Shown: one piece after another, positions 1-64,000 of the stretch
Layout of the letters: each line of letters opens with the position of its first letter
How positions within the stretch are numbered: position 1 is the stretch's first letter
Origin: an uncultured Clostridia bacterium
GTDB taxonomy: Bacteria; Bacillota; Clostridia; Oscillospirales; JAAYOS01
Assembly (NCBI GenBank): GCA_947630675.1
Contig: CANRIN010000002.1
Location: 1,531-65,530 of the forward strand
DNA length: 64,000 nucleotides
Direction: 5' to 3'
Position numbers and translations under genes: made by a program
Notes under the pieces: generated by a model
Database searches by the model: none
What the model was told of the DNA's origin: nothing
What the model saw: the letters and a program-made list of their open reading frames with translations, nothing else

Positions 1-1
1 T

Positions 2-694
2 ACGACGGCGCACGGCGAGAGCGGCGCCGCGATATCCGCGGCGCGGGTCACCTACACCCCGGACGGAGTGGAGTTCGTGGCGCGGCGCGGCGGTGAACAG
101 GCGCACGTCAAGCTCGCGATACCCGGGGAGTTCTCGGTACACAACGCACTCACGGCGCTCGGCTGCGCCGCCGCGCTCGGTATATCCCTCGAGGATGCGG
201 CGCGCGCGCTCGGAGAGTTCGGAGGCGTCAAGGGACGCGCGGAGCTCGTGACGACGCCCACCGATTACTCGGTCGTCATCGACTACGCGCACACGCCGGA
301 CGGGATAGAGAACATCCTGCGCGCGCTCCGACCCACGACGAAGGGACGGCTGATAATAGTCTTTGGCTGCGGCGGCGACCGCGACCGCACGAAGCGTCCC
401 ATAATGGGCGACATGGCGGAGAGACTTGCGGACTTCTGCGTCGTCACCTCGGACAATCCGAGGAGCGAGGTGCCGGAGGCGATAATCGAAGACATCGTCG
501 CGGGCATGAAGCAGCCCGAGAAGCGCGTCGTGATACCCGACCGCCGCGAGGCGATAGCGTGGGCGCTCGGCGCGGCGAAGAAGGGCGACGTCGTCCTGCT
601 CGCGGGCAAGGGTCAGGAGACCTATCAGGAGATAATGGGAGAGAGAAGGCACCTCGACGAAAGGGAAGTCGTCGCGGAGTATTTCGCAAAATAA
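2..694 (+). CDS. murE: UDP-N-acetylmuramoyl-L-alanyl-D-glutamate--2,6-diaminopimelate ligase, C-terminal part (5' end lies outside the window)
   Basis: The frame of ORF 68..694 stays open to the window edge. Mur-ligase C-terminal motifs are present: DYAHTPD, GCGGDRDRTKRP, SDNPRSE, LAGKGQETYQ. It heads a dcw cluster. Confidence 0.9.
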   Translation, partial: TTAHGESGAAISAARVTYTPDGVEFVARRGGEQAHVKLAIPGEFSVHNALTALGCAAALGISLEDAARALGEFGGVKGRAELVTTPTDYSVVIDYAHTPDGIENILRALRPTTKGRLIIVFGCGGDRDRTKRPIMGDMAERLADFCVVTSDNPRSEVPEAIIEDIVAGMKQPEKRVVIPDRREAIAWALGAAKKGDVVLLAGKGQETYQEIMGERRHLDEREVVAEYFAK

Positions 695-748
695 GAGGTC
701 CGGCCGCGGGACGGCGTTTCGCGGCGGGAGGTACGGGAGGATAACGGG

Positions 749-1762
749 ATGGAAAGCGTGATGAAGATAACGGCGGCGGCAAGCCCGATAGTCGGGTTCA
801 TAGTCGCATTGGTCGTGGGAAAGTTTTTCATACCTTTCATGCGGAAAAAGCACTTCGGGCAGGAGATACGCGAGGACGGCCCGCGCTGGCACATGTCGAA
901 GGCGGGCACGCCGACGATGGGCGGCGTGATGTTCATAGCGGCGTCCGCAGTCACGGTCGCGGCGGCGACGATAGCCTCGCTCGTCTCCGGCGGAGGAAAT
1001 GCGGAACTGCCGGCGGTGGTATTCCTGTTTGCGCTCGGCTTCGGCGTCATAGGCTTCCTGGACGACTTCGTGAAGGTCGCAAAGCACCGCAACCTCGGCC
1101 TCACGGTGATACAGAAGCTGGTGCTCCAGGTCGCGTGGTCGCTCGCATACGTCAGCTATCTGCGGCTCGCGGGCATGCTCACGCCGAATGTCTACATACC
1201 CTTCGCGGGCGTGACGATACCGATAGACTGGACGCTCTACATGGTCCTCGCGGTGCTCGCGATAGTGGCGACGGTGAACGCCGTCAACTTCACCGACGGC
1301 GTGGACGGTCTGCTCGGCACGGTGTCGCTGCCGGTGATGGTGTTCTTTGCCGTGCTCGGTGTGATGCGCGAAAGCTTCGGCGTGAGCGCCGTGGCGGCGG
1401 GCGTCACCGGCGGGATAGCGGGCTTTCTCGTATACAACTTCAACCCGGCAAAGATATTCATGGGCGACACGGGGTCGCTCTTCCTCGGCGGTATGGTCTG
1501 CGCGCTCGCGTTCGCGTGCGACGCGCCTCTCGCTATACCGATAGTCGGGCTCATCTACGTTATAGAGATACTTTCGGTCGTGCTTCAGGTGGTATACTTC
1601 AAGGCGACGCACGGCAAGAGGCTCTTCAGAATGGCGCCTATACATCACCACTTCGAGATGGGCGGCTGGTCGGAAAAGAAGCTCTGCCTCGTGTTCGGCC
1701 TTGTGACGGTCGTGATGTGTGCCGTCGCGTACCTCGGCATGGGCGGCCTGCACACGGTCTGA
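749..1762 (+). CDS. mraY: phospho-N-acetylmuramoyl-pentapeptide transferase
   Basis: 337 aa polytopic membrane protein with MraY motifs (NAVNFTDGVDGL, IFMGDTGSL, PIHHHFE). GGGAGG lies 8 nt upstream of the ATG. Confidence 0.95.
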   Translation: MESVMKITAAASPIVGFIVALVVGKFFIPFMRKKHFGQEIREDGPRWHMSKAGTPTMGGVMFIAASAVTVAAATIASLVSGGGNAELPAVVFLFALGFGVIGFLDDFVKVAKHRNLGLTVIQKLVLQVAWSLAYVSYLRLAGMLTPNVYIPFAGVTIPIDWTLYMVLAVLAIVATVNAVNFTDGVDGLLGTVSLPVMVFFAVLGVMRESFGVSAVAAGVTGGIAGFLVYNFNPAKIFMGDTGSLFLGGMVCALAFACDAPLAIPIVGLIYVIEILSVVLQVVYFKATHGKRLFRMAPIHHHFEMGGWSEKKLCLVFGLVTVVMCAVAYLGMGGLHTV

Positions 1763-1834
1763 CGGAGCGCGGACGGTCCGCGCCCGGTACGGCGGCAGGG
1801 AACACGGTAAAAATCCAACGATTCGGGAGGCACT

Positions 1835-3001
1835 ATGCAGTCTACGGATACTTTGAACGAAAAGAAGAAAAAATCGAAGACAGCGCGTCCCGAACGGGTG
1901 ATGAGGCCGATGGACCTCCCGTTCCTGCTGCTCGTGATACTTCTGCTGTCGATAGGAACAATAATGATGTTCTCGGCGAGCTACGCCTCCGCATACTACA
2001 AGGAGTCGAGCTCGGCGCACTTCCTGATAAGGCAGGGCGCGGTCGGCGTCGCCGGCGTCGCGCTGATGCTCTTCATCAGCAGGATGAACTACCAGAGCTT
2101 CCGTATGCTGAGCTTCGGCGCACTCGCCGTCGCGGTAGTGCTGCTCGGACTGGTGCTCATCCCCGGCATCGGCAAGAAGGGCGGCGGCGCCACGCGGTGG
2201 CTGCACTTCGGCCCGATAAGCGTTCAGCCGAGCGAGATAGCGAAGCTCGCCATAATAATGACGTTTGCGACGATGGCCTCCGCCTTCCGCGAGAAGATGA
2301 AGACCTTCCGCTACGGCATACTCCCGTTTGCCGGCATACTCGCGGTGATATGCGGACTGATGGCGGCACAGCCGCACATCTCGGGAATGATACTCATAGC
2401 CGTCGTCGGCGGAACGCTGATGTTCGTAGGCGGCGTCCACTGGGGATGGTTCGCGGCGGTCGGCGCGATAGGCATAGTCGGGATATGGTTCATAATGACT
2501 AACATGAGCCACTCGATAGCGCGTCTTCAGATATGGCAGGACCCGTGGTCGGACGCGCAGGGGGACGGCTACCAGATAATCCAGTCGCTCTACGCCGTCG
2601 GCTCGGGCGGACTGCTCGGCCTCGGCATAGGCAAGAGCCGTCAGAAGTACCTCTACCTGCCGGAGCAGCAGAACGACTTCGTGTTTGCGATAATCTGCGA
2701 GGAGCTGGGGTTCGTCGGCGCGTGCGTCGTGCTCGTGCTCTTTGCCCTGCTCGTCATTCGCGGCTACTGGATAGCGGTAAAGGCGCGCGACAGATTCGGG
2801 TCGCTCCTTGCCGCCGGCGTCACGACGCTCTTTGGCGTGCAGGTGTTCCTCAATATCGCGGTCGTGACAAACCTCATACCCACCACCGGCGTGAGCCTGC
2901 CGTTCTTCAGTTACGGAGGCAGCGCGCTGCTCATTCAGCTCGTGGAGATGGGCATAGTCCTCAGTGTGTCACGGCAGATCCCCGCACAGCGGTCGGGCTG
3001 A
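1835..3001 (+). CDS. ftsW: SEDS-family peptidoglycan glycosyltransferase (FtsW/SpoVE type)
   Basis: 388 aa, multi-TM, with motifs QPSEIAKL, SLPFFSYGGSALL and NDFVFAIICEELG. Located between mraY and murG. Confidence 0.9.
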   Translation: MQSTDTLNEKKKKSKTARPERVMRPMDLPFLLLVILLLSIGTIMMFSASYASAYYKESSSAHFLIRQGAVGVAGVALMLFISRMNYQSFRMLSFGALAVAVVLLGLVLIPGIGKKGGGATRWLHFGPISVQPSEIAKLAIIMTFATMASAFREKMKTFRYGILPFAGILAVICGLMAAQPHISGMILIAVVGGTLMFVGGVHWGWFAAVGAIGIVGIWFIMTNMSHSIARLQIWQDPWSDAQGDGYQIIQSLYAVGSGGLLGLGIGKSRQKYLYLPEQQNDFVFAIICEELGFVGACVVLVLFALLVIRGYWIAVKARDRFGSLLAAGVTTLFGVQVFLNIAVVTNLIPTTGVSLPFFSYGGSALLIQLVEMGIVLSVSRQIPAQRSG

Positions 3002-3012
3002 GGAGGCGGAGC

Positions 3013-4146
3013 ATGAGAGTTATCTTTACCTGCGGCGGCACGGCGGGGCACATCAACCCGGCCATAGCCGTCGCCCGGATGGTCCTCGAGCGGCGTCCGT
3101 CGAGCGAGGTTTTGTTCGTGGGGGCTCAGGGCGCCATGGAGACGCAGCTTGTGCCGCGCGAGGGCTTCCACATCGAGACGGTGCGGATAGGTTCGTTTGC
3201 GCGGGGACTGAGCCCGGCGGCGATAAAGCACAACACGGAGGTCTTCTTCATGCGCCGAAAGGCGCTGAAGCGGGCAAAGGAGATAATAACGTCGTTTAAG
3301 CCGGACGTCGTGGTCGGCACCGGCGGGTTTGCAAGCTATCCCGCGGTAGCGGCGGCTCAGAAGCTCGGCATCCCGACGGCGATACATGAGTCGAACGTGA
3401 AGCCGGGTCTCACCACCTCGGTGCTCGCAAAGCACGCGGACAGGATAATGGTCGGCTTTGCCGAGGCAGCACGGCACTACAAGGAACCGGAGCGGACGGT
3501 CGTCACCGGCACGCCGGTGCGCGAGGAGTTCATCTTCGGCAGCCGCGAGCGGGCGCGCGCCGCGATGGGGATACCGCAGGACGAAAAGGTGGTCGTCAGC
3601 TACTGGGGAAGCCTCGGAGCGCGGGAGATGAACCGCACGATCGCAAATGTCATGCGCCTCGAGTGCGAGGACGGCGCTAGGTTCCGCCACATCCACTCCA
3701 CCGGCAGCTTCGGCTGGAAGTGGATGCCCGACCTCCTCAGGGAGATGGGCATCGACCTCGACCGTCAGCCTCAGATAGACATGCGGGAGTATATCTACAA
3801 CATGCCGGAGGCGGCGTGCGCCGCCGACCTGATGGTATGCCGGGGCGGCGCAAGCACCCTGAGCGAGCTTATTGCGGCGGCGAAGCCGGCGGTGATAATC
3901 CCCTCCCCGAATGTGGCGGAAAATCACCAGGAGGCGAATGCGAGAGCGCTGGAGCGCGCGGGCGGCGCGGTCGTGATAGTCGAAAATGACTGTACGCCCG
4001 AGCTGCTTTACCGAACGATAAAGGAACTTCTCGACGACCCGCCCCGCCTCGCGCGGATGAGCGCGGCGCTGCGGGAGATGGCCGTCCTCGACGCGGCGTC
4101 GAGGATATACGACACTATATGCGGGCTTGCGGACGGGGAGCGGTGA
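3013..4146 (+). CDS. murG: UDP-N-acetylglucosamine--N-acetylmuramyl-(pentapeptide) pyrophosphoryl-undecaprenol GlcNAc transferase
   Basis: Internal ATG of ORF 2533..4146, preceded by GAGGAGGCGGAGC. N-terminus MRVIFTCGGTAGHINPAIAV is the MurG glycine-rich motif. The upstream ORF extension overlaps ftsW and is not credible. Confidence 0.93.
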   Translation: MRVIFTCGGTAGHINPAIAVARMVLERRPSSEVLFVGAQGAMETQLVPREGFHIETVRIGSFARGLSPAAIKHNTEVFFMRRKALKRAKEIITSFKPDVVVGTGGFASYPAVAAAQKLGIPTAIHESNVKPGLTTSVLAKHADRIMVGFAEAARHYKEPERTVVTGTPVREEFIFGSRERARAAMGIPQDEKVVVSYWGSLGAREMNRTIANVMRLECEDGARFRHIHSTGSFGWKWMPDLLREMGIDLDRQPQIDMREYIYNMPEAACAADLMVCRGGASTLSELIAAAKPAVIIPSPNVAENHQEANARALERAGGAVVIVENDCTPELLYRTIKELLDDPPRLARMSAALREMAVLDAASRIYDTICGLADGER

Positions 4147-4268
4147 AGCATCGACTCCGCGCCGCGGGGTCTGAGGCGCGGCTCTGCCGGCCGTATTCAC
4201 CGTCTGTACTCTGAAAGAATAGTATGGTGCGGACGAAAGACCAAACCATTGTTCAATCGGAGGCGGAT

Positions 4269-5519
4269 ATGGGCACGCTAATTATCGACGGAGGAAAGAA
4301 GCTGTACGGCAGCGTGCGCGTACACGGCGCAAAGAACAGCGCGCTGCCGATACTTGCCGCCTGTGTATTAACGGACGGCGAATGTGTTCTGGAGGACTGC
4401 CCCGCTCTGCGGGACGTTGAGGCGACGGGGAGGATACTTTCACGCCTCGGAGCCGAGGTGCGGCGGGACGGAGACACCCTTGCGGTGCGCGCGGGGGACA
4501 TCGTCCGGCAGGACATACCGGACGCACAGATGCGGGAGATGCGCTCCTCGGTGACGTTTCTCGGCGCGCTCGCCGCGCGCTGCGGATACGCGAAGGTGAG
4601 CAGGCCGGGCGGATGCGAGCTCGGAGCGAGACCGATAGACCTCCACCTCGCGGGACTCCGGGCGCTCGGCGCGGAGATAGACGAGTCGGGCGGAAGGATA
4701 TGCTGCCGCGCGGAGAATATGCGCGGCGCGGACGTGACGCTGGCGTTCCCGAGCGTCGGCGCGACGGAGAACATCATGCTCGCCGCGACTGCGGCGAAGG
4801 GCAGGACGCGGATATTCAACCCGGCGCGCGAGCCGGAGATAGTCGATCTTCAGAATTTTCTGTGTGCGCTCGGCGCGGATGTGCGCGGCGCGGGCGGAAT
4901 GACTGTCGAGATAGAGGGAGGCTGTCCGCTGCACGGCGCGCGGCACAGGGTCATACCCGACCGGATAGTCGCGGCTACATACATGGCGGCAGTCGCCGCC
5001 GCAGGCGGCGCGGTACTCGTCGAGAACGCGCGGCCGGAGCAGGTGAGCGCCGTCAGCGCGGTGCTCCGCGAGGCCGGCGCGGACGTGTGCGAGCAGGGGA
5101 GCGTCATACAGGTGTCCGCCGCGAGGCGGCTCGCGGCGGTCCGGCCGATAAAGACGCAGCCCTATCCGGGATTTCCCACCGATGCTCAGTCGATAATGAT
5201 GAGCGTCATGGCGACGGCTCGCGGCGCGACGATGTTCGTAGAGAACATCTTCGAGAGCAGGTACCGCCACGCGGGGGAGCTCATGCGTATGGGCGCTGAG
5301 ATACGCGTGGAGGGCAGGGTCGCGCTCGTGCAGGGCGTGGAACGCCTTGCCGGGGCGGAGGTACACGCCACCGACCTTCGCGGCGGTGCCGGGCTCGTAG
5401 TCGCGGCGCTCGGCGCGGAGGGACGCACCCGTATCGGCAGCACCGAGTACATCGAGCGGGGATATTTCGGCCTGGAGGAGACGCTCCGTTCGCTCGGAGC
5501 GGACATAAGCCGGGAATAA
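4269..5519 (+). CDS. murA: UDP-N-acetylglucosamine 1-carboxyvinyltransferase
   Basis: Start at Met16 of the ORF, with GGAGG 5 nt upstream. Motifs GAKNSALPILAA, RPIDLHL and FPTDAQ are typical of MurA. Confidence 0.93.
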   Translation: MGTLIIDGGKKLYGSVRVHGAKNSALPILAACVLTDGECVLEDCPALRDVEATGRILSRLGAEVRRDGDTLAVRAGDIVRQDIPDAQMREMRSSVTFLGALAARCGYAKVSRPGGCELGARPIDLHLAGLRALGAEIDESGGRICCRAENMRGADVTLAFPSVGATENIMLAATAAKGRTRIFNPAREPEIVDLQNFLCALGADVRGAGGMTVEIEGGCPLHGARHRVIPDRIVAATYMAAVAAAGGAVLVENARPEQVSAVSAVLREAGADVCEQGSVIQVSAARRLAAVRPIKTQPYPGFPTDAQSIMMSVMATARGATMFVENIFESRYRHAGELMRMGAEIRVEGRVALVQGVERLAGAEVHATDLRGGAGLVVAALGAEGRTRIGSTEYIERGYFGLEETLRSLGADISRE

Positions 5520-5541
5520 AGGTACAGAAGGACGTTTTGAG

Positions 5542-6321
5542 ATGCCGAGAAGAAGGAGACAACCGAGAAGGAGAAGCACAGGCGGACGGGGAGCACCCGG
5601 CTGCCTGTCGGTGCTCTTCCTCGTCGCGGTGATAGCGGCGGTGACGGCGGCGGCGATATTCATATTCTTCAAGATGAAGCACATCGAGGTCGACGGCATC
5701 GAGCACTACAAGGATACGGACATAATCGCCGCATCCGGCGCGGAGACAGGCTCAAACCTCGTGTTCATAAACAAGCACGCAATGACCATGGGGATAACCT
5801 CCGCCCTTCCGTATGTGGACGAGGTGAAGATAACCCGCCGCCTGCCGGACACGCTCGTGATAACCGTCACCGAGACGAAGGCCGCGGCGTACTTCACCGG
5901 GACCGGGGATTTCTGGCTCTGCGACGCCGAGGGTAAGCTGCTCGAACGCGTAACGGAGGAGCCGTCCGGGCTCATACGGGTGGACGGTGTGCAGCCGGTG
6001 ACGCCGCTCGAGGGGAGCATGGCCGAGCTCGGCGAGGAGGGCGAGCTTCGCCTTCAGACCTACGTCGACACACTCGCCGCGCTGGAGCGCTCCGGACTGC
6101 TCCGCGATGTGGAGGAGATAGACCTGTCCGGGCTGTACGACGTGTCGATAGAGCTCGGAGGGCGCTTCGATGTCGACTTCGGCGCGCCGGAGGATCTGGA
6201 CTATAAGATAGAATATCTGCGCGAAATAGTGCAGAACAAACTGGGCCCGAATCAGAAGGGGAGCATCGACCTCAGCCGCCTTATTGAGAAGGGAGAGGCA
6301 AGGTTCCTCGAGGAGTTCTGA
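5542..6321 (+). CDS. ftsQ: cell division protein FtsQ/DivIB (N-terminal TM anchor plus POTRA-like region)
   Basis: 259 aa. Basic N-terminus, then one TM helix (LSVLFLVAVIAAVTAAAIFIFF), then HIEVDGIEHY...ITRRLPDTLVITVTE, typical of POTRA/FtsQ. Lies immediately upstream of ftsZ. Confidence 0.8.
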   Translation: MPRRRRQPRRRSTGGRGAPGCLSVLFLVAVIAAVTAAAIFIFFKMKHIEVDGIEHYKDTDIIAASGAETGSNLVFINKHAMTMGITSALPYVDEVKITRRLPDTLVITVTETKAAAYFTGTGDFWLCDAEGKLLERVTEEPSGLIRVDGVQPVTPLEGSMAELGEEGELRLQTYVDTLAALERSGLLRDVEEIDLSGLYDVSIELGGRFDVDFGAPEDLDYKIEYLREIVQNKLGPNQKGSIDLSRLIEKGEARFLEEF

Positions 6322-6358
6322 AAAATCGCTTATTTTTAGGAAAATGCGCGCTCGGCTC

Positions 6359-6387
6359 TTGACCTGCGTGGAAAAACGCGATAAAAT
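6359..6387 (+). promoter_or_regulatory. sigma-A type promoter upstream of ftsZ
   Basis: TTGACC (6359..6364), 17-nt spacer, TAAAAT (6382..6387). Confidence 0.5.
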
Positions 6388-6485
6388 ATAGTATACCTGT
6401 GAGTATATGCTGTACAATACCTTGTGTATGTCACGTTAAGGCAGATATTGCCGGATAAAAAAGTTCTTTGGGGAGGAAGTTTAAA

Positions 6486-7613
6486 ATGGGTATGACTTTC
6501 GACATGGATACCGGAGTAGAGGCCGGCGTCGTCATAAAAGTTCTGGGCGTTGGCGGCGGCGGCTGCAACGTCGTAAACCGCATGATAAATTCCGGGATGC
6601 ACGGCGTGGAGTTCATAGCCGTCAACACCGATATACAGGCTCTTAAAGGTTCCTCCGCCACCGAGAAGATACAGATAGGCGAAAAGCTCACCCACGGCCG
6701 CGGTGCGGGCTCCAACCCCGAGGTCGGCCGCAAGAGCGCCGAGGAGAGCCGCGCGCAGATAGCCAAGGCTCTCGAGGGCACGAACATGGTGTTCATCACC
6801 GCCGGAATGGGCGGCGGCACCGGCACCGGCGCCGCGCCGATAATTGCGGATATCGCCCGCGAGATGGGCATACTTACCGTCGGCGTCGTGACGCGCCCCT
6901 TCGCTTTTGAGGGCATGCGCCGCAGGAACCAGGCAAACGCCGGCATCGACGAGCTGCACGAGCGGGTCGACTCGCTCGTGGTCATCCCCAACGACCGCCT
7001 CCAGCACGTCAGCGAGAAGGAGATAACCTTCCTCAACGCCTTTGAGATAGCGGACGATGTGCTGCGTCAGGCCGTCCAGAGCATATCCGACCTCATCAAG
7101 GTCACCGGCCTCATAAACCTCGACTTTGCGGACGTCCAGAGCGTCATGGAGAACGCGGGATTTGCGCACATGGGCGTGGGCAGGGCCTCCGGCAAGAACA
7201 AGGCCGAGGAGGCGGCGCGCATCGCCATAGAGAGCCCGCTGCTCGAGACCTCGATAAACGGCGCGCGCGGCGTGATACTCAACATCACCGGCTCCACCGC
7301 CCTCCGCCTCGAGGATGTCACCACCGCCGCAAGCATGGTCCAGTCCGCCGTCAGCGAGGACTGCAACATCATCTTCGGCGCGGGCTTTGACGACTCGCTC
7401 GACGATGAGATCCGCATAACCGTCATAGCCACGAACTTTGTGGACGGCTCCGGCGTGAGCCATCAGGAGGCGACGAAGGCCGCAGAGCCCGCCGCCGCGC
7501 AGGATGCTCCCGCCGCCGCGCCTGCGGACGGCGGCAAGGACGCCGAGGACGACGACTGGGACCTCCTCAAGAAGATATTCGAGCAAAAGGACCGCGAGAG
7601 GGGCAAGTTCTGA
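6486..7613 (+). CDS. ftsZ: cell division GTPase FtsZ
   Basis: ATG at 6486 follows GGGGAGGAAG. Tubulin signature [13 protein letters not shown] and [10 protein letters not shown] are present. Acidic C-terminal tail. Confidence 0.97.
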
Positions 7614-7654
7614 GCCGAGGCTTCCCGGGCCGATACATTTCGATACGTTTTGAG

Positions 7655-7692
7655 AAAAAACATCCCGCTCCGAGAGGAGCGGGATGTTTTTT
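7655..7692. terminator. bidirectional intrinsic terminator between ftsZ (+) and the IlvD/Edd gene (-)
   Basis: AAAAAA-CATCCCGCTCC-GAGA-GGAGCGGGATG-TTTTTT: an 11-bp perfect stem flanked by an A-run and a T-run. Confidence 0.85.
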
Positions 7693-7704
7693 GCTGCTTT
7701 ATGT

Positions 7705-9450
7705 TCAGTCGTCAAATTCGAGATACGCGCCCTTCATCGGGCTTGCGGCGTGCTCGCCGAAGAGGCGGAGCGCGCCGCTCCTGTATTTGCGCGGCTTCGG
7801 CCGCCAGTGTCTCCGGCGCTCCGCGAGCACCGCGTCTATCTCCTCCGCGCTCCGGCGCTCGCCGCCGACGCCGACTATCGCGAGCCGCCGCGCGGAAATG
7901 TCTATCTCGATGAGGTCGCCGTCCTCGACGAGGGCTATCGGACCGCCCGCCTGCGCCTCCGGACTGACATGGCCTATCACCGGGCCGGTCGAAGCGCCGC
8001 TGAAGCGCCCGTCGGTGATGAGCGCTATCGCGCGCCCGAGCTCTGCATCCGAGCTTATCGCCTCGCTTGTGTAGAACATCTCGGGCATACCGCTTGCCTT
8101 CGGACCCTCGTAGCGGATAAAGACCGCGTCGCCTCTCTTGACGCGGTGGTGGAGCACCGCGTCAAGGCACTCCTCCTCGCTGTCGAACGGACGGGCGCGG
8201 AGAACGGCGCGGAACATCTCGCGGGGGCAGGCCGTGTGCTTTATCACGGCGCCCTCCGGCGCGAGGTTCCCACGCAGGACGGCGATGCTGCCGTCCGTGC
8301 CGAGCGGACGCGAGTAGGGGCGGATGATATCCTCGCGCGTGAGGCTGAGGCCGTACCTGCGGTTCGCGTCCTCCAGAAGCTCACGGCATCGGTCGTAGTA
8401 GCCGCAGGAGCGCAGCTCCGCGAGGTTTTCTCCGAGCGTCCTGCCGGTGACGGTGGGCGCGTCGAGGTGCAGGGAGTCCTTTATCTCCTCCATTATCGCG
8501 GGCACGCCGCCGGCATAGCTGAAGAACTCGGCGGGCCAGCGTCCGGCGGGGCGGATGTCGAGCAGCCAATGCGCGCCGCGGTGCAGGCGGTCGAAGGTGT
8601 CGCTGTCTATCTCTATGCCGAGCTCGTGCGCTATGGCGGGAAGGTGCAGCAGGGCATTCGTGCTGCCGGATATGGCGGCGTGGACCATTATCGCATTCTC
8701 GAAGCTCTCGCGCGTGACGATGTCGCGCGGGCGGGTGCCCTCGCGCGCGAGCTCCGCCGCTCGGCGCCCGGCACGGTAGGCGCAGTCGTCTATATCGGGG
8801 CCGGAGGCGGGGAGAAGCGCGCTGCCGGGGAGGGCGAGCCCCAGCGCCTCGGCCATTATCTGCATGGTGGAGGCCGTGCCGATGAAGCTGCACGCGCCGC
8901 AGCCGGGGCAGGCATTCCGCTTGGCCCACTCGAGGCGCGCGGCGTCTATCTCGCCGCGCTCGAACCTTGCGCTGTACATCCCGAGCTGTTCGAGCGTCAG
9001 GAGCTCCGGGCCGGCGCTCATCGTCCCGCCGCAGACGACGACCGACGGGATGTTCACCCGCGCGAGACCCATGAGGTTCCCGGGCAGCCCCTTGTCGCAG
9101 CTCGCAATGAACACGCCCGCGTCGAACGGGGTGGCGTTTGCCTGTATCTCTATCATGTTTGCGATCATCTCGCGGCTTGCGAGGCTGTAGTTTATACCGT
9201 CGGTGCCCTGACTTTCGCCGTCGCACATATCGGTGCAGAAGTACCGCGCGCCGCGCCCTCCCGCGTCTCTTATCCCGCGCAGGACCGCGTCCGTGAGGCG
9301 GTCGAGATGGCAGGAACCGGGGTGACTGTCCCCAAAGGTGCTCTCGACGAATACCTGCGGCAGAGCAAGCTCCTCCGGCGTCCAGCTGGTGCCGAGGCGG
9401 AGCGGGTCGAGCTCCGGAGAGAGGGAGCGCATTTTCTGGCTTGTGAGCAT
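7705..9450 (-). CDS. IlvD/Edd family dehydratase (dihydroxy-acid or sugar-acid dehydratase type)
   Basis: 581 aa with family motifs CDKGLPG, CPGCGACSFIGTASTM and ITDGRFSGAS. GGGAGG RBS. Substrate cannot be assigned from sequence alone. Confidence 0.88.
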   Translation of the reverse strand: MLTSQKMRSLSPELDPLRLGTSWTPEELALPQVFVESTFGDSHPGSCHLDRLTDAVLRGIRDAGGRGARYFCTDMCDGESQGTDGINYSLASREMIANMIEIQANATPFDAGVFIASCDKGLPGNLMGLARVNIPSVVVCGGTMSAGPELLTLEQLGMYSARFERGEIDAARLEWAKRNACPGCGACSFIGTASTMQIMAEALGLALPGSALLPASGPDIDDCAYRAGRRAAELAREGTRPRDIVTRESFENAIMVHAAISGSTNALLHLPAIAHELGIEIDSDTFDRLHRGAHWLLDIRPAGRWPAEFFSYAGGVPAIMEEIKDSLHLDAPTVTGRTLGENLAELRSCGYYDRCRELLEDANRRYGLSLTREDIIRPYSRPLGTDGSIAVLRGNLAPEGAVIKHTACPREMFRAVLRARPFDSEEECLDAVLHHRVKRGDAVFIRYEGPKASGMPEMFYTSEAISSDAELGRAIALITDGRFSGASTGPVIGHVSPEAQAGGPIALVEDGDLIEIDISARRLAIVGVGGERRSAEEIDAVLAERRRHWRPKPRKYRSGALRLFGEHAASPMKGAYLEFDD

Positions 9451-9466
9451 GGTTTCGCCTCCCGGA

Positions 9467-10096
9467 TCACTTTATTCGGAAGCGGAGAGCCATGAGGCTG
9501 TCCGCAAAGTTGACGTTTTCTATGGCAAGACCGCGGTTGTTTTCGGAGAGGTCGGCGCCGGTGAAGTTCCATATCCCGCCGTAGCCGAGCGAGGCGAGGC
9601 GGCTCGCCGCCTCTTCCGCGCCGGAGGCCGGCAGCGTCAGCACCGCGACCGACGGCCGGTAGCGCCGGGTGAACTCCTCCAGCACGTCGAGGGGATAAAC
9701 GCTCACGCCGTGCTGCGAAGTGCCGACTATCGCGGGGTCGACGTCGAACGCGGCAAGCATCCGAAAGCCGCATGCCTCGAAGTCGAAGTTTTTCAGTATC
9801 GCGCGGCCGAGGTTACCCGCGCCGAGCAGCACCGCTCCGCGCGGTTCGCGCACGCCGAGCACCGCGCCGATGCCCTCGCGGAGCGGACGGACGTGGTAGC
9901 CGTAGCCCTGCTGGCCGAAGCCGCCGAAGCGGTTGAGGTCCTGACGTACCTGCGAGGCCGTGAGGCGGAGCGCCTGCGCGAGCTCCTGCGAGCTCGTGCG
10001 CTCGGCGCCCTCGCGCTCGAGCGCTGCAAGGCACCTGTAGTAGCGGGGAAGGCGGCGGATCACCGCCGCCGGGATCTTTGTCTTGCCGTTATCCAT
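9467..10096 (-). CDS. rex: redox-sensing transcriptional repressor Rex
   Basis: 209 aa. IPAAVIRRLPRYYRCL winged-helix N-terminus followed by the Rossmann motif LLGAGNLGRA. Confidence 0.93.
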   Translation of the reverse strand: MDNGKTKIPAAVIRRLPRYYRCLAALEREGAERTSSQELAQALRLTASQVRQDLNRFGGFGQQGYGYHVRPLREGIGAVLGVREPRGAVLLGAGNLGRAILKNFDFEACGFRMLAAFDVDPAIVGTSQHGVSVYPLDVLEEFTRRYRPSVAVLTLPASGAEEAASRLASLGYGGIWNFTGADLSENNRGLAIENVNFADSLMALRFRIK

Positions 10097-10171
10097 ATAT
10101 CATAAGGCCCTTTTCGTATATATTTGTCTCTATGATAGCCTGTTTTCACCGGATTGTCAAATATGATTGAT

Positions 10172-10200
10172 TTGACTTTTTTTGCGGGAATTGATATACT
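10172..10200 (+). promoter_or_regulatory. sigma-A type promoter for the 10237 gene; the -35 overlaps a 7-7-7 palindrome
   Basis: TTGACT (10172..10177), 17-nt spacer, TATACT (10195..10200). Inverted repeat GTCAAAT-N7-ATTTGAC spans 10156..10176. Confidence 0.5.
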
Positions 10201-10236
10201 GTATGCTGTGCAAACTTGTTTGGAGGAAGAGTCATT

Positions 10237-11019
10237 ATGCCCGGTATCTACAACTTCTGCTGGTACTTTCTGATATTCAGCTTTGTGGGGTGGATGCTCG
10301 AGAGCGCGCTTGTGAGCTTTCAACAGAAGAAATTTGTCAACCGGGGGTTCCTCACCGGGCCAATATGCCCGATATACGGAACGGCGATGTGCATAATAAT
10401 CGTGACGCTGACGCCGGTGAAGCTGCTGCTGTTCCGCGGCGGTGCGCCGACGGCGCACGGCATAGCGGCGCTGCTTATAGTGAGCGCGTTTATCGCCTGC
10501 GCCGTGGAATACTTTGTGGGATGGCTGCTCGAGAAGATGTTCCACCAGCGCTGGTGGGACTACTCCGACCACCGGTTCAATCTGAACGGGCGCATAGCCG
10601 TGCCCGAGAGCCTCGCGTGGGGCCCGCTCGCGACGCCTGCGATACTCTTCTTCATACCGTGGCTCGACTCGCTCATAGCCCTCGTGCCGCTCTGGGTCGG
10701 GATATCCGCGCTGGCGGTGCTCGGCGTGATGTGCATAGCGGACTCGGTGCTGATACTCGGCAAGATGCATACCTTTGACAAGATCGCGGCGTCGCTACGC
10801 GAGAAGGTCGAGGAGGCTCGCGAGAAGCGCGCACTGAACGCGGAGGAGTTCCGCCGCATGACGCAGGAGATGCACAACAAGCTCGAGCGGTCCCGCAGGA
10901 GGTACAGCGAGCGGCGCATCACGCGCGAGCGGAGGCTGCGCAGGCGACTCTCACAGGCGTATCCTAAGCTCGGCGAGCGTTGGAAGATACTGCGCCACGA
11001 CGACTCGGAAAAGGACTGA
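10237..11019 (+). CDS. polytopic membrane protein with a charged C-terminal tail; resembles the family annotated as putative ABC-transporter type IV (DUF1113-like)
   Basis: ATG at 10237 follows TGGAGGAAGA. N-terminus FLIFSFVGWMLESALV...GPICPIYG recalls that family. Lys/Arg/Glu-rich tail. Family assignment is from memory only. Confidence 0.6.
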   Translation: MPGIYNFCWYFLIFSFVGWMLESALVSFQQKKFVNRGFLTGPICPIYGTAMCIIIVTLTPVKLLLFRGGAPTAHGIAALLIVSAFIACAVEYFVGWLLEKMFHQRWWDYSDHRFNLNGRIAVPESLAWGPLATPAILFFIPWLDSLIALVPLWVGISALAVLGVMCIADSVLILGKMHTFDKIAASLREKVEEAREKRALNAEEFRRMTQEMHNKLERSRRRYSERRITRERRLRRRLSQAYPKLGERWKILRHDDSEKD

Positions 11020-11187
11020 CGCGGGGCGAGCCCTCGCACGGTAAGGTCTGCGATACTGCGCCGGAGGCGGCTCACGCCTCCGGCGGTTTTGCGCGAGGGC
11101 TGCGCTGCGGGAAAAATAGTGTTGAACAGCGGGTATGTTTTGTGGTACAATATATACGGCAGATTATCCCGAAAGGAAGGTGCGGTC

Positions 11188-12378
11188 ATGGCGCTCAAAC
11201 GGTTCATAGCGGCGTCGCTTGCGGTGATGCTGCTCGCCGCGGCGGCCTCGATCGCGGCGGGCGGCGGCACGGGCTCCGACCCGGTCGTGACCCTCAGCTA
11301 CATAGAAAACAAGATGATACCGCAGTTTAACGCAAACCTCAGCGCGGCCGCATCCTCGGCGGAGCCGAGACTTGCGGCGCTCCGCGACGAGGCGCTGCGG
11401 GTGATAGACGGTATGGACGCCTCGAGCGTGCAGATAAATTCGTCCGGGCTGGACCGGCAGATAGAGTACGAGGCGTACATGCGCCTGATGGACGACGGTT
11501 ATCTGCTCACGGCGGCGAGTCCCGTCTCCGTGAAGCTTGCCGCGGGCGAGCGGCTGATAGTCGCGACGGGCGGAGAGATGCGCCTCGTGAGCGGCGCGGC
11601 GACGCTTGCGGGAGAGCGCGCGGCTGAGGTCGTCAACGTGACGGACGCTTCGCTCGGCTACGCCTCGCTTGCGATGAAAACCGGAGTGCGCTACGTCGTC
11701 ACGGACAGCGAGCGCCTCGCGGGGGCGGAGACGGCGTCCGGCGCGACGGTGCTCGTCACCGGGCGGTACCAGGTCCTTCCGGCCGTTCGTCCGAGACATA
11801 CGGACGCGGCGTTCGCGCTGTACACGCTCGGAGTGATGCGGGGCACGGGCAAGGGCTTCGGACTCGGACGGAGCGCGACGCGCCTCGAGGGCCTTGTGAT
11901 GTTCCTCCGCCTGTTCGGAGAGGAGGACGAGGCGCTTGCCTACACGGGGGACTGTCCCTTTACCGACCTCCCGGAGTGGAACGCGGGAGAACCCGAGAAG
12001 TATGTCGGCTACGCCTACTCCAAGGGATACACCGAGGGGACGAGCACCGGAAAGTTCAGTCCGAACCTCCCGGTGACGGCGGAGATGTACATGACGTTCC
12101 TGCTCCGCGCTCTGGGTTACAGCGATAACGCCGGAGATTTTGACTGGGCGGATGCTCCGTACGCCGCGGTGCGCCTGGGCGTCATAACCGACTTCGAGCA
12201 CGACAGCATCGTGCGGCAGAGCTTCATCCGTGACGCGATGGCTTACGTCTCGTGGCGCGCACTCTCGGCAAAGTGCAAAAACGGAACGGTCCTCTCGGAA
12301 AAGCTGATGGGCGCGGGCGTGTTTACCGAGCGGCAGTATACCGCCGCCGTGAACGGCGGAGTGCGTCTTCTGGGCTGA
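11188..12378 (+). CDS. secreted cell-surface protein with S-layer-homology-like C-terminal repeats
   Basis: ATG at 11188 after GGAAGG. Signal-like N-terminus MALKRFIAASLAVMLLAAAASIAA. C-terminal segments of the type F.D...W....Y...A...G...G....F.P are SLH-like. Confidence 0.65.
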   Translation: MALKRFIAASLAVMLLAAAASIAAGGGTGSDPVVTLSYIENKMIPQFNANLSAAASSAEPRLAALRDEALRVIDGMDASSVQINSSGLDRQIEYEAYMRLMDDGYLLTAASPVSVKLAAGERLIVATGGEMRLVSGAATLAGERAAEVVNVTDASLGYASLAMKTGVRYVVTDSERLAGAETASGATVLVTGRYQVLPAVRPRHTDAAFALYTLGVMRGTGKGFGLGRSATRLEGLVMFLRLFGEEDEALAYTGDCPFTDLPEWNAGEPEKYVGYAYSKGYTEGTSTGKFSPNLPVTAEMYMTFLLRALGYSDNAGDFDWADAPYAAVRLGVITDFEHDSIVRQSFIRDAMAYVSWRALSAKCKNGTVLSEKLMGAGVFTERQYTAAVNGGVRLLG

Positions 12379-12439
12379 GTCACCAATTCCCGCCTCCCGA
12401 ATATGATGGAGTGTAATCCACAGAGGGAGGTTTTACAGC

Positions 12440-12553
12440 ATGACTTGTTGCAACGGTTCCGGTCTCTTCGGCAGCAGCCGTCAGAACGATTGGCTCTGGG
12501 TCATTATCATCGCGATAGTGCTCATCGGCTTCTTCGGCAACAGCTGCGACTGA
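12440..12553 (+). CDS. tiny transmembrane peptide (37 aa), YjcZ-like; absent from the ORF track
   Basis: GGGAGG lies 9 nt upstream of ATG 12440. Translation: MTCCNGSGLFGSSRQNDWLWVIIIAIVLIGFFGNSCD. An intrinsic terminator follows directly. Confidence 0.6.
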   Translation: MTCCNGSGLFGSSRQNDWLWVIIIAIVLIGFFGNSCD

Positions 12554-12565
12554 CAGTCCGGCGGG

Positions 12566-12600
12566 AAAGGGGGCTCCTACCCGGAGCCCCCTTTCGTTTT
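12566..12600 (+). terminator. intrinsic terminator after the tiny ORF
   Basis: AAAGGGGGCTCC-loop-GGAGCCCCCTTT followed by CGTTTT. Confidence 0.8.
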
Positions 12601-12649
12601 GCGGCAAAAATGTTTGATTTCAAAAAATGCGGACAGGCAGGAGGCAAAT

Positions 12650-13318
12650 ATGAAGGGCGCGGTATTCGATCTGGACGGAACGCTGGTGGACAGCATGGGC
12701 GCATGGCACGCGGCGGACGTAGCATTCCTCGAAAAGCGGGGCCTGCCGCAGGAGGCGGACTACTTCGCGGCGCTCAAGGCGCTGCACTTCCGCCTTGCCG
12801 CTGAGTACACGATAGAGCGCTACGGGCTCTATGACGAGACGCCGGACGACCTCATCGCGGAGTGGCGCAGCTATGTGCAGAGGGAGTACGACTTCGATAT
12901 ACAGGCAAAGCCGGGTGCGCTCGAGTACCTTCGCGCGCTGAAGGAAGCCGGGGTGAAGACGGCGATAGCCACGTCAAACGAGCCCGAGCTCTGTGCGGGA
13001 CTTCTCCGCCGCCTCGGCCTCGACAGGCTCACGGACGCCGTGGTCTATACCTCCGAGGCGGCGCGCCCGAAGGGATTTCCGGACGTGTACATCCTCGCGG
13101 CGGAGAGGATGGGCGTCCCGCCGGAGGAGACGGTCGTGTTCGAGGACGTGCTGAAGTGCGTGCGCGGAGCGAAGGACGGAGGCTTCAGAGTCGTCGCCGT
13201 GTATGACGAGAGCTCGCGGGACGACTGGGAGGAGATCCGCCGCGCGGCGGACATGGCAATAGAGAGCTTTTCGGAGCTTGCCGCCGGGGCGGACATACCG
13301 GAAGCAGCTAAACAATAA
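12650..13318 (+). CDS. HAD-superfamily phosphatase (beta-phosphoglucomutase-like subfamily)
   Basis: ATG at 12650 after CAGGAGG. Motif I is FDLDGTLVDS; also TSNE and a late FEDV...GAKDGG motif. Confidence 0.85.
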   Translation: MKGAVFDLDGTLVDSMGAWHAADVAFLEKRGLPQEADYFAALKALHFRLAAEYTIERYGLYDETPDDLIAEWRSYVQREYDFDIQAKPGALEYLRALKEAGVKTAIATSNEPELCAGLLRRLGLDRLTDAVVYTSEAARPKGFPDVYILAAERMGVPPEETVVFEDVLKCVRGAKDGGFRVVAVYDESSRDDWEEIRRAADMAIESFSELAAGADIPEAAKQ

Positions 13319-13354
13319 TTGAGAAATGCTGCCGTTTCTTTTAAAAATGTCCTA

Positions 13355-13382
13355 TTGAAAAAGTTATTCGCGGGTGTATAAT
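13355..13382 (+). promoter_or_regulatory. sigma-A type promoter (extended -10) for the activase operon
   Basis: TTGAAA (13355..13360), 16-nt spacer ending in TG, TATAAT (13377..13382). Confidence 0.55.
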
Positions 13383-13425
13383 TTATATTAAATGCAACAG
13401 CGCAGAAAGGTAATGAGAAACTGAA

Positions 13426-16374
13426 ATGAAATCTCTGGGAATTGACGTCGGTTCCACAACCGTCAAGGCGGTGCTCATGAGCGAGAGCGGCGAGATGCTC
13501 TACAAACGCTACGAACGGCACAACGCGCGCGTGCGCGAGCTCATTGGCGAGATACTTTCCGAGATACTCGAAAAGTTCGGCGACATAGAGCTGCACGCGG
13601 CGGTGACAGGTTCGGCGGGCCTCGGCGCGGCGGAGCGCGCGGGGCTGCCGTTCGTGCAGGAGGTCGTGGCGAGCTCCACCGCGGTGGAGAAGTTCCTGCC
13701 CGGTACCGACGCCGTCATAGAGCTCGGCGGTGAGGACGCGAAGATAATCTTCTTCGGTCAGGTCACCGAGCAGAGGATGAACGGGACCTGCGCCGGAGGC
13801 ACCGGCGCTTTCATAGACCAGATGGCGACGCTGATGGACATCACGGCGGACGAGCTGAACGACCTCGCCTCCCGCGCGGAGAAGCTCTACCCGATAGCCT
13901 CGCGCTGCGGAGTGTTCGCGAAGACCGACGTGCAGCCGCTGTTGAACCAAGGCGCGCGGCGGGAGGACGTTGCGGCGTCGATACTCCAGGCGGTCGTCAA
14001 CCAGACGATAGGCGGACTTGCACAGGGACGAAGGATAGAGGGGAACGTCGCGTTCCTCGGCGGGCCGCTCTCCTTCCTTCCGGAGCTCGGCCGGCTGTTT
14101 GTGAAGACGTTGAAGCTCACGCCGGAGCAGGCGCGGTTCCCGAAGGACGGACAGTATTTCGTCGCGCTCGGGTGCGCCGTCGAGTCGGAGCACTTCGAGC
14201 CGCTGAAGCTCGCGGACGTGGCCGCGCGCCTCGCGGCGGCGGAGGACATCACGGTGACGAGCCGCCTCGAACCCCTTTTCCGCAGCGAGGAGGAGTACGC
14301 GGAGTTCAGACGCCGCCACGCGACTGCGTCGGTGGACACCGTAGACCCGGGTGAGTACGAGGGAGGCGCGTGGCTCGGCATAGACGCCGGAAGCACCACG
14401 ACAAAGCTCGTTCTGCTCTCGGACGATATGAGGATACTTTACAGCTACTATGCGCCTAACCGCGGCGACCCGGTCGAGGTCCTGCGCGAGCAGCTGCTCG
14501 AGATACGGAAGATAACCGGCGACAGGATAACCCTTCGCGGCAGCGCCGTCACCGGCTACGGCGAGGAGCTGATGTGCGCTGCGTTCGGCGTGGACAGCGG
14601 CATCGTCGAGACGGTGGCGCACTACACCGCCGCGCGCTTCTTCGAGCCGGAGGTAGATTACATAATAGACATCGGCGGCCAGGACATGAAGTGCTTCCGC
14701 ATACGCGGCGGCGCGATAGACGGGATAATGCTCAATGAGGCATGCTCGTCCGGCTGCGGCTCGTTTATCGAGACCTTCGCGAAGGCGATAGGCTACACCA
14801 CGCCGGAGTTTGCAAAGCTCGGCCTCTTCGGCGAGCATCCCGCAGACCTCGGCTCGCGCTGTACCGTATTTATGAACTCGTCGGTAAAGCAGGCGCAGAA
14901 GGAGGGCGCGACCGTCGCGGACATCAGCGCGGGGCTCTCGATATCGGTCGTCAAGAACGCGCTGTACAAGGTCATACGCGTCGTCGACCCGGAGGAGCTC
15001 GGGCGCCACGTCGTGGTGCAGGGCGGCACGTTCCTCAACGACGCGATACTTCGCGCGTTCGAGCGCGAGCTCGGGCGCGAAGTCACGCGCCCTGCCATCG
15101 CGGGACTGATGGGCGCATTCGGCTGCGCGCTCTACGCGCGCGAGCGCGGCGGCGAGGAGAGCACGCTCATAAGCCTCGCGGAACTGGAGCAGTTCGAGCA
15201 CACGAGCTCCGCCGCGCGCTGTGGGCTCTGCGGCAACCACTGCACCCTCACCGTCAACCGCTTCACCGGCGGGCGGCGGTTCATCACCGGCAACCGGTGC
15301 GAGCGCGGCGCGGGCGCTTCCAAGCGTTCGGAGGAGATACCGAACCTCTACGAGTACAAGTATAAGAAGCTGCTCGAGACCGAAGTCTGCGAGAACCCGA
15401 CGCGCGGCGAGATAGGCATTCCGCTCGCGCTCAACTTCTTCGACACGCTGCCGTTCTGGGGCGCGTTCTTCCGCAACATCGGCGTGAAGGTGGTGCTCTC
15501 CGGACAGAGCGACCGCGTGCTCTACTCTTTCGGGCAGGACACGATACCCTCGGACACCGTCTGCTACCCCGCAAAGCTCGTCCACGGACATATAGCCGCC
15601 CTCGCGGAGCGCGGTGTGAAGCGTATCTTCTATCCCTGCGCGCCGTACAACAACACCGAGTACGAGAAGGCGGACAACTACTACAACTGCCCGGTCGTGG
15701 CGTACTACCCCGAGCTTATCGCGGCGAACATGCCGGTGACGAAGACTCTCGAATACCTCAATCCTTACCTGATATATACACGCAAGGGCTTTGAAAAGAA
15801 GCTCTATGAGGCGCTGCATCCCTACTATCCCGACCTCTCCGAGCACGAGGTGAAGCACGCGGTGAAGCTCGCGCGCGAGGCGGATCACGCCTTCCGCGAG
15901 GACATCCGCATGAAGGGCGAGGAGGCCGTCGCGTGGGCACGGGAGCACGGAAAGAATATGATAGTCCTCTCGGGACGACCCTACCACATCGACCCGGAGA
16001 TAAACCACGGCATCGACCGGCTCATTACGTCGCTCGGCCTCGTCGTTATAACCGAGGAGGCGGTCGCGCCCAAGGGCAGCGCCGCGCCGCTGCACGTCCT
16101 CAACCAGTGGAGCTACCATGCGCGTCTGTATAACGCGGCGGCATACGTCGCGACGCAGGACGACATGGAGTTCGTGCAGCTCGTGAGCTTCGGCTGCGGT
16201 ATAGACGCCATCACCGGCGACGAGCTCCGCGACATCCTCGAGCGCAGCGGTAAGTTCTACACGCAGGTCAAGATAGACGAGATAACGAACCTCGGCGCGG
16301 CAAAGATACGGCTCCGCTCGCTCGTCGCGGCGATGGAGGCGCGGGAGAGAAAGGCGGTGAGCGCCCGTGGCTGA
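13426..16374 (+). CDS. double BcrAD/BadFG/HgdC-type ASKHA ATPase (CoA-substrate-specific enzyme activase) fused to a Cys-rich, DUF2229-like C-terminal region
   Basis: 982 aa. Two ATPase modules start at LGIDVGSTTVKAVL and WLGIDAGSTTTKLVLL. Each has a cluster-ligand-type motif (SRCGVFAKTDV, SRCTVFMNSSV). The next block is CGLCGNHCTLTV...GNRCERG. Confidence 0.85.
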   Translation: MKSLGIDVGSTTVKAVLMSESGEMLYKRYERHNARVRELIGEILSEILEKFGDIELHAAVTGSAGLGAAERAGLPFVQEVVASSTAVEKFLPGTDAVIELGGEDAKIIFFGQVTEQRMNGTCAGGTGAFIDQMATLMDITADELNDLASRAEKLYPIASRCGVFAKTDVQPLLNQGARREDVAASILQAVVNQTIGGLAQGRRIEGNVAFLGGPLSFLPELGRLFVKTLKLTPEQARFPKDGQYFVALGCAVESEHFEPLKLADVAARLAAAEDITVTSRLEPLFRSEEEYAEFRRRHATASVDTVDPGEYEGGAWLGIDAGSTTTKLVLLSDDMRILYSYYAPNRGDPVEVLREQLLEIRKITGDRITLRGSAVTGYGEELMCAAFGVDSGIVETVAHYTAARFFEPEVDYIIDIGGQDMKCFRIRGGAIDGIMLNEACSSGCGSFIETFAKAIGYTTPEFAKLGLFGEHPADLGSRCTVFMNSSVKQAQKEGATVADISAGLSISVVKNALYKVIRVVDPEELGRHVVVQGGTFLNDAILRAFERELGREVTRPAIAGLMGAFGCALYARERGGEESTLISLAELEQFEHTSSAARCGLCGNHCTLTVNRFTGGRRFITGNRCERGAGASKRSEEIPNLYEYKYKKLLETEVCENPTRGEIGIPLALNFFDTLPFWGAFFRNIGVKVVLSGQSDRVLYSFGQDTIPSDTVCYPAKLVHGHIAALAERGVKRIFYPCAPYNNTEYEKADNYYNCPVVAYYPELIAANMPVTKTLEYLNPYLIYTRKGFEKKLYEALHPYYPDLSEHEVKHAVKLAREADHAFREDIRMKGEEAVAWAREHGKNMIVLSGRPYHIDPEINHGIDRLITSLGLVVITEEAVAPKGSAAPLHVLNQWSYHARLYNAAAYVATQDDMEFVQLVSFGCGIDAITGDELRDILERSGKFYTQVKIDEITNLGAAKIRLRSLVAAMEARERKAVSARG

Positions 16375-17701
16375 GCTGAAATACACAAAGGACGGGCGTC
16401 TGCTCTTCACAAAGGAGATGCGGGATAGCTACACCGTCCTCGTTCCGCAGATGCTGCCGATACACTTCGAGTTCATAACGAAGGCGCTGAGCCTCGAGGG
16501 ACTCAAGGTCGAGGTCCTGAACACCACGCACCGCGGGATAATCGACGCGGGACTGAAGCACGTCCACAACGATATATGCTTCCCGGCGCTGCTCGTTATA
16601 GGTCAGATGATAGACGCGCTGAAGAGCGGGAAGTACGACATGGATCACGTCGCGCTGATGATAACCCAGACCGGCGGCGGCTGCCGTGCCTCGAACTACA
16701 TACACCTGCTCCGCAAGGGACTGAAAAAGGCGGGCTTTGACAAGGTGCCGGTCATTTCGCTGAATCTCTCCGGCCTCGAGAGCAACCCCGGCTTCAAGAT
16801 GACGCTGCCGCTGATAAGCCGCCTTATCACCGGCGTCGTGTACGGAGACGCGCTGATGTGGCTCTCGAACCGCTCCCGCGCCTACGAGGTAAACGCCGGC
16901 GAGACCGACGCGCTCGTGAAGAAGTGGACGACGCGCCTTTCCGACGAGATGAGCCATACGAAGCTTCCCAACAAGAAGAAGGTCCGCGAGAACCTGCTTG
17001 CCATCGCGCGCGACTTCGGCGCGCTGAAGCTCTCGGATGTGAAGAAGCCGCGCGTCGGCGTCGTCGGCGAGATATACGTCAAGTTCGCGCCGCTCGGCAA
17101 CAATAACCTCGAGCGCTTCCTCAGAAGCGAGGGCGCGGAGGTGATCGTCCCGGGTCTGATGGACTTCCTCATCTTCAAGGTGGACAACCGCGTTGAGGAC
17201 AGCGTGATATACGGCGGCAAGGCCGCAAAGAAGGTCGTCGCGACCGTACTCCGCAACTATATAATCGGATATCAGGACCTCCTGCGCGAGTGCATAAGCT
17301 ATGCGGACGGGTACCCCGTCCCCGCGCGCTATGCGGATATCAAGGAGATGGTGAAGGGCTTCCTCGGCTACGGCAACAAGATGGGCGAGGGGTGGCTGCT
17401 CACCGCCGAGATGCTCGAGCTGATAAATTCGGGCGTGACGAACATCGTCTGCACGCAGCCGTTCGGCTGTCTGCCGAACCACATCGTCGGCAAGGGTATG
17501 ATGCGCCCGGTGCGCGAGGCGCATCCGAACGCGAACATCGTCGCGATAGACTACGACCCCGGCACGACCTCGGTAAACCAGGAGAACCGCCTCAAGCTGA
17601 TGCTCGCAAACGCCCGCCGCGCGCTCGAACGCGCGGAAGCGGCGCAGGACGCGTCCTCCCCGGAGGAGCAGGCGGCGGAACCCGCCGCCGCGGGGGAGTA
17701 A
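16367..17701 (+). CDS. 2-hydroxyacyl-CoA-dehydratase-like (HgdB/D-component-like) protein, partner of the activase
   Basis: GTG start overlaps the upstream stop by 8 nt (GTGGCTGA). 444 aa with motifs CFPALLVIGQ, QTGGGCRASNY and CTQPFGCLPNH. Confidence 0.8.
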   Translation: MAELKYTKDGRLLFTKEMRDSYTVLVPQMLPIHFEFITKALSLEGLKVEVLNTTHRGIIDAGLKHVHNDICFPALLVIGQMIDALKSGKYDMDHVALMITQTGGGCRASNYIHLLRKGLKKAGFDKVPVISLNLSGLESNPGFKMTLPLISRLITGVVYGDALMWLSNRSRAYEVNAGETDALVKKWTTRLSDEMSHTKLPNKKKVRENLLAIARDFGALKLSDVKKPRVGVVGEIYVKFAPLGNNNLERFLRSEGAEVIVPGLMDFLIFKVDNRVEDSVIYGGKAAKKVVATVLRNYIIGYQDLLRECISYADGYPVPARYADIKEMVKGFLGYGNKMGEGWLLTAEMLELINSGVTNIVCTQPFGCLPNHIVGKGMMRPVREAHPNANIVAIDYDPGTTSVNQENRLKLMLANARRALERAEAAQDASSPEEQAAEPAAAGE

Positions 17702-17768
17702 AAGCGCCGCTCGGTATATGCGGAGATTTGGAGAAGAGGTTTGGTAGTCGACATTTAAGGAGCAAGCA

Positions 17769-18263
17769 ATGAGCCGATATATCATCAAACCGATGGAGAG
17801 CGAGGACGAAATAAACGGCAAGGGATACGTCCACTACAAATCCTGGCAGGAAACCTACACGGGTCTTGTCGACCCCGCATATTTGGAGCGGCACACCCTT
17901 GAAAAGTGCATAAATACCGCGCACAAGCGGCCCGACAACATTCTTGTGGCCAAGGACGGAGAAAAAGTGGTGGGGTTTGCGGGATACGGCTCCTATCGGG
18001 ACGAAACTCTCCCCGAACACGGCGAAGTCTATGCGATCTATGTCCTTGCGGAGTATCAGGGCAAAAAGATCGGATATGAGCTGATGAACGCCGCGCTCGA
18101 TAGGCTGTCGAATTATAAAAGAGTTGCGCTGTGGGTGCTGAAGGGAAACGACAAAGCAATCCGTTTCTATGAGAGATACGGATTTCGCTTTGACGGGACC
18201 GAAGCGGAGATCATGCTCGGCACACCCAACACGGAGCTGAGGATGATTTACAAAAGAGGCTGA
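17769..18263 (+). CDS. GNAT family N-acetyltransferase
   Basis: 164 aa. AYVLAEYQGKKIGYELM...FYERYGF is the acetyl-CoA-binding core. AAGGAG RBS. Confidence 0.85.
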   Translation: MSRYIIKPMESEDEINGKGYVHYKSWQETYTGLVDPAYLERHTLEKCINTAHKRPDNILVAKDGEKVVGFAGYGSYRDETLPEHGEVYAIYVLAEYQGKKIGYELMNAALDRLSNYKRVALWVLKGNDKAIRFYERYGFRFDGTEAEIMLGTPNTELRMIYKRG

Positions 18264-18287
18264 AGCGGAAAGGAGTATGAGTTTGCC

Positions 18288-18596
18288 ATGGTATACAAGC
18301 TGGAAAGAGCACGGACAGCCGCTATTATCTTAGCTATACTCTTTTATATAGCCGCAAAAATATCGTGCTATTGGACGCCGCTCGGTTGGGAGCATATGAT
18401 GCATGTGGTGGCGCCGGTAATACTCAGCATCGTCACTACTGCGCAGGAAGCCTTCGGAAAGCACGGCGACGAATTTTGCGTAGGGCTCCTTGCCTTACAG
18501 GCAAGCATGCTCGGACTGGCTATACTCTCATCGGTCGTGGCGTACGCTATACATGTACTGTGTAAGATAACCGAAAGAAACGGACTGTCCGGCTGA
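18288..18596 (+). CDS. small hypothetical membrane protein
   Basis: 102 aa with three hydrophobic segments. GGAAAGGAG upstream and a terminator downstream. No recognisable family. Confidence 0.55.
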   Translation: MVYKLERARTAAIILAILFYIAAKISCYWTPLGWEHMMHVVAPVILSIVTTAQEAFGKHGDEFCVGLLALQASMLGLAILSSVVAYAIHVLCKITERNGLSG

Positions 18597-18603
18597 AAAA
18601 GAC

Positions 18604-18640
18604 CGCCCGCACATCGAAAAACGATGTGTGGGCGTTTTTT
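18604..18640. terminator. bidirectional intrinsic terminator
   Basis: CGCCCGCACATCG-AAAAA-CGATGTGTGGGCG followed by TTTTTT, with an A-run on the other side. Sits between convergent genes. Confidence 0.8.
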
Positions 18641-18702
18641 CAGTATTATTTGGCGGCCGGACGCGTTTGTGTGGGCGGTCTTTTGCGTCCGAAAGGACGA
18701 AT

Positions 18703-19359
18703 TTACTTGAAGAGCATGTCGAATGCAGCGTCGTCGTACCTGTCGAAGATATAGTCGCCGCCCTCCGGCGTGGGCGCGCCGGAAAGTCCGGGCGCGCCGG
18801 TGAAGACCGCGACGCGCATCCCCGCCGCCTTCGCCGCGAGGACGCCGTTCTGCGAGTCCTCCATGACGAGGCAGTCCGCCGGATCCGCGCCGAAGCGGCG
18901 CGCCGCCTCGAGGAAGATGTCCGGGTTTGGCTTCGCGCGCGGGACGTCCATGGCGGTGACGATGGTGTCGAATATCTCGTCGAGGCGGAGCGCGCGCGTC
19001 GCCCAGTCGAGCATCTCACCTGTGGAGCTCGTCGCGACGGCGTTCTTCACGCCCGCGGCGCGGAGGCGCGAGAGCCACTCCCCGACGCCGGGGATAAGCC
19101 CGTCCACACGCATTATCCCGCGCAGGAGCGCGGCCTTGTGGCCGGCGCAAAGCTCCTCCGCCGTCTGCGGAAGGTCGGGGTACCACTTCTTGACGTTTGC
19201 GGAGTTTATCATCGCGGAGGAGCCGATGAAGCTGCGCTTCCGCTCCGGGGAGAGGAACACGCCTATCCCCTCGTAGAAGCGGTCCATCTCCTCCCAGTAG
19301 AACTTCTCGCTGTCTATTATAACTCCGTCCATGTCCCATAGGACTGCTTTTATACGCAT
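18703..19359 (-). CDS. HAD-superfamily phosphatase
   Basis: Start at internal Met (MRIKAVLWDMDGVIIDSE, motif I). Also ATSS and EDSQNGVLAAKAAGM. The longer ORF extension has no RBS support. Confidence 0.85.
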   Translation of the reverse strand: MRIKAVLWDMDGVIIDSEKFYWEEMDRFYEGIGVFLSPERKRSFIGSSAMINSANVKKWYPDLPQTAEELCAGHKAALLRGIMRVDGLIPGVGEWLSRLRAAGVKNAVATSSTGEMLDWATRALRLDEIFDTIVTAMDVPRAKPNPDIFLEAARRFGADPADCLVMEDSQNGVLAAKAAGMRVAVFTGAPGLSGAPTPEGGDYIFDRYDDAAFDMLFK

Positions 19360-19513
19360 CGGTTCACCTGTCTCTTTATGTATGGGCGGCGACGCATGGC
19401 CGCACCTTGCTGACAGTATATCACGCGGAGGCAAACTTGTAAAGGAAAAGGGCTTGCAATAAACGGCAAATCGTGAGAAAATATATAAAGCGAAACGGGG
19501 AGGAGGAGAGGCA

Positions 19514-20695
19514 TTGAAAAGGCTTGCCGCGTTGGCGCTTGCGGCGGCGCTTCTGCTCTGCGGCTGCGGCCCGAGCAGCTATTCGGACATCCATCCGCAC
19601 CTCGACAGCAGCACCATAACGCACGAGCACAACGGAGAGCTTAAGGCATCGAACTACACCGAGCTGCGCGGCGCCATACTCCACTTCGTGGAAGCGGGAC
19701 TGGAGGAGGGGACCGTCACCCTCACGGGCTACGACGGGAACGCGGAAAACGACCTCCGCACCGCGTGCAGCGAGGTGACAAACAACGAACCTCTCGGCGC
19801 TTACGGCGTGGAGTATATGTCCTACAACTGCGTGAGGGTGCTCGCAAACTACGAGGCAAGCGTCTCTATTACCTATTCGCGCAGCCGCGAGGAGCTTGAC
19901 CGCATAAAGAGCGTGAGCGGGGCGGCGGACTTCCGCACAGAGCTGCTCTCCACGCTCAGGGATTTCGGCTCGGAGCTTGCGGCGGAGGTCTCCTACTACG
20001 TCGAGGAGAGCTACGACGCCGCGAAAATCGTTGCCGGGTACATGGAAAGCGATCCGTTCGTTTCACTCTGCGACCCGTCGATAGAGGTGAACGTCTACCC
20101 GTCGAGCGGGCTCAGTCGGATAATCGAGGTGAAGTTCACCTATCCCTACCCCGTGGAAACGCTCCGTGAGCGGCAGAACGCGCTCGAGGACGCGATAGGC
20201 GGGATGCTCGCCGACACCGCCGTCGAAGAAGACGGCGCGGCGGAGACGGTGCGCGGCCTCGTCCGCGCGCTCTGCGAGCGGTGTGAGCTCGTGGACGAGC
20301 CGGAGTACGACTACTATGACCCGGAGGGCATGGGCGACGTCCGCAACGCTTACGGAGCGCTGGTGGACGGCGCGGCGGCAAGCGAGGGCTACGCACTCGC
20401 GCTGTCGGCGCTCTGCGGTGAGCTCGGCATCGAGACGCGCCGCGTGAATGGGCGATGGAACGGCGCGGAGCACAGCTGGAACCTCGTGGAGCTGGACGGG
20501 AAGTGGTACCACGTCGACGCCTCGCTCTGCGACCGCTACGCAAACGAAAGCTACCTCTTCAGAACCGACGAGGAGGTGGCGGGCGAGCTGAAATGGAGCC
20601 CGCAGGGACTTCCGCAGACGGCGGAGGAGCCGTATTCATGGGAAAACGAGCCTGTTTTCTCCGACGGCGGCGCCGACACGGAAAACAACGGATAA
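19514..20695 (+). CDS. lipoprotein with C-terminal transglutaminase-like cysteine-protease core
   Basis: TTG start after AGGAGGAGAG. Lipobox LLLCGC. C-terminal EGYALALSALCGELGIE...HSWNLVELDGKWYHVDAS fits the Cys-His-Asp transglutaminase-like fold. Confidence 0.7.
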   Translation: MKRLAALALAAALLLCGCGPSSYSDIHPHLDSSTITHEHNGELKASNYTELRGAILHFVEAGLEEGTVTLTGYDGNAENDLRTACSEVTNNEPLGAYGVEYMSYNCVRVLANYEASVSITYSRSREELDRIKSVSGAADFRTELLSTLRDFGSELAAEVSYYVEESYDAAKIVAGYMESDPFVSLCDPSIEVNVYPSSGLSRIIEVKFTYPYPVETLRERQNALEDAIGGMLADTAVEEDGAAETVRGLVRALCERCELVDEPEYDYYDPEGMGDVRNAYGALVDGAAASEGYALALSALCGELGIETRRVNGRWNGAEHSWNLVELDGKWYHVDASLCDRYANESYLFRTDEEVAGELKWSPQGLPQTAEEPYSWENEPVFSDGGADTENNG

Positions 20696-20722
20696 AGGAA
20701 AATCAAGACAGGGGGATATGTT

Positions 20723-21457
20723 ATGGCGTTCAGAAATTCCGATGAGGCAAAGCGCACGCAGGGTGAGGTCACATACTTCGTCCGCCCGCAGATAACGGCG
20801 GGCGGGGAGGTCTACGACCGCCTCGCGATACAGACGCACTTCGTGGAGCGCGGCGAGAGCTATATCGAGCTGATGAAGAAGTATGTCCTGCCGCTCTACC
20901 GTGAGGGGGACATACTCTCGGTGAGCGAGAAGATAATCGGTATGTGCCAGAACAACGTCGTCGAGATGAAGGACGTGAAGCTCGGATGGTTTGCAAAGCA
21001 TCTTTCCAAGTTTGCGTCCCGCTCGTCCGCCGGCATAGGCATGGACGAGCCGTACAAGCTTCAGCTCGCCATCGACCTCGCCGGCCTGCCGAGGATACTT
21101 TTCGCGTGCTTCTGCCACGTCATAGGCAAGCTCTTCGGAAAGAAGGGCGTGTTTTACAAGGTCGCGGGACACGGGATAGCCGGTATCGACGGCTTCTACT
21201 CGCACTCCTCCTTTGATGTGTACAAGACGATGGCTATACTCAACCCGCGCGAGCCGGACAAGGTCTGCGCCGAGATAGGCCGTGAGACCGGCATCAACTG
21301 CTACATCGTCGATGCGAACGACCTCGAGCGTGAGATACTCGGAGGTCCGGAGAAGCGTCCGGTGAGCGACGAGGTGTTCCTTGAGATGATCCGCGACAAC
21401 CCGGCGGGCCAGTCGGACGAGCTGACGCCGCTCATACTCATCCGCAAGGCGGAATGA
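20723..21457 (+). CDS. CofE-like protein (F420-0:gamma-glutamyl ligase superfamily)
   Basis: 244 aa. SVSEKIIGMCQ and the C-terminal NPAGQSDELTPLILIR resemble CofE-family signatures. Assignment is from memory of the family, not from a search. Confidence 0.5.
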   Translation: MAFRNSDEAKRTQGEVTYFVRPQITAGGEVYDRLAIQTHFVERGESYIELMKKYVLPLYREGDILSVSEKIIGMCQNNVVEMKDVKLGWFAKHLSKFASRSSAGIGMDEPYKLQLAIDLAGLPRILFACFCHVIGKLFGKKGVFYKVAGHGIAGIDGFYSHSSFDVYKTMAILNPREPDKVCAEIGRETGINCYIVDANDLEREILGGPEKRPVSDEVFLEMIRDNPAGQSDELTPLILIRKAE

Positions 21458-21480
21458 TCGCCGGCAGACAGAATAAATAG

Positions 21481-21521
21481 AGAAGCGCCCGCCGTTTGGC
21501 GGGCGCTTCTAGCAGCTTTTT
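21481..21521 (+). terminator. intrinsic terminator
   Basis: AGAAGCGCCCGCC-GTTT-GGCGGGCGCTTCT, then AGCAGCTTTTT. Confidence 0.8.
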
Positions 21522-21742
21522 GGTCTTTGGGATACATCACAATTAAGGAAATCTCGGTGTCTCTTCTCCGGATGTAGTCGTCAATGTCGTAATAAGCCTA
21601 GTTCCCCGGCGACCGGCCTGCCCAAGGTTGTCTTTCCAGACCCGGGCGAGCCGAAAATAAGCCATCCGAGCCTCCCGTGCGTGTCCGCTGTCGGACTGCC
21701 GTATGTTTGCTACGACATCGCGCCGGGCGGCACGCGGACGGG

Positions 21743-22474
21743 TCAAAGACCCATGCCGGACAGCGCGTCCTCGTCCGCGATAACGGTGACGTCCGGGTGG
21801 AGCTGGAGCACCGACGCGGGGCAGCGCGGCGTCACCGGGCCGCAGAGCGCGTTTTGCAGGGCCTCCGCCTTGGATGCTCCGGAGACGACGAGCAGTATCC
21901 GCCGCGCGGAGAGTATCCCGCGTATGCCGAGGGTGTACGCACCTGTCGGCTGCGCCTCGCCCTCGTCGAAGAAGCGGCTGTTTGCCTCTATCGTGCTTTC
22001 GCTGAGGGTGACGAGGTGAGTGTCGGGGATGAAAGCGTCGCCGGGTTCGTTGAAGCCGATGTGTCCGTTGTGGCCGAGGCCGAGAAGCTGGAGGTCGATG
22101 CCGCCGAGCTCCTCCACAAGGTCGTCGTAGCGGGCGCACTCCACCTCGTCGTCCTCGGCGAGGCCGTCCGGCAGGAAGCAGTCGTCCTCGTCGATGTTGA
22201 TATGCTCAAACAGGTGCTCGTGCATATAGAAGGCGTAGCTCCTCGGGTGCGTCGGCGCGAGGTCCTTGTACTCGTCGAGGTTCACCGTGCGGACACGGGA
22301 GAAGTCGAGCTCGTCGCGGCGGTAGCGCTCTATGAGGTCGCGGTAAATGCCTATCGGCGTGGAGCCGGTCGCGAGACCGAGGACGCAGTCCGGCTTCAGC
22401 GTCACCTGAGAGGCGATGAAGCCCGCCGCCCTGCGGCTGAGGTCGGAATAGTTCTTTGCGGTAATGATGTTCAT
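21743..22474 (-). CDS. nagB: glucosamine-6-phosphate deaminase
   Basis: 243 aa. LGLATGSTP, NLDEY and LGLGHNGHIGFNEP are NagB signatures. GGAGG RBS. Confidence 0.95.
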   Translation of the reverse strand: MNIITAKNYSDLSRRAAGFIASQVTLKPDCVLGLATGSTPIGIYRDLIERYRRDELDFSRVRTVNLDEYKDLAPTHPRSYAFYMHEHLFEHINIDEDDCFLPDGLAEDDEVECARYDDLVEELGGIDLQLLGLGHNGHIGFNEPGDAFIPDTHLVTLSESTIEANSRFFDEGEAQPTGAYTLGIRGILSARRILLVVSGASKAEALQNALCGPVTPRCPASVLQLHPDVTVIADEDALSGMGL

Positions 22475-22561
22475 AATATCCTCCGAAACGGCGCTTTTGT
22501 TGTGTTATATGCGCTCTCTTTTGTAAAATCATAGCACGGCGAGAGACCGAAGTCAATCGGT

Positions 22562-22590
22562 TTGACAAAATGCGGTAAATCGTTTATAAT
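22562..22590 (+). promoter_or_regulatory. consensus sigma-A promoter
   Basis: TTGACA (22562..22567), 17-nt spacer, TATAAT (22585..22590). Confidence 0.7.
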
Positions 22591-22658
22591 CTTGTCCGAT
22601 AGTACACAACCACAGCGCGGCGGACACGGAAGCCGCGCGCCACACAGAGAGGAAAACT

Positions 22659-23174
22659 ATGAAGCTTGAACTGAGAAGGGTAACGGTCGAAGAAAAGCCG
22701 ATACTCTCTAACCTCATGGAGAAGTACAATTACGACTTCTCACTCTACGACAAGACCGACGTCAGCCCGCTCGGCCTCTACGGCTACGACTGGCTCGACG
22801 GCTACTGGACGGCGAAGAACCGCTGGGCGTTCTTCATCGTGGCGGACGGGAAGCTTGCAGGCTTCGTGATGGTAAACGACTACCCGGAGCTTCCGGGGGA
22901 GAAGTGCGACTATGCCCTCGCGGAGTTCTTCGTGATGAACAGATATAAGCGGATGGGCGTCGGCTCGTGGGCGGCGCGGACGGCGTTTGACATGTTCCGC
23001 GGGCACTGGCAGCTCAAGTACCTGCCGACGAACGTCCCGTCGAAGAAATTCTGGGACAAATTGGTGACGGAGTACACCGGCGGGAAGGGGACGCTTCTCG
23101 AGGCCGTCCCCGGCACAGAGTACCACGACGGCACGCCGGGGAATATCTGGCTCTTTGACAACTCGGAGAAATAG
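22659..23174 (+). CDS. GNAT family acetyltransferase
   Basis: 171 aa. FFVMNRYKRMGVGSWAA is an acetyl-CoA-binding motif. Confidence 0.75.
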   Translation: MKLELRRVTVEEKPILSNLMEKYNYDFSLYDKTDVSPLGLYGYDWLDGYWTAKNRWAFFIVADGKLAGFVMVNDYPELPGEKCDYALAEFFVMNRYKRMGVGSWAARTAFDMFRGHWQLKYLPTNVPSKKFWDKLVTEYTGGKGTLLEAVPGTEYHDGTPGNIWLFDNSEK

Positions 23175-23246
23175 TCCCGCGGAGCCTGATGCAAAGCTGC
23201 GGTTTTGGGAATGTGTTTTGCATCGGAAGCAGGGACGGAGGATACT

Positions 23247-23747
23247 ATGGCGGAAGAATTTTTAACTCTTATGGCGGACTTGGACGAGATTTCGCAAAAA
23301 CGTCTGTCTGAGTGGTATGACACGCTGGCAAAGGCAGGATTTGTCGGGACACAGACGCCGGGGCTCCCTTATCACATCAGTTTGGCCTCGTTTCCTCTTG
23401 AGAGGGAGGAGAAAGTCGTTGGTTTGATGAAAAAAGCCGCCGCCGAATTCCCGGCAATTCCGGTCCACATCAACCATATCGGCATGTTCGCCGGAGGCAA
23501 GGTGCTTTTTGCCGCGCCCGAAAGAAACGCGCAGCTGGATGCGCTTCACGACGCGTGCGAAACGGATAGGGAACGCGTGTGGACGCCGCATGTCACCGTC
23601 CTGATAGACGAGCCGGAAGCGGTCTGCTCCGCGCTGTCCCTGTTTTTGCGGTCGTTTTACCCGTTTGTCGGAAATATCGTCCGACTGCATCTCTGCGCCT
23701 TCTGGCCAACAAGGGAGATAGCAGCCGTTGAGCTGGGCGGGCGGTAA
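23247..23747 (+). CDS. 2H phosphoesterase superfamily protein (LigT / 2'-5' RNA ligase-like)
   Basis: ATG 23247 after GGACGGAGG. Two H-x-S/T-x motifs are present (PYHISLASF and TPHVTVLID). Confidence 0.7.
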   Translation: MAEEFLTLMADLDEISQKRLSEWYDTLAKAGFVGTQTPGLPYHISLASFPLEREEKVVGLMKKAAAEFPAIPVHINHIGMFAGGKVLFAAPERNAQLDALHDACETDRERVWTPHVTVLIDEPEAVCSALSLFLRSFYPFVGNIVRLHLCAFWPTREIAAVELGGR

Positions 23748-23961
23748 GTCAGAATAGGCGGGAACATGGATATAGATATAATCTTGCGGAGCTTGATACA
23801 AAGCGGAGAAAAAATCGGAAGTTGCGCTTTTGCGTCGTGTTTTCACTTGAGATTTTTTTGGAAGATATACCGTACCTTTTTCCCGAAATATGCCCGCTTT
23901 ATAAATCGACTGACACGGAGCGATGAGGGTATCAGCGGGATTTTGATCTTGCTTAGATTTG

Positions 23962-24090
23962 TTTTCCCGACGGCGTGTATGGCGGGAAAACTCCTCTCGC
24001 GCAACGTGCGTCGAGACAGCGGAGCTGGCGAGGCGCGAAGCACAGCGCGAGGCTTCGTAAAGTTTCGCCGCGTAAGCGCCGTCCGCGCCT
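23962..24090 (-). repeat. partial copy of the long mosaic repeat (internal modules only)
   Basis: TTTTCCCGACGGCGTGTATGGCGGGAAAA, CTCTCGCGCAACGTGCGTCGAG and GAGGCGCGAAGC match modules at 31091.., 41241.. and 61889... Confidence 0.6.
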
Positions 24091-24208
24091 GTTCGCGCGG
24101 TTGAAGTTGGCGGCTTTGCCGCCAACTTCGCGCAGGCGGAATTCATTTCCGCCGAGCATTTTAATCGAAAGGGGTCCCCAAGCGGCGCAAAGCGCCGTTT
24201 GGGGAAAT
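24091..24208. repeat. three-hairpin element, copy 1
   Basis: GTTCGCGCGGTT, then H1 (24103..24129), TGCGCAGG, H2 (24135..24153), GAGCATTTTAATCGAAAGGGGTCCCC, H3 (24176..24204), then GGGAAAT. Alignable with 45402..45514 and 62165..62280. Confidence 0.8.
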
Positions 24209-24261
24209 CCCCCAACAGGAAGAACCGCGGGCTTTACGCCCGCGGTTCTTCCTGTTGGGGG
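24209..24261 (-). terminator. 24-bp perfect hairpin downstream of lacZ (terminator-like, weak U-tract)
   Basis: CCCCCAACAGGAAGAACCGCGGGC-TTTAC-GCCCGCGGTTCTTCCTGTTGGGGG. On the minus strand it is followed by ATTTCCCC. Confidence 0.45.
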
Positions 24262-24289
24262 AGTATGAAGAAAAGAAATAATCGAAATG

Positions 24290-27499
<3,210 letters not shown>

Positions 27500-27777
27500 T
27501 TACAATTATATACTAAATCAAACGCTTACTAAAGTCAAGGAAACTGCGGCGCGCCGTCCGATTTGAACAAAAGTACAGCCGATTTTTTAGTCCGGGCGGA
27601 CAGATGAATGAATAAACACATATACGCGCGGGAACGGAGGTAAAGGCCGGATAACATTTCGTATAAGAGTGACCGCAGTCGGCCGAAAACGGCTCCGCCG
27701 TGCACAAAAGGAGAAAAACCGACTTTTTGGCAGAAGATGCCATTCGGTCGAAAATACTCGATTTTCGGTGGGAACAG

Positions 27778-27809
27778 AGAAAATCCGCCACTTCCGGGGC
27801 GGATTTTCT
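27778..27809. terminator. orphan symmetric terminator-like hairpin inside a non-coding AT-rich island
   Basis: AGAAAATCCGCC-ACTTCCGG-GGCGGATTTTCT, a 12-bp stem. No credible CDS ends nearby on either strand. Confidence 0.45.
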
Positions 27810-27869
27810 AGAGGGCATAATAATGAGATCGGTGGACATAAAAAATAGCAATAAACCTACAACAAGAAG

Positions 27870-27899
27870 TTATTCACATTATCCACAGACTTATCAACA
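27870..27899 (+). promoter_or_regulatory. three tandem DnaA-box-like 9-mers
   Basis: TTATTCACA (27870..27878), TTATCCACA (27879..27887, perfect consensus) and TTATCAACA (27891..27899), all in the same orientation. Confidence 0.45.
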
Positions 27900-28080
27900 G
27901 GACTGAAACCGTTGCGGGGCAAGACTTTCAGCCTGAATTGAGGATTTTTTCCAAAAGCCGAAAGCGATATTTCGTTTCCGTCCGGATTTGACGCAAGTTT
28001 ACATAAATAATGAATATGGCCGCTCTGCCGACGATTTTCGCCCGAAGGAAACTTTTCGTGTGTGTCGGGACTTCCGTGAG

Positions 28081-28111
28081 AAAAAACGCCCCTCGGACGA
28101 TCCGAGGGGCG
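28081..28111 (-). terminator. intrinsic terminator of the 28117 gene
   Basis: Minus strand reads CGCCCCTCGG-ATCG-TCCGAGGGGCG followed by TTTTTT. Confidence 0.85.
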
Positions 28112-28116
28112 CCGGT

Positions 28117-29685
28117 TCACTGGTCTTCGGCGGTGACGCCGTTTGCGTCCATCCACTCCCGCTGGGCATCCGCGAGGCGCGCGAGGGCGGCGCTGCCGCC
28201 GAGGTACCGGTCAAGAGCGAGAAGGTCGGTGTAGGCGGAGTCGGGAGCGCTTCCGCTGTAGCTGCCGTCCGGGAAGCGCGCGCAGTAGAGGCCGCCGCCG
28301 GGACGTACCCAGTCCTCTGCGGTGTCCTCGATGCCGAGGAGCATGCGGCGGGCGACGTCTTCCGCCTCGGGTATGCCGGAGCTGTAGAGCAGCAGTGTCT
28401 CCGCGAGCTGATCGTTGAGGGCGCAGTGGGTGCGCTTCGAGCCGTCAGGGTGGGAGTAGTCGTCCACGAGGAGCCCGCCGTTCGCGGTCTCGTCCGAGCG
28501 GGTGAGCGCGTGGAAGCAGAGGTAGAGGACGTAGTTTTCGGCGCTCTCGTCAAACGTGTCCGCGCCCAGCTTTTCGCCGAGCGCGAGCAGACCCGCGGCA
28601 AGGTCGGTGTTGGCGCGGGCGTCGTGGAAGCCCGCTCCGACGCTGTAGTCATGTTGAAGCTGCTCGCTTCGGGGCGCAGTGGGGATAAAGCCCGCCTCGG
28701 AGCTTTCGTCAAACGTGCCGCCGAGCAGCTCCGGCGGGATAATGTCGGGGTACTCGAAGGTCAGGTAGCGAACGGCGTCAGGAGAGTCGACAAGCTCGGA
28801 GAGGGTGGAGAGCTCGAGATCACCGCGCTGTATGTCGAGCATCGCCGCGGCTATCCGGAGCGCATCCGGGTCGTCACAGCGGCGCGCGATATCGACCGGA
28901 GTACTGGCCGCGGGATCGAGATAGAAGCAGCCGTCCCCGGACGGGGAGTAGTCCTCGGGGGAGGTGCGGTAATAGCCGGAGGGCGCCATGCGGTCGTCCG
29001 CGCCGAGCTTGTCCACCTCGCAGTCGTAGAGCCACTGAGGGACGTCCTCATCTGCGGGGAAGGCTCCCTCCGACGCATAGACCCACCAGACGGAGCTGAC
29101 GTGGCCCTCGTCCTTCGGTCTGTCAAATTCCAGAGTTACGCTGTTCCGGCGGAGCGACGCCGTGCCGTTGCGCTCCTCAACTGCGGTGATCCCGAACGGA
29201 TCGTTCGGCGTTCCGTCTATGACCGCGCCGAGCGGAGCTTCGACGAGCATCCCAAGCCCGCCGGGGCCGCTCTGCACGAGGAGCGGAGAGCGCTCGTCGC
29301 CCGGGTCGAGCCGGACGGCGGACGCGCCCGCACCGCAGTCGAGCGAGAGCGTGAAGGGAATGCGGCTCGTCTCACACCAGAAGACCGAGCCTTCCGGGAA
29401 GATGAAGGCGCGCGCATAGCCGCGGGAGCTGTTCACCTGATACGGGCGGATATCGCCGTCCTTCGTGGCGATGGGGTCAAGACGGTCAATGAGCACCTGA
29501 CCGGTGCCCGAAAGGAAACCGGCAAAGAGCGGCTCCTCCTCCAGAAGAGCGCGGTCCTCCTCCGACATGTTCTCCGGCAGCGCATCGGGGAAGCCCGCCG
29601 GGTCGGGGAGAACAAACAGGACGAGCGCCAGCAGACCTGTCACGGCAAGCACCGCGAGCGAGGCGAAAAACATTCTCCTTTTCAT
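28117..29685 (-). CDS. hypothetical membrane-anchored extracytoplasmic protein (522 aa)
   Basis: Start at the internal ATG (MKRRMFFASLAVLAVTGLLALVLF, signal anchor) after GGAAAGGAG. The Arg-rich 5' extension of the ORF overlaps the next gene and is rejected. No family recognised. Confidence 0.7.
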   Translation of the reverse strand: MKRRMFFASLAVLAVTGLLALVLFVLPDPAGFPDALPENMSEEDRALLEEEPLFAGFLSGTGQVLIDRLDPIATKDGDIRPYQVNSSRGYARAFIFPEGSVFWCETSRIPFTLSLDCGAGASAVRLDPGDERSPLLVQSGPGGLGMLVEAPLGAVIDGTPNDPFGITAVEERNGTASLRRNSVTLEFDRPKDEGHVSSVWWVYASEGAFPADEDVPQWLYDCEVDKLGADDRMAPSGYYRTSPEDYSPSGDGCFYLDPAASTPVDIARRCDDPDALRIAAAMLDIQRGDLELSTLSELVDSPDAVRYLTFEYPDIIPPELLGGTFDESSEAGFIPTAPRSEQLQHDYSVGAGFHDARANTDLAAGLLALGEKLGADTFDESAENYVLYLCFHALTRSDETANGGLLVDDYSHPDGSKRTHCALNDQLAETLLLYSSGIPEAEDVARRMLLGIEDTAEDWVRPGGGLYCARFPDGSYSGSAPDSAYTDLLALDRYLGGSAALARLADAQREWMDANGVTAEDQ

Positions 29686-29768
29686 TTTACGCTCCTTTCC
29701 GCACCGGAACGGTGCGCGGCTCCAACAACTCCGCAAAGGACGTTTTTTAAGAGAAATCGCGTTATTAT

Positions 29769-30809
29769 TTATCCGAGGACATAGCCCGCGACGAGGCGGA
29801 GCGTCGCCTCGATGCCGCGGCGGTGCGTCCGCTCGTAGCCGTGGCTCGCGTAGACGCCGGGACCGATACAGGCGTGGCGGAGGTGGTACCCCGCGCCGAC
29901 GGCGGCGTCCGCGTCCGAGCCGTAGAAGGGGTAGACGTCGAGCGCGTGGGGGATGTCGTCCCGCACGCAGACGTCCTTCAGGGCGGAGACGAGGCCGTAG
30001 TCGTAGGGCCCGCCGCCGTCGAGGACGCATATCGAGACCTCACGCTCGGTGCAGGCGAGGTCGTCCCCGACGCAGCCCATGTCGACCGCTATCATCTCGG
30101 TGCAGCCGTCCGGAAGACCGCTCGCCGCGCCGGTGCCGACCTCCTCGTGGCAGGTGAACATCAGCCAGAGCGTGCGGGGAAGGAGCGGCGCGCGCTCGCT
30201 TATCAGCTTCGCGAGGGCGAGGAGCACCGAGCAGCCCATCTTGTCGTCGATATAGCGGCTCTTGATGTAGTCGTCGCCCGAGACGCGGAAGCGCGGGTCG
30301 AACGCGACGATGTCGCCGGTCTCGACGCCCGCGGCCTTGGTCTCATCCGCGGAGGAGGTGACGATGTCAAGCACGACCTGCATCTCCTCGAGGGTGCGCT
30401 TCGTGTCCGAGAGCTTCGCGCCCGCGACGTGGCTCGAGGGCTCGTTCATCTGGAAGGTGTCGGGGATCTCACGGCCGCCGCGGGTCATCACGGTGCAGTT
30501 CTCCGCCTCGTAGCTGCCGAGGGCGGGACCGCCGAGGCGCGCAATGCGGAGGCGTCCGTCCGGCTTCACCGAACGCACCATCCCGCCGAGCGTGTCGAAG
30601 TGCGAGGAGAGGAGGATGCCGTCTCCGTCGCCGCCGACGCGGCAGAGGACGTTGCCGCGGTTCGTTATCACCGGCTCGAAGTCGAACCTGCGCAGCTCGG
30701 ACGCTATCCACTCCGCCGCGCGGCGGGTGTAGCCGGTAGGAGAGGGAATGGCGACCAGCTTTCCGAAGGTCTCGATCATGTAGTCGGTGTACTTTGATTC
30801 GATATACAT
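29769..30809 (-). CDS. M42 family metallopeptidase (glutamyl aminopeptidase / FrvX-like)
   Basis: 346 aa. LVAIPSPTGY, HFDTLG, DDKMGC, EEVG and GYERTH are M42 signatures. GGAGG RBS. Confidence 0.88.
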   Translation of the reverse strand: MYIESKYTDYMIETFGKLVAIPSPTGYTRRAAEWIASELRRFDFEPVITNRGNVLCRVGGDGDGILLSSHFDTLGGMVRSVKPDGRLRIARLGGPALGSYEAENCTVMTRGGREIPDTFQMNEPSSHVAGAKLSDTKRTLEEMQVVLDIVTSSADETKAAGVETGDIVAFDPRFRVSGDDYIKSRYIDDKMGCSVLLALAKLISERAPLLPRTLWLMFTCHEEVGTGAASGLPDGCTEMIAVDMGCVGDDLACTEREVSICVLDGGGPYDYGLVSALKDVCVRDDIPHALDVYPFYGSDADAAVGAGYHLRHACIGPGVYASHGYERTHRRGIEATLRLVAGYVLG

Positions 30810-30850
30810 AGCGTTCCTCCAAACTTAAAAGTCTTACCTGCCCGGTTTGT

Positions 30851-31036
30851 CAACAAAGCCTCGCAGAGAATGCGCCCGCGGACCTGTACCGCATCCGACC
30901 ATCTACCGGGCGCATCAGACCTCGGCGCTTCGCGCCGACGTCTCAACAAAGCCTCGCAGAGAATGCGCCCGCGAACCTGTACCGCATCCGACCATCTACC
31001 GGGCGCATCAGACCTCGGCGCTCCGCGCCGACGTCT
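30851..31036 (-). repeat. two tandem 93-bp units (2 mismatches) of a repeat module
   Basis: The unit CAACAAAGCCTCGCAGAGAATGCGCCC...TACCGGGCGCATCAGACCTCGGCGCTTCGCGCCGACGTCT starts at 30851 and 30944. A third start at 31037 switches to a different module. Confidence 0.9.
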
Positions 31037-31264
31037 CAACAAAGCCTCGCAGAGTTTCGCGCCAACGGCGCGAAATAAAGTCAAATCCGTAAATTTCGGC
31101 GGCGTGTACGGCGAAATTTACACCTCTCGCGGAGCGTGCGTCGATTTTCCGCCGAAGGCGGAAAACTCGGCGCGTAGCGGAGTGTTGCCGCCGGCAGGGC
31201 TTCGCTCTGTCCGACGGCCTCGCGGGAAATTGGTAAGCGAGCGAAGCGAGCGCGATTTCCCGCG
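31037..31264 (-). repeat. long mosaic repeat, full copy, directly downstream of the dapL stop
   Basis: Ordered hairpin modules AGCCTCGCAGAG / TTTCGCGCC..GGCGCGAAA / ATTTCGGCGGCGTGTACGGCGAAAT / ATTTTCCGCCGAAGGCGGAAAA / CGCGGGAAATTGGTAAGCGAGCGAAGCGAGCGCGATTTCCCGCG. About 75-80 percent alignable by eye with 41195..41378. Confidence 0.85.
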
Positions 31265-31268
31265 AAAG

Positions 31269-32474
31269 CTAAAAGTTTTCTTTTATCCGCTCGAGCGCGC
31301 GGAGCGAGTTCTCGAGCGTACCGAAGCTCGTGAGGCGGAAGTAGCCCTCGCCGCACGGTCCGAAGCCCGAGCCGGGGGTGCCGACGACCTGCGCGCGGTC
31401 GAGCAGCGCGTCAAAGAACTCCCACGAGGTCATGCCGTTCGGCGTCGCGAGCCAGACATAGGGGGAGTGTACCCCGCCGTATACCTCAAAGCCGAGGGCC
31501 TGAAGTCCCTCGCGGAGGGTCTTTGCGTTGTTCTTGTAGTAGGCGATGGACTCCATGGCCTGCTTTGCGCCCTCCGGCGTGTATATGGCCGCCGCGCCGC
31601 GCTGGGAGATGTAGCTCGCCTCGTTGAACTTGGTGGTCTGGCGGCGCGCCCACATCGCGCGGAGGCTCTGCCCGTCGAAGACAAGGTCGTTCGGTACGAC
31701 GGTGAAGCCGCAGCGCACGCCGGTGAAGCCGGCGGTCTTGGAGTAGCTGCGGAACTCGACGGCGCAGCGCTTCGCCCCGTCTATCTCGTATATCGAGCGG
31801 GGCATGTCGCCTTCGATGAAAGCGCAGTATGCTGCGTCGTAGAGTATGACCGAGCCCTCGCGGAGGGCGTAGTCGACCCACGCCTTCAGCTCGTCGTAGC
31901 CGATGTGTGCGCCGGTCGGGTTGTTCGGGAAGCAGAGGTAGATGATGTCCGCGTGCTCCTTCGGCGGCTCCGGAATGAAGCCGTTCGAGGCGACGCAGGG
32001 CATATAGATGAGCTTACTCCAGCGCTCGCCGTCAAAGTCGCCGGCGCGGCCGGCCATGGCGTTCGAGTCGACGTAGACGGGGTAGACCGGGTCGCAGACG
32101 GCGACGGCGTTGTCGCGGTCGAAGAGCTCAGCGAAGTTGCCGGTGTCGCTCTTCGCGCCGTCGTTGATGAAGACCTCCTCGAGCGCGAGGTCGACGCCGA
32201 GCGGCTTGTAGTCCTGCTCGATTATCGCACGCCGGAGGAAGGAGTAGCCGAAGTCCTCGCCGTAGCCCTTGAAGGTGGCGGCGCTGCCCATGTCCGAGAC
32301 GGCGGCGTGCATCGCGTCTATGACGGCGGGGACGAGCGGGAGCGTGACGTCTCCTATCCCGAGGCGTATGACCTCTGCGCCGGGGTGGCTCTCGAGGTAC
32401 TCGTTCGTCTTTACGCGGACGGTGTAGAAGAGGTAGTTTGACTGCATCTTGCGGAAGTTGTCATTCAGTTTCAT
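31269..32474 (-). CDS. dapL: LL-diaminopimelate aminotransferase
   Basis: 401 aa. N-terminus MKLNDNF..QSNYLF, plus SYSKTAGFTGVRCG (PLP lysine) and NNPTG. Adjacent to dapF. Confidence 0.9.
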   Translation of the reverse strand: MKLNDNFRKMQSNYLFYTVRVKTNEYLESHPGAEVIRLGIGDVTLPLVPAVIDAMHAAVSDMGSAATFKGYGEDFGYSFLRRAIIEQDYKPLGVDLALEEVFINDGAKSDTGNFAELFDRDNAVAVCDPVYPVYVDSNAMAGRAGDFDGERWSKLIYMPCVASNGFIPEPPKEHADIIYLCFPNNPTGAHIGYDELKAWVDYALREGSVILYDAAYCAFIEGDMPRSIYEIDGAKRCAVEFRSYSKTAGFTGVRCGFTVVPNDLVFDGQSLRAMWARRQTTKFNEASYISQRGAAAIYTPEGAKQAMESIAYYKNNAKTLREGLQALGFEVYGGVHSPYVWLATPNGMTSWEFFDALLDRAQVVGTPGSGFGPCGEGYFRLTSFGTLENSLRALERIKENF

Positions 32475-32510
32475 TGATTTTTCCTCCTGACCAAGGGGTA
32501 TTTTCGGGTT

Positions 32511-33356
32511 TTAGATGTCTATGCTGCCGGTGAACACCTCGGCGGCGGGGCCGGTCATATAGACGTGGTTGTCGTTCCTGTCCCACTTGATGTGAAGCGT
32601 GCCGCCGAGGCAGTGCATCTCCGCCTCGCCGTCCGAGAGACCGAGCAGCGTCGCCGCGACGAGCGACGCGCAGTTGCCGGTGCCGCAGGCGAGCGTCTCG
32701 CCGGTGGCGCGCTCCCAGGTGCGGATGATAATGCTGTCGCGCGACTCCGCACGGATGAAGTGGACGTTGGTGCGGCGGGGGAAGGCGGGGTGCGTCTCTA
32801 TTCTCATGCCGACCTCGCGGACGGGGAAGGACGCGGGGTCGTCCACCACGACGACGGCGTGCGGGTTGCCCATCGACACGCAGGTGACGCGGTAGGTGAC
32901 GCCGTCCGCGTCGAGCGGGACGTCGACGGCGCGCCCGTCGCTGCCGTGGAGCTCGGTGGGTATCATCTGCGGGAGCAGTATCGGCTCGCCCATGTCGACA
33001 GTCGCGCCGGTGCAGACGCCGTTCTCGATGTGCAGATAGAGGGTCTTGACGCCCGCGAGCGTGTCGACAGTTATGACGTCGCGGTCGACGATGCCGTGGT
33101 CGTAGAGATACTTGCCGACGCAGCGGATGCCGTTGCCGCACATCTCGCTCCGCGGTCCGTCGTAGTTGTACATATCCATAAAGCAGTCCGCCACGGGGCT
33201 CGGTTTGATGAAGATGAGACCGTCCGAGCCTATTCCGAAGTGGCGGTCGCTCAGTCTCCTTGAAAGCTGCTCGGGATTTTGCACGTCCGCCTTCTCATGG
33301 AAGCAGTCGACGTATATGTAGTCGTTGCCGCAGCCGTGCATCTTGGTAAAACGCAT
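32511..33356 (-). CDS. dapF: diaminopimelate epimerase
   Basis: 281 aa. FTKMHGCGNDYIYVD, MCGNGIRC and TLACGTG provide the two catalytic Cys motifs. Confidence 0.95.
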   Translation of the reverse strand: MRFTKMHGCGNDYIYVDCFHEKADVQNPEQLSRRLSDRHFGIGSDGLIFIKPSPVADCFMDMYNYDGPRSEMCGNGIRCVGKYLYDHGIVDRDVITVDTLAGVKTLYLHIENGVCTGATVDMGEPILLPQMIPTELHGSDGRAVDVPLDADGVTYRVTCVSMGNPHAVVVVDDPASFPVREVGMRIETHPAFPRRTNVHFIRAESRDSIIIRTWERATGETLACGTGNCASLVAATLLGLSDGEAEMHCLGGTLHIKWDRNDNHVYMTGPAAEVFTGSIDI

Positions 33357-33537
33357 CTGAAAAGCGCCTCCTTAGTCGATTGACATACACATAAATACTA
33401 CCACATTCTACGCACTAACACAAGAAAAAGACAAAACAAAAAGCAAGTTCATGTTCCGTCGGTTATTCGTAAATATTATCACTCGCGGCGGTAAAGCGCC
33501 GAACAAGCCGTCAGGACGGCGGCAAAGCGAGCCGCAG

Positions 33538-33569
33538 CAAAAAAACGAGGCCGCCGGAGCGGTCTCGTT
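33538..33569 (-). terminator. intrinsic terminator after the NlpC/P60 gene
   Basis: Minus strand reads AACGAGACCGC-TCCG-GCGGCCTCGTT followed by TTTTTTT. Confidence 0.8.
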
Positions 33570-33593
33570 TCTGCAATGTCTGAAATTCGAGTG

Positions 33594-34550
33594 TCACGCG
33601 GTGGGAAGCACTCTGCCGCCGCCGACGAAGTAGCGGGTGTAATATCCGCCGTCGAGCGAGGAGATGGCGAGCGGATTTCCGGGGGAAACCGCGTGGATGA
33701 ACTGATTGTTGCCGATGTAGATGCCGACGTGGCTCGCGCGGCGGGCGGTGCCGTTATTGAAGAAGACCAGGTCGCCCGGGATGAGCTCTGCCCTCTTTAT
33801 CACCGTGACCTTGTCCATCTGGGTCGAGGCGCCGGGATTAAGGGTGTAGCCGAAGTTCTTGAAGACGTAGTACACGAAGCCTGAGCAGTCAAAGCCGGTG
33901 GAGGGGGAACGTCCGCCGTAGGTGTAGCGGGTGCCGATATACTGCTTTGCGAAGTTGATGAGCTTTGTGCGAAGATCGCTCACGCCGTCGGCAGAGGCTG
34001 GGACAAAGTCGGTGCTCTCGGCAGCTGCGGCGGGCTCCGCCGCGGGAGCCGGAGCGGTGTCTGCCGAAAGGACCGCCGTCGGGACGACGTATTCGGGGTG
34101 GATGAAGCCCTCGATGTCGTTTGCGAGGACGTGGTACCAGCCGCCGGACACGCCGAGTATGACGACCTCGGAGTTCTCAATGAGCTGTCCGAGCACGGTG
34201 CTCGTCGTATTGGCTTCGGCGCGGAGGTTGACGACCGACGCAGTGACCTTGCCGGTGTACGGCGTTTCGAAAGCGGCGGTGTCCGAATGGGTGAGATATG
34301 CGGTGGACATGTAGCCCTCTTTGCTGCCGCAGCTGACCTTGCACCACTCGGTGCCGAATTCGGTTATGATGACCTCAGAGCCGTTCGGAAGCACGGATAT
34401 GGTGTCGGACGAGGTGCTCGCGGCGGAGCGGAGGCGCAGTCCGTTGGATGTGTTGACAGTCCCTGCCTCGACGGCGTCCGCAGAGCAGGCGAAAATCGCG
34501 AGAACCAGAAGCGACGCCGCACAGATCAGTATCTTTAAACTTCTTTTCAT
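33594..34550 (-). CDS. secreted NlpC/P60 (C40) peptidoglycan endopeptidase with SH3b-like repeats
   Basis: Signal peptide, then two LRLRSAAS / NLRAEANT SH3b-type segments. C-terminal GFDCSGFVYYVF...HVGIYIG is the catalytic core. Confidence 0.9.
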   Translation of the reverse strand: MKRSLKILICAASLLVLAIFACSADAVEAGTVNTSNGLRLRSAASTSSDTISVLPNGSEVIITEFGTEWCKVSCGSKEGYMSTAYLTHSDTAAFETPYTGKVTASVVNLRAEANTTSTVLGQLIENSEVVILGVSGGWYHVLANDIEGFIHPEYVVPTAVLSADTAPAPAAEPAAAAESTDFVPASADGVSDLRTKLINFAKQYIGTRYTYGGRSPSTGFDCSGFVYYVFKNFGYTLNPGASTQMDKVTVIKRAELIPGDLVFFNNGTARRASHVGIYIGNNQFIHAVSPGNPLAISSLDGGYYTRYFVGGGRVLPTA

Positions 34551-34561
34551 CTTGCGCCGCC

Positions 34562-34852
34562 TTATGCCTTCAGCGCCCGGGAGAGCCAGACGCTTGCGAG
34601 GTCGAGAGCAGGGTAGAGCCCGTCCTTCTCGGCACGTTTTTGGACACGGTCGCGGGTGTGAACGTCCTCACCGGTGGCCTGAAGCTGGAGAGAGACCTTA
34701 TCCGCCACCTCGAGGTCGCCGACCTGCTTGGTGGATATGATTCTGAGCATCGCGATATAGGGGTCGGTAATGTTTCCGTAATACAGTGTGTTGCCGCTCC
34801 GCACGAGAGGATACCCGCGCCAGGAAAGTTCGGCCGTCTTTTTCTTCGCCAT
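34562..34852 (-). CDS. small conserved-looking hypothetical protein (96 aa)
   Basis: AAAGGAG RBS. Its stop lies 11 nt before the NlpC/P60 start. No family recognised. Confidence 0.6.
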   Translation of the reverse strand: MAKKKTAELSWRGYPLVRSGNTLYYGNITDPYIAMLRIISTKQVGDLEVADKVSLQLQATGEDVHTRDRVQKRAEKDGLYPALDLASVWLSRALKA

Positions 34853-35132
34853 TGATATCTCCTTTCAGATACGCTCCGAAGGTTGTAACTATTTTGTAAC
34901 TATTTTATCACCGGCGGGCGGCGGTGTCAATAGCGGAAAGCAAAATAAATCCCGTAAAAGACAATTAATTTTATTATAACCGGGAATAATCGGCAGCAAT
35001 TTCCACATTTGGCAGAAAAAGCCTGTAAAATGAAGTAAAAAACGGCACACAAAAAGGAACATAGCGTCCCGCACGGCGGCACCCATGGGAGAGCGCAGGT
35101 GCGGATGCCCGCCGAAAGGGCCGGATACGGAC

Positions 35133-35171
35133 AAAAAAGCCGGGACGCTTTCTCAAGAGAAAGCGCCCCGG
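35133..35171 (-). terminator. intrinsic terminator after the IreB-like gene
   Basis: Minus strand reads CCGGGGCGCTTTCTC-TTGA-GAAAGCGTCCCGG followed by CTTTTTT. Confidence 0.8.
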
Positions 35172-35201
35172 AGGATTTCGATACGCTGCTATTAAAGTGA
35201 G

Positions 35202-35462
35202 TTACTTTTCCGATTCCTCGATGCCGAGGTAGCTCCGCACGAGCTCCTGCATCAGCTCGTCACGGTCGAGGCGGCGGATGAGGCTCCGCGCGTTCTTGTG
35301 ATTTGTGATGTAGGTCGGATCCTCGCTCAGCAGATAGCCGACTATCTGATTGAGGGGATCGTAACCCTTCTCCTGAAGGGAACTGTAAACGGCGCGCAGC
35401 GCTTCACGCATGGGGATACGGTGTTCGTCGTCAATGGGTGAGAATTTGCGCGTCGCGTCCAT
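35202..35462 (-). CDS. IreB-family regulatory phosphoprotein (UPF0297)
   Basis: Internal ATG after AGGAGG gives 86 aa. [38 protein letters not shown] is the family signature. Confidence 0.85.
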
Positions 35463-35596
35463 ACGGCTGCCTCCTTGAAAATCGAAAAACTGTTCTATGC
35501 TTGTATTGTAACTCTTTTCTTTTTGATTGTAAATAGACGTATTGAAATTTAATCTGATTGTAATATTTCGGGGCAATCGGTCAAAAGACCGGAGAA

Positions 35597-38017
35597 TCAG
35601 CGCAGCGATGCGCCGTGCTCGTCCTCGAGAGCCTTGAGCGCCGCGCCGAAGCACGCGTCGACCTCGGCGTCGGTGAGGGTGCGGTCGTCCGCGCGGAACT
35701 CGAGCGAAATGGCGACGCTCTTGAAGCCGTCGGCTATGTGCTCGCCCTGATAGACGTCAAAGACCTCCGCTTTCACGAGCAGCCCGCCCGCGGCGTTCCG
35801 CACGGTGCGGATGAGGTCGCCCGCGGGTATATCCTCCCGGCAGACGACGGCCATGTCGCGCGAGGTGGACGGGAAGCGGGGGAGAGGTTTGAAGGTCGGG
35901 TCGCCCGCGTCGAGCGCGCATATCGCCTCAAAGTCAAGCTCGGCGATATACAGTCCGGCGTCGACGCCGTAGCCCTCGGCCACGGTCGGGTGTATCTGCC
36001 CCGCCTTGCCGACGAGGACGCCGTCCGCGCGTATGGCGGCGGCGCGGCCGGGATGGAAGGTCGCGTCGTCGCGGAGGGCCTTCCACTCGAGGCCGGTGAC
36101 ATGCAGGCCGGCAAGCAGAGCTTCGATGTCGCCCTTGAGAGTGAAGAAGTCGTACTCCCCGCCGTAGGCTGCGAGGGTGAGACGCTTGGGCTCGGAGCAG
36201 GAGCCGTCGCCCTTCGGAAGATAGACCTTCGCGAGCTCGTAGAGCCGCGCCTCCGGCACGCGGGAGGCGCAGTTCTTCGCCGCGACCTCGAGCATTGAGC
36301 CAAGGGTGGTTGTGCGCATCACGGAGCGGTCCTCTCCGAGGGGGTTGAGTATCTTCATGGTGTTGCGGAGAGGCGAGTCCTCCGGCAGGTGCAGACGGTC
36401 GGCAAAGCTCGGAGAGGTGAAGGAGTAGGTCAGAACCTCGGTGTAGCCGAGCGCGCGGGCGAGAACGCCGGCGCGGTTCTCCGCCGTCTGGCGCGGAGTG
36501 TAGCCGCCGAGGGTAGCGGCGCCCATCGCGAGGGTGGTGTCGAGCTCGTCGTAGCCGTACATGCGCGCGACCTCCTCCGCGAGGTCGGCCATCATGCTGA
36601 CATCCATGCGGTAGGACGGGACGTGGACGACATAGCCGTTCTCTTCGCGCTCCACCGTGAAGTGCAGGCGGCGAAGAGCCTCCGCCATGTAGTCCTCCGA
36701 GAGGTCGCAGCCGAGAAGGGCGTTTATCCGCTCCCACTCGAGCGGAACGGTGGTCTCGGTGTAGTGGGTGTTGTTGATGTCGATATAGCCGTCCGCGACT
36801 TCGCCGCAGCCGAGCAGCTCGACGAGCTCACAGGCGCGGTCGACGGCGGGTATCGTGTTCTCCGGGTCGAGCCCCTTCTCGAAGCGGGAGGAGGAGTCGG
36901 TGCGCATACCGAGCGCGACGGCGGTGCGGCGCACCGACGCGCCGTCAAAGTTCGCGCTCTCGAAGACGATGGTGGTCGTCTTGTCGGTTATCTCGCTTAT
37001 CGCGCCGCCCATGACGCCGGCGACGGCGCTCGCCTTGTGCTCGTCCGCTATGACGAGCATGTCGGGGGTGAGGGCTCTTTCCTTCGAGTCGAGGGTGGCC
37101 ATCGTCTCGCCGGGATCCGCGCGGCGGACGACTATCTGCCCTCCGTCGAGACAGGCGTAGTCAAAGGCGTGCATCGGCTGGCCGTACTCTATCATGACAT
37201 AGTTTGTGATGTCGACGATGTTGCTTATCGGGCGGACGCCGGCGGCGCGGAGCCGCTCGCGCATCCACTTCGGGCTGGGGCCGATCTTCACGTTCTTAAC
37301 GACGCGGGCGGTGTAGCGCGGGCAGAGCTCCGGCTCGCGCACCTCGACCGAGAGCATGTCGCCGATATGTCCCGCGCCGCCCTTGACCGAGGGCGTGTGG
37401 AGCGAGAGAGGACGGCTGAAGGTCGCGGCGGCCTCGCGCGCGAGGCCAATGACCGACAGGCAGTCGGGACGGTTCGGGGTTATCTCGAACTCGACGATGT
37501 GGTCGTCAAGGCCGAGTATAGGACGGATGTCGTCGCCAAGCTTGTAGTCCTCGGGCAGGACGTCCATGCCGGGGGCGTTCAGAAGGAGTATCCCGTCCGG
37601 GTCGCCCGCGGGAAGGTCGCGCAGGTCGAGCCCGAGCTCGCCCATCGAGCAGAGCATACCGTTCGACTCGACGCCGCGCATGACGGTCTTCTCGATGTGG
37701 GGATGGGTGGTGTTCGGAAGGTCCGCTCCGCAGAGCGCGACCGGAACGACGCAGCCGGGGGTGACGTTGGAAGCGCCGGTGCAGATAACGAGGTCCTCGC
37801 CGTCTCCCACGTCGACATGGCAGACGACGAGCTTGTCGGCATTCGGGTGCTTCTCCACGGACTTCACGAGGCCGACGACGACGTGCGTCGTCGCTTCGCC
37901 GCAGTCGGTGACCGTCTCTATCTTCGAGCCGGTCATAGTCATGCGCTGATAGAATTCGCGGTCGCTCACGTCGGAGACGTCAACAAACTCGCGGAGCCAT
38001 TTTCTTGAAAGATTCAT
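35597..38017 (-). CDS. pheT: phenylalanine--tRNA ligase beta subunit
   Basis: 806 aa. N-terminus [12 protein letters not shown]. tRNA-binding, B3/4, B5 and FDX-ACB regions are all recognisable. Confidence 0.96.
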
Positions 38018-38032
38018 ACCGCTCTACCTCCC

Positions 38033-39052
38033 TTAAAACTGCGTGAGGAAACGCATGTCGTTGTCGAAGAACAGGCGCATGTCGCTCACGCCGTAGCGCC
38101 ACATGGCCATACGGTCGGTGCCGAGGCCGAATGCAAAGCCGGAGTATTCGTCCGGGTCGATGCCGCAGATGCGCAGCACGTTCGGATGGACCATTCCGCA
38201 GCCGAGCATCTCTATCCATCCCTCGCCGTGGCACATCCGGCATCCTTCGCCGTGGCAGTTGAAGCACTGGAGGTCCATCTCGGCGGAGGGCTCGGTGAAC
38301 GGGAAGTGGTGCGGGCGGAAGCGGATGCGCGTATCCTCGCCGTATATCTTCTTGAAGAGCATGTCGAGCGTGCCCTTCAGGTCGGTGAACTTTATCCCCT
38401 TGTCGACGACAAGCCCCTCTATCTGGTGAAACATCGGGCTGTGTGTGGCGTCGACCTCGTCCTTGCGGTAGGTGCGGCCGGGGGCGATGATGCGGAAGGG
38501 AGGCTTGTGCGTCTCCATATACCTCGCCTGCATCGCCGAGGTCTGGGTGCGGAGCAGGACGTCGGGGGAGAAGTAGAAGGTGTCCTGCGGCTCGCGGGAC
38601 GGGTGGTTTTCCGGGGTGTTCAGCGCGGTGAAGTTGTAGAAGGTCGTCTCGACCTCCGGGCCGTCGATTATCTCGAAGCCCATGCCGATGAATATCTCCT
38701 TCACCTCGTCAAGCAGCGACGTCATCGGGTGCTTATGCCCGAGCTCGCGGTGCGAGCCGGGAAGAGTCACGTCGACGCGTTCGCTCTCGAGCTTGCGCGC
38801 GAGAGCCTCCTCCGCGAGCGCCTTACCGCGGACTTCGAGCTCCTTTTCGATGAAACCGCGCACGTCGTTTGCGAGGGCGCCCATCTTCGGCCGCTCCTCG
38901 GCGCTGAGGGAGCCCATCTGCTTCAGTATCGCAGTCAGCTCGCCCTTGCGGCCGAGAAAGCGGACCCTCAGCTCCTCCAGCTGCTCGGAACTTTTCGCCG
39001 CCTCCAGCGCTTCGAGCGCTTCGCGGCGCAGAAACTCAAGTTTTTCCTGCAT
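38033..39052 (-). CDS. pheS: phenylalanine--tRNA ligase alpha subunit
   Basis: Internal ATG after CAGGAGG gives 339 aa. Class II motifs FRIIAPGRTYR, HSPMFHQIEG and GFAFGLGTDR are present. Confidence 0.96.
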   Translation of the reverse strand: MQEKLEFLRREALEALEAAKSSEQLEELRVRFLGRKGELTAILKQMGSLSAEERPKMGALANDVRGFIEKELEVRGKALAEEALARKLESERVDVTLPGSHRELGHKHPMTSLLDEVKEIFIGMGFEIIDGPEVETTFYNFTALNTPENHPSREPQDTFYFSPDVLLRTQTSAMQARYMETHKPPFRIIAPGRTYRKDEVDATHSPMFHQIEGLVVDKGIKFTDLKGTLDMLFKKIYGEDTRIRFRPHHFPFTEPSAEMDLQCFNCHGEGCRMCHGEGWIEMLGCGMVHPNVLRICGIDPDEYSGFAFGLGTDRMAMWRYGVSDMRLFFDNDMRFLTQF

Positions 39053-39149
39053 AATATGACCTCCTGTGATGTAATGGCACATTCGACTTTTCCGTCCTCC
39101 CGTCCGCCGAGGGAGGGACGGGAGCGCGCTTCTGCTGCGGCGCGAAAGC

Positions 39150-39400
39150 AAACAAAAAGCCTCCGCCCGCATTGGGGCGAAGGCAGACTTCGCGGTACCA
39201 CCCAACTTCGGCGCAGGAGTATTCCGCGCCCTCGTCTGCGCTGTAACGTGCGCCCACGTCGCGGCCTACAGGCACGGGCTTTCAGCCGCGCGACTCGCGG
39301 GTGAACTTCGCGGCTTCGCGGCGCGGCAGGGCTTTCAGCCCCCGACCCCGCCTCTCTTGGCGCGCTCCGCCGTTACTCTCCCGGTCGCAGTCTTTCGCTA
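39150..39400 (-). promoter_or_regulatory. T-box riboswitch leader (Phe) of pheST
   Basis: Minus strand carries TTGGGTGGTACCGCG (39191..39205), a terminator GCCTTCGCCCC-AATG-CGGGCGGAGGC plus TTTTT, a GGGAGAGTA AG-box-like segment, and a loop reading GAAGUUCACC with UUC at 39305..39303. Confidence 0.8.
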
Positions 39401-39406
39401 TTTACA

Positions 39407-39435
39407 GATTGTAGCACCCCGCAGCCGGGTTGTCA
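39407..39435 (-). promoter_or_regulatory. near-consensus sigma-A promoter of the pheST leader
   Basis: Minus strand reads TTGACA (39435..39430), 17-nt spacer, TACAAT (39412..39407). Confidence 0.7.
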
Positions 39436-39480
39436 AGCCGTTTCCGGCGCTTTTCGGAGATTTGGGGCAGATTTGCGGAG

Positions 39481-39690
39481 TTAGGAATCCCGCGCGGGGA
39501 AGACCTCCGCGCCGCCGCGGAGCACGCGGCGCACTCCGCGCTCGACCTCGCGGCGCGGGCGCATGACCTCCCGCCCGCAGCCGAGGCAGCGGAGCTTGAA
39601 GTCTGCTCCGACGCGGGTGACCTCCCACTCGAAAGCGCCGCAGGGGTGCGGCTTCTTCAGAACCAGCGTGTCGCCCGGGCGTATATCCAT
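39481..39690 (-). CDS. DUF951 family small protein
   Basis: 69 aa. LKKPHPCG...W...R.G.D..L.C..C.R fits the DUF951 pattern as I recall it. Confidence 0.7.
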   Translation of the reverse strand: MDIRPGDTLVLKKPHPCGAFEWEVTRVGADFKLRCLGCGREVMRPRREVERGVRRVLRGGAEVFPARDS

Positions 39691-39751
39691 ATTCTATCCC
39701 TCTTTCGCAAATAAACCGGCGTAAAGCCGGACAAAATACCCTCGAAATTTA

Positions 39752-40180
39752 ATGGGAGGGGATACTTTGGACAAATTCATCACGGCGGTGGTCGACACAC
39801 CGGACGAGGCGGACTTCATCCGCGGAAGACTGCATGCGAACGGGGTACGCTTCTCCCGCTTTGACGTCACACCGACGCACAGACCGTATCGGTCGGACGA
39901 TGTCGGCGTGCTGATAAACCCGTACAACTCGATATTTTCAAACAATATCGGTGAAAACTGGGGCTCGCTTGCCGGGGCCAACATGGGCAAGTTCGGCGGC
40001 TTTCTCTACACGAGGCCGGCGGGCGAGACAAGCGGACTTTCGGCGGCCTTCGCGGGTGCGGACGAGGATGTGCCGGTGTCGCGCGAGGTTCTCGTGCGCG
40101 CGCTCGTCGACGCGCACGACGTCAGAACGGCCGTGTCGGTCCTTTCAAACTGTCATGCGGCGCACATCCGCGTGAGCTAG
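39752..40180 (+). CDS. hypothetical protein (142 aa; the true start may be TTG 39767 after GGGAGGGG)
   Basis: Codon usage matches the neighbouring genes. No recognisable motifs. Confidence 0.5.
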   Translation: MGGDTLDKFITAVVDTPDEADFIRGRLHANGVRFSRFDVTPTHRPYRSDDVGVLINPYNSIFSNNIGENWGSLAGANMGKFGGFLYTRPAGETSGLSAAFAGADEDVPVSREVLVRALVDAHDVRTAVSVLSNCHAAHIRVS

Positions 40181-40271
40181 TGCGGCGGCTCTCCGGCGGA
40201 CAGGTATTTTTTCGCGTCCCCCGCAATATATTGGCTTGTAGAAAAGCAAAGCTGCGGAAGGGACGGGAAAT

Positions 40272-41171
40272 ATGCGGGAAAAATATCTGCCGGAGGGCTA
40301 TCGCGTGGGCTCGGAGGAGAACCGCGAGTTCATAGGCTCGGAGGAGGGCCTTCGCCGGGCGGCGGCGCTCGGAAGGATACTCGAGGCGCGCGCCGTCCGC
40401 TGTGACGCGGAGCGGAACCTGTACGTCGACCTCGGCGGCCGCGTCGGAGTGATACCGCGCGCCGAGGCTGCCATGGGGCCCGGCGTGCGCGACATAGCGA
40501 TAATCTCGCTTGTGGGGCGTTACGTCTGTTTCAGGCCGGAGGAGCGCGGAGGAGAAGTGATCCTCAGCCGCCGCGCGGCTCAGGAGGAGGCGTCCGACGC
40601 GCTGATGGCGCTGTCGCCGGGGGACGTGCTGCCGTTCCGGGTGACGCATCTCGAGCCGTTCGGGGCATTCGTGGACATCGGGTGCGGCACGGCGAGCCTT
40701 ATCGGTATAGAGAACATCTCGATAAGCCGCATCTCGCACCCGGCCGACCGTTTCAGGGTGGGTCAGGACGGCTATGCCGCCGTGCTCGGAATAGACCGCG
40801 AGCGGCGGCGGGTGAACCTCACCCACCGCGAGCTGCTCGGGACGTGGGAGCAGAACGCCGCACGCTTCGGCACGGGTGAGACGGTCGCGGGCGTGGTGCG
40901 CGGAGTGGAGGAATACGGGACGTTTATCGAGCTCGCCCCGAACCTCTCCGGCCTCACCGAGCGGCGGGAGGGCCTTTCCGAGGGCGACGGCGTCTCGGTA
41001 TACATAAAGTCGATAAACCCGGAGCGGATGAAGGTGAAGCTACTCGTCATAGAGCGCTTCGAGGCGGCACCCTCGCCGATGGAGTATTTCATCACCGACG
41101 GACATATCGACTACTGGCGGTACAGCCCGCCCGGCTGTACGAAAAAGACGGTGGAGAGATACTTCATCTGA
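40272..41171 (+). CDS. S1 RNA-binding domain protein (multiple S1 repeats)
   Basis: 299 aa. Repeated G..V.G.V...E.FGAFV(I)D(E)L S1 signatures: PGDVLPFRVTHLEPFGAFVDIG and GETVAGVVRGVEEYGTFIEL. Confidence 0.8.
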   Translation: MREKYLPEGYRVGSEENREFIGSEEGLRRAAALGRILEARAVRCDAERNLYVDLGGRVGVIPRAEAAMGPGVRDIAIISLVGRYVCFRPEERGGEVILSRRAAQEEASDALMALSPGDVLPFRVTHLEPFGAFVDIGCGTASLIGIENISISRISHPADRFRVGQDGYAAVLGIDRERRRVNLTHRELLGTWEQNAARFGTGETVAGVVRGVEEYGTFIELAPNLSGLTERREGLSEGDGVSVYIKSINPERMKVKLLVIERFEAAPSPMEYFITDGHIDYWRYSPPGCTKKTVERYFI

Positions 41172-41194
41172 AAGTCTTTGCCGCAGTCCTTATA

Positions 41195-41378
41195 AGCCTC
41201 GCGGAGTTTCGCGCCGATAGGCGCGAAATAGATTAAAATCATTTTCGGCGGCGGCGTGTACGTCGCCGAAAATACCCTGCGCGTAGCGCGCGTCGAAGGC
41301 GGCGAAGCCGTCGAGGCGCGAAGCGGAGCGTTCTCGCGGCAAATTGGTAAGCGAGCGAAGCGAGCGCGATTTGCCGCG
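41195..41378 (-). repeat. long mosaic repeat, copy downstream of obg
   Basis: Same module order as 31037..31264. The segment TGGTAAGCGAGCGAAGCGAGCGCGAT is identical in both copies. Confidence 0.85.
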
Positions 41379-41403
41379 ACTTTTCTAAACGGGCCTTGCC
41401 CGT

Positions 41404-42678
41404 TTAGAAAAGATACTCAAATTCCAAATCGCCGATGCAGACGGTGTCGCCCTCCTGTATCCCCATGGCCTCGAGGCGCGCAAACATCCCGCTCGTGCGG
41501 AGCATACGTTCAAACCACATGCGGCTCTCGTAGTCGTCGAAGTTGACGCTGCCGCCGATGCGGTCTATCCAGTCGCCCTCGAGGATGTAAACGCCGTCCT
41601 CGTGGCGGACGGTGACGTCCTCCGGCCGTCCGGGCTCAAGGTCGGGCTCGACGTACTCGGGCTCGTAGTACTCCACGGGAGGCAGGTCGGCAAGGCGGCG
41701 CGCTATCGCGTATATGAGCGCCTGCACACCCATGCCGGTGGCGGCGGATATCTCGCAGACCTCGAGGCCGTGCTCCGCCGCATAGGCGCGGAATTTCGCC
41801 GCCGCCTCGTTTGTCTCGTCCGCGAGGTCGCACTTGTTCGCCGCGACTATCTGCGGGCGGGAGGCAAGAGCTTCGCTCCAACCGGCGAGCTCCGAGTTTA
41901 TCGTCTCGAAGTCCTCTACGGGGTCGCGCAATTCGCTGCCGGATATGTCGACGAGGTGGACGAGCAGCCGGCAGCGGTCGATGTGGCGGAGAAAGTCGTG
42001 GCCGAGTCCCGCGCCCTCCGCCGCACCCTCGATTATGCCGGGGATGTCGGCGAGCACAAAGCTCGTCGTCTCGTCCACGCGCACGACGCCGAGATTGGGT
42101 TGGAGGGTGGTGAAGTGGTAGTTGGCTATCTTCGGGCGCGCGGCGGAGACGACGGAGAGCAGGGTGCTCTTGCCGACGTTCGGGAAGCCGACGAGGCCGA
42201 CGTCCGCTATGAGCTTCAGCTCGAGGAGAATTTCGCGCGCCTCGCCTTTGAGGCCGTTCTTTGCAAACCGCGGTGTCTGGCGCGTCGGAGTGGCGAAGTG
42301 GCGGTTGCCCCAGCCGCCGCGGCCTCCGCGCGCCGCGACGTAGTCAGCGCCGTCCGACATGTCGTGCATGACGGCGCCGCTCTCCGCGTCCCGGACGACG
42401 GTGCCGCGCGGCACGCGTATGACGAGATCTTCGCCGTGCCGCCCGCTGCACCGCTTGCCCTGTCCGTTCTCGCCGTTCGGGGCGGCGTATTTGCGCTGAT
42501 AGCGGAAGTCCATGAGAGTCGCCATGTGGTCGTCGACGCGGAGGACGACGTTTCCTCCGTCACCCCCGTCGCCGCCGTCCGGCCCGCCGGCCGCGACGTA
42601 CTTTTCGCGGTGGAAGCTCACCGCACCGTTGCCGCCGTCTCCACCGCGTATCGAAATTTTCGCCGTGTCAATAAACAT
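41404..42678 (-). CDS. obg: GTPase Obg/CgtA
   Basis: 424 aa. N-terminus MFIDTAKISIRGGDGGNG with the glycine-rich Obg fold. G-motifs GFPNVGKST and DIPG. C-terminal TGS-like OCT domain. Confidence 0.96.
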   Translation of the reverse strand: MFIDTAKISIRGGDGGNGAVSFHREKYVAAGGPDGGDGGDGGNVVLRVDDHMATLMDFRYQRKYAAPNGENGQGKRCSGRHGEDLVIRVPRGTVVRDAESGAVMHDMSDGADYVAARGGRGGWGNRHFATPTRQTPRFAKNGLKGEAREILLELKLIADVGLVGFPNVGKSTLLSVVSAARPKIANYHFTTLQPNLGVVRVDETTSFVLADIPGIIEGAAEGAGLGHDFLRHIDRCRLLVHLVDISGSELRDPVEDFETINSELAGWSEALASRPQIVAANKCDLADETNEAAAKFRAYAAEHGLEVCEISAATGMGVQALIYAIARRLADLPPVEYYEPEYVEPDLEPGRPEDVTVRHEDGVYILEGDWIDRIGGSVNFDDYESRMWFERMLRTSGMFARLEAMGIQEGDTVCIGDLEFEYLF

Positions 42679-42732
42679 TGTATACCTCCGAGCGGATTTA
42701 TAGTCTGCCGTCAGCTATAATGCCCGCTTTAC

Positions 42733-42762
42733 GGAAAAACAGGCGGCAGAATTGCCGCCTGT
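42733..42762 (-). terminator. intrinsic terminator or attenuator between rpmA and obg
   Basis: Minus strand reads ACAGGCGGCA-ATTC-TGCCGCCTGT followed by TTTTTCC. Confidence 0.65.
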
Positions 42763-42892
42763 TAAGCCTCTCGAAATTATCCGCCGCGTTCCGCTTTGAG
42801 ATACGCCGGTTTTTCCTGCGGCTCATACTGCGGAAAAACCGGCTGCGCGGAGCGGCGGCTTTGCGTAAAAGTCCGCAGAGGACTTTTTCCGT

Positions 42893-43180
42893 TTACTGAG
42901 CCTCTACCTCGTAGACCGAGACCTGCTTGCGGTCGCGGCCGAGACGCTCGAAACGCACCTTGCCGTCAACAAGCGCGAAGAGGGTATCGTCGCCGCCCTT
43001 GCCGACGTTCGTGCCGGGATGGATCTTGGTGCCGCGCTGACGCACGAGGATGTTGCCCGCGAGGACAAACTGACCGTCCGCACGCTTCGCCCCGAGACGC
43101 TTCGACTCGCTGTCGCGGCCGTTGCGGGTGGAACCGACGCCCTTCTTGTGAGCGAAGAACTGAAGCCCTATTCTAAGCAT
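42893..43180 (-). CDS. rpmA: 50S ribosomal protein L27 (with a cleavable N-terminal extension)
   Basis: 95 aa. [24 protein letters not shown] is the Firmicute pro-L27 form. Confidence 0.97.
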
Positions 43181-43484
43181 TTTGCTCTACCTCCGTTACA
43201 GATATATTTTCGGGATATTCCTCGCAGAGCTCGCGCGCGAACGCTTCAAAGCCCGCGAAGATGTGCCCCGCCGCCTCCGCCTCAAGAGAGAGGAAGGTGC
43301 GGCGGTCGTCTGTCATGACCTTCACGCCGATGCCACGAGCCTCGAGCTGCGCGCACATCAGGCGAAACGACGCCGTAACCGCCGCGCAGACGATGTCCTC
43401 GCCCGCGTCGGCATAGCCGCTGTGACCCTCCGCCTCTACGCGGACGATACGTCCGGCGCGGCGGGTGAGAGTGATGCGGGTCAC
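43173..43484 (-). CDS. prp: ribosomal-processing cysteine protease Prp
   Basis: 103 aa with GTG start. [18 protein letters not shown] motif. Located between rplU and rpmA. Confidence 0.9.
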
Positions 43485-43796
43485 TTATGCGGTGATGGTC
43501 TCTATCTGGAGACGGGTGTACGGCTGACGATGACCGTGACGGCGGCGATAGTTCTTCTTCGCCTTCATCTTGTAGACGACAATCTTCTTCGATTTGCCGT
43601 TCTTGATGACCTTTGCCGTGACCTTCGCACCCTCGACCGTGGGCGTGCCGAACTTCGACTCGCCTCCGTCGACTATCGCGAGGACGCTGTCAAAGCTGAC
43701 GGTCTCTCCCTCGGCGGCCTCAAGGCGCTCGACGAATATGACGTCGCCCTCGGTGACCTTGTACTGCTTGCCGCCGGTCTCAAAAATTGCTACCAT
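43485..43796 (-). CDS. rplU: 50S ribosomal protein L21
   Basis: Internal Met gives 103 aa. [18 protein letters not shown] is the canonical L21 N-terminus. Confidence 0.96.
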
Positions 43797-43875
43797 TTGA
43801 GTAAAAACCTTCTTCCGTTTCATTCTCGCTCTTGCGGGCGGGCATACGCCGCTTACGGACCCGCTCAATGCGGCA
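43797..43875 (-). promoter_or_regulatory. candidate L21-operon leader RNA
   Basis: An ~80-nt GC-rich, self-complementary leader lies between a consensus promoter and rplU. Firmicutes are known to carry an L21 leader here, but I cannot verify the fold. Confidence 0.35.
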
Positions 43876-43881
43876 GATAAT

Positions 43882-43910
43882 ATTATAGCGGCGGAAACCG
43901 CGATTGTCAA
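43882..43910 (-). promoter_or_regulatory. perfect consensus sigma-A promoter of rplU-prp-rpmA
   Basis: Minus strand reads TTGACA (43910..43905), 17-nt spacer, TATAAT (43887..43882). Confidence 0.8.
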
Positions 43911-44215
43911 CCGTTTTGAGGAAAAAAGTTTTATTTTGCGGTGTGTGGCGCGGAGCCTGCGGCGGTGCGCTGAGAAGCCCGCTCTGCCGCCGCCGGAGGG
44001 CAAAATCGCCCTTGAAAGGGGCGCGGACATGTGATACAATATGCGTTAATTGAAATCTTCCGGCGGCAATATGCCGGAGGTGAGCGCGGGAAAGATGATT
44101 CCCGCGGCGCATTGTCCGCGCAGGGCGGCGCGGCATATACATATATGTATTATACACGCACGGGCGCGGAGATGCAAGCCCGTGCGGAAAATGTCCGCCA
44201 AAGGAGGACTTATCT

Positions 44216-45085
44216 GTGGAAAACAGCTATTCGACAGCGAAAAAAGTGTCGATCATGACCATGATAGCAAACGCCGTGCTGGCGGCGGTGAAGCTTGCGG
44301 TGGGATTCCTTGCGCACAGCGTCTCGGTGATAAGCGACGGCGTGCATACCGTCTCGGACGTCGCGACGACCGTGGCGGTGCTGCTCGGGCTGCGGCTCGC
44401 CTCGAACAGCGCGGACGAGGATCACCCCTATGGGCACCAGCGTATAGAGAGCCTTGTGTCGATACTGCTTGCGGTGGCGCTCGGCGGCACGGCGGTGATG
44501 ATAGGCGTGGAGGGCGCGCGGAGCCTGTGGTTCGGCGAACGCTCGGAGGCGTCCGCCGCCGCGCTCTCGGTGACGGTCATCTCGATCATGGCAAAAGAGT
44601 GGATGTTCCGCTACACCCGCCGCGCGGCGAAGAAGGTGAACTCGCTTTCGCTGATGGCGGACGCGTGGCACCACCGCACCGACGCGGTGAGCTCGGTGGC
44701 GGTGCTCGTCGGCGTCGGCGGGAACATGCTCGGCGTGTGGTGGCTCGAGCCGGCGGCGGCGATAGGGGTCGCGGTGCTTATCCTCAAGGCGGCGTTCGAC
44801 ATCCTGCGCGAGGCCATGAGCCAGCTCACCGACCGCAGCGTGCCGGCGGAGGAGCTTGATAAGATACGCTCGGTGGCGCTCGCGACGGAGGGCGTCCGCG
44901 CGGTGGATGAGCTGCGCGCGAGGATAAGCGGAAACGTCGCGTTCGTGGATATCGAGATAGCGGTGGATGCGGACATGCCGCTGCGGGACGCGCACAGGAT
45001 AGCGGAGGCGGTGCACAAGGGCGTCGAGGACGCGGGGCTGAGGGTCGAGCACTGCATGGTGCATGTCAACCCGTATGAAAAATAA
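44216..45085 (+). CDS. cation diffusion facilitator (CDF) family metal efflux transporter
   Basis: GTG start after AAAGGAGG. 289 aa with six TM helices. Motifs HTVSDV, ADAWHHRTD and a C-terminal cytoplasmic domain. Confidence 0.9.
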   Translation: MENSYSTAKKVSIMTMIANAVLAAVKLAVGFLAHSVSVISDGVHTVSDVATTVAVLLGLRLASNSADEDHPYGHQRIESLVSILLAVALGGTAVMIGVEGARSLWFGERSEASAAALSVTVISIMAKEWMFRYTRRAAKKVNSLSLMADAWHHRTDAVSSVAVLVGVGGNMLGVWWLEPAAAIGVAVLILKAAFDILREAMSQLTDRSVPAEELDKIRSVALATEGVRAVDELRARISGNVAFVDIEIAVDADMPLRDAHRIAEAVHKGVEDAGLRVEHCMVHVNPYEK

Positions 45086-45374
45086 GATTTCGCAGCGAAT
45101 CGCGGCGGGCAGACAAAGTCTGCCCGCCTTACCAATTTCCTGCGCTGCCGTCGGATAGGGCATAGCCTTACCGACGGCAGCGCTCCGCTACGCGCCTCGC
45201 CGTCTTCGACGCGCGCTTCGCGCAGTACAAGGTCGGGGCGCCGGCGCGAAGCGCCGAGGTCTGATGCGCCCGGTAGAGAGTCGGATACGGTAGAGGCGCG
45301 AGGGGCGCATTGTACACGCCGCCGAAAATGAATTTGACCATATTCGCCGCTTGCGCGGCGAACTCTGCGAGGCT
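45086..45374 (+). repeat. long mosaic repeat, inverted copy starting at the CDF stop codon
   Basis: Reverse complement aligns with 31037..31264 and 61855... It ends with CTCTGCGAGGCT (45363..45374). The gene-proximal module embeds hairpin GGCGGGCAGAC-AAA-GTCTGCCCGCC. Confidence 0.8.
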
Positions 45375-45401
45375 GTCGCGGCGAAGCCGCGCTCCGCTCC
45401 G

Positions 45402-45514
45402 GTTCGCGCGGTTGAAGTTGGTGGCAAAGCCACCAACTTCGCGCAGGGGCGATTCATTCGCCCCGAGCATTTTAATCGGAAGGGCTCCCGCGCGGTCGCC
45501 GACCGCGCGGGAAT
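45402..45514. repeat. three-hairpin element, copy 2
   Basis: H1 at 45414..45440, H2 at 45446..45464, H3 at 45487..45511. It ends 5 nt from the anti-sigma gene stop. Confidence 0.8.
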
Positions 45515-45518
45515 TGCG

Positions 45519-46517
45519 TCAAGGTTTAGGTGCGACGAACGGCTCGAAGAACATCTCGCGGCCGTCGACTATGGCGCAGTAGTTCTGCCACTCGGCCGAG
45601 CCTGGGGTGCGGCAGAGCGTCACGTCGGTCACCTGCGCCTCGTCGAGGTAACGCCCGATCGCGAGGTCGTACTGACGCGGCAGAGTCGCCGGTTCCTTCA
45701 GGGTGCCGGAGGCGTATATCCGCTCGAGCGTCGCGCCCGGTTCGGTGTGCCACACGACGAGAAAGAAGTATCCGTCGCCGAAGGTCCGGCAGATGTTCAC
45801 TGAACCGTCCGAGCACCGGGCGCTGACGGACGCGAGCTCCGCAAAGCGGTCGTCGAGCGGCGCGGTGCTGCCGAATACGGCGGTGACGTCCTCAGTCTCC
45901 GCGACGGCGACATCGTTCGGAGCCTCCGAAAACCCGGTGTGCTCGCGGAGGACGAAGCCGTCCTCCGTCCACTCGACGACGGCGAGGACAGGGGAATCGT
46001 ACCCCGCGGCCGCTGTTTCGCCTGCAAGCGGCTCGCGGCGGCGCTCGAGCAGGCAGACATACACGCATTCCGCGTCCGACCAGTCCTCCGAGGCAAAGTC
46101 TATGCCGCTGTCGAGAGAAAGCTCCTCGCGGAGCCAGAGCTGAGCCTCATTCCGAAGCTCGGTGAGGCGCGCGTGCTCGATGCCGTCAGAGCGGTCTATG
46201 CGGTCGCGGCGGAACTGCGCGTCGGCGGCGCTCGTGGGCGCGGGGTCGCCGTAGCCGAATACGCGGAGCACCGCGTCCCGGACGGCTTTGGCGGTTTCGG
46301 TCACGCTGTCGCGGACGTCCTCGCTCACGGCCATTGCCGTGCCGACGCCCGCGAGCGAGAGCAGAAGTGCCGCCGCAAGCACCGCCGCCGTCCGGCGGGC
46401 GAAGCGCACGCGGCGGGCGGGACGCGGCTTCGGTTCGCCCGGCGCGGCGGAAAGTATGAGGTCGTCATCTATATTGCTTATTGCGCGGAGCATCGCTTCG
46501 CTGTAATTTTCTTTCAT
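45519..46517 (-). CDS. putative membrane-anchored anti-sigma factor
   Basis: 332 aa. Its start overlaps the sigma gene stop (ATGA). Cytoplasmic N-terminus, then one TM helix (AAVLAAALLLSLAGVGTAMAV). The functional call rests on context only. Confidence 0.55.
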   Translation of the reverse strand: MKENYSEAMLRAISNIDDDLILSAAPGEPKPRPARRVRFARRTAAVLAAALLLSLAGVGTAMAVSEDVRDSVTETAKAVRDAVLRVFGYGDPAPTSAADAQFRRDRIDRSDGIEHARLTELRNEAQLWLREELSLDSGIDFASEDWSDAECVYVCLLERRREPLAGETAAAGYDSPVLAVVEWTEDGFVLREHTGFSEAPNDVAVAETEDVTAVFGSTAPLDDRFAELASVSARCSDGSVNICRTFGDGYFFLVVWHTEPGATLERIYASGTLKEPATLPRQYDLAIGRYLDEAQVTDVTLCRTPGSAEWQNYCAIVDGREMFFEPFVAPKP

Positions 46518-47074
46518 ACGTGAAAGCCCTCCTTCTCAAGGAATTTCTTCAGGTCCTTCCGCATCCTGTACAGGAGGCTCGTGAGTTTGCTTCGGCTTAT
46601 GCCGTACTCCGCCGCGATCTCCTCAAGAGGGGAGAGGTACCAGTAGCGGCGGACGAACACCCTCCGCTTCTCCTCCGGCTCGGCGCGGAGGAAGCGCGAT
46701 ATTGCCTCGGAGAGGAGCGCCGCATCCAGCTCATCCTCGACCGAGCCGCCGGACGGGACGCAGTCGCCGAGCTCGTCGAGGGCGAGTGCCGTCTCGCTGC
46801 CGCCGCGCTTCTGCGCCGAGTACAGCTTGAAGCGGTTGAGGGCGAGGTTGCGCGCCGTTCGCCCGAGGTAGGCGGCGAGACTCCGGGGCTTTGCCGGAGG
46901 TATAGAGCGCCACGCGGCGAGCAGAGCGTCGTTGAGGCACTCGTCCGCATCCTCGTCGCTGAGAAGTATAGAGCGCGCTATGCGGCGGCAGTACGCGCCG
47001 TACTGCCGCTCGGTCGCGGCGACGGCTTCCTCCGAGCGCGCGAAGTACAGCGCGACTATCTCCTCGTCTGTCAT
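46514..47074 (-). CDS. RNA polymerase sigma-70 family factor (group 4 / ECF-like)
   Basis: 186 aa. Region 2 is DADECLNDALLAAW. Region 4 HTH is SPLEEIAAEYGISRSKLTSLLYRMRKDL. AAAGGAGG RBS. Confidence 0.88.
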   Translation of the reverse strand: MTDEEIVALYFARSEEAVAATERQYGAYCRRIARSILLSDEDADECLNDALLAAWRSIPPAKPRSLAAYLGRTARNLALNRFKLYSAQKRGGSETALALDELGDCVPSGGSVEDELDAALLSEAISRFLRAEPEEKRRVFVRRYWYLSPLEEIAAEYGISRSKLTSLLYRMRKDLKKFLEKEGFHV

Positions 47075-47186
47075 GGCGGCCTCCTTTCTCGCTTCCGGCG
47101 CGCCGCCGGGAACGGACTCAAACGGGTGTTGGCGGACTGCGGCGGAGCCTCAATGCGCCGGGTAAAGAGCTCTTTACACATATAGA

Positions 47187-47229
47187 CAACAAAAATTGCC
47201 GCGCGTTGCGCGGAACGTGCGGCAATTTT
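47187..47229 (-). terminator. terminator-like hairpin downstream of the 47348 gene
   Basis: AAAATTGCCGC...GCGGCAATTTT with 11-bp arms. The minus strand continues TGTTGTC. Confidence 0.5.
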
Positions 47230-47289
47230 GAAATGTCCAGGGATTTTTTGAGGGTGGCAGGAGGGACGACGTGCGGTTCGCTTGCCGAC

Positions 47290-47341
47290 AGCCTCGCAGA
47301 GACTGCGCCCCTCAACTCGTTACGCCCCGCGATTTCCCGCG
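47290..47341 (-). repeat. miniature copy of the mosaic repeat (both termini, one internal hairpin)
   Basis: Minus strand reads CGCGGGAAATCGCG...CTCTGCGAGGCT, starting 7 nt after the stop codon of the 47348 gene. Confidence 0.7.
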
Positions 47342-47347
47342 AATGCT

Positions 47348-47908
47348 CTATCTCCCTCCTATTTTGATAAAGAACAGAACTACTCCGGCAAAGACGATAA
47401 TTCCGCCGATGATGCGGCCTATGGCAAGGTAAGCGTCCGACGGCTCGGCGTCCTTTATCTTCCAGCCGCCGGAGAGGTACCAGTAGATTTTGGGATAGGA
47501 TATCAACAGCACCCCGAAACCGGCGACAATGAACGGAAGAGGCGGCAGGATAGGGGGATTTTTGCGCGCATGGAGCGCGTCGCGCACGACGTCGGGGAGC
47601 GTCGTCGCCAGATCCATCTCGTCCACTGTGGTGGTGCCCATGCCGCCGTTTACGCGGGAAGGGCCCCATTCTTGCAGGAAGTAGTGTCCGTTCGGCAGGG
47701 TGACGGTCGCGCTGCCGTCGTCCTCGTCGCCGCTCCATGTGAACTCGTAGACGTTCTCGCCGTCGGTGATTTGCCCCGTCTGAAAGTCGACGGTGTAGCC
47801 GTCCACCTCCGTCGACGTGTCGTAGGTTGTGAAGCACGAGCAGCAGAGAAGCGCGAGCATCAGCGCGAGCGGGAGCGCGCGTAGGATGGATTTCAGGATG
47901 TTTTTCAT
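47348..47908 (-). CDS. hypothetical lipoprotein/membrane protein
   Basis: 186 aa. Lipobox-like LALLCCSC. Two C-terminal TM helices. AAAGGAG RBS. Confidence 0.65.
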   Translation of the reverse strand: MKNILKSILRALPLALMLALLCCSCFTTYDTSTEVDGYTVDFQTGQITDGENVYEFTWSGDEDDGSATVTLPNGHYFLQEWGPSRVNGGMGTTTVDEMDLATTLPDVVRDALHARKNPPILPPLPFIVAGFGVLLISYPKIYWYLSGGWKIKDAEPSDAYLAIGRIIGGIIVFAGVVLFFIKIGGR

Positions 47909-48078
47909 CTTGCAGCTCCTTTCGGTTTCGGCCGGGCCTGACCGTTGTGAGTATGTAGTAACAGAAATTTACTGTACAAGCAACTGCTGTGAACAACAAC
48001 GACGGCGGACAGGAAAAGTCCGTATGAAAATATCTCCGAAAAGTTCGTGTTTTCGGAGATATTTGCGTAAAATCGCGT

Positions 48079-48960
48079 TTATTCGCGGTTGAGACTGCGC
48101 CGCACCGCCTCGCGGTCGGCGAGGACCTGCGCTTGCAGCTCGTCGAGCCCGGAGAACTTCCGCTCGGGGCGGACAAAGCGCAGAAATTCGACCGTCATCT
48201 CCTCGCCGTAGATGTCGCGGTCGAAGTCGAAGATGTTCGTCTCGACGCCGACGGCGTAGTTCCCGACGGTCGGCTTCTCACCGACGTTCGCTATGCCGCC
48301 GAAGGTCTCGCTTCCGAGCCGGACGCGGACGGCGTAGACGCCGTAGCGCGGTGCGAGGACACCGTCCGGCACGCGGAGGTTTGCCGTCGGGAAGCCGAGC
48401 GTCCTGCCGAGCGCGTTGCCGCGCAGGACTTCACCGGAGAGAATGTGCGGGTGGCCGAGAAGCTCACGCGCTTCTTCCGCGTCCCCGCTTTCCAGGAGCG
48501 CGCGGATGCGGGTGGAGCTCACCGCCGAGCCGCCTGCGTCCACCGCGGGCTGCATATCGTAGCCGAGACCGAGGCGCGCGCACTCGCGGCAAAGCAGCTC
48601 ACAGTCGCCGCGTCCCTGCGCGCCGAAGCGGTAGTTCCAGCCGCAGCAGAGCGCGCCGGCGTCGTACTTTGAAGCCAAAAGCGAGACGAAATCCTCCGGC
48701 TCGGTCGAGCGGAGACGCTCGTCGAAGCCGAGAACGAAGATGTGCTCTACACCGAGCGAGCGCAGGAGCGCCGCTCGGTCGGGAAGCGAGTTTATCAGTT
48801 TCACGCCGCTCCTTCCGAGCGCGGATGCGGGGGAGCGGTCAAAGGTGCAGACGGCGGGCTCGAGGCCGAGACGCCCCGCAAGCTCCGCCGTCCGGCGTAT
48901 CAGCGCCGTGTGGCCGATATGTACGCCGTCAAAGAAACCGAGCGCGACAGCATATCGCAT
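48079..48960 (-). CDS. ribF: bifunctional riboflavin kinase / FMN adenylyltransferase
   Basis: 293 aa. GFFDGVHIGH (nucleotidyltransferase motif) and GFPTANL (kinase motif). Confidence 0.93.
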   Translation of the reverse strand: MRYAVALGFFDGVHIGHTALIRRTAELAGRLGLEPAVCTFDRSPASALGRSGVKLINSLPDRAALLRSLGVEHIFVLGFDERLRSTEPEDFVSLLASKYDAGALCCGWNYRFGAQGRGDCELLCRECARLGLGYDMQPAVDAGGSAVSSTRIRALLESGDAEEARELLGHPHILSGEVLRGNALGRTLGFPTANLRVPDGVLAPRYGVYAVRVRLGSETFGGIANVGEKPTVGNYAVGVETNIFDFDRDIYGEEMTVEFLRFVRPERKFSGLDELQAQVLADREAVRRSLNRE

Positions 48961-48961
48961 T

Positions 48962-49819
48962 TCAGTCCACCTCGAAGAAGTTTTTCACGCAGGAGAGGAT
49001 GCGTCCCTCCGCGCGGCCGAGCATCAGGAACTCGCCGGACTCGGAGAAGACGCGCCAGTCGCCGTCCGGGATGTCCGCGAAGATGTTCGCGCCGCAGCGT
49101 ATCCGCGCCTCGGCCTCCGCCGAGGCGACGAACTCCGGCAGCGTCCGCCAGAGGTAGTCGGTGGGAAGGAGAGGCGTGTCCGGCGTAAGTTCGTCGAGCG
49201 GAACGGCGTTCTCTATAGAGAACGGGCCGGTGCGCACGCGGCGGAGGCTGCTCATCGCGGCCCCGCAGCCGAGCGCGCGCCCGATGTCGTCCACGAGTGT
49301 GCGGATGTAGGTTCCCTTGGAGCAGGAGACCTCCATGCGGTGCTCGCCCGCTTCGCAGCCGAGGTACTTGATGTCGTATATCTCTATCTCGCGGGGCTCG
49401 CGCTCGACCTCCTCGCCCTTGCGGGCGAGCTCGTAGAGCTTCTTTCCGTCCCGCTTGAGTGCGGAGTACATCGGCGGCGTCTGCTTTTGACGGCCTACAA
49501 ATCCGCGTAGCGCCGCTTCGACCTCCTCCGGGGAGGCCGTGACCTCGCGGCGTTCGAGTATAGTTCCGGTCGTGTCCTGCGTGTCTGTACGTATGCCGAG
49601 GATGAAGCCCGCGCGGTAGGTCTTGTCCGCGTCGAGAAGCATGCCGGAGGCGCGGGTCGCGCGCCCGACGAACACCGGCAGGACGCCGGAGGCCATCGGG
49701 TCGAGCGTACCGCCGTGCCCCACGCGCTTTATGCCGAAGGCCCGGCGGACCCGTCCGACTACGCCGCCGCTCGATATGCCCTCAGGCTTGTCGATAACAA
49801 TTATGCCGCTGCGCATCAT
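48962..49819 (-). CDS. truB: tRNA pseudouridine(55) synthase
   Basis: 285 aa. GHGGTLDPMASGVLPV is the catalytic Asp motif. Confidence 0.95.
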   Translation of the reverse strand: MMRSGIIVIDKPEGISSGGVVGRVRRAFGIKRVGHGGTLDPMASGVLPVFVGRATRASGMLLDADKTYRAGFILGIRTDTQDTTGTILERREVTASPEEVEAALRGFVGRQKQTPPMYSALKRDGKKLYELARKGEEVEREPREIEIYDIKYLGCEAGEHRMEVSCSKGTYIRTLVDDIGRALGCGAAMSSLRRVRTGPFSIENAVPLDELTPDTPLLPTDYLWRTLPEFVASAEAEARIRCGANIFADIPDGDWRVFSESGEFLMLGRAEGRILSCVKNFFEVD

Positions 49820-50778
49820 AGCTCACCGAGCTCCTCCGATATCGCGCGGAGCAGCGCCTCGCGCGCGGCCTCGTAGCCCGCGTGTATCGTCGCGCCGGCG
49901 GCGGCGGCGTGTCCGCCTCCCCCGAGGCGCGCGCAGACGGCGGCCGAGTCGACGCCGGGGGCGCTGCGTGCGGAGACCTTCCAGCCGTCCTTCTCCTCGC
50001 GGAGCAGGACGCCGAGCTCGACGCCCTCTATCGTGCGGAGGACGGAGGAGAGGTTGTTCGTATCGTCACGGTCGGCACGGGTGGAGTCAGCGTCCTCAAG
50101 CGAGAAGCGGCTGACGGCGACGGCGCCGTTCCGAAAGAATTCGGTGTGTGCGAGCACCGCGCTCTCCGCCGCGAGCGCGGCGCGGGAGCGCGTCTCAAAA
50201 AACACGCGGTTCACCGAGTAGAAGTCTATGCCGCTCTCAAGGGCGTCCGCCGCCGCGCGGAGCGTGGCGGGGCGCACAGAGGAGTAGCGGAAGCATCCCG
50301 TGTCGGTCGCGAGGCCTAGGTAGGCGGGGAGCGCTATGTCCCGGGTGAGCGGCACGCCGAGCTCCTTTGAGAGCGCGACGATGAGCTCCGCGCACGCGGC
50401 GGCTCCGGCGTCGACGCAGGTCTCCTCCGCGTACAGCGAGTTCGTGCCGTGGTGGTCGATGCAGAGCGCGACGCGCCCGGAGAAGCGTTCGCACATATCG
50501 GCGGTGAGCAGATGCTCGTCCGCGGCGTCTACGGCGCAGACAAATCCCGGCTCGTAGTCCTCCGGCGGGAGGTAGTCGAGGGTGAAGGGTCGGAGCTTCG
50601 GTGTGATGTCGCTGTTCGGGCAGAGATACGCCGCCTTCCCGAGGCGGCGGAGCAGAGCGCAGAGCGCCGCGCCGGAGCCTATAGTGTCGCCGTCCGGACG
50701 TCCGTGGGTGAGGATGAGGATGTCGTCCGCGGAGCGGAGGCGCTCCGCGCACTCCGCGAGTGTTACCGTCTTACTCAT
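49816..50778 (-). CDS. nrnA: DHH-family phosphoesterase (NrnA-like oligoribonuclease / pAp phosphatase)
   Basis: ATG 50778 after GAGGTGGG. Motifs HGRPDGDTIGS, DHH and GGGH. Lies in the conserved rbfA-truB position. Confidence 0.8.
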   Translation of the reverse strand: MSKTVTLAECAERLRSADDILILTHGRPDGDTIGSGAALCALLRRLGKAAYLCPNSDITPKLRPFTLDYLPPEDYEPGFVCAVDAADEHLLTADMCERFSGRVALCIDHHGTNSLYAEETCVDAGAAACAELIVALSKELGVPLTRDIALPAYLGLATDTGCFRYSSVRPATLRAAADALESGIDFYSVNRVFFETRSRAALAAESAVLAHTEFFRNGAVAVSRFSLEDADSTRADRDDTNNLSSVLRTIEGVELGVLLREEKDGWKVSARSAPGVDSAAVCARLGGGGHAAAAGATIHAGYEAAREALLRAISEELGEL

Positions 50779-51154
50779 CGTCGCCCACCTCATCGGGAGA
50801 GGGCTCTGCGTCCTCCGGGGCGGACGGCTCTATCGAGCGCATGAGCTCGAGGAGGTGCGTACCGCGCTCTATCGACTCGTCGTATTTGAAGAACAGCTCG
50901 GGCGTGTTGCGGAGCTGGAGCCGGTGCGCGAGCTCCCGGCGGATGAAGCCGGAGGCGGAGCGGAAGCCACGGGCAGTCTCCTTTTTGTCGCCGCCGAGGA
51001 CGCTGAAGTACACCGTCGCCTTCGAAAGGTCGGCGGCGGCGTCGACGCGGGTGATGCTCACAAGTCCGCCGGAGAGGCGGGGGTCTTTAAGGGAGGGGAG
51101 CAGGCGCGCAAGCTCGGCGCGCATCTCTTCGTTTATCCTGTCTATTCGTGCCAT
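50771..51154 (-). CDS. rbfA: 30S ribosome-binding factor RbfA
   Basis: 127 aa. RINEEMRAELARLL...VSITRVD...DLS.A.VY are RbfA signatures. Confidence 0.93.
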   Translation of the reverse strand: MARIDRINEEMRAELARLLPSLKDPRLSGGLVSITRVDAAADLSKATVYFSVLGGDKKETARGFRSASGFIRRELAHRLQLRNTPELFFKYDESIERGTHLLELMRSIEPSAPEDAEPSPDEVGDDE

Positions 51155-51247
51155 AGATGTCCTCCTGAGTTTTCGGAAGGCCGCGCGGAGAGCTCCGGCG
51201 GTTTCCGGATAAAACGGCGGGCGGCCGCAGCCGTCCGCCGGGTGAAA

Positions 51248-53689
51248 CTATCTTTCCACTTCGACCATGCGGAAGGACTCGATGATGTCGCCCTCCTTGA
51301 TGTCGGTGAAGTTCTCGATGCTGATGCCGCACTCGTACCCGCTCGCGACCTCACGCACATCGTCCTTGAAGCGCTTGAGGGAGGCCATCGGTCCCTCGTG
51401 GACGACGATGCCGTCGCGGACTATCCGGAGCGTCGTGCCGCGGACTATCCTGCCGTCGAGGACGTAGCTGCCGGCGACCGTGCCGATGTTCGAGGCGCGG
51501 AAGACCTGGCGGACCTCCGCACGGCCGAGTTCCTCGACGCGGTACTTCGGGGCGAGGAGTCCCTTCATGGCCGCCTCTATCTCGTCGAGGCATTCGTAGA
51601 TGACGCGGTACAGGCGGATATCGACGCCGCTGCGCTTGGCGTTGTCTGCCGCGGTCGGGTCGGGACGGACGTTGAAGCCTACGATTATCGCGCCCGCAGT
51701 CGAGGCGAGGAGCACGTCGCTCTCGTTTATCGCGCCGACGCCGGTGTGGATCATGTTGACGCGCACCTCGTCGTTTGAGAGCTTTTCGAGCGACGCCTTC
51801 AGAGCCTCGGCGGAGCCCTGAACGTCCGCCTTGACGATGATGTTGAGATCCTTGACCTCGCCCTGCTTTATCTGCTCAAACAGGTCGTCGAGCGAGACCT
51901 TCTGGGCGGGGCGGTTCGCCTCGGCCTTGGCGGCCTCTATGCGTTCGGCGGCAAGCTCGCGAGCCATCCTCTCGTCCTCGACGGCGTGGAAGCTGTCGCC
52001 CGCCGCCGGGACCTCCGCGAGACCCGCGACCTCCACGGGGGTAGAGGGTCCGGCCTCGGTGAGGCGCTTGCCTCGGTGGTCGGTCATGACGCGGACGCGT
52101 CCCACCGCCGTGCCGGCGATGATGATGTCGCCCTGGCGGAGGGTGCCGTTCTGCACGAGCAGCGTCGCCACCGGGCCGCGTCCCTTATCGAGCCGGGCTT
52201 CGATGACCGAGCCCTGCGCACGGCGCTTCGGGTTGGCCTTGAGCTCGCGCATCTCGGCGGTGAGAAGCAGCATCTCGAGAAGGTTGTCTATGCCCTCGCC
52301 GGTGACGGCGGAGACCTTGCAGACTATCGTGTCGCCGCCCCAGTCCTCCGGGACGAGCTCGTATTCGGTGAGCTGCTGCATGACGCGGTCGGGATTTGCG
52401 TCCGGCTTATCCATCTTGTTTATCGCGACGATTATCGGGATGTTCGCGGCCTTGGCGTGGTTTATAGCCTCGATGGTCTGAGGCATGATGCCGTCGTCCG
52501 CCGCGACGACGAGTATAGCTATGTCGGTCGTATTCGCGCCGCGCATACGCATCGAGGTGAAGGCGGCGTGGCCGGGCGTGTCTAGGAAGGTTATGCGGTT
52601 GCCGTTCCAGTCGACGGTGTAGGCGCCGATGTGCTGGGTGATGCCGCCTGCTTCTCCCGCGGTGACGTGCGTCTTCCTGATGAAGTCGAGCAGGGAGGTC
52701 TTGCCGTGGTCGACGTGACCCATGACGACAACGACCGGGCTGCGCGGCTCGAGATCCTCCGGCGCATCCTCGCTCGCGTCTATGAGCCGTTCCTCTATCG
52801 TGACGTGGACCTCGTGCTCGACCTTCGCGCCGAACTCCATCGCGACGAGCGACGCGGTGTCGAAATCTATCGTCTCACTGAGCGACGCCATGACGCCGAG
52901 GCGCATGAGCGTTCCGACGACCTGCGCGCCGGTCTTCTTGAGGCGCGAGGCAAGCTCGCCGACGGATATCTCGTCCGGGATGCTGACCTTGAGCTGCACC
53001 TGCTTGCTGCGAGCGGCAGCGAGGCGGCGCATCTTCTCCTGCTCCTCCGCGCGGCGCTTCGCGCCGCCCATGACCTGACGGCGGTTGTCCGCCGACTTCT
53101 GCTTTATCTTCTCCTTGCCGCCGGTCGAGCTCATGCGCTGGGCGCGGTCGGTGACGAGCTTATCTACACGGTCGTCGTACTTGGAGAGGTCGACCGCTCC
53201 GCCGCCGCGCGTGTCGACGACGCGCACCTCGCGCTTCGGCTTCGGAGTGTGCTGCTTCGGCTCCGCGGGCTTCTGTTCCGCCGGCTTCTGCTCGGTCTGT
53301 TTTTCCGGCTGCTTCGGCTTCTCCTGCTTTGCCTTCTCCTGCTGAGGCTTCTGCTTCGGCTTTTCGGCAGAGGGCGCCGCCTCGGCGGTTTTTTCCGCAG
53401 CGGGAGCTTCGGCAGCCGCCGGAGCGGGCTTTGCCGCTTCCGCCGCTGCGGCCTCGGCGGCGACGGCCGCCGCCTCCTCGCGCTTGCGCTTGAAGTACGC
53501 CTCCATATCCTCGACCGCGTTCTGCTGCGTAAGGCTCTCGAAGATAAGATTGAGCTCGCTGTCTTCGAGCACCTGCATGTGGTTCTTGGGCGTCGTCGCG
53601 TATTTGGTGAGGATGTTCATGATATCCTTGGAGGCAAGACCGAAATCCTTCGCTACCTCGTGGACTCTGTATTTAAGTATGGTGCTCAA
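51248..53689 (-). CDS. infB: translation initiation factor IF-2
   Basis: G-domain motifs [17 protein letters not shown] and NKMD. Low-complexity Ala/Glu/Lys/Pro N-terminal region. TTG 53689 has GGAGGTGG 8 nt upstream; the GTG at 53701 used by the ORF track has no spacer. Confidence 0.93.
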
Positions 53690-54020
53690 TAGAGTTGCCA
53701 CCTCCGTTTGAAATGCTTTGTGCTATCGCTTTGGAAAAGCCGGGGTCAGCCGTCGCCGCCGCCGCACATTCCGCGCGGCCGAGCGCCGCGCCGAGCTCCG
53801 CCTTGGTGCAGGGCAGGGCGGCGCAGGGAACGCCGTTCATCTCCGCCGCCATGCGGACTCGCTTTGCGGCGTGCGGGCTGATGTCGCTTGCGGTCACTAC
53901 TAGCCGCGCCCTGCCGGACGCGGCGAGCGCCGCCGCATTATCCGCGCCGACCTCGAGCCGTCCGCTCCGCAGAGCGAGGCCGAGGAGGCGCAGAGCCTTC
54001 CCATCATTCACTGCTCTCAC
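53673..54020 (-). CDS. ylxQ: L7Ae/L30e-family RNA-binding protein YlxQ
   Basis: [17 protein letters not shown]...LVVTASDIS pattern. Conserved position between ylxR and infB. The start (GTG 54020 or 54011) is uncertain. Confidence 0.75.
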
Positions 54021-54270
54021 CCCTTTGACGAATGAGCTCCTCGTATACCTCCGGGGGTATCTGGCTTGAAAACGCCCGCTCGAGCGCGCGGCTCTTCTGC
54101 GCGCGGCGGAGGCAGTTCCCCTCGCGGCAGACGTATGCGCCGCGCCCGGGCTTTTTCCCCGTGGGGTCGAGACTTATCGTGCCGTCCGGGCCGCGCACCA
54201 CGCGAATGAGCTCCTGCTTCGGCTTCATCTCGCGGCAGCCGACGCACTGTCTCTGCGGTACCTTTTTCAC
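54004..54270 (-). CDS. ylxR: YlxR/RnpM family RNA-binding protein (DUF448)
   Basis: 88 aa. QRQCVGCREMKPKQELIRVV...GRGAYVC signature. GTG start after GGAGGG. Confidence 0.9.
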   Translation of the reverse strand: MKKVPQRQCVGCREMKPKQELIRVVRGPDGTISLDPTGKKPGRGAYVCREGNCLRRAQKSRALERAFSSQIPPEVYEELIRQRGESSE

Positions 54271-54329
54271 TGCTTCCCTCCGCTTATCAGATAGTTGTGC
54301 TTGAGATCTGCTTTATGTTGGATAGAATA

Positions 54330-55385
54330 TCACACCGGCTTGATGTCTATCTTAAAGCCGGTCAGCCGCGCGACGAGGCGGGCGTTCTGCCCCTCCTTGC
54401 CTATTGCGAGCGAGAGCTGGTCCGCCGGGACGAGGACCTGACAGCTCTTCCCGTCCTCGAGCAGCTCGACCGACACGACCTCCGCCGGGCTGAGCGCCGC
54501 CGCGACGTAGAGGTCGGGCGACTCACTGTACTTTATGATGTCTATCTTCTCACCCGCGAGCTCGTCGACTATCCGCTCGACGCGAGCGCCCCTCGGGCCG
54601 ACGCAGGAGCCTATCGGGTCGACGTTCGGGTCGTTTGCCGCGACGGCTATCTTCGTGCGGCTGCCCGCCTCGCGGGCGATGCTCTTTATCTCGACCGTGC
54701 CGTCGTGTATCTCCGGCACCTCGAGCTCGAAGAGGCGTTTGACAAGGCCCGGGTGCGTTCTCGAGACCATGACCTGCGGGCCGCGCGAGGTGCTGCGCGC
54801 CTCGACGACGTAGACCTTTATGCGGTCGCCCTCGTGGATCTCCTCGCCCTGTATCTGCTCGGTGGGGGGCAGGACGGCGTCGACAGCTCCGTCCTTCGTA
54901 GCACCGATGTCGAGGAAGGCGTTGCCGTTACGCGGATTTATCCGCTGGACGGTGCCGGTGACGAGCTCGTGCAGGCGGCTCTCGTACTCACGGAGGACCA
55001 TGCCGCGCTCCGCCTCGCGTATGCCCTGGATGATGACCTGCTTTGCGGTCTGGGCGGCGATGCGGCCGAGCTTCGACACGTCGATGTACTTGCGGACGAC
55101 GCCGCCGACCTCGGCCTCCGGGTCGATGACGCGCGCCTCGTCGAGGGTGAGCTGCGCGTCCGGCTCGTCGAGGTCCTCGATATTCTCGACGACGCCGTAG
55201 GTGACGTACATCGTGATCGTTTTGGTTTCCGGGTCGGGTATGACGGTGACGTTCTCGCCGTCGACGCCGGCGGAGCGGCGGTACGCGGCGGTGAGCGCCT
55301 GCGCGATGCGGTCGAGCATGTAATCCTGCGGGATCCCCTTTTCACGCTCTATGTCGGCTATCGCGTCAAAAAATTCCGTGTTCAT
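54330..55385 (-). CDS. nusA: transcription termination/antitermination factor NusA
   Basis: 351 aa with an N-terminal domain, an S1 domain and two KH domains ([17 protein letters not shown]). Confidence 0.96.
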
Positions 55386-55387
55386 TT

Positions 55388-55882
55388 TCAGAGTTCCCCC
55401 TTAAAATATACTGAGAAATCCGGGCTGAGGCGTACTCGTGACACCTCGCCGAGGGTGAAATTCAAAGTCTCGCCGCTTTCCTCCTCTTCAAGGGAGAAGC
55501 AGCCGCGCTCCCCGTCGAAGCCGGAGAGTATGCCGAAGAAGGTCTTTTTCCCGTCGCGCGGCTCGTAGGTCTTTACCTCCGTGCGCTCGCCGAGGCAGAA
55601 TAGAAAGTGCTCCGGGCGTTCGAGCTTCCGCTCCATGCCGGGAGTGGAGACCTCGAGCGAATACGCGCCGTCGATAAGGTCGGGCTCGCCGTCAAGAAGC
55701 GCCTCGAGCGCGCGGCTGAGCGCTTCGCAGTCGTCGATGTTCGCGCCGTCGTCGCTGTCGACGAAGACGCTGAGGGTGTTCGTTCCGCCCAGCTTCTCGA
55801 ACCTCACGTCCCAGAGCATCAGGCCGCGCTCCTCGCAAAGCGGGGCGGCGAGCGCGCGGACGGCGTCGGTCACTTTACCCAT
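55388..55882 (-). CDS. rimP: ribosome maturation factor RimP
   Basis: ATG 55882 after GGGAGGAA. LEVSTPGMERKL motif. Confidence 0.9.
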   Translation of the reverse strand: MGKVTDAVRALAAPLCEERGLMLWDVRFEKLGGTNTLSVFVDSDDGANIDDCEALSRALEALLDGEPDLIDGAYSLEVSTPGMERKLERPEHFLFCLGERTEVKTYEPRDGKKTFFGILSGFDGERGCFSLEEEESGETLNFTLGEVSRVRLSPDFSVYFKGEL

Positions 55883-55981
55883 GGTTCCTCCCAAAGCAGC
55901 TTTTTCCGTTCGGTCAATAAGAAAGAGTGGGAAAACCCACTCCGTGACCGTGAAATGATATACTAACGATGAACTAAGATG

Positions 55982-56010
55982 ATTATAGCACCGCCGAGAA
56001 ATTTTGGCAA
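55982..56010 (-). promoter_or_regulatory. sigma-A promoter of the rimP-nusA-infB operon
   Basis: Minus strand reads TTGCCA (56010..56005), 17-nt spacer, TATAAT (55987..55982). Confidence 0.7.
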
Positions 56011-56053
56011 GTCTTTTTTTGCAAAAAGTTTCCGGGGAAAGCGGGAAATCGGA

Positions 56054-56099
56054 CGAAAAAGGAAATGAGGGGCGGGCACTGTCCGCGCGCCGCCCCTCA
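56054..56099 (-). terminator. intrinsic terminator after spoVT
   Basis: Minus strand reads TGAGGGGCGG...CCGCCCCTCA followed by TTTCCTTTTTCG. Confidence 0.75.
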
Positions 56100-56107
56100 C
56101 GGGAGCC

Positions 56108-56647
56108 TCAGCTCTCCATCTGGCGGCCGAGAAAGCCCGCGACCGTCTGGGCAAGCTTGTACTCGGTGTCGCCCATCGGCTCGCCGCCCTCGCCCGCGAG
56201 GAACACGACGCATCCGCTGACGTCGCCCTCTGCGAGTATCGGCGCCGCCACCTCGACGACGGGGCCGCTGCCCTCGACGAGCGTGACTTCGCTCGTCCCC
56301 TGGCGGCGGCTGTAAAGCTGGCGCGCCTCCATCAGTCCCTCAAGCTCCTCGCTTATCCGCTTTTCATAGACCTCGCGGCGGCAGTCGCCCGCGGCGGCAA
56401 TGACGGTGTCGCGGTCGCAGACGGCGCAGGACGCGCCGGTCGTCTTCGCAAGTGTTTCGCAGAGCTGAGCCGCGAACGAGTTGAGCTCGCCCATGGGCGA
56501 ATACTTCTTGAAGATGACTTCGCCGTCCTTATCGGTGTATATTTCAAGCGAGTCGCCCTCGCGGATGCGCATCGTCCTGCGTATCTCCTTGGGTATGACG
56601 ACTCTGCCGAGGTCATCGATCCGCCGGACTATGCCGGTTGCTTTCAT
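56108..56647 (-). CDS. spoVT: stage V sporulation regulator SpoVT (AbrB-family N-terminal domain plus GAF-like C-terminal domain)
   Basis: Internal ATG after AAAGGAGG gives 179 aa. MKATGIVRRIDDLGRVVIPKEIRRTMRIREGD is the SpoVT/AbrB swapped-hairpin motif. Confidence 0.92.
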   Translation of the reverse strand: MKATGIVRRIDDLGRVVIPKEIRRTMRIREGDSLEIYTDKDGEVIFKKYSPMGELNSFAAQLCETLAKTTGASCAVCDRDTVIAAAGDCRREVYEKRISEELEGLMEARQLYSRRQGTSEVTLVEGSGPVVEVAAPILAEGDVSGCVVFLAGEGGEPMGDTEYKLAQTVAGFLGRQMES

Positions 56648-56814
56648 AAAAATTCCTCCTTTACTGCGGTCGAATATAGTATCCACAGTAATTATCGTCA
56701 TATTCCCCTGTAAAAAAGGGATTTTCAGGAGAAGCGCGCCGGCACGCTTGCCTGAAGCGGCAAAGTGTGCTATTATACGACAAAGGGGCATTACCCGGAA
56801 AGGAGCGGTACAAA

Positions 56815-57360
56815 ATGAATAAGGCAATCGATTTTACGTTCGACACGGCGTCCGAGCAGGGGCTGGTGCTCAGCGAAGAGGTAAAGAAGGCGAAGACGAC
56901 CTTCCTTATTTTCCTGCGCTACTACGGATGCACGAGCTGCCAGGTCGACCTGATGGACCTCGCAAAGGAGTACGGCAAATTCACGGCTGAGGACGCGCAG
57001 ATACTCGTCGTCCTCCAGAGCAAGCCGGAGATACTCGCGAAGGGTATCGACGCGCAGGGCATCCCGTTCAAGCTGATAAGCGACCCCGAGCAGAAGCTGT
57101 ATCCCCTCTATAATGTGAAGGCCGCCGACGGATACGAGGGTATGCGCGACGGCATGACCGAGGAGATGCAGGCGAAGTTCGCGGCAAAGATGGAGCGCGG
57201 CAAGGCCGCGGGCCTCGCCCACGGCGAGTATGAGGGCAACGAGTTCCAGCTTCCGGCGTACTTTGTCATCGACTCGGACATGAACATCCTCACGGAGCAC
57301 CGCGCGAAGAACATGGCGGATATGCCGATAGGCGCGGAGTACCTTGAGCTGCTGAAGTAA
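56815..57360 (+). CDS. peroxiredoxin-like (AhpC/TSA / redoxin family) protein
   Basis: ATG 56815 after GGAAAGGAG. FLRYYGCTSCQ thioredoxin-fold CxxC region. Confidence 0.7.
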   Translation: MNKAIDFTFDTASEQGLVLSEEVKKAKTTFLIFLRYYGCTSCQVDLMDLAKEYGKFTAEDAQILVVLQSKPEILAKGIDAQGIPFKLISDPEQKLYPLYNVKAADGYEGMRDGMTEEMQAKFAAKMERGKAAGLAHGEYEGNEFQLPAYFVIDSDMNILTEHRAKNMADMPIGAEYLELLK

Positions 57361-57524
57361 GCGGCCGGTGTGCGGAAAAATACGGCAAAAACGGGACGGC
57401 AGTGAGCCGTCCCGTTTCTTTGTCCGGAAGCCTGCCGCGCAGCCCGCGGCGTGAGCGCGGAAGTATGTGAAGGGAAAGGTGCCCCGCGCCTGCCGGCCGG
57501 TGATGACATGTGACGCGCTGTCCG

Positions 57525-59528
57525 TCAGGCGTTCTCCCGCCGGATGACGGCAGGGGAGCCGTCCGCGGGAATGGGAACGCTCTTGCCGGCAAAGCGGAGA
57601 GTGCCGCCGGGGCGCGTCGCCGAGGCGGACGCCTCGCCGGACTCCGCATCGAAGCGGACATGCACCTCGCCCTCGGGAAGCGGCACCGTCGCGTCGAAGC
57701 GGCGGTACATCCCGGGCTGCGGGGCGACGTCGAAGCTTGCGTAGCCGGCGTCCGTCGGGGCGACGCCCGCGACGTAGCGCCCGAGCAGGTATATCGGACC
57801 GCTGCCCCACGCGTGGCAGAGGCTCCTGCCGTAGGGGTCGCCGTACATGGCGTAGTGCTCCGCGCCCTGCTCGCGCGGGTCGAACTGCTCCCATATCGAC
57901 GTCGCGCCGAGCTCGAGCATCGGGTACCAGTAGTCGAGTATCATCCTCTGCGCGGAGACGACGTCCCCGAGGCGGCAGAGAGCCATGAGCTCGAAAAATT
58001 TGAAGTAGGGGGTGGTTATGGCGTCCACCGAGTCGTTGCGGAGCACGCGTTCCGCTATCGTCTCCGCCTTTTCGGGAGCGAAATCGTAGAGCACGGCGAA
58101 AATGTTCGCGTGGCGGGTGACATGCCGCCGTCCGGACACGAAACCGTCAATATACGCGCCCTGACCTTCGTCCCAGAAGCGCTCGTCGATGAGGGAGTGC
58201 AGCACCTCGGCCTCGCCCGCACGGACAGGAGAGGGACGTCCGGCGAGCGCCGAGAGCTTCTCCATTACGTCCATCGTCTTCCAGAGAAGTATCTGCTCCG
58301 CGCACTGCGGACCTTCGGAGTCGAAGGCGGCCCAGTCGATGAATATCCAGTCGCCGGGGCGGGAACAGACGAGCCCGTCCTCGTCGAGGCGGCCGTGAAG
58401 GAAGGAGTAAAGCGCCTCAGCGCGGTCGTAGACCTCGCGCACGAAGCCGCTGTCCCCGGTCGAGTACCAGTAGTCGTATATCGAGATGAGAAGGTACATC
58501 GTGTAGTCGTTTATGGTGTTGATATGCTGGAGGTAGGGCGGCTTGCCGAGGAGGGCGCGTATGGTGCGCTTCGTTATCTCCGGGTCGAAGTAGAGGTAGT
58601 TGTTTATCATGTAGGACTGGTACGCATCGCCGGACCAGACCCAGCGGTCGCGCTTGATGCCGTCCAGATAAAACTCGCGGCTGTTCAGGTGGAAGGTGTG
58701 ACGGCAGACGTCGAAGACGCGCTTCACCTCAGGCAGGTCGCAGTCGAAGGAGGCGCGGTCGGTGAGCGGCAGGTACTCATGGTCGAGCCGCACATGCTTT
58801 TCGCCGCCGGATATCCACGCGTAGCGGAGCGCGAAGGAGGGGAATGAGTAGCAGTCGGAGCCGTTCACCTCCTCGCGGAAGACGGCGCGGTCGTCGAGCG
58901 CTTCCGCCTCGCTCTCGCCGAGCCGGACGATGAGCGCGTCGGAGGGCAGGCAGCCCTCTATTTGCAGCGCGCCGAAGGTCTCCTCGCCGAAGTCGTAGAG
59001 ATACCCGTCGCCATCGGCGCGGCGGGTGACCGGCTCGAGGAGCCTGTGCGCGAAGGGGAAGACCTCCGGGTCGTCCGAGGCGGATTCATAGGCGGGGGTA
59101 CACGCCGCATTCGGGAATTCCATCCTGCCGCTTATGTCGCGGATAGCGTGGCTCGCGTGCCAGGTCTCGTCGGTGGAGAGAGCGCCGCAGTCGATGAATA
59201 TCGAGGGGAGCCCGCCGGGCTTCATGAGCTGGACGGTGACGTTGTACTCGCCCACGGGCAGAGTCAGCGGTGAGCCGGTGGCGGCGCGGTACTGAGTCGC
59301 ATGACGGAACTCGCCGCTCACTGCCTCCACCGAGCCGGGGGCGGTCGCATAGGCGGTGAAGGTGGTCTCCTCCGCAAGGGAGACATGCTTTGAAAACGCG
59401 ATGTTCGGGTAGGGCTGCGCGAGGTCCCATACGCAGGGGAGATGCACGCCGCGCTCGTAGCGCCGGGTGTGAAGCTTCAGGCTGTGATATATCTCGTAGT
59501 CGCCGGGGTACCATATCCATTTTGCCAT
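57525..59528 (-). CDS. six-hairpin glycoside hydrolase, alpha-L-rhamnosidase (GH78)-like
   Basis: 667 aa. N-terminus MAKWIWYPGDYE. The later blocks DGIKRDRWVWSGD and SLCHAWGSGP resemble the GH78 catalytic (alpha/alpha)6 domain. The family is recalled from memory, not searched. Confidence 0.55.
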   Translation of the reverse strand: MAKWIWYPGDYEIYHSLKLHTRRYERGVHLPCVWDLAQPYPNIAFSKHVSLAEETTFTAYATAPGSVEAVSGEFRHATQYRAATGSPLTLPVGEYNVTVQLMKPGGLPSIFIDCGALSTDETWHASHAIRDISGRMEFPNAACTPAYESASDDPEVFPFAHRLLEPVTRRADGDGYLYDFGEETFGALQIEGCLPSDALIVRLGESEAEALDDRAVFREEVNGSDCYSFPSFALRYAWISGGEKHVRLDHEYLPLTDRASFDCDLPEVKRVFDVCRHTFHLNSREFYLDGIKRDRWVWSGDAYQSYMINNYLYFDPEITKRTIRALLGKPPYLQHINTINDYTMYLLISIYDYWYSTGDSGFVREVYDRAEALYSFLHGRLDEDGLVCSRPGDWIFIDWAAFDSEGPQCAEQILLWKTMDVMEKLSALAGRPSPVRAGEAEVLHSLIDERFWDEGQGAYIDGFVSGRRHVTRHANIFAVLYDFAPEKAETIAERVLRNDSVDAITTPYFKFFELMALCRLGDVVSAQRMILDYWYPMLELGATSIWEQFDPREQGAEHYAMYGDPYGRSLCHAWGSGPIYLLGRYVAGVAPTDAGYASFDVAPQPGMYRRFDATVPLPEGEVHVRFDAESGEASASATRPGGTLRFAGKSVPIPADGSPAVIRRENA

Positions 59529-59661
59529 GATGTCTGCTCTCTTCCGGATATCGGCCGCGGGAGAATGTCCGCGCCGGAATATTAATTATATGTAGATTAT
59601 AGCATGCGGATGGGGAAAGGACAAGAAAGACACGGCGTCCGAAATAATTTGATTTTTGCTC

Positions 59662-59690
59662 TTGACAAAGCAGAAGCGCGGTGGTAATAT
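59662..59690 (+). promoter_or_regulatory. sigma-A promoter of the metY leader
   Basis: TTGACA (59662..59667), 17-nt spacer, TAATAT (59685..59690). Confidence 0.65.
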
Positions 59691-59736
59691 TTAACCAACC
59701 TGTTTGGTAGGTAATTTGAGACGGGAGGTGCGGAGC

Positions 59737-59844
59737 ATGCCGGCGGCTATCCGGGGTTTTGCAAGGGCGGATATGCGAATGCGGATACGGATGTGCTCCT
59801 GCCGCGCCGTGCGGCGGCTCCCTTGCGCCTGCTGTCCTTTTTAG
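59737..59844 (+). CDS. candidate Cys/Met-rich leader peptide (35 aa)
   Basis: GGGAGG lies 7 nt upstream. Translation is MPAAIRGFARADMRMRIRMCSCRAVRRLPCACCPF, with 5 Cys and 3 internal Met. A terminator follows 24 nt after the stop. The Arg-rich composition means it could be a chance GC-rich ORF. Confidence 0.35.
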   Translation: MPAAIRGFARADMRMRIRMCSCRAVRRLPCACCPF

Positions 59845-59867
59845 GGTATGATTTTTGTGCAGCGGTA

Positions 59868-59902
59868 CCGGGAGACTTTTGCGGGTCTCCCGGATCTATT
59901 TT
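59868..59902 (+). terminator. intrinsic terminator inside the metY 5' leader (attenuator)
   Basis: CCGGGAGAC-TTTTGCGG-GTCTCCCGG followed by ATCTATTTT. It lies between the promoter and the metY start. Confidence 0.7.
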
Positions 59903-60036
59903 ACAGGAGGCGGACGATGACAGACACTTTTGAAGAGCTTGTCCGGCGGAACTTCCGGTTCGGGCGAATGTGAGGGAAATGCGGTACACGACCCTGGCAT
60001 TTTGTCCGACTATACACATTTGAAAGGAAGATACCC

Positions 60037-61320
60037 ATGTCCGAATACAGATTTGAAACTTTACAGCTCCATGTGGGTCAGGAGCAGCCCGACCCCGCCA
60101 CCGACGCGCGCGCGGTGCCGATATACGCCACGACCTCTTACGTCTTCCATAACTGCGAGCACGCCGCGGCGCGCTTCGGCCTTGCGGACGCCGGAAACAT
60201 CTACGGACGCCTCACCAACTCCACGCAGGACGTGCTCGAGAAGCGCGTGGCGGCGCTCGAGGGCGGCGTCGCGGCGCTGGCGCTCGCCTCCGGTGCGGCG
60301 GCGATAACCTATACGCTCGAAGCCCTCGGCCAGAACGGCGGCCACTTCGTGGCACAGAAAACCATATACGGCGGCAGCTATAACCTCCTTGAACACACTC
60401 TCCCCAATTTCGGCATAACCGCTACGTTTGTCAATATCCACGACCTCGGGGAGGTGGAAGCCGCGATCCGGGAGAACACCCGCGCGATATACATAGAGAC
60501 GCTCGGAAACCCTAACAGCGATATCCCGGATATCGACGCGCTCGCGGAGCTCGCGCACAGGCACGGCCTTCCGCTCGTCGTAGACAACACGTTCGGAACG
60601 CCCTATCTCATCCGTCCGATAGAGCACGGTGCGGACATCGTCGTCCACTCCGCGACGAAGTTCCTCGGCGGACACGGCACGACGCTCGGAGGCATCATCG
60701 TCGACGGAGGCAGTTTCGACTGGAAGGCGAGCGGGAAGTATCCTGCCATTGCGGATCCGAACCCGAGCTACCACGGCATCTCGTTTGCGGACGCTGCCGG
60801 TCCGGCGGCGTTTGCGACCTACGTCCGCGCGATACTTCTCAGGGATACCGGCGCGACTATTTCGCCGTTTGCGGCGTTCCTGCTGCTCCAGGGCATAGAG
60901 ACGCTGTCGCTGCGCGTCGAGCGCCACGTCGAGAATACTCTGAAGGTCGTCGACTTCCTCGCGCACCATCCGCTTGTGGAGAAGGTGAATCATCCGTCGC
61001 TGCCGGACCATCCGGACCACGCGCTGTATGAGAAGTATTTCCCGAACGGCGGCGGCTCGATCTTTACCTTCGAGATAAAGGGCGGCGTGAAGGAAGCGCA
61101 CAGGTTCATAGACAGCCTTGAGATATTCTCGCTGCTTGCGAACGTGGCGGACGTCAAGAGCCTTGTCATACATCCGGCGACCACGACGCACAGCCAGCTC
61201 TCCGAGGAGGAGCTTGCGGATCAGGATATAAAACCGAACACCATACGCCTGTCGATAGGCACCGAGCACATCGACGACCTGATAGCAGACCTCGAGAAGG
61301 GCTTTGCGGCTATAAAGTAG
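60037..61320 (+). CDS. metY: O-acetylhomoserine aminocarboxypropyltransferase / sulfhydrylase
   Basis: 427 aa. N-terminus FETLQLH.GQ..D..T.ARAVPIY.T.SY. SATKFLGGHG carries the PLP lysine. Confidence 0.93.
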   Translation: MSEYRFETLQLHVGQEQPDPATDARAVPIYATTSYVFHNCEHAAARFGLADAGNIYGRLTNSTQDVLEKRVAALEGGVAALALASGAAAITYTLEALGQNGGHFVAQKTIYGGSYNLLEHTLPNFGITATFVNIHDLGEVEAAIRENTRAIYIETLGNPNSDIPDIDALAELAHRHGLPLVVDNTFGTPYLIRPIEHGADIVVHSATKFLGGHGTTLGGIIVDGGSFDWKASGKYPAIADPNPSYHGISFADAAGPAAFATYVRAILLRDTGATISPFAAFLLLQGIETLSLRVERHVENTLKVVDFLAHHPLVEKVNHPSLPDHPDHALYEKYFPNGGGSIFTFEIKGGVKEAHRFIDSLEIFSLLANVADVKSLVIHPATTTHSQLSEEELADQDIKPNTIRLSIGTEHIDDLIADLEKGFAAIK

Positions 61321-61375
61321 GATTGCGGCTCGCGGAGAATGCTCCGCGCCGGACGTGACGGGAGGAGAGAAGGCT

Positions 61376-61792
61376 TTGGCGACGATTTCCACAAGGGGGC
61401 GGTATGCGCTCCGCGTTCTGCTTGACCTCGCCGAGAGGCGGGAGAGCGGATATGTTCCGATGAAGGAGGTCGCTCTGCGGCAGGGGATATCCCTCAAATA
61501 TATTGAACGGATACTTCCGTCGCTCGTGGCGGCGGGATACGTGGAGGGAGTCCACGGCAAGGGAGGCGGGTACCGCTTCACGGGTGAGCCGGGCAGTATA
61601 GCCGTCGTCGATATACTGCGGCTCACCGAGGGAGACCTGGCGCCGGTGGCGTGCCTGAAGAGCGGAGCGGAGCCCTGCCCGAGAGCGGCGGAGTGCAGGA
61701 CGCTCGCTATGTGGAAAAAATTCTACGAGACGATAAACGACTTCTTCGGTAATATCACGTTGAAAGACCTTCTGGAAAAGACCGCGCCGTGA
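61376..61792 (+). CDS. Rrf2 family transcriptional regulator (CymR/IscR-like)
   Basis: TTG 61376 after GGGAGGAGAG (or GTG 61355). STRGRYALRVLLDLA wHTH. The Cys cluster C..C.....C sits in LAPVACLKSGAEPCPRAAEC. Confidence 0.88.
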   Translation: MATISTRGRYALRVLLDLAERRESGYVPMKEVALRQGISLKYIERILPSLVAAGYVEGVHGKGGGYRFTGEPGSIAVVDILRLTEGDLAPVACLKSGAEPCPRAAECRTLAMWKKFYETINDFFGNITLKDLLEKTAP

Positions 61793-61814
61793 TTTTACGG
61801 CGCAGAAACAAAAC

Positions 61815-61850
61815 CGGAGCCGGTACGCTAAGCGTACCGGCTCCGTTCTT
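61815..61850 (+). terminator. terminator-like 14-bp hairpin after the Rrf2 gene
   Basis: CGGAGCCGGTACGC-TAA-GCGTACCGGCTCCG followed by TTCTT. Confidence 0.6.
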
Positions 61851-61854
61851 CCCC

Positions 61855-62164
61855 AGCCTCGCAGAGTTTCGCGCAAAGCGCGAATAATTTCAATTATTTT
61901 TCCCGACGGCATGAATGCGCCCTTCGACTTGCTACGCGTCGAAACTTTCTACCGGGCGCATCAGACCTCGGCGCTTCGCGCCGACGTCCCAACATTGTAC
62001 GAACCGTAGAGCAAAATTTACACATCTCGCGTAGCGCGCATAGATTTTCCGCCGAAGGCGGTTCCCGCATTCTAATTAGCTCAAAGTCGGGCAATATTCG
62101 CAAAGCGAATATTGCGAGCGAGGGTTGTAAAATGTCGGATGAGGAATTGGTTCGCGCCCTCGCG
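61855..62164 (-). repeat. long mosaic repeat copy (distal part of a composite element downstream of the isomerase gene)
   Basis: Starts with AGCCTCGCAGAGTTTCGCGC. Contains TACCGGGCGCATCAGACCTCGGCGCTTCGCGCCGACGTC (identical to 30904..30942) and ATTTTCCGCCGAAGGCGG. Confidence 0.8.
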
Positions 62165-62280
62165 GTTCGCAGCGGTTAAAGTTGCTTGCCATAGGCAAGC
62201 AACTTTGCGCAGGCGGAATTTATTTCCGCCGAGCATTTCAATCAAAAGGGCTCCCACGCGGCCGCCGGCCGCGTGGGAAT
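62165..62280. repeat. three-hairpin element, copy 3
   Basis: H1 at 62178..62206, H2 at 62212..62230, H3 at 62253..62277. Conserved linkers match copies 1 and 2. Confidence 0.8.
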
Positions 62281-62331
62281 GGCGAAGCGGAGCGCAAGGC
62301 ACCGGCAGAGCTCTGCTCTGTCCGGTGCCCT

Positions 62332-62376
62332 CGCAACAAATAGGTTGCGGGCGAAGCCGGCAACCTATTTGTTGCG
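62332..62376 (-). other. 17-bp perfect hairpin whose one arm is the last codons plus stop of the isomerase gene
   Basis: CGCAACAAATAGGTTGC (62332..62348) pairs with GCAACCTATTTGTTGCG (62360..62376). The stop codon (62365..62367) lies inside the arm. Confidence 0.7.
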
Positions 62377-63309
62377 AAAGTTTAGCAGCGACTTTCCGAC
62401 GGCGCACATCGCGGCGGCCGCGGCCTTCGCGACGCCGTAGTCGTATATCGGGCTCTGCCACTGGCTGTAGAAGGTGTCCGCCTCAAAGTTGAACGTGCCG
62501 GAGTAGCCGACATCCTGCATGGCGCGGCAGAACTCCGCCCAGTTGAGGCGGCCGATGCCGGGTATCTGGTGGCGGTCGGAAAGCCCGTCGTTGTCATGGA
62601 CGTGGAGCGTTACGGTCCTGTCTCCAAGCTCGCGGAGCATATTTGCGGGCCCGCTGCCGGAGATGGCGGCGTGGCCGGTGTCGAGACACGCGGCAAAGCG
62701 CTTCTCGCCGCACATATCGTTCAGCGTGTCGATAAAGTCTATCATCTGGGCGGCGGAGGAGCAGGTCGTAGGCACGAGCTTGTGCGTGTCCGGGTCGGAG
62801 GCGAACATGTTCTCGATGCAGAGAGTGACGCCGGTGTCGCGGAGCGCGGGGAACATTGCCGCATAGAACTCGAAGTTGGAGCGGCGGCACTCCTCGAGGT
62901 TCCTTCCGTAGATGAAGCTCGGATGCATCGCCGGATGTATGACTATGTGAGGACATTCCATGTACGCGGAGGCGTAGATGGAGCGTATCGCGCACTTCAG
63001 CAGCGCGGGGTCGCGCTCGTCGTCGTAGACCTTGAGCGGGAACGGGGCGTGGCACTGGTATATCCACAGCCCGCGCTCGTCCGCGAGCTTCTTCACCTCG
63101 CGGAAGTACTCGGCAAAGGACTCCTCGTCGGCAAGCGCAAAGAGGTCGCCCGTCGGCGGGAGGTGAAACATGCCGTAATCGAGCGCCTCGAAGCCCGCCT
63201 CTGCAAAGGCGTCGAACGCGGCGCGGTGGCCGAACTTGACGACGAGCTCGTGCGTGGAGGTGCTCACCATGCCGCGAGCCGTACGTCCCTTAAAATACCT
63301 GTCTGTCAT
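62365..63309 (-). CDS. sugar phosphate isomerase/epimerase (xylose-isomerase-like TIM barrel)
   Basis: 314 aa. HAPF, CIEN and TLHVHDNDG...H..PG.G are metal-ligand motifs of the family. Confidence 0.85.
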   Translation of the reverse strand: MTDRYFKGRTARGMVSTSTHELVVKFGHRAAFDAFAEAGFEALDYGMFHLPPTGDLFALADEESFAEYFREVKKLADERGLWIYQCHAPFPLKVYDDERDPALLKCAIRSIYASAYMECPHIVIHPAMHPSFIYGRNLEECRRSNFEFYAAMFPALRDTGVTLCIENMFASDPDTHKLVPTTCSSAAQMIDFIDTLNDMCGEKRFAACLDTGHAAISGSGPANMLRELGDRTVTLHVHDNDGLSDRHQIPGIGRLNWAEFCRAMQDVGYSGTFNFEADTFYSQWQSPIYDYGVAKAAAAAMCAVGKSLLNFRNK

Positions 63310-63340
63310 AGATATCCCTCCGTATGTATGTGTATTTTTG

Positions 63341-63378
63341 CCGTGTCCGCAGACGGGAGCTCCCGTCTGCGGACACGG
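63341..63378. repeat. perfect 38-nt palindrome between nspC and the isomerase gene
   Basis: CCGTGTCCGCAGACGGGAG / CTCCCGTCTGCGGACACGG. Flanked on both sides by GTATGTATGT-type tetranucleotide repeats and T-runs. Confidence 0.9.
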
Positions 63379-63402
63379 TTTTGTATGTATGTAATGGCAC
63401 CG

Positions 63403-64000
63403 TTACTTTGACTTTCGGCTTCCGAGCCGCTCGCGGAAGTCGTCATAGCCGAACTCGGCGAGGGTGTCGATGCTCCCGTCGCCCCTCAGAAGGTATATCG
63501 AGGGGAGAGGTATGCCGTTGAAGGTGTTTGTTTTGCAGGTGGTGTACTGGGCCATGTCCCCGAAGAGGACGAGCTCGCCTATGCCCGGCTTCACCTTCAG
63601 GTCGTACTTGCCGAAGCTGTCAGCTGCGAGGCAGCTGCACCCGCCGAACCGGCAGCGCACCGGCCCGCCGTCCTCCGACTCGTTGTACATCGGCGGCTTG
63701 TAGGGCATCTCTATCACATCGGGGGTGTGGCAGGCGGCGCTCGCGTCGAGCACGGCGATGCAGTCGAGACCGTCGTCTATGACGTCGAGCACGCGGGAGG
63801 CGAAGTAGCCGGCGTTGTATACCCATGCCTCGCCGGGCTCGGCGTACACCTCCACGCCGTAGGTCTCGCGCAGGTGACGCACACAGCGCTCGAAGCGCTC
63901 GATGTCGTAACCGGGCTTTGTTATGAGGTGGCCGCCGCCGAGGTTTACCCACTTTACGCGGCGGAGTATGTCGCCGAACTTCTCCTCGAGCGCCGCAAGG
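63403..64000 (-). CDS. nspC: carboxynorspermidine/carboxyspermidine decarboxylase, C-terminal part (5' end outside the window)
   Basis: The frame stays open to the window edge (…VNLGGGHLITKPGYD…MRHLRETYGVEVYAEPGEA…). Fold III decarboxylase motifs are present. The C-terminus is typical of NspC. Confidence 0.8.
   Translation of the reverse strand, partial: LAALEEKFGDILRRVKWVNLGGGHLITKPGYDIERFERCVRHLRETYGVEVYAEPGEAWVYNAGYFASRVLDVIDDGLDCIAVLDASAACHTPDVIEMPYKPPMYNESEDGGPVRCRFGGCSCLAADSFGKYDLKVKPGIGELVLFGDMAQYTTCKTNTFNGIPLPSIYLLRGDGSIDTLAEFGYDDFRERLGSRKSK

Follow-up and report, generated by a model that had tools for sequence, protein, structure and literature searches.

A modular, hairpin-rich interspersed repeat of uncultured gut Clostridia that probably acts at the level of DNA

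Introduction

A stretch of 64,000 nucleotides from an uncultured Clostridia bacterium (GCA_947630675.1, CANRIN010000002.1:1531-65530; the whole of which is referred to here as the window) contains several copies of a short non-coding element whose hairpin stems differ from copy to copy and nevertheless stay paired. The original prediction described three copies, each with a fixed relation to a minus-strand gene, and took the paired substitutions to indicate selection on an RNA or single-stranded DNA structure. The locus raises the question of whether the element is a new structured RNA or whether its perfectly paired stems have another origin.

Results

All three copies were recovered at the predicted places on the plus strand and could be aligned with one another over approximately 125 nt. 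The conserved block GAGCATTTYAATCRRAAGGGSTCCC had 3 exact matches in the 64-kb window compared to 0 in 100 dinucleotide-preserving shuffles. The three hairpins originally named (H1, H2 and H3) were predicted to form in each copy, with z-scores of -6.7 to -7.8 (RNA parameters) and -6.4 to -8.3 (DNA parameters), and with either set of parameters the reverse strand folded as stably as the forward strand. The H1 and H2 stem sequences had been quoted correctly for the three copies, as had the distances to the minus-strand stop codons (82, 5 and 85 nt for copies 1, 2 and 3, respectively). H3, by contrast, had been described as three unrelated sequences, when in fact copies 2 and 3 carry a single variant, CCC[G/A]CGCGG..CCGCG[C/T]GGG, and copy 1 has another of the common ones, CCCAA[A/G]CGGCGC... 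The blocks described as unpaired are conserved but are not wholly unpaired: part of GTTCGCGCGGTT belongs to a fourth, short hairpin designated H0 (CCGCGC-CNGTTC-GCGCGG), and the core therefore begins about 8 nt earlier (24083 in copy 1, 45394 in copy 2). Conservation between copies starts abruptly at CCGCGCC and fades past GGGAAT(TGCG), and further repeat modules flank the core on both sides.

The core cassette of copy 1 was delimited from its sequence and folds at 24083..24208 on the plus strand (covariance-model match 24072-24213, 141.8 bits). In 5' to 3' order it consists of H0 (24083-24100, CCGCGC/GCGCGG), H1 (24103-24129), the linker GCGCA (24130-24134), H2 (24135-24153, loop TTCAT), the conserved block (24154-24175), H3 (24176-24204) and a tail (24205-24208). 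In copy 2, delimited from sequence at 45394..45518 on the plus strand (model match 45383-45521, 151.1 bits), the same parts follow in order: H0 at 45394-45411, H1 at 45414-45440, H2 at 45446-45464, the block at 45465-45486, H3 at 45487-45511 and the tail AATTGCG at 45512-45518. Copy 3, likewise delimited from sequence and also on the plus strand (62157..62284; model match 62147-62287, 124.7 bits), has H1 at 62178-62206, H2 at 62212-62230 (loop TTTAT), the block at 62231-62252, H3 at 62253-62277 and a tail at 62278-62284; its 5' end is altered, with the end of an upstream module in place of the 5' arm of H0.

To establish how widely the element occurs, the conserved block was scanned against one genome per bacterial species. 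At least 94 further stretches were returned and, among the matches listed, all but one were in three rabbit-gut metagenome-assembled genomes (MAGs; CANRJS01, CANPWY01 and CANQDU01, each an 'uncultured Clostridia bacterium'); the sole match elsewhere among those listed was a chance match in a coding region. The three MAGs represent sister species, their orthologous loci being 89-95% identical, and the window is 90-91% identical to two MAG loci over two blocks of 6-7 kb, which makes them sister species of the window organism also. A covariance model was then built from a MAFFT alignment of 86 full copies. It found only the three full copies in the window (125-151 bits), while in 688 kb of loci from the MAGs (given L numbers below) there were 176 matches, of which about 140 were strong: approximately 110 canonical copies (>100 bits) and approximately 30 of a longer variant (~220 nt). 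What had been presented as a three-copy element tied to a minus-strand gene is thus a family with about 140 copies in the 0.75 Mb sampled from four sister genomes (window and loci together), and the 3 copies in 64 kb of unselected sequence imply a number of the order of 100 or more per genome. There were no matches to the element on viral contigs. The G+C content of the element is approximately 60%.

The original statement that the element matches no known RNA family was borne out, as no match was obtained in the 64-kb window at Rfam curated thresholds. Only tRNAs were found by Rfam in 18 element-rich loci, and a permissive Rfam scan of copy 1 gave only sub-threshold chance matches to hairpins. 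The consensus sequence was absent from the searchable literature, where no account of comparable repeats in Clostridia was found either; within the reach of Rfam and that literature, the repeat family is undescribed. To our knowledge, REP/RAYT-type systems are uncharacterised in this Clostridia lineage.

The relation of the element to transcription was assessed with genes called by a home-made codon model trained on long, high-GC3 open reading frames (ORFs) of the loci. Relative to the orientation of the element, the flanking genes were convergent in 43 cases, -/- in 33, +/+ in 26 and divergent in 5. The constant polarity originally proposed did not survive this comparison: co-directional contexts comprised 26 sense and 33 antisense copies (counts that come from the home-made caller and include non-independent orthologous sites), and at orthologous sites the orientation was opposite in 6 of 28 element pairs. 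In the window itself, copy 1 lies between convergent genes for a 2'-5' RNA ligase family protein and a GH2 beta-galactosidase (lacZ), and copy 2 between a convergent cation-efflux gene and a gene for a 332-amino acid protein without a Pfam match, so that each of these copies is as much 'downstream' of a plus-strand gene as of a minus-strand one. No bias was observed with respect to the majority gene strand (37:48) or to GC skew (44:58).

Copies are intergenic and lie preferentially at the 3' ends of genes, in either orientation. When each intergenic region was counted once, a copy was present in 44% of convergent, 13% of co-directional and 8% of divergent regions (P = 6e-11). The same 3'-end enrichment is seen for the pneumococcal BOX, RUP and SPRITE repeats, where it has been attributed to weaker selection downstream of genes (PMC3049150). 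The median length of intergenic regions was 530-730 nt with the element compared to 46-240 nt without it. In several places coding sequences end inside the element or its tail (L018 4090-4140, L001 3365-3433, L089 7835-7880 and window 45512-45521), so that a gene can owe its final codons or its stop codon to the element; in copy 2, the TGA (45519-45521, minus strand) of the window gene at 45519-46517 falls in the extended tail motif GAATTGCGTCA. Contigs of the MAGs also end inside the element (L004 21-162, L009 34-168, L045 1-132, L017 4284-4374, L031 7885-8000, L084 5828-5911 and L077), and since many contigs begin or end inside a copy, the family is a frequent cause of assembly breaks.

Pairing in the stems was assessed across the 86 full copies. 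Standard pairs were formed by 97.9% of stem cells, compared to 83% in shuffles and 33-45% with the partners slid; both sides had changed in 23 of 37 pairs, and the observed covariation was reached by none of 500 shuffles. The claim that paired substitutions reflect selection on structure holds in so far as structure is kept while the stems change, but not in so far as it implies independent compensatory mutations in an RNA. The stems occur as discrete variants, with at least six for H1, five for H2 (GGCGGAA, GCCCCGA, GGGGCAA, GGGGCGA and GCCGGAA, all with the loop TTCAT) and four to five for H3. Nearly all combinations of H1, H2 and H3 variants were found, and the linkers and the H2 loop are invariant across the four species. 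The 'compensatory' changes mostly represent exchange among a handful of ready-made, all-Watson-Crick variants, which are swapped in place between sister species. A few copies (L060, L072 and L086) have mismatched, and hence unpaired, arms from two variants; the presence of arms of two variants in one copy identifies them as recombinants with a breakpoint in the loop.

The types of base pair bear on which molecule is under selection. The cells of H1-H3 contained 2500 Watson-Crick pairs compared to 19 G·U, 15 A·C and 17 others. An A·C pair on one strand is a G·U pair on the other, and where selection acts on the fold of an RNA, G·U is normally tolerated on the strand of that RNA. In this family G·U is favoured on neither strand, which argues against selection on a strand-specific RNA fold, and of the two possibilities originally offered, RNA or single-stranded DNA, the DNA side fits better; the scarcity of G·U could also in part reflect recent amplification of perfect palindromes rather than DNA-level selection. 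Despite the strong covariation, neither of two generic marks of a structured RNA, tolerance of G·U and a consistent orientation to transcription, was found. Covariation as such cannot tell RNA-fold selection from the shuffling of palindromes, and the data favour shuffling. A tRNA-like or cloverleaf closure was also considered, as RNAalifold proposed a 3-bp closing helix (TCC/GGG); it was dropped because both of its sides are invariant, leaving it without covariation support.

Comparison of sister species revealed rapid turnover. One site is flanked by two tRNA genes and their terminator on one side and by a gene start on the other. L089 lacks the element at this site, L021 carries a single 174-nt unit (a short hairpin Hx, H0-H3 and the tail) and L060 an array of approximately 450 nt. 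The two adjacent tRNA genes and their terminator hairpin adjoin the polymorphic site in all three loci (L021 5836-6023, L060 237-424 and L089 1698-1885), at which 0 (L089), 1 (L021) and about 3 (L060) units were counted. At another site, the two units of L021 are matched in L089 by a solo H3-type hairpin. The core is optional within a shared composite, being absent in L089 and present in L021 and L060. Where copies are in tandem they are arranged head to tail with spacings of 117, 134 or 149-150 nt.

Individual hairpins also change in place. Over approximately 230 nt L043 and L093 are nearly identical, with H2 switched from GGGGCAA/TTGCCCC to GGCGGAA/TTCCGCC, while L012, L036 and L051 have an identical H3, including its loop, and between them carry three H1s and two H2s. 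In L082, the orthologue of copy 1 beside lacZ differs from it in its H1 and H2 variants, and a deletion between CCCCAA repeats has removed H3. The 'long' variant of the element is the canonical element with a two-hairpin module of approximately 85 nt exactly in the H2 loop; at a three-way orthologous site this module is present in one species and absent in two. The module (GGCTTTGCCCGCGAAGCGGGCAAAGC + CACGAGGGC...GCCCTCGTG) was seen in approximately 30 copies (for example L081 988-1209, L094 7087-7311 and L075 6134-6352). Window positions 47100-47330 correspond to L004 1-220, where a full core in L004 stands opposite unrelated window sequence containing another kind of repeat module; the change is a replacement of the whole region and no simple insertion.

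The core is accompanied by companion modules, which also occur without it. On the 5' side of copy 3 (61948..62156, plus strand; identified from repeat search families D5 and D12, alignments and the orthologous L078 region), a D5/D6-type module (61948-61994) and a D12-type module (61997-62044) are followed by a short hairpin. A two-hairpin module at approximately 62087-62165 on the plus strand is a relative of the 85-nt module that the 'long' variants carry within H2, and is fused to the 5' end of copy 3. On the 3' side (62282..62377, plus strand; sequence, copy listing and downstream profile), the linker GCGAAGCGGAGCGC is followed by a long hairpin with a conserved bulged T, designated H4 (62298-62329, plus strand), which recurs after many copies, and then by another long hairpin (62332-62377) extending over the stop codon of the gene at 62365-63309. 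H4 stems differ strongly from copy to copy, and the single bulged T is always at one place in the 3' arm (window 62298-62329; L012, L014 and L025), as in GCCGTCGG-CAGAGC-TCC-GCTCTG-T-CCGACGGC. A conserved asymmetry such as a bulged T is a feature used by hairpin-recognising enzymes.

The 5' side of copy 1 (23985..24082, plus strand; sequence and alignment with other composites) has a D12-like segment (..CTCTCGCGCAACGTGCGTCGA) and then short hairpins including Hx (CGCCGCGTAAGCGCCG), both on the plus strand. Between copy 1 and the lacZ stop codon there is a long, near-perfect hairpin (24209..24262, no strand assigned) which, from its sequence and an orthologue alignment, is outside the repeat family. 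Compared to its L082 orthologue (reverse strand, approximately 6640-6700), this hairpin has many stem differences with pairing kept, in flanks that are approximately 90% identical.

Two composites in the window have no core. One of these (30850..31290, plus strand; repeat search D5/D6/D12/D14 and alignment, with a weak model match at 31114-31237) consists, on the plus strand, of two copies of a 93-nt D6 unit, a P module AGCCTCGCAGAG, a D12 module, Hx, the GCGTAGCGGAG linker and an H4-type hairpin. The other (41180..41430, plus strand) has the P module, a D12 module (41249-41296), Hx and the linker. The full composite order is D6 unit(s), P module, D12 module, Hx, core(s), GCGTAGCGGAGCGC and the long hairpin H4. 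The two tandem copies of the 93-nt unit (the D5/D6/D14 module) at window 30850-31035 are 98% identical; partial units were seen at 61948-61994 and 47290-47325, and in related loci the module is often 5' of the core cassette. The 48-nt D12 module (...AAATTTACACCTCTCGCGGAGCGTGCGTCGA; window 31097-31144, 41249-41296 and 61997-62044) occurs both 5' of cores and in core-less composites. Its end (GCGTCGA and a hairpin), which is also recurrent 3' of cores, may be the site where unequal exchange adds or removes cassettes.

Signs of mobility and of a mobilising enzyme were sought next. The element has no terminal inverted repeats, the best match being 6 nt, and the single clean pair of filled and empty sites (L021 and L089) lacks an unambiguous target duplication, the one candidate being a GCGA at the two junctions. 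With IS608 TnpA and E. coli RAYT sequences as queries, tblastn against approximately 0.75 Mb of the four genomes gave chance matches only; the best of them, in L075, is a PrsA/PpiC-like protein and not a transposase. An HUH...YxxxNP motif was absent from the 3787 ORFs of at least 90 amino acids in the sampled ~0.75 Mb. A Pfam search of 148 neighbouring proteins returned diverse housekeeping functions, with no multi-copy or transposase-like family among the 25 most frequent families listed. Single-stranded DNA elements of the IS200/IS605 type show a replication-strand bias, and no bias of this kind was seen for the element. Given that no enzyme, no terminal inverted repeats, no clear target duplication and no replication-strand bias were found in the sampled DNA, active transposition is hypothetical, and recombination, slippage and deletion alone could in principle account for all of the turnover seen.

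Promoter and terminator scans around the three window copies gave nothing consistent. In copies 1 and 2 none of H1, H2 or H3 resembles an intrinsic terminator, and H3 of copy 3, read on the minus strand, has a terminator score at the level of shuffles. After H3 most copies continue with GGGAATTGCG and have no U-tract.

Discussion

We propose that the element is probably the core cassette of a family of interspersed repeats, non-coding, modular and rich in hairpins, that is specific to this lineage: a mosaic similar to REP/BIME, BOX or NIME sequences, with a mechanism at the level of DNA; DNA-level action is the most likely for the family as a whole. The cassette is of approximately 125-140 nt and has four hairpins (H0-H3) joined by highly conserved single-stranded linkers. 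Its copy number, distribution, orientation independence, Watson-Crick-only pairing, mosaic structure and turnover were directly observed. In the mechanism that we envisage, the hairpins would be extruded from single-stranded or supercoiled DNA and, together with the invariant linkers (GTTCGCGCGGTT, GCGCAG, the TTCAT loop and GAGCATTTNAATCGGAAGGGNTCC), would be recognised by a putative dedicated DNA enzyme, acting in trans, that gives rise to new copies. Homologous recombination, gene conversion and unequal exchange among copies would shuffle the hairpin variants and would expand, contract and invert arrays; the in-place swaps of stems would then be due to gene conversion as opposed to independent insertions. 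Intrastrand templating within the palindromes may also keep the stems perfectly paired. Copies would persist where they are least harmful, downstream of genes, and where they are co-transcribed the stable hairpins may secondarily stabilise or attenuate transcripts.

Transcript effects could also be the primary function of the element. As a cis-acting RNA of 3' untranslated regions, it would block 3'-5' exonucleases, attenuate read-through or provide RNase sites, and selection on the RNA fold would produce the covariation. The strong enrichment by gene 3' ends, above all between convergent genes, is as such a model would have it, as are the very stable folds and the conservation of structure while sequence changes; in a few copies (L017, L020 and, on the minus strand, copy 3) H3 is followed by a T-run in the manner of an intrinsic terminator, and side-effects of this sort are known for REP and BOX repeats (PMC3049150, PMC2817692). 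However, the element is randomly oriented to the adjacent transcription unit (26 sense, 33 antisense) and flips at orthologous sites, its long conserved linkers would read differently in the two orientations, G·U is favoured on neither strand, most copies have no U-tract, and some copies are just 5' of start codons or in head-to-tail arrays. The positional enrichment is equally explained by purifying selection against promoter insertions, as argued for pneumococcal repeats (PMC3049150), and on balance a 3' UTR RNA is unlikely. Far more improbable is that each copy is an independent gene for a small trans-acting or guide-type RNA, such as a transposon-derived guide-RNA scaffold. Conserved linkers with variable hairpins do resemble an RNA scaffold, and the element is absent from Rfam, but copies have no promoter or terminator signals, their neighbours are unrelated housekeeping genes with no associated nuclease or transposase genes nearby among the families listed, copies overlap the ends of coding sequences, and none is on a viral contig. 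The more than 100 copies, with tandem arrays and truncated and chimeric copies whose arms are mismatched (L060, L072 and L086), also speak against such a gene.

Orientation-independent function and Watson-Crick-only pairing would both be expected if the copies were host-domesticated DNA sites for a chromosomal protein (a nucleoid-associated protein, topoisomerase/gyrase or condensin loader) serving chromosome organisation or the relief of supercoils. The linkers and H2 loop are invariant in four species, copies are enriched between convergent genes, where positive supercoils accumulate, and BIMEs, to which IHF, gyrase and Pol I bind, provide a precedent (PMC2817692). This explanation is nonetheless quite unlikely, as no candidate protein was identified, whether a site has the element, and in how many copies, is poorly conserved even among species of 92-95% identity, which is unexpected for a positional role, and the elaborate nesting and shuffling look parasitic or neutral. 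A bolder form of the repeat interpretation, which we consider doubtful, is that the element is the substrate of an undescribed Clostridia mobilisation system specific for DNA hairpins, similar in function to REPIN/RAYT but using a different putative enzyme that would recognise the four-hairpin cassette via its invariant single-stranded linkers. Such a system would explain the spread of the cassette and the site-specific nesting in the H2 loop of a second module, and the stems would be exchangeable 'alleles'.

Read as a DNA-level mosaic repeat, the family offers a caution to searches for motifs: a few copies can show seemingly perfect compensatory changes that arose by the shuffling of ready-made palindromic modules, and such changes among hundreds of repeat copies need not imply RNA-fold selection. 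Its architecture is unusually elaborate: the four hairpins keep their order, the linkers are invariant, the stem variants reassort and insertions are nested within the element. The family inflates intergenic regions, marks spots of variable synteny between sister species and breaks MAG assemblies, and it might be of use as a strain-typing marker or as an entry point to the enzyme that moves the element.

The closest parallels are with known bacterial repeats. A REP sequence is a single imperfect palindrome (approximately 20-35 nt) carrying a GT(A/G)G head at its 5' end, and REPs usually alternate in orientation (PMC2817692); their palindromy is kept via paired changes, described as 'selection for complementary mutations' (PMC2817692). 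REP/BIME elements and REPINs, with their RAYT transposases, occur in Enterobacteria, Pseudomonas and Stenotrophomonas, and a cognate RAYT (Y1/HUH transposase) gene characteristically lies between two inverted copies. The present family shares with these repeats the high-copy extragenic palindromes, composite mosaic arrays, variable linkers, species specificity, fast turnover, paired changes, tandem amplification of modules and enrichment downstream of genes. It differs in having four distinct hairpins in a fixed order with long invariant linkers, in its head-to-tail arrays and in its host, which belongs to the Clostridia and not the Proteobacteria; no GTAG or GTGG head precedes any of its hairpins on either strand, and RAYT was not found in the sampled DNA. 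The BOX elements of Streptococcus pneumoniae have the arrangement boxA-boxB(n)-boxC, are present in more than 100 copies and have an uncertain mobilising enzyme (PMC3049150). They resemble the present family in being modular composites with a variable number of internal units, a tight predicted fold and an intergenic position over-represented downstream of coding sequences. BOX elements, however, have terminal inverted repeats that pair with each other (A with C) and mirror the coding strand, whereas the Clostridia element has no recognisable sequence relationship to BOX, no terminal inverted repeats and no strand bias, has discrete stem variants that reassort, and is found in an unrelated host.

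Neisserial intergenic mosaic elements (NIMEs) are built of RS units with dRS3 repeats between them, dRS3 being an inverted repeat of 20 bp that serves phage integrases. Like the present family they are intergenic arrays drawn from a library of short modules with conserved junctions, lie downstream of genes and are reshuffled by recombination; here, in contrast, the junctions are single-stranded linkers between hairpins, and no link to an integrase was seen. The defining marks of a MITE are its terminal inverted repeats and target-site duplications, often together with AT-richness (PMC3049150). The element is similar to MITEs such as Correia, RUP and Nezha in being small, non-coding, highly base-paired, multi-copy and polymorphic in presence between relatives, but its G+C content is about 60% and it has neither terminal inverted repeats nor a clear target duplication. 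Insertion sequences of the IS1397/ISKpn1 type insert into the loops of palindromic units and encode a transposase. The 'long' variants offer a parallel in the 85-nt module, a second element placed exactly within the H2 loop, although this nested module is a short, non-coding, two-hairpin repeat. Set beside these systems, the element is a new repeat family of a well-known bacterial kind and not a new structured RNA.

Follow-up and report, generated by a model that had tools for sequence, protein, structure and literature searches.

The repeats found between genes in this stretch of Clostridia DNA (the window, 64,000 nt) are probably decayed, nested copies of a small, non-coding, MITE-like element that targets terminators or stop regions and becomes part of the 3′-UTR. 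The element is uncatalogued, and small interspersed hairpin repeats behind genes are an already known kind of sequence. Multi-copy module families with a common order and polarity are present, together with empty outgroup sites, duplicated flanks, compensatory changes in the stems, and turnover of modules at orthologous sites.

Repeat arrays in the window

Self-BLAST and a repeat search of the 64 kb window identified sequence common to six intergenic regions (23962-24190, 30850-31265, 41194-41379, 45086-45514, 47290-47341, and 61854-62377). The motif CTCTGCGAGGCT, allowing up to 1 mismatch, is present at seven sites, six on the minus strand (30857, 30950, 31043, 41195, 47290, and 61855) and one on the plus strand (45363). 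Only 0.72 sites were expected, and the count of seven was reached in 0 of 100 shuffles of the window. Based on the motif excess and the six occupied regions, the repeat reported in the sequence-only reading is real. Profile searches also support its ordered hairpin modules, which follow the same order across loci in the sense of the upstream gene. The array behind dapL consists of the following parts.

31266-31276, minus strand: left copy of the target duplication, ACTTTTAGCTT, which holds the dapL stop codon TAG at 31271-31269
31220-31265, minus strand: module A, a long hairpin, TCGCGGGAAAT..(variable GC hairpin)..CTTACCAATTTCCCGCGA, starting 3 nt past the stop codon; the outer stem covaries
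31187-31218, minus strand: module B, a two-tier hairpin, GCCGTCGGACAGAGC..GCCCTGCCGGCGGC; 13 pairs, 6 with at least two Watson–Crick pair types
31144-31179, minus strand: modules C and D (CTCCGCTACGCGCC and the hairpin TTTTCCGCC-TTC-GGCGGAAAA); the widespread core begins here
31100-31142, minus strand: modules E and F (GACGCACGCTCCGCGAGAGG and the F hairpin), within the core
31043-31087, minus strand: G hairpin (TTTCGCGCC-GTTG-GCGCGAAA) and Z (CTCTGCGAGGCT), the 3′ part of the core and the end point in the earlier reading
30857-31038, minus strand: two tandem 93 nt X-Z units, 98% identical to each other (X 31038-30962, Z 30961-30950, X 30945-30869, and Z 30868-30857), missed in the earlier reading
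30845-30856, minus strand: TTGTTGACAAAC, resembling the element's 3′ terminus CTTTTTGACAAG in metagenome relatives
30821-30832, minus strand: right copy of the target duplication, ACTTTTAAGTTT, just upstream of the RBS and ATG (30809) of the M42 peptidase gene

Rather than ending at 31037, as first described, this array continues through the two extra X-Z units to about 30845. The other arrays of the window, and the hairpins and terminators beside them, are as follows.

41195-41379, minus strand: obg array; A 41379-41334, C-like/E-F 41294-41252, and G-Z 41240-41195 (Z variant CTCCGCGAGGCT)
41412-41380, minus strand: small gene-specific hairpin before the obg array
45090-45374, plus strand: CDF-transporter array; A 45090-45144, B 45147-45178, X 45233-45311, and G-Z 45332-45374
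45383-45514, minus strand: module Hr of the convergent 332 aa gene (stop 45519)
47290-47341, minus strand: miniature array of the lipoprotein gene; A 5′ arm fused to the 3′ part of X, and Z
47192-47229, minus strand: intrinsic terminator of the lipoprotein gene (scan site 47213-47199), downstream of the miniature
61855-62377, minus strand: array behind the xylose-isomerase-like gene; A-like 62377-62331, B 62325-62301, Hr 62280-62155, I 62148-62076, C/D 62061-62044, E-F 62040-61999, X 61992-61914, and G-Z 61893-61855
61815-61845, minus strand: intrinsic terminator behind the isomerase array, a 14 bp stem and T-run, 9 nt past Z
23970-24203, minus strand: partial array behind the beta-galactosidase gene (stop 24290); Hr 24203-24073, then E-F 24012-23970
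24262-24208: terminator-like 25 bp perfect hairpin, preceding the beta-galactosidase partial array

Within the CDF array, X takes the place of the F 5′ arm. The Hr copy beyond it is assigned to the 332 aa gene and not to the CDF array, because it starts 4 nt after the stop codon of that gene. The isomerase array was originally placed at 62164 to 61855; this distal part is present, but the proximal sequence at 62377-62165 (A-like, B, and Hr) also belongs to it. The lipoprotein miniature is a deletion derivative, its orthologue in L013 being about 400 nt (Hr CD EF X GZ), and the orthologue of the obg array in L034 has one additional module B.

Module order and orientation

A module census was made of the window and 40 loci from three related MAGs ("Lapin"), about 370 kb of the clade. 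The copies identified (48 of A, 45 of B, 18 of CD, 38 of EF, 55 each of GZ, X, and Hr, and 22 of I) fall into 72 clusters, and the module order A > B > (CD/Hr/I) > EF > X > GZ is nearly constant. With 18 to 55 copies per module, the repeats are small, non-coding, multi-copy, and dispersed, as is the case for MITEs. Outside the window's clade, to which the three Lapin MAGs belong, no copies of modules A, B, X, Hr, or I were found.

Repeats are present in 24 of 36 convergent intergenic regions, 23 of 217 tandem regions, and 2 of 31 divergent regions. The tandem regions contain 74 core modules that are co-directional with the genes and nine that are against them. Modules Hr and I are often antisense to their neighbours. 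The first module of the window arrays does lie close 3′ of the stop codon, not only at dapL but also at obg (24 nt), the CDF transporter (4 nt), the lipoprotein gene (approximately 5 nt), and the isomerase gene (approximately 3 nt). That the repeat always begins at a stop codon is, however, too strong a statement. Among the 41 clade sequences, 23 of the 31 good copies of module A start no more than about 9 nt after a co-directional stop, and three copies of A adjoin a gene start and are antisense.

Probable insertion at dapL and duplicated terminators

Comparison with relatives shows an array behind dapL in the clade but none in the outgroups. In four outgroup lineages, with dapL identities of 87, 84, 73, and 70%, the junction between dapL and the M42 peptidase gene is 18, 12, 1, and 25 nt, respectively, and in the clade it is 299 to 459 nt. 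There is a single AACTTTTAAGGAGG at the empty junction in the outgroup L065. In the window, the array is flanked by direct repeats of about 11 nt, ACTTTTAGCTT and ACTTTTAAGTTT, which include the stop codon, the left copy matching ACTTTTAAGTTT at 30832-30821. In L061 and L063, TAAGTTT follows the dapL stop codon and is present again inside the right copy of the duplication.

The core C-D-E-F-G-Z is approximately 135 nt, or approximately 195 nt including the 5′ hairpin and the 3′ terminus. It is widespread in uncultured gut Clostridia, being present in at least 120 metagenome contigs, many of them from the human gut. In these relatives, 67 upstream genes run in the direction of the element and 16 run against it. 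Exact flank repeats of 15–34 nt, which are the host gene's own terminator hairpin, were identified at 19 out of 67 distinct loci, with fixed offsets (−180 to −251 and +8 to +33); for comparison, flank repeats of at least 12 nt were found in 2 of 658 shuffled pairs. The right copy is followed by 4.0 T in the next 10 nt and the left by 2.5, a modest difference.

Target-site duplication is therefore supported at dapL and in the metagenome relatives, but not as a general feature inside the clade, where flanking direct repeats show no excess over shuffled pairs, apart from those of dapL, L044, and L010. The clade arrays are without the left terminator copy known from the relatives. A second candidate duplication, AAAGAATA, is present at L044; its nearest homologue outside the clade is only 48% identical and is unusable as an outgroup. 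Taken together, the dapL junction, empty in four outgroups and filled with a duplicated flank in the clade, and the terminator duplications of the core relatives favour the mobile element that was one of the two explanations first suggested.

Two subfamilies of the core element have matching termini, with CTGTCAAAAAG pairing with CTTTTTGACAAG in the commonest type and GTAGACAAAG pairing with CTTTGTCTAC in L191. By a strict pattern, the 3′ terminus motif is found past Z in 18 of 67 relatives and 5 of 65 clade copies. Across loci, the 5′ hairpin and the 3′ end do not covary significantly, as a single terminus type predominates. Module A may be homologous to the TGTCAAAAAG hairpin, given its position, its shape, and 7 out of 10 matching bases. 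Several of the metagenome contigs begin or end inside the element.

Hairpin structure and position relative to terminators

The paired differences in the stems that were reported previously are supported by Watson–Crick compensation above that in shuffled sequences. In the outer stem of module A, 131 of 132 cells are Watson–Crick, with 12 distinct arm pairs (shuffled mean 0.83). The F and G stems are 96.5% paired and have both-sided changes in 14 of 21 pairs, which 0 of 500 shuffles equalled.

The suggestion that these are structured 3′-UTR or terminator modules is supported in its first part. The arrays are located between the stop codon and the true terminator, or within an operon, and the stems change in a compensatory manner, but the hairpins are not terminator-shaped, since the stems of modules A, B, D, F, and G are flanked 5′ by a T-run and 3′ by an A-run. 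These five modules do not have the GC-rich hairpin directly followed by a T-run that defines an intrinsic terminator. In a terminator scan, the sites flagged were the genuine downstream terminators (61845-61815 and 47213-47199) and, of all the hairpin modules, only Hr, at its first hairpin. Weak sites inside the arrays are at the X-Z junctions (30975-30953 and 30880-30862) and at 41291-41279 and 24127-24140.

Compensatory maintenance of stems would also be expected if the modules were primarily selected as cis-acting RNA elements of the 3′-UTR, such as hairpins that protect against 3′ exonucleases or, close to the stop codon, tune translation termination, spread mainly by duplication and gene conversion with mobility being secondary. 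It is unlikely that this is the main explanation, yet several observations are in its favour. Within Watson–Crick-dominated columns, minority G-U pairs outnumber A-C in the sense orientation, 90 to 34 (53 to 11 in Hr and 13 to 2 in X), and one pair is G-U in 48 of 60 copies. The position of module A, 0–9 nt past the stop in the 23 copies noted above, has a precedent in E. coli, where REPs located no more than 15 nt from a stop codon cause ribosomes to stall (Liang et al., 2015, as cited in PMC12306157). Likewise, in each of the eight within-clade comparisons of orthologous sites, both species have an occupied site. For this reason no recent whole-element movement is seen, and recent movement of whole arrays is not supported.

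Module content does, however, differ at these same sites, and arrays shrink to stumps of 23–52 nt while the gene itself is retained, which argues against primary selection of the modules as RNA, as do the empty dapL site with its target duplication and the locus-specific duplications of host terminators in the relatives. Module B shows no such excess, with G-U and A-C at 9 each. There is also no uniform sense/antisense signal in folding energy: X alone folds better in sense, and A, EF, GZ, Hr, and I are slightly better in antisense. Due to this mixed result, the strand comparison of folding energies was dropped as an argument for RNA function.

Turnover of modules

The arrays are nested mosaics of separate modules, and not one element with fixed termini and variable cargo, as had been thought. 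The location of X varies, being in the F loop, in the A loop, or past Z, and an identical 81 nt X is present in different host hairpins at the orthologous loci L026 and L038. At L050 and L058, just 23 nt of module A are left, joined to the terminator across GCAG microhomology.

On another reading, the arrays would grow and spread with no dedicated enzyme, through slippage during replication, switches of template at hairpins, and ectopic recombination of copies already present. Consistent with this are the tandem 93 nt units at dapL, the deletions at microhomology (GCAG, and GAAATCGCG versus GAAAGTCGCG), the A types at L026 and L038, which are too different for vertical descent, and boundaries of X that have no clean, repeated target duplication. 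As an account of the whole, these processes are quite improbable, as they leave unexplained how the repeats first reached many unrelated genes, why the terminator duplications of 19 independent loci have constant offsets, and why the termini of two subfamilies match.

A small ORF on the antisense strand of module I, MSDEELVRALAVRSG, was rejected as a candidate, not being conserved in 19 of 24 copies. An exact-protein look-up found no identical proteins on record for the dapL and Obg products of the window.

Searches for known families and a transposase

There are no matches to Rfam 15 in the window at gathering thresholds, and at E up to 10 there is only sub-threshold hairpin noise in two arrays. 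No Rfam match was found on the element in 20 metagenome loci. Literature searches with the Z motif in both orientations returned primers and unrelated sequences only, and no described IS or MITE that duplicates terminators was found in the literature. Origins as CRISPR, integron attC, tRNA, or tmRNA sequences were dropped, as the repeats have neither spacer architecture nor an Rfam match, and no associated genes were in view.

A search of about 1.3 Mb identified neither a transposase nor an autonomous partner with matching ends. The only pair of terminus motifs enclosing ORFs (L140) contains a GntR regulator and an ORF without a family. The E. coli RayT gave no credible tblastn match in 435 kb of the clade (an estimated 10–15% of each genome), the best (E = 0.022) being a 53-residue alignment inside the CDF transporter gene, and phmmer on the same 435 kb gave no match. 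In this partial test, mobilisation by a RAYT is not supported.

It is very unlikely that the arrays are a REP/BIME system, in which short tagged palindromes are spread by a domesticated RAYT. The modules do resemble REP/BIMEs (GTAG-/CGTC-tagged and RAYT-associated) in being mosaic, GC-rich palindromes that are extragenic, near gene 3′ ends, and mostly between convergent or co-directional genes, as are known REPs, some families of which lie within 'target palindromes' (PMC3733652). The G-T pairs are a further likeness, hinting at an RNA role, and X has GGTAG and CGTC strings inside it. REPs are, however, defined as palindromes of 20–40 nt with an unpaired GTAG/CGTC end tag and stems of 6–13 bp, those of CGTC type being 8–9 bp with A/T first pairs (PMC3733652). 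No module here has such a tag at one end of a 6–13 bp stem. The GTAG of X is inside the 33 nt loop of its second hairpin and its CGTC precedes a 5 bp GGCGC stem without A/T first pairs. The modules have a single orientation, not the alternating orientations of BIMEs, and target duplications are present, which the IS200/IS605-type Y1 (single-tyrosine) enzymes are not known to make. The text of the 2013 REP survey does not mention 'Firmicutes' or 'Clostridi-' (PMC3733652).

Proposed mechanism

On the favoured reading, that of a MITE-like element, insertion would take place at the 3′ end of a gene, either directly at the stop codon or at or beside the hairpin of the intrinsic terminator, and mostly in the orientation of the gene. 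The target would be duplicated in the process, over approximately 11 nt at dapL and 15–34 nt, the whole terminator hairpin, in the relatives. The proposed route is insertion by a transposase that cuts an extruded hairpin at its two bases; a cut of this kind would explain why the duplication is the length of the palindrome. The right hairpin copy tends to keep its T-rich tail and the left less so, from which we infer read-through transcription; this would make the element part of the 3′-UTR or of an intercistronic spacer. By analogy with REP elements, for which an effect of stop-proximal copies on translation is described (Liang 2015, as cited in PMC12306157), the stop-proximal hairpins may have a stabilising or translation-coupled effect on the upstream mRNA. 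In the window's clade, extra hairpin modules (the A-type 5′ hairpin, B, X, Hr, and I) would then have been added, partly into the loops of resident hairpins, and the arrays may have been reshaped later by microhomology deletion, tandem duplication, and exchange between loci.

It is possible, although tentative, that this is an undescribed non-coding family of gut Clostridia that recognises terminators by structure, inserts in fixed orientation between stem and T-run, duplicates the whole hairpin, and creates new 3′-UTRs genome-wide, with one rabbit-gut clade using it as a scaffold that has other modules nested in its hairpin loops, in arrays that run from the stop codon. If so, many genes in uncultured Clostridia that abound in human and animal guts owe their present 3′ ends to one small family of elements. 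Hairpin-length duplication at terminators would be a clean natural case, in which the link to the hairpin suggests a testable mechanism, and close species with different module sets at the same gene would provide a concrete system for the evolution of bacterial 3′-UTRs. No textbook principle is changed by these findings. In practice, such repeats break assemblies and can be mistaken for small RNAs or terminators.

Comparison with known systems

Long target duplications are known for IS1549 and IS1634, being 8–514 bp rather than the usual 2–12 bp, with no mechanistic model (PMC2266710). Those of IS1634 and IS1549 are not reported as coinciding with a terminator hairpin, unlike here. Palindromic repeats are known insertion targets (PMC1525189), and IS1397/ISKpn1 and the IS110-type elements in REPs target hairpins, as is proposed here. 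All of these are autonomous and have transposase genes, whereas the present family is known from the non-coding element alone.

The architecture also resembles that of the composite, modular, non-coding repeats of other Firmicutes: BOX in S. pneumoniae and S. suis (boxA-boxB(n)-boxC, with boxD/E/F variants), RUP, and SPRITE. BOX, RUP, and SPRITE form stem-loops if transcribed, are enriched between convergent genes, and insert into each other (PMC3049150). The terminal modules with variable internal modules seen in the 72 clusters are BOX-like, a resemblance of architecture only. The hosts are unrelated, those here being high-GC Clostridia, and most modules of the present arrays are self-contained hairpins that share one orientation. 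The core has a target duplication of a whole terminator hairpin, whereas Croucher et al. reported that they found no clear evidence at the flanks of insertions (PMC3049150). The arrays described here also contain up to 8–15 modules.

Repeat arrays in the window

Self-BLAST and a repeat finder linked six intergenic regions (23962-24190, 30850-31265, 41194-41379, 45086-45514, 47290-47341, and 61854-62377), which were read in the sense of the upstream gene and divided into modules. The repeat is real: the terminal motif Z, CTCTGCGAGGCT, occurs with one mismatch or fewer at 7 sites in the window, against 0.72 expected from shuffles, and the sequences quoted in the sequence-only reading are present in the window.

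Modules of the arrays, in the sense of the upstream gene.
A: long hairpin, TCGCGGGAAAT..variable GC hairpin..CTTACCAATTTCCCGCGA
B: two-tier hairpin
C-D and E-F: shorter blocks, with a hairpin at the end of each
G: hairpin, followed by Z
X: approximately 80 nt, the most conserved of all modules
Hr: approximately 130 nt
I: approximately 75 nt

The flanking genes named previously were confirmed. The dapL gene is a class I/II aminotransferase gene adjoining dapF, with homologues named LL-diaminopimelate aminotransferase; other array-flanking products are Obg, a cation-efflux protein, a DUF6199 protein, and a xylose-isomerase-like TIM-barrel protein. Two boundaries had to be moved. The dapL array, formerly ended at 31037, continues through two further X-Z units (93 nt each, 98 % identical to one another) and then TTGTTGACAAAC to an end near 30845, and the array of the isomerase-like gene starts at 62377 rather than 62164. 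At the CDF transporter locus, Z is followed by an Hr module on the opposite strand (45383-45514), 4 nt past the stop codon of the convergent gene, and therefore two arrays meet there tail to tail.

Two other features of the window lie near the first region. A perfect 25-bp inverted repeat with a 5-nt loop (24208-24262), far longer than the other terminators of the window, is directly 3′ of the beta-galactosidase stop codon. Downstream of a GNAT acetyltransferase gene, approximately 0.8 kb (23175-23960) has no gene call from the caller used here, and G+C reaches its minimum for the window, 0.56, in the 22-24-kb stretch.

Order, position, and polarity in related genomes

In a genome collection, a 19-mer from X matched 40 loci from three species-level MAGs titled 'uncultured Clostridia bacterium' (isolates Lapin-004, Lapin-022, and Lapin-003-2, a name read here as rabbit gut). 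The window comes from a different genome, with 87-93 % identity to these over syntenic stretches. Annotation of the window and the 40 loci, approximately 370 kb, with per-module nucleotide profiles gave 72 clusters, with 18-55 copies of each module in the nearly constant order A, B, (CD/Hr/I), EF, X, GZ. Based on simple codon-usage gene calls, clusters occupy 24 of 36 intergenic regions between convergent genes, 23 of 217 between tandem genes, and 2 of 31 between divergent genes, absolute densities being biased because the loci were selected for containing X, and the type of occupied region being unbiased.

In tandem regions, modules A, B, CD, EF, X, and GZ lie with the genes 74 times and against them 9 times; Hr (8 with, 5 against) and I (1 with, 7 against) are outside this gene-sense rule and seem to be a separate repeat family with its own rules. 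Of 31 good copies of module A, 23 begin no more than approximately 9 nt from a co-directional stop codon. Several others are separated from the stop codon by a small hairpin particular to the gene, and three copies adjoin a gene start, in antisense.

Module I is also present as 2 or 3 tandem copies, antisense to both flanking genes and with other modules absent, in two comparison loci (L038:5769-6076 and L026:4817-5186). A 15-codon ORF (MSDEELVRALAVRSG) antisense to module I (window 62076-62148), its ATG preceded by GAGGG, was rejected as a gene due to loss of the start or reading frame in 19 of 24 module I copies.

Evidence for insertion at the dapL-M42 junction

Homologues of the window dapL were used to retrieve the same junction, between dapL and the M42 peptidase gene, from more distant lineages.

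Length of the dapL-M42 spacer, by identity of the dapL protein to that of the window.
Window: 459 nt
L061, clade member, 99 %: 299 nt
L063, clade member, 98 %: approximately 390 nt
Lineage, 87 %: 18 nt
Lineage, 84 %: 12 nt
Lineage, 73 %: 1 nt
Lineage, 70 %: 25 nt

Empty sites and target duplications, suggested earlier as a check on mobility, were both found here: outgroup junctions are short (1-25 nt), and a direct repeat flanks the clade arrays. In the window, the array is preceded by ..AAAACTTTTAGCTT and followed by ..GTAAGACTTTTAAGTTTGGAGG; left copies are TTCTAAGTTT in L061 and TTTCTAAGTTT in L063, and the 84 % outgroup has one single AACTTTTAAGGAGG at the junction. This looks like a target duplication of approximately 10-12 nt containing the stop codon. 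No repeat modules were detected in the two 84 % outgroup loci scanned (L065 and L066), and the module set is different in each clade member. Two more candidate target duplications were identified in the clade, in L044 and L010; a general test for direct repeats at array flanks across the clade gave no excess. In L063 (4590-5215; assembly ERZ27249228), the M42 peptidase gene is called at just 130 aa and a run of C's is present, probably an assembly frameshift rather than a pseudogene.

Turnover of array content

The single element with fixed termini and variable cargo proposed in the sequence-only reading is instead a nested mosaic. X has three contexts, the F loop (most copies), the A loop (six loci), and after Z as X-Z units, and module sets vary at orthologous sites. 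The 52-nt miniature at 47341-47290 has the A start and Z end described for it, although its actual make-up is the A 5′ arm, the 3′ part of X, and Z; the orthologous site in the related locus L013 holds approximately 400 nt, Hr CD EF X GZ. All eight orthologous sites compared between clade species are occupied in both, none with an identical module set, therefore the sites are old and their contents quick to turn over.

Modules behind the CDF gene in the window and related loci.
Window: A B X GZ
L034: A B CD Hr I X GZ, then terminator
L051 group: A B EF GZ
L050 and L058: 23 nt of A joined to the terminator across GCAG microhomology

At the L026/L038 orthologous locus, the two species share an identical 81-nt X, which occupies the A loop of one and the F loop of the other, and their A hairpins belong to different subtypes. 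In such comparisons, array reshaping is visible as short-homology deletion, tandem duplication, and nesting, and exchange between loci probably contributes. Between the CDF transporter gene and rplU, relatives have an extra 515-aa gene without a Pfam match (L034:2979-4674, L050:2582-4129, L055, and L058), which is absent from the window (43938-44246).

A widespread core between duplicated terminators

The 3′-terminal 18 nt of G-Z, scanned against metagenomes, matched at least 120 stretches, many labelled human gut, with G+C of 0.42-0.67. Among the matches listed, profile searches found EF and GZ, one CD hit, and no A, B, X, Hr, or I. When aligned, the metagenome copies share a conserved C-D-E-F-G-Z unit, and the window copies fit the same alignment. 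One core-bearing contig has a gene for an L10 protein with 91 % identity to its counterpart in a Candidatus Limivicinus MAG (class Clostridia). The gene upstream of the core is co-directional in 67 and opposite in 16 of the matches listed.

In the usual layout of these relatives, the stop codon is followed by a hairpin, a second hairpin (CTGTC(A/G)AAAAG..CTTTTTGACAAAGG), the core, CTTTTTGACAAGCTG, and the first hairpin again, now with more T behind it (4.0 T in the next 10 nt after the right copy versus 2.5 after the left). An exact 15-34-nt string is common to both flanking copies, at constant offsets, in 19 of 67 distinct loci among the matches listed, whereas just 2 of 658 shuffled left-right pairs share 12 nt or more. 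Since these strings vary by locus, they are host sequence, the gene's own terminator having been duplicated. A second subfamily, represented by contig L191, has other, again matching, ends (GTAGACAAAG and CTTTGTCTAC) and two diverged terminator copies as flanks.

In the clade, the left terminator copy is lacking and arrays begin at the stop codon. Module A, having the position and shape of the relatives' 5′ hairpin (TCGCGGGAAAT..ATTTCCCGCGA versus TGTCGGAAAAC..GTTTTCCGACA), would be its counterpart. Relative to the same locus in other samples (L104 and L097), L170 no longer has the left terminator copy, 5′ hairpin, and C-D-E, and its F-G-Z now starts 7 nt past the stop codon, which shows one route by which a remnant reaches it.

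These comparisons show a multi-copy non-coding element, its ends matched in two subfamilies, inserted behind genes, mostly in gene sense, with target duplications that in relatives correspond to one whole terminator hairpin. Empty outgroup junctions and flank duplications make the first earlier explanation, a mobile element targeting terminator or stop regions, largely right, except for its single element with cargo. No transposase or autonomous partner with matching ends was found in approximately 1.3 Mb of sequence searched.

Five viral or prophage contigs in IMG/VR (L194-L198) have one copy apiece of the 18-nt G-Z motif GCGAAACTCTGCGAGGCT, and phages of these bacteria may carry the element with them. 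An 8.3-kb metagenome contig (L135:1-8310) has inverted element copies at both ends, and several further contigs start or stop inside the element; the repeats therefore seem to break assemblies.

Hairpin structure and the terminator explanation

The paired stem differences claimed previously are real, with covariation in the A, F, and G stems. In the A stem, 131 of 132 cells are Watson-Crick across 12 distinct arm pairs (shuffled mean 0.83, maximum 0.91), and four positions alternate among GC, CG, AT, and TA. For F and G, aligned from 58 copies in unrelated metagenome contigs and two window copies, 96.5 % is paired versus 81.4 % when shuffled; both sides are changed in 14 of 21 pairs, reached by 0 of 500 shuffles, and every slid register drops to 33-62 % paired. 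Judged by this covariation, the hairpins are kept by selection. Signals for the folding strand are mixed: minority G-U outnumber A-C in sense orientation (90 versus 34), an excess driven by Hr and X, and minimum free energy favours the sense strand for X only.

The other earlier explanation, 3′-UTR or terminator modules, is supported by these hairpins and by position, but not by terminator shape. The stems have T on the 5′ side and A on the 3′ side (for example, TTTCGCGCC..GGCGCGAAA), and the terminator scan placed real terminators 3′ of Z, at 61845-61815 and 47213-47199; inside the arrays it found the first Hr hairpin and a few weak sites, such as X-Z junctions. The arrays therefore lie between stop codon and terminator, or between two operon genes (dapL and M42).

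For the mobile element, a putative transposase would cut at both hairpin bases; extrusion of the palindrome would bring the cut points side by side, giving a duplication of palindrome length. The T-run would provide target polarity and so fix element orientation. Due to the less T-rich tail of the upstream copy, transcription would read through, and the element would become 3′-UTR, where stable hairpins may be tolerated or useful, by analogy with REPs. REPs are reported to stabilise the mRNA upstream of them, and those close to a stop codon to lower translation (PMC12306157, citing Liang 2015).

Relationship to known repeats

Identity with a catalogued REP, BOX, or MITE family was raised earlier as a refuting condition; the arrays resemble such families in kind. 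No matching family was found in Rfam 15 for the window, arrays, or metagenome loci, and a literature string search found no paper giving Z as a repeat. REP/BIME sequences are alike in position, being <20 bp from the 3′ end in convergent or co-directional regions and sometimes in target palindromes (PMC3733652). However, the arrays have no GTAG or CGTC tag at the stem end, so the REP definition does not apply, and, unlike REP/BIME, they have target duplications. No RAYT was seen in 435 kb of the clade with an E. coli RayT query (tblastn and phmmer). Long target duplications, 8-514 bp, are reported for IS1549 and IS1634, with no model (PMC2266710); literature searches found no report of target duplications coinciding with terminators. 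What appears to be undescribed is the core's target duplication of terminator length, together with the nested arrays anchored at stop codons in the window clade. The elements themselves are of a known kind, the small interspersed hairpin repeats or MITE-like elements that lie behind genes, of which BOX elements are nearest in architecture, being modular, in Firmicutes, enriched between convergent genes, and mutually inserted (PMC3049150).

Follow-up and report, generated by a model that had tools for sequence, protein, structure and literature searches.

In Firmicutes, the usual controls of methionine genes are the S-box (SAM-I) riboswitch and the methionine T-box, a distribution that Rodionov reportedly described for the met genes of this phylum in 2004. 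Leaders that act through the ribosome are known from other settings. In ermC, ermB, cat and cmlA, a ribosome paused at a fixed codon of a short leader ORF sits on one strand of the helix in which the Shine-Dalgarno (SD) sequence of the downstream gene is hidden, and the sequence of the leader peptide matters. The nascent peptides TnaC and SpeFL sense tryptophan and ornithine, respectively, and the MTO1 region of Arabidopsis CGS1, in methionine synthesis, senses SAM. No leader peptide for methionine or cysteine is known to us in Firmicutes. Classical leader-peptide attenuators include trpL, hisL, pheL, leuL, thrL and ilvL of Proteobacteria and the his leader of bacilli (PMC2965389, whose references also cover the S-box and methionine T-box as met controls in Firmicutes). 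In mycobacteria, the supply of sulfur amino acids is read by ribosomes on polycysteine leaderless upstream ORFs (Canestrari et al., bioRxiv 10.1101/834739).

Here we describe the leader of metY in the window, by which we mean the whole stretch of 64,000 nucleotides that was analysed (62.5% GC). An initial annotation had proposed for this leader a promoter, a Cys/Met-rich upstream ORF (uORF1), an intrinsic terminator and a second short ORF (uORF2), and each of these elements is present where it had been placed. We consider it probable, from the sequence features described below, that the leader contains two ribosome-read sensors in series, with transcription attenuation at uORF1 followed by unmasking of the metY SD at uORF2. 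A literature search, which had most subscription journals outside its scope, returned no Met or Cys leader peptide in Firmicutes and no description of the uORF1 and uORF2 peptides or of the uORF2 motif.

Results

Promoter, candidate operator and downstream genes

The regulated gene, metY (60037..61320, + strand), encodes O-acetylhomoserine sulfhydrylase (homocysteine synthase; TIGR01326, 622.5 bits, cutoff 495.1). Located 34 nt 3' of it on the same strand is a gene for an Rrf2-family regulator (61355..61792; TIGR00738, 123.8 bits), and no + strand terminator is predicted in the gap between the two. This regulator had initially been called CymR-like; its place in the Rrf2 superfamily holds, whereas an equivalog assignment to CymR (82 bits against 195) or IscR (104 against 208) does not, as both scores fall below the cutoffs. 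An exact look-up of the MetY protein found no record, and our genome and metagenome scans yielded no relative above 91% identity and hence no near-identical leader. All relatives used in this study are MAGs or metagenome contigs.

A sigma-70-type promoter (59662..59690, + strand) consists of TTGACA and TAATAT spaced by 17 nt, with an extended TG 5' of the -10 hexamer and 10/12 matches, and its layout recurs in related loci. Directly 3' of the -10 hexamer lies a near-palindrome, ACCAACCTGTTTGGTAGGT (59694..59712), which is a candidate repressor operator. The motif class to which it belongs was found at 1.57/kb in 152 metY leaders versus 0.025/kb elsewhere in the same loci. Possibly, this palindrome is the operator of the Rrf2 protein encoded downstream, and a repressor site at the promoter would be a candidate third layer of control. 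We endorse the earlier proposal that control may be layered with a repressor, the operator itself having candidate status.

Riboswitch and T-box searches

The initial annotation had recognized neither a SAM-I riboswitch nor a convincing T-box, and our scans agree with it. At the gathering score, Rfam gave no match in the whole window, and at E<=10 the segment 59550..60100 returned noise only, with no SAM, T-box or other family. Similarly, no Rfam family covered the leader in 40 related metY loci; the T-box matches found in two of them (L034 and L040) are situated over 1.9 kb upstream of metY, ahead of another gene. A T-box-like sequence, GCGGUACCGGGAG, was considered as a T-box and rejected, since the T-box models gave no match to it even at E<=10.

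uORF1 and the intrinsic terminator

uORF1 (59737..59844, + strand) spans 35 codons, MPAAIRGFARADMRMRIRMCSCRAVRRLPCACCPF, and has its own SD, GGGAGG (59723..59728, + strand), which ends 8 nt 5' of the ATG. It is rich in Met and Cys, with the three internal Met codons (59773, 59779 and 59791) and five Cys codons (59794, 59800, 59824, 59830 and 59833) that had been annotated, and it holds a CGA-ATG pair at 59776..59781. Among the 156 ATG-initiated ORFs of 25-60 amino acids in the six frames of the window, uORF1 alone has at least five Met/Cys within 14 residues. Counterparts occur at the same position, with the same terminator downstream, in 13 related genomes, where they are richer still in Met/Cys (5-11 per 14-residue window, the maximum of 11 being in L029), so that conservation of a Cys/Met ORF, on which the initial proposal depended, is borne out. 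The uORF1 of the window is the GC-rich copy of this leader-peptide family (e.g., ..TIMMEMCMWTCGMCM..). A profile search with the family retrieved 198 unnamed small proteins, and the two that were looked up (P0128 and P0235) are encoded approximately 200 nt upstream of metY, with a terminator and a uORF2 in between.

The intrinsic terminator (59868..59902, + strand) is formed by the stem CCGGGAGACTT/GGGTCTCCCGG and the T-run ATCTATTTT. Its hairpin (59868..59893), which begins 23 nt after the uORF1 stop, has 11 bp and a predicted energy of -18.5 kcal/mol and is followed by ATCTATTTTA; it thus exists as annotated, although the T-run is interrupted and weak. The element is homologous to the CCGGGAGACTTTATCGGAGTCTTCCGG-T-run of the relatives. 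Six pairs of the helix have changed on both sides, a number reached in none of 500 shuffles, and on this covariation we take the terminator helix to be real. With a conserved uORF, a covarying terminator and no riboswitch, attenuation by ribosomes that stall on a leader peptide rich in Met/Cys, as first suggested, appears to be the right kind of reading.

Evidence for a competing structure differs between the window and its relatives. The best candidate for the 5' strand of an antiterminator in the window is TGCGGCGGCTCCCT (59810..59823, + strand), which could pair with CGGGAGACTTTTGC of the terminator at -13.5 kcal/mol; this duplex is not established, being equalled by 50 of 200 shuffles and so no better than chance, and constrained folds with a ribosome footprint at each Met/Cys codon of uORF1 retained the terminator in all cases. 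The earlier caveat that no clear antiterminator pairing could be seen consequently stands for the window. Among the relatives, uORF1 has a 3' part, UUUCCGAUAUGUUCUCC, that is maintained in two different reading frames, and its register with the 5' arm and loop of the terminator is paired in 92.9% of alignment cells, a share that falls to 65% or less if the partner is shifted along. The row of the window, which pairs at just 7 of 13 positions (counted from the alignment), supplies the majority of the cells left unpaired. Versions that have been re-designed yet remain complementary are found in L047 (-17.3 kcal/mol, reached by 0/200 shuffles) and L069 (-18.4 kcal/mol, 5/200).

The window copy of uORF1 is the weakest of its family, with a poor T-run and three internal Met codons versus 6-9 Met codons in the relatives, and on account of these few Met codons and the interrupted T-run the uORF1 attenuation stage may be weak or decaying here. 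It is conceivable, though in our view rather unlikely, that the decay is further advanced and that uORF1 and its hairpin are a relic, in which case regulation would be left to uORF2 and the repressor site, and the hairpin would be no more than a stabilising structure or a partial terminator that works constitutively. The paucity of Met codons, the weak T-run and the lack of a significant antiterminator in the window all agree with such a relic, as does the presence of uORF2 without uORF1 in many relatives (e.g., L003, L009 and L014). A relic, however, would not be expected to keep an intact ORF with a good SD that is the most Met/Cys-rich of the window, nor a fully intact 11-bp hairpin, nor its CGA-ATG pair, considering that CGA accounts for 0/92 Arg codons in four window genes.

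uORF2, a conserved 18-codon peptide

uORF2 (59917..59973, + strand; MTDTFEELVRRNFRFGRM) has 18 codons followed by TGA and is preceded by the SD AGGAGG (59905..59910, + strand). It had been listed merely as a second short uORF, a description that we revise: with its clear coding signature, Met at codon 18 and CGA at codon 17, it surpasses every other element of the leader in both conservation and unusualness. The consensus of the peptide family is x4-FExLVRxNFR[F/C]GRM. Among 47 distinct relatives, an SD-like element precedes the ORF in 45, at a median spacing of 7 nt, and the start codon is ATG in 43. Of 153 usable metY leaders, 55 contain the strict motif, without exception on the + strand and upstream of metY, at distances of 31-108 nt from the gene. 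A blastn comparison of the whole leader with 80 loci gave 16 matches, almost all at the uORF2 region; those in L029, L034 and L002 reach back across the terminator, and the one in L031 corresponds to the promoter and palindrome.

The CGA-ATG codon pair (Arg17-Met18; 59965..59970, + strand), which we propose as the site of a ribosome pause, is near-invariant in the family. Codon 18 is the Met codon in 81 of the 83 distinct uORF2 sequences, and CGA directly precedes the Met in 82 of 83; the codon that follows is a UGA stop in 19/83 and mostly one for Cys, Tyr, Leu or Arg. The CGA codon is otherwise little used, making up 2.6% of Arg codons in the metY genes of the relatives, in addition to its absence from the four window genes.

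Nucleotide turnover in uORF2 follows the reading frame. The invariant Leu, Arg, Arg and Gly residues are each specified by 4-5 different codons, the synonymous changes include AGA/CGN switches that require two-base changes, the entropies of the first, second and third codon positions are 0.51, 0.31 and 1.12 bits, and the codon differences from consensus comprise 167 synonymous and 87 non-synonymous ones. These data bear on the alternative of an RNA-only element, namely an undescribed riboswitch or protein-binding RNA in which both ORFs are incidental. Such an element could explain why the leader folds somewhat more stably than its shuffles (z = -2.4) and why parts of both uORFs show constraint as RNA, with the 3' part of uORF1 maintained in two frames and CGAAUGUG nearly invariant. 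It would not explain the three-base periodicity and the synonymous turnover at invariant residues, the constancy of the uORF2 start codon, SD and 18-codon length, or a Met/Cys tract of uORF1 that is kept as codons, and Rfam offers no match; we hold it to be extremely improbable.

A search with a uORF2-family profile, which is based on the peptide and independent of metY, retrieved 193 unnamed proteins. Six of these were looked up, and metY follows five of them and the metNIQ methionine transporter operon the sixth; the listed matches to either uORF family carry no Pfam domain and no name. Since the peptide is conserved and gene callers predict its members as small proteins, it might be supposed that uORF2 encodes a protein acting in trans (e.g., on MetY or the Rrf2 regulator) rather than a cis-acting leader. 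We regard this as very unlikely, given that uORF2 always lies in the 5' leader within the short distance noted above, overlaps a stretch of RNA used to pair with the SD or to build an antiterminator, precedes two unrelated operons of the same pathway, and in its short form is merely 18 residues long.

Predicted pairing of uORF2 with the metY Shine-Dalgarno region

The 3' half of uORF2 is complementary to the region around the metY SD. An anti-SD segment lies within the ORF (59952..59972, + strand), where CTTCC (59952..59956) pairs with GGAAG; the 3' partner strand together with the metY ribosome binding site (59997..60030, + strand) comprises CATTTTGTCCGAC, CACATTTG (60015..60022) and the SD GGAAG (60026..60030). 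Additionally, GGTTCGGGCGAATG and CGAATGTG of uORF2 pair with the region 5' of the SD. Across loci, the duplex that the 3' half of uORF2 forms with the 40 nt preceding the metY ATG averaged -16.1 kcal/mol, compared to -11.8 for synonymous recodings (p=2e-11) and -13.1 for swapped partners (p=7e-6), and that of the window was -20.4 versus -14.3 +/- 2.5. Five uORF2 loci (L004, L007, L016, L036 and L069) showed no anti-SD complementarity.

RNAalifold returned a single consensus helix, in which UUUCC/UUC of uORF2 pairs with GAA/GGAAA of the SD, and a UA-to-CG double change in this anti-SD helix was seen in the window and in L011. Column-wise covariation was sparse and uninformative here because the helix is conserved and its register shifts with the choice of TTC/TTT and AAT/AAC codons, and the energy-based swap and recoding tests were used in its place.

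In the window, 68% of SD pairing goes to uORF2, and the anti-SD CTTCC lies 9-13 nt 5' of the CGA codon at 59965, taken as the P-site codon. The predicted probability that the SD is unpaired rose from 0.26 in free RNA to 0.49 with a ribosome on CGA-AUG, and the median over loci rose from 0.24 to 0.65 with a footprint, of assumed size, placed at CGA(P)/AUG(A).

The direction of this opening weighs against one further reading of uORF2, which is that it is a true arrest peptide sensing methionine, SAM or homocysteine in the exit tunnel and not the supply of Met-tRNA. The 18-residue peptide is conserved as a whole, which classical hunger-codon leaders do not require, the presumed stall codon stands at a constant distance from the start, with Met at codon 18, and the short form often has UGA as its next codon, as tnaC does. 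Genes of biosynthesis and uptake, however, need the ligand to turn them off, whereas in the short form arrest at codon 18 would expose the SD and, in the long form, would leave the antiterminator strand mostly free, so that the genes would be on in both cases. Moreover, a stop directly behind the Met codon is not a conserved feature, and the invariant element is a Met codon, as a sensor of tRNA charging needs. Because the sign of regulation is wrong in both architectures, we rank ligand-sensing arrest low and think it improbable.

Discussion

The elements on which the two-sensor model builds, i.e., both ORFs, the conservation of their peptides, the terminator helix, the complementarity of uORF2 to the SD and the exclusive association with metY and metNIQ, are established by computation. 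Ribosome stalling at uORF1 and uORF2 codons and the direction of regulation are what we infer from them. In the first stage, scarcity of charged tRNA-Met or tRNA-Cys would stall a ribosome in the Met/Cys tract of uORF1, whereupon the RNA would refold, the hairpin at 59868..59893 would be prevented and RNA polymerase would read on; with a good supply, the ribosome would reach the uORF1 stop and transcription would end at approximately 59902. In the second stage, the last eight codons of uORF2 would pair with the SD region of metY and hold the SD shut. A ribosome awaiting Met-tRNA at CGA-AUG would cover the anti-SD strand and free the metY ribosome binding site, such that metY would be translated when methionine is short, and with ample methionine prompt termination on uORF2 would allow the helix to re-close. 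The uORF2 pause is presumably sharpened by CGA, a rare codon that is read slowly, together with the conserved nascent peptide. Against the two-sensor model, it could be argued that one Met codon makes for an exceptionally small sensor when set beside the classical leaders, and that the calculated opening of the SD in the window is modest.

It is possible that uORF2 goes beyond this. We tentatively suggest that its peptide is a new nascent-chain arrest module which, from within the exit tunnel and with CGA decoded by I:A wobble in the P site, slows the acceptance of Met-tRNA, or else senses methionine or SAM directly. In the long form, at metY and metNIQ, the module would be wired to a terminator/antiterminator, and in the short form, as in the window, to SD sequestration, the whole constituting a ribosome-read methionine regulon of gut Clostridia that includes Faecalibacterium. 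Were this so, one Met codon would serve as a sensitive gauge of methionine supply.

The two-sensor model would give a known mechanism a new specificity, with translated leader peptides in place of the S-box and T-box at Met/Cys genes of gut Clostridia, and methionine would join the short list of amino acids sensed through leader peptides. Such leader peptides are carried by a large group of gut Clostridia, among them Faecalibacterium, Oscillospiraceae and Acutalibacteraceae, and the long form is present in a strain of Faecalibacterium prausnitzii. The small proteins of about 390 clusters, at present unnamed or called "hypothetical", could be re-labelled as met leader peptides. The design of uORF2 departs from classical runs of hunger codons in having a conserved peptide, a fixed length and one Met codon after the rarest Arg codon; if it is indeed a starvation sensor assisted by its nascent chain, it would be of interest to the ribosome-stalling field.

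In its layout, uORF1 resembles the classical attenuators, since a short leader ORF rich in codons for the end product is followed by an intrinsic terminator and then by a biosynthetic gene, and in the relatives, as in those systems, a competing pairing would engage the 5' arm of the terminator. It differs in that the amino acids are Met and Cys and in that the window copy is without a demonstrable antiterminator. uORF2 stands further apart from the classical attenuators, with one regulatory Met codon, a conserved peptide and, in the window, no terminator. A functional parallel among sulfur amino-acid sensors is offered by the mycobacterial Cys uORFs, which are likewise short upstream ORFs acting through the mechanism that we propose, yet are leaderless, carry runs of Cys codons, encode a peptide that is not conserved and belong to another phylum. 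uORF2, by comparison, has its own SD and a conserved peptide of 18 residues with a single Met codon after CGA.

In output, uORF2 is similar to ermC, ermB, cat and cmlA, where a pause in the leader unmasks a downstream SD, as we propose here. The pauses of the ermC type need an antibiotic in the exit tunnel, whereas the likely trigger at uORF2 is a shortage of Met-tRNA, with no drug involved. With TnaC, SpeFL and CGS1, uORF2 shares a conserved nascent peptide, a fixed stall position (predicted in the case of uORF2) and an association with an amino-acid pathway gene; no sequence similarity to them was seen in the names and Pfam annotation of the listed matches or in the literature, and arrest by a ligand would give the wrong direction of control at metY. 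Finally, the leader of the window occupies the place that the S-box and methionine T-box take before genes of the metY and metNIQ type, and shares with them an output through a terminator or SD sequestration as well as the same physiological purpose; the difference lies in the sensor, which here would be a translated ORF and not an aptamer.

Organization of the leader and its relatives

Each of the elements described in the initial annotation was found in the sequence: a promoter (TTGACA-17-TAATAT, 59662..59690), the Met/Cys-rich upstream ORF uORF1 (59737..59844, with GGGAGG ahead of its start and the product MPAAIRGFARADMRMRIRMCSCRAVRRLPCACCPF), an 11-bp terminator hairpin (59868..59893) followed by ATCTATTTTA, a second, 18-codon upstream ORF, uORF2 (59917..59973, with AGGAGG ahead of its start and the product MTDTFEELVRRNFRFGRM), and metY (60037..61320; TIGR01326, 622 bits). 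Neither a SAM-I core nor a convincing T-box had been seen in the leader, and no riboswitch was found, as no Rfam family reached its gathering score anywhere in the window and a search of the leader at E<=10 returned only noise. The next gene after metY (61355..61792), which had been called an Rrf2 (CymR-like) regulator, belongs to the Rrf2 superfamily, and its score lies under the CymR and IscR equivalog cutoffs, so that only the superfamily assignment stands. On the minus strand, a divergent promoter-like site (TTGTCC-17-TATAAT, 59596..59624) faces a 667-aa gene without an NCBIfam match (57525..59528). Two strong minus-strand hairpin-plus-T-run sites directly after the Rrf2 gene (61782..61845) are probably terminators of the convergent downstream unit, and they may be active in both directions.

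For comparison, 80 metY loci were taken from genomes and 80 from metagenomes, representing Clostridia-type gut and rumen MAGs with MetY identities of 80-91% (L numbers denote the loci fetched). One locus labelled Treponema sp. (L063) carries the same leader peptide family (MKFYFEKLVRENFRNGRMRACCLFC) at about -220..-142 from metY, and several others labelled Prevotella, Alloprevotella or Bacteroides carry a Clostridia-like metY; mis-binning or horizontal transfer may be involved. T-box leaders reached the Rfam gathering score in L034 (198..448) and L040 (181..433); these lie some 1.9 kb ahead of the leader of metY and are part of a different gene.

uORF2 is conserved as a peptide

When the window leader was compared by blastn with the first 80 loci, matches were almost confined to the uORF2 region, the exceptions being L029, L034 and L002, in which they reach back over the terminator, and L031, which matches at the promoter and palindrome. 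Inspection of the upstream regions revealed peptide-level conservation of uORF2, with the consensus M-x3-FEKLVRANFRFGRM. Of 153 usable leaders, 55 contain the motif [NH][FY]R[FY]GRM, always on the plus strand just upstream of metY, and the motif is found nowhere else in the relatives' loci or the window. Among the 47 distinct copies, 43 start with ATG and 45 have an SD-like element ahead of the start. A purely RNA-level element can be excluded because the conservation lies at the peptide level: residues that never change show synonymous turnover (five codons used for Leu, five each for Arg(-8) and Arg(-4), four for Gly), entropy is 0.51, 0.31 and 1.12 bits at codon positions 1, 2 and 3, and differences from the consensus codons are synonymous in 167 cases vs 87 non-synonymous.

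One codon pair is constrained beyond its amino acids. In a set of 83 distinct sequences, which takes in the variant NFRCGRM (Faecalibacterium among others), Met is codon 18 in 81, and the codon before that Met is CGA in 82; CGA is the rarest Arg codon in these organisms (0/92 in four window genes; 2.6% in the relatives' metY genes). The Met is followed by a stop, usually UGA, or by a short tail, often with Cys first. Both window uORFs contain CGA-ATG (59776..59781 and 59965..59970). A third leader-peptide variant (e.g., MARQNIVWNGNLMCCCRMCNSRAFYMVR), within 400 nt of metY in the Lachnospiraceae-labelled loci L028, L037, L068, L078, L109, L110, L113 and L130, has a Met/Cys cluster in place of the N-terminal conserved block and retains R-M-C-x-SRA.

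Predicted pairing of uORF2 with the metY ribosome binding site

In the short form, which is the layout of the window, the last eight codons of uORF2 can base-pair with the ribosome binding site of metY: AAUUUCC-G-UUUCG is complementary to CGAAAGGAAAUU, and CGAAUGUG to a CACAUUC box that precedes the SD by a few bases. Duplexes of this 33-nt stretch of uORF2 with the 40 nt that precede the metY ATG averaged -16.1 kcal/mol, compared with -11.8 when the peptide was recoded at random with synonymous codons (Wilcoxon p=2e-11) and -13.1 when partners were swapped between loci (p=7e-6); the window duplex reached -20.4 vs -14.3 +/- 2.5. RNAalifold on 25 diverse leaders predicted this helix as the sole one, and it carries a UA-to-CG double change both in the window and in L011; L004, L007, L016, L036 and L069 are exceptions to the pairing. 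By partition-function folding, the median probability that the SD is unpaired rises from 0.24 in free RNA to 0.65 with a ribosome footprint that has CGA as its P-site codon and AUG as its A-site codon. The window values are 0.26 free and 0.49 with the footprint on CGA-AUG, and there uORF2 takes 68% of the SD pairing.

uORF2 peptides occur beyond metY

A profile built from 36 leader peptides recovered 193 small proteins (E-values down to 2e-14), unnamed or "hypothetical" and, among the matches listed, without a Pfam domain. Six were placed by exact peptide sequence, and this choice is therefore free of metY bias. Five precede, by 90-130 nt, a Cys_Met_Meta_PP gene of 427-429 aa. The sixth (P0044) precedes the metNIQ operon for methionine import (ABC_tran+NIL / BPD_transp_1 / Lipoprotein_9), and this association ties the signal to methionine. 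L171 and L172 carry a family peptide (MKNYFTQLLRNNFRCGRMFYSRT...) at 2501..2629 ahead of metNIQ-type methionine ABC transporter genes (2819..5129) rather than metY, together with the antiterminator-terminator pair CUCCCGGAC / GUCCGGGAG seen in the long forms, relatives of uORF2 with a downstream terminator. In these, the strand CUCCCGGRC begins about 8 nt after AUG18 and pairs with GUCCGGGAG, the 5' arm of that terminator, and the antiterminator is the minimum-energy fold. Many long-form tails contain neither Met nor Cys, and thus the sensor would have to be the conserved core.

uORF1 and the terminator

The concern that uORF1 might be no more than a chance GC-rich ORF can be dismissed, as it alone among 156 ATG-ORFs (25-60 aa, six frames, 62.5% GC window) has at least five Met/Cys in 14 residues. 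Conservation of a Cys/Met ORF, proposed as a check, was found in 13 relatives, where an ORF in the same place (e.g., MKKSGFTTIMMEMCMQFYCMCM... or MIKPYTTIIMMWMCMWICQMCMC...) has a small hairpin across its stop codon and, downstream of it, the terminator CCGGGAGACTTTATCGGAGTCTTCCGG plus T-run and then uORF2. MAFFT aligned the window's DMRMRIRMCSC with the relatives' MMEMCMW.C, and at several sites the GC-rich window has Arg codons where relatives have Met. A profile of this second peptide family, to which uORF1 belongs, recovered 198 unnamed proteins (E-values down to 1e-18), among them P0128 and P0235, which are separated from metY by about 200 nt that include the terminator and uORF2.

Across relatives the terminator helix is 91% paired, with six pairs changed on both sides (0/500 shuffles reach that). 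The uORF1 3' part (UUUCCGAUAUGUUCUCC) is retained though its frame differs in L013 and L029: the block TTTCCGATATGTTCTCCATCTCA is read as ..RLFPICSPSQ.. or ..FISDMFSIS.. (L013 and L029 vs L004, L007, L016, L022 and L034), and this part is thus conserved as RNA and not as peptide. It is complementary to the terminator 5' arm plus loop (92.9% of cells paired vs <=65% in slid controls), with double changes in only two pairs. Both strands differ in sequence and are complementary again in L047 (-17.3 kcal/mol, 0/200 shuffles) and L069 (-18.4 kcal/mol, 5/200 shuffles).

In the window itself, the lack of a clear antiterminator pairing noted initially was reproduced. The strongest candidate, 59810..59823 paired with the 5' arm of the terminator (-13.5 kcal/mol), was equalled by 50/200 shuffles, the terminator was kept in every fold with a ribosome footprint at each Met/Cys codon, and in the relatives' register the window pairs at just 7 of 13 positions by our count from the alignment. 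Since uORF1 here has three internal Met codons and the T-run is interrupted, this stage may be weak in the window; however, uORF1 retains its CGA-ATG (59776..59781), whereas CGA is otherwise avoided in this part of the genome.

A candidate operator

A near-palindrome, ACCAACCTGTTTGGTAGGT, at 59694..59712 directly follows the -10 hexamer. Among 152 metY leaders, 81 carry related palindromes (CCTATTGACAAGGTAGG over the -35, ACCAACCTAAACGGTAGGTAA after the -10), with a density of 1.57 per kb vs 0.025 per kb elsewhere (about 60-fold enrichment), and the element is likely a repressor operator. That it serves the downstream Rrf2 protein is a guess; were Rrf2 to act there, it would add a third layer of control.

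Discussion

The initial observation is confirmed, and comparative evidence supports its interpretation as ribosome-stalling attenuation. The centre of interest moves from uORF1 to uORF2. The model with the best support places two sensors one after the other, uORF1 then uORF2. First, uORF1 and the terminator would form a Met/Cys leader-peptide transcription attenuator. Second, uORF2 would be a translational attenuator, in which shortage of Met-tRNA would leave a ribosome paused at CGA-AUG, covering the anti-SD strand and opening the metY ribosome binding site. CGA is reportedly decoded slowly, through I:A wobble, and the pause is probably deepened both by this codon and by the conserved nascent peptide. 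In the long form, most of CUCCCGGRC would stay free while a ribosome waits at AUG18 and would be covered once the ribosome moves on, and therefore the same pause would be expected to turn expression on in both architectures.

In the literature searched, with subscription journals mostly outside it, neither these peptides nor any Met leader peptide in Firmicutes is described, an absence that is not proof. In its working, uORF1 would resemble trpL- and hisL-type leaders. uORF2 would resemble ermC-type attenuation and the mycobacterial polycysteine uORFs, in which the structure hiding the ribosome binding site downstream is blocked by stalled ribosomes (10.1101/834739). Unlike the trpL/hisL-type leaders, the polycysteine uORFs and ermC, however, uORF2 combines a conserved peptide of fixed length with a single Met codon and an invariant rare codon.
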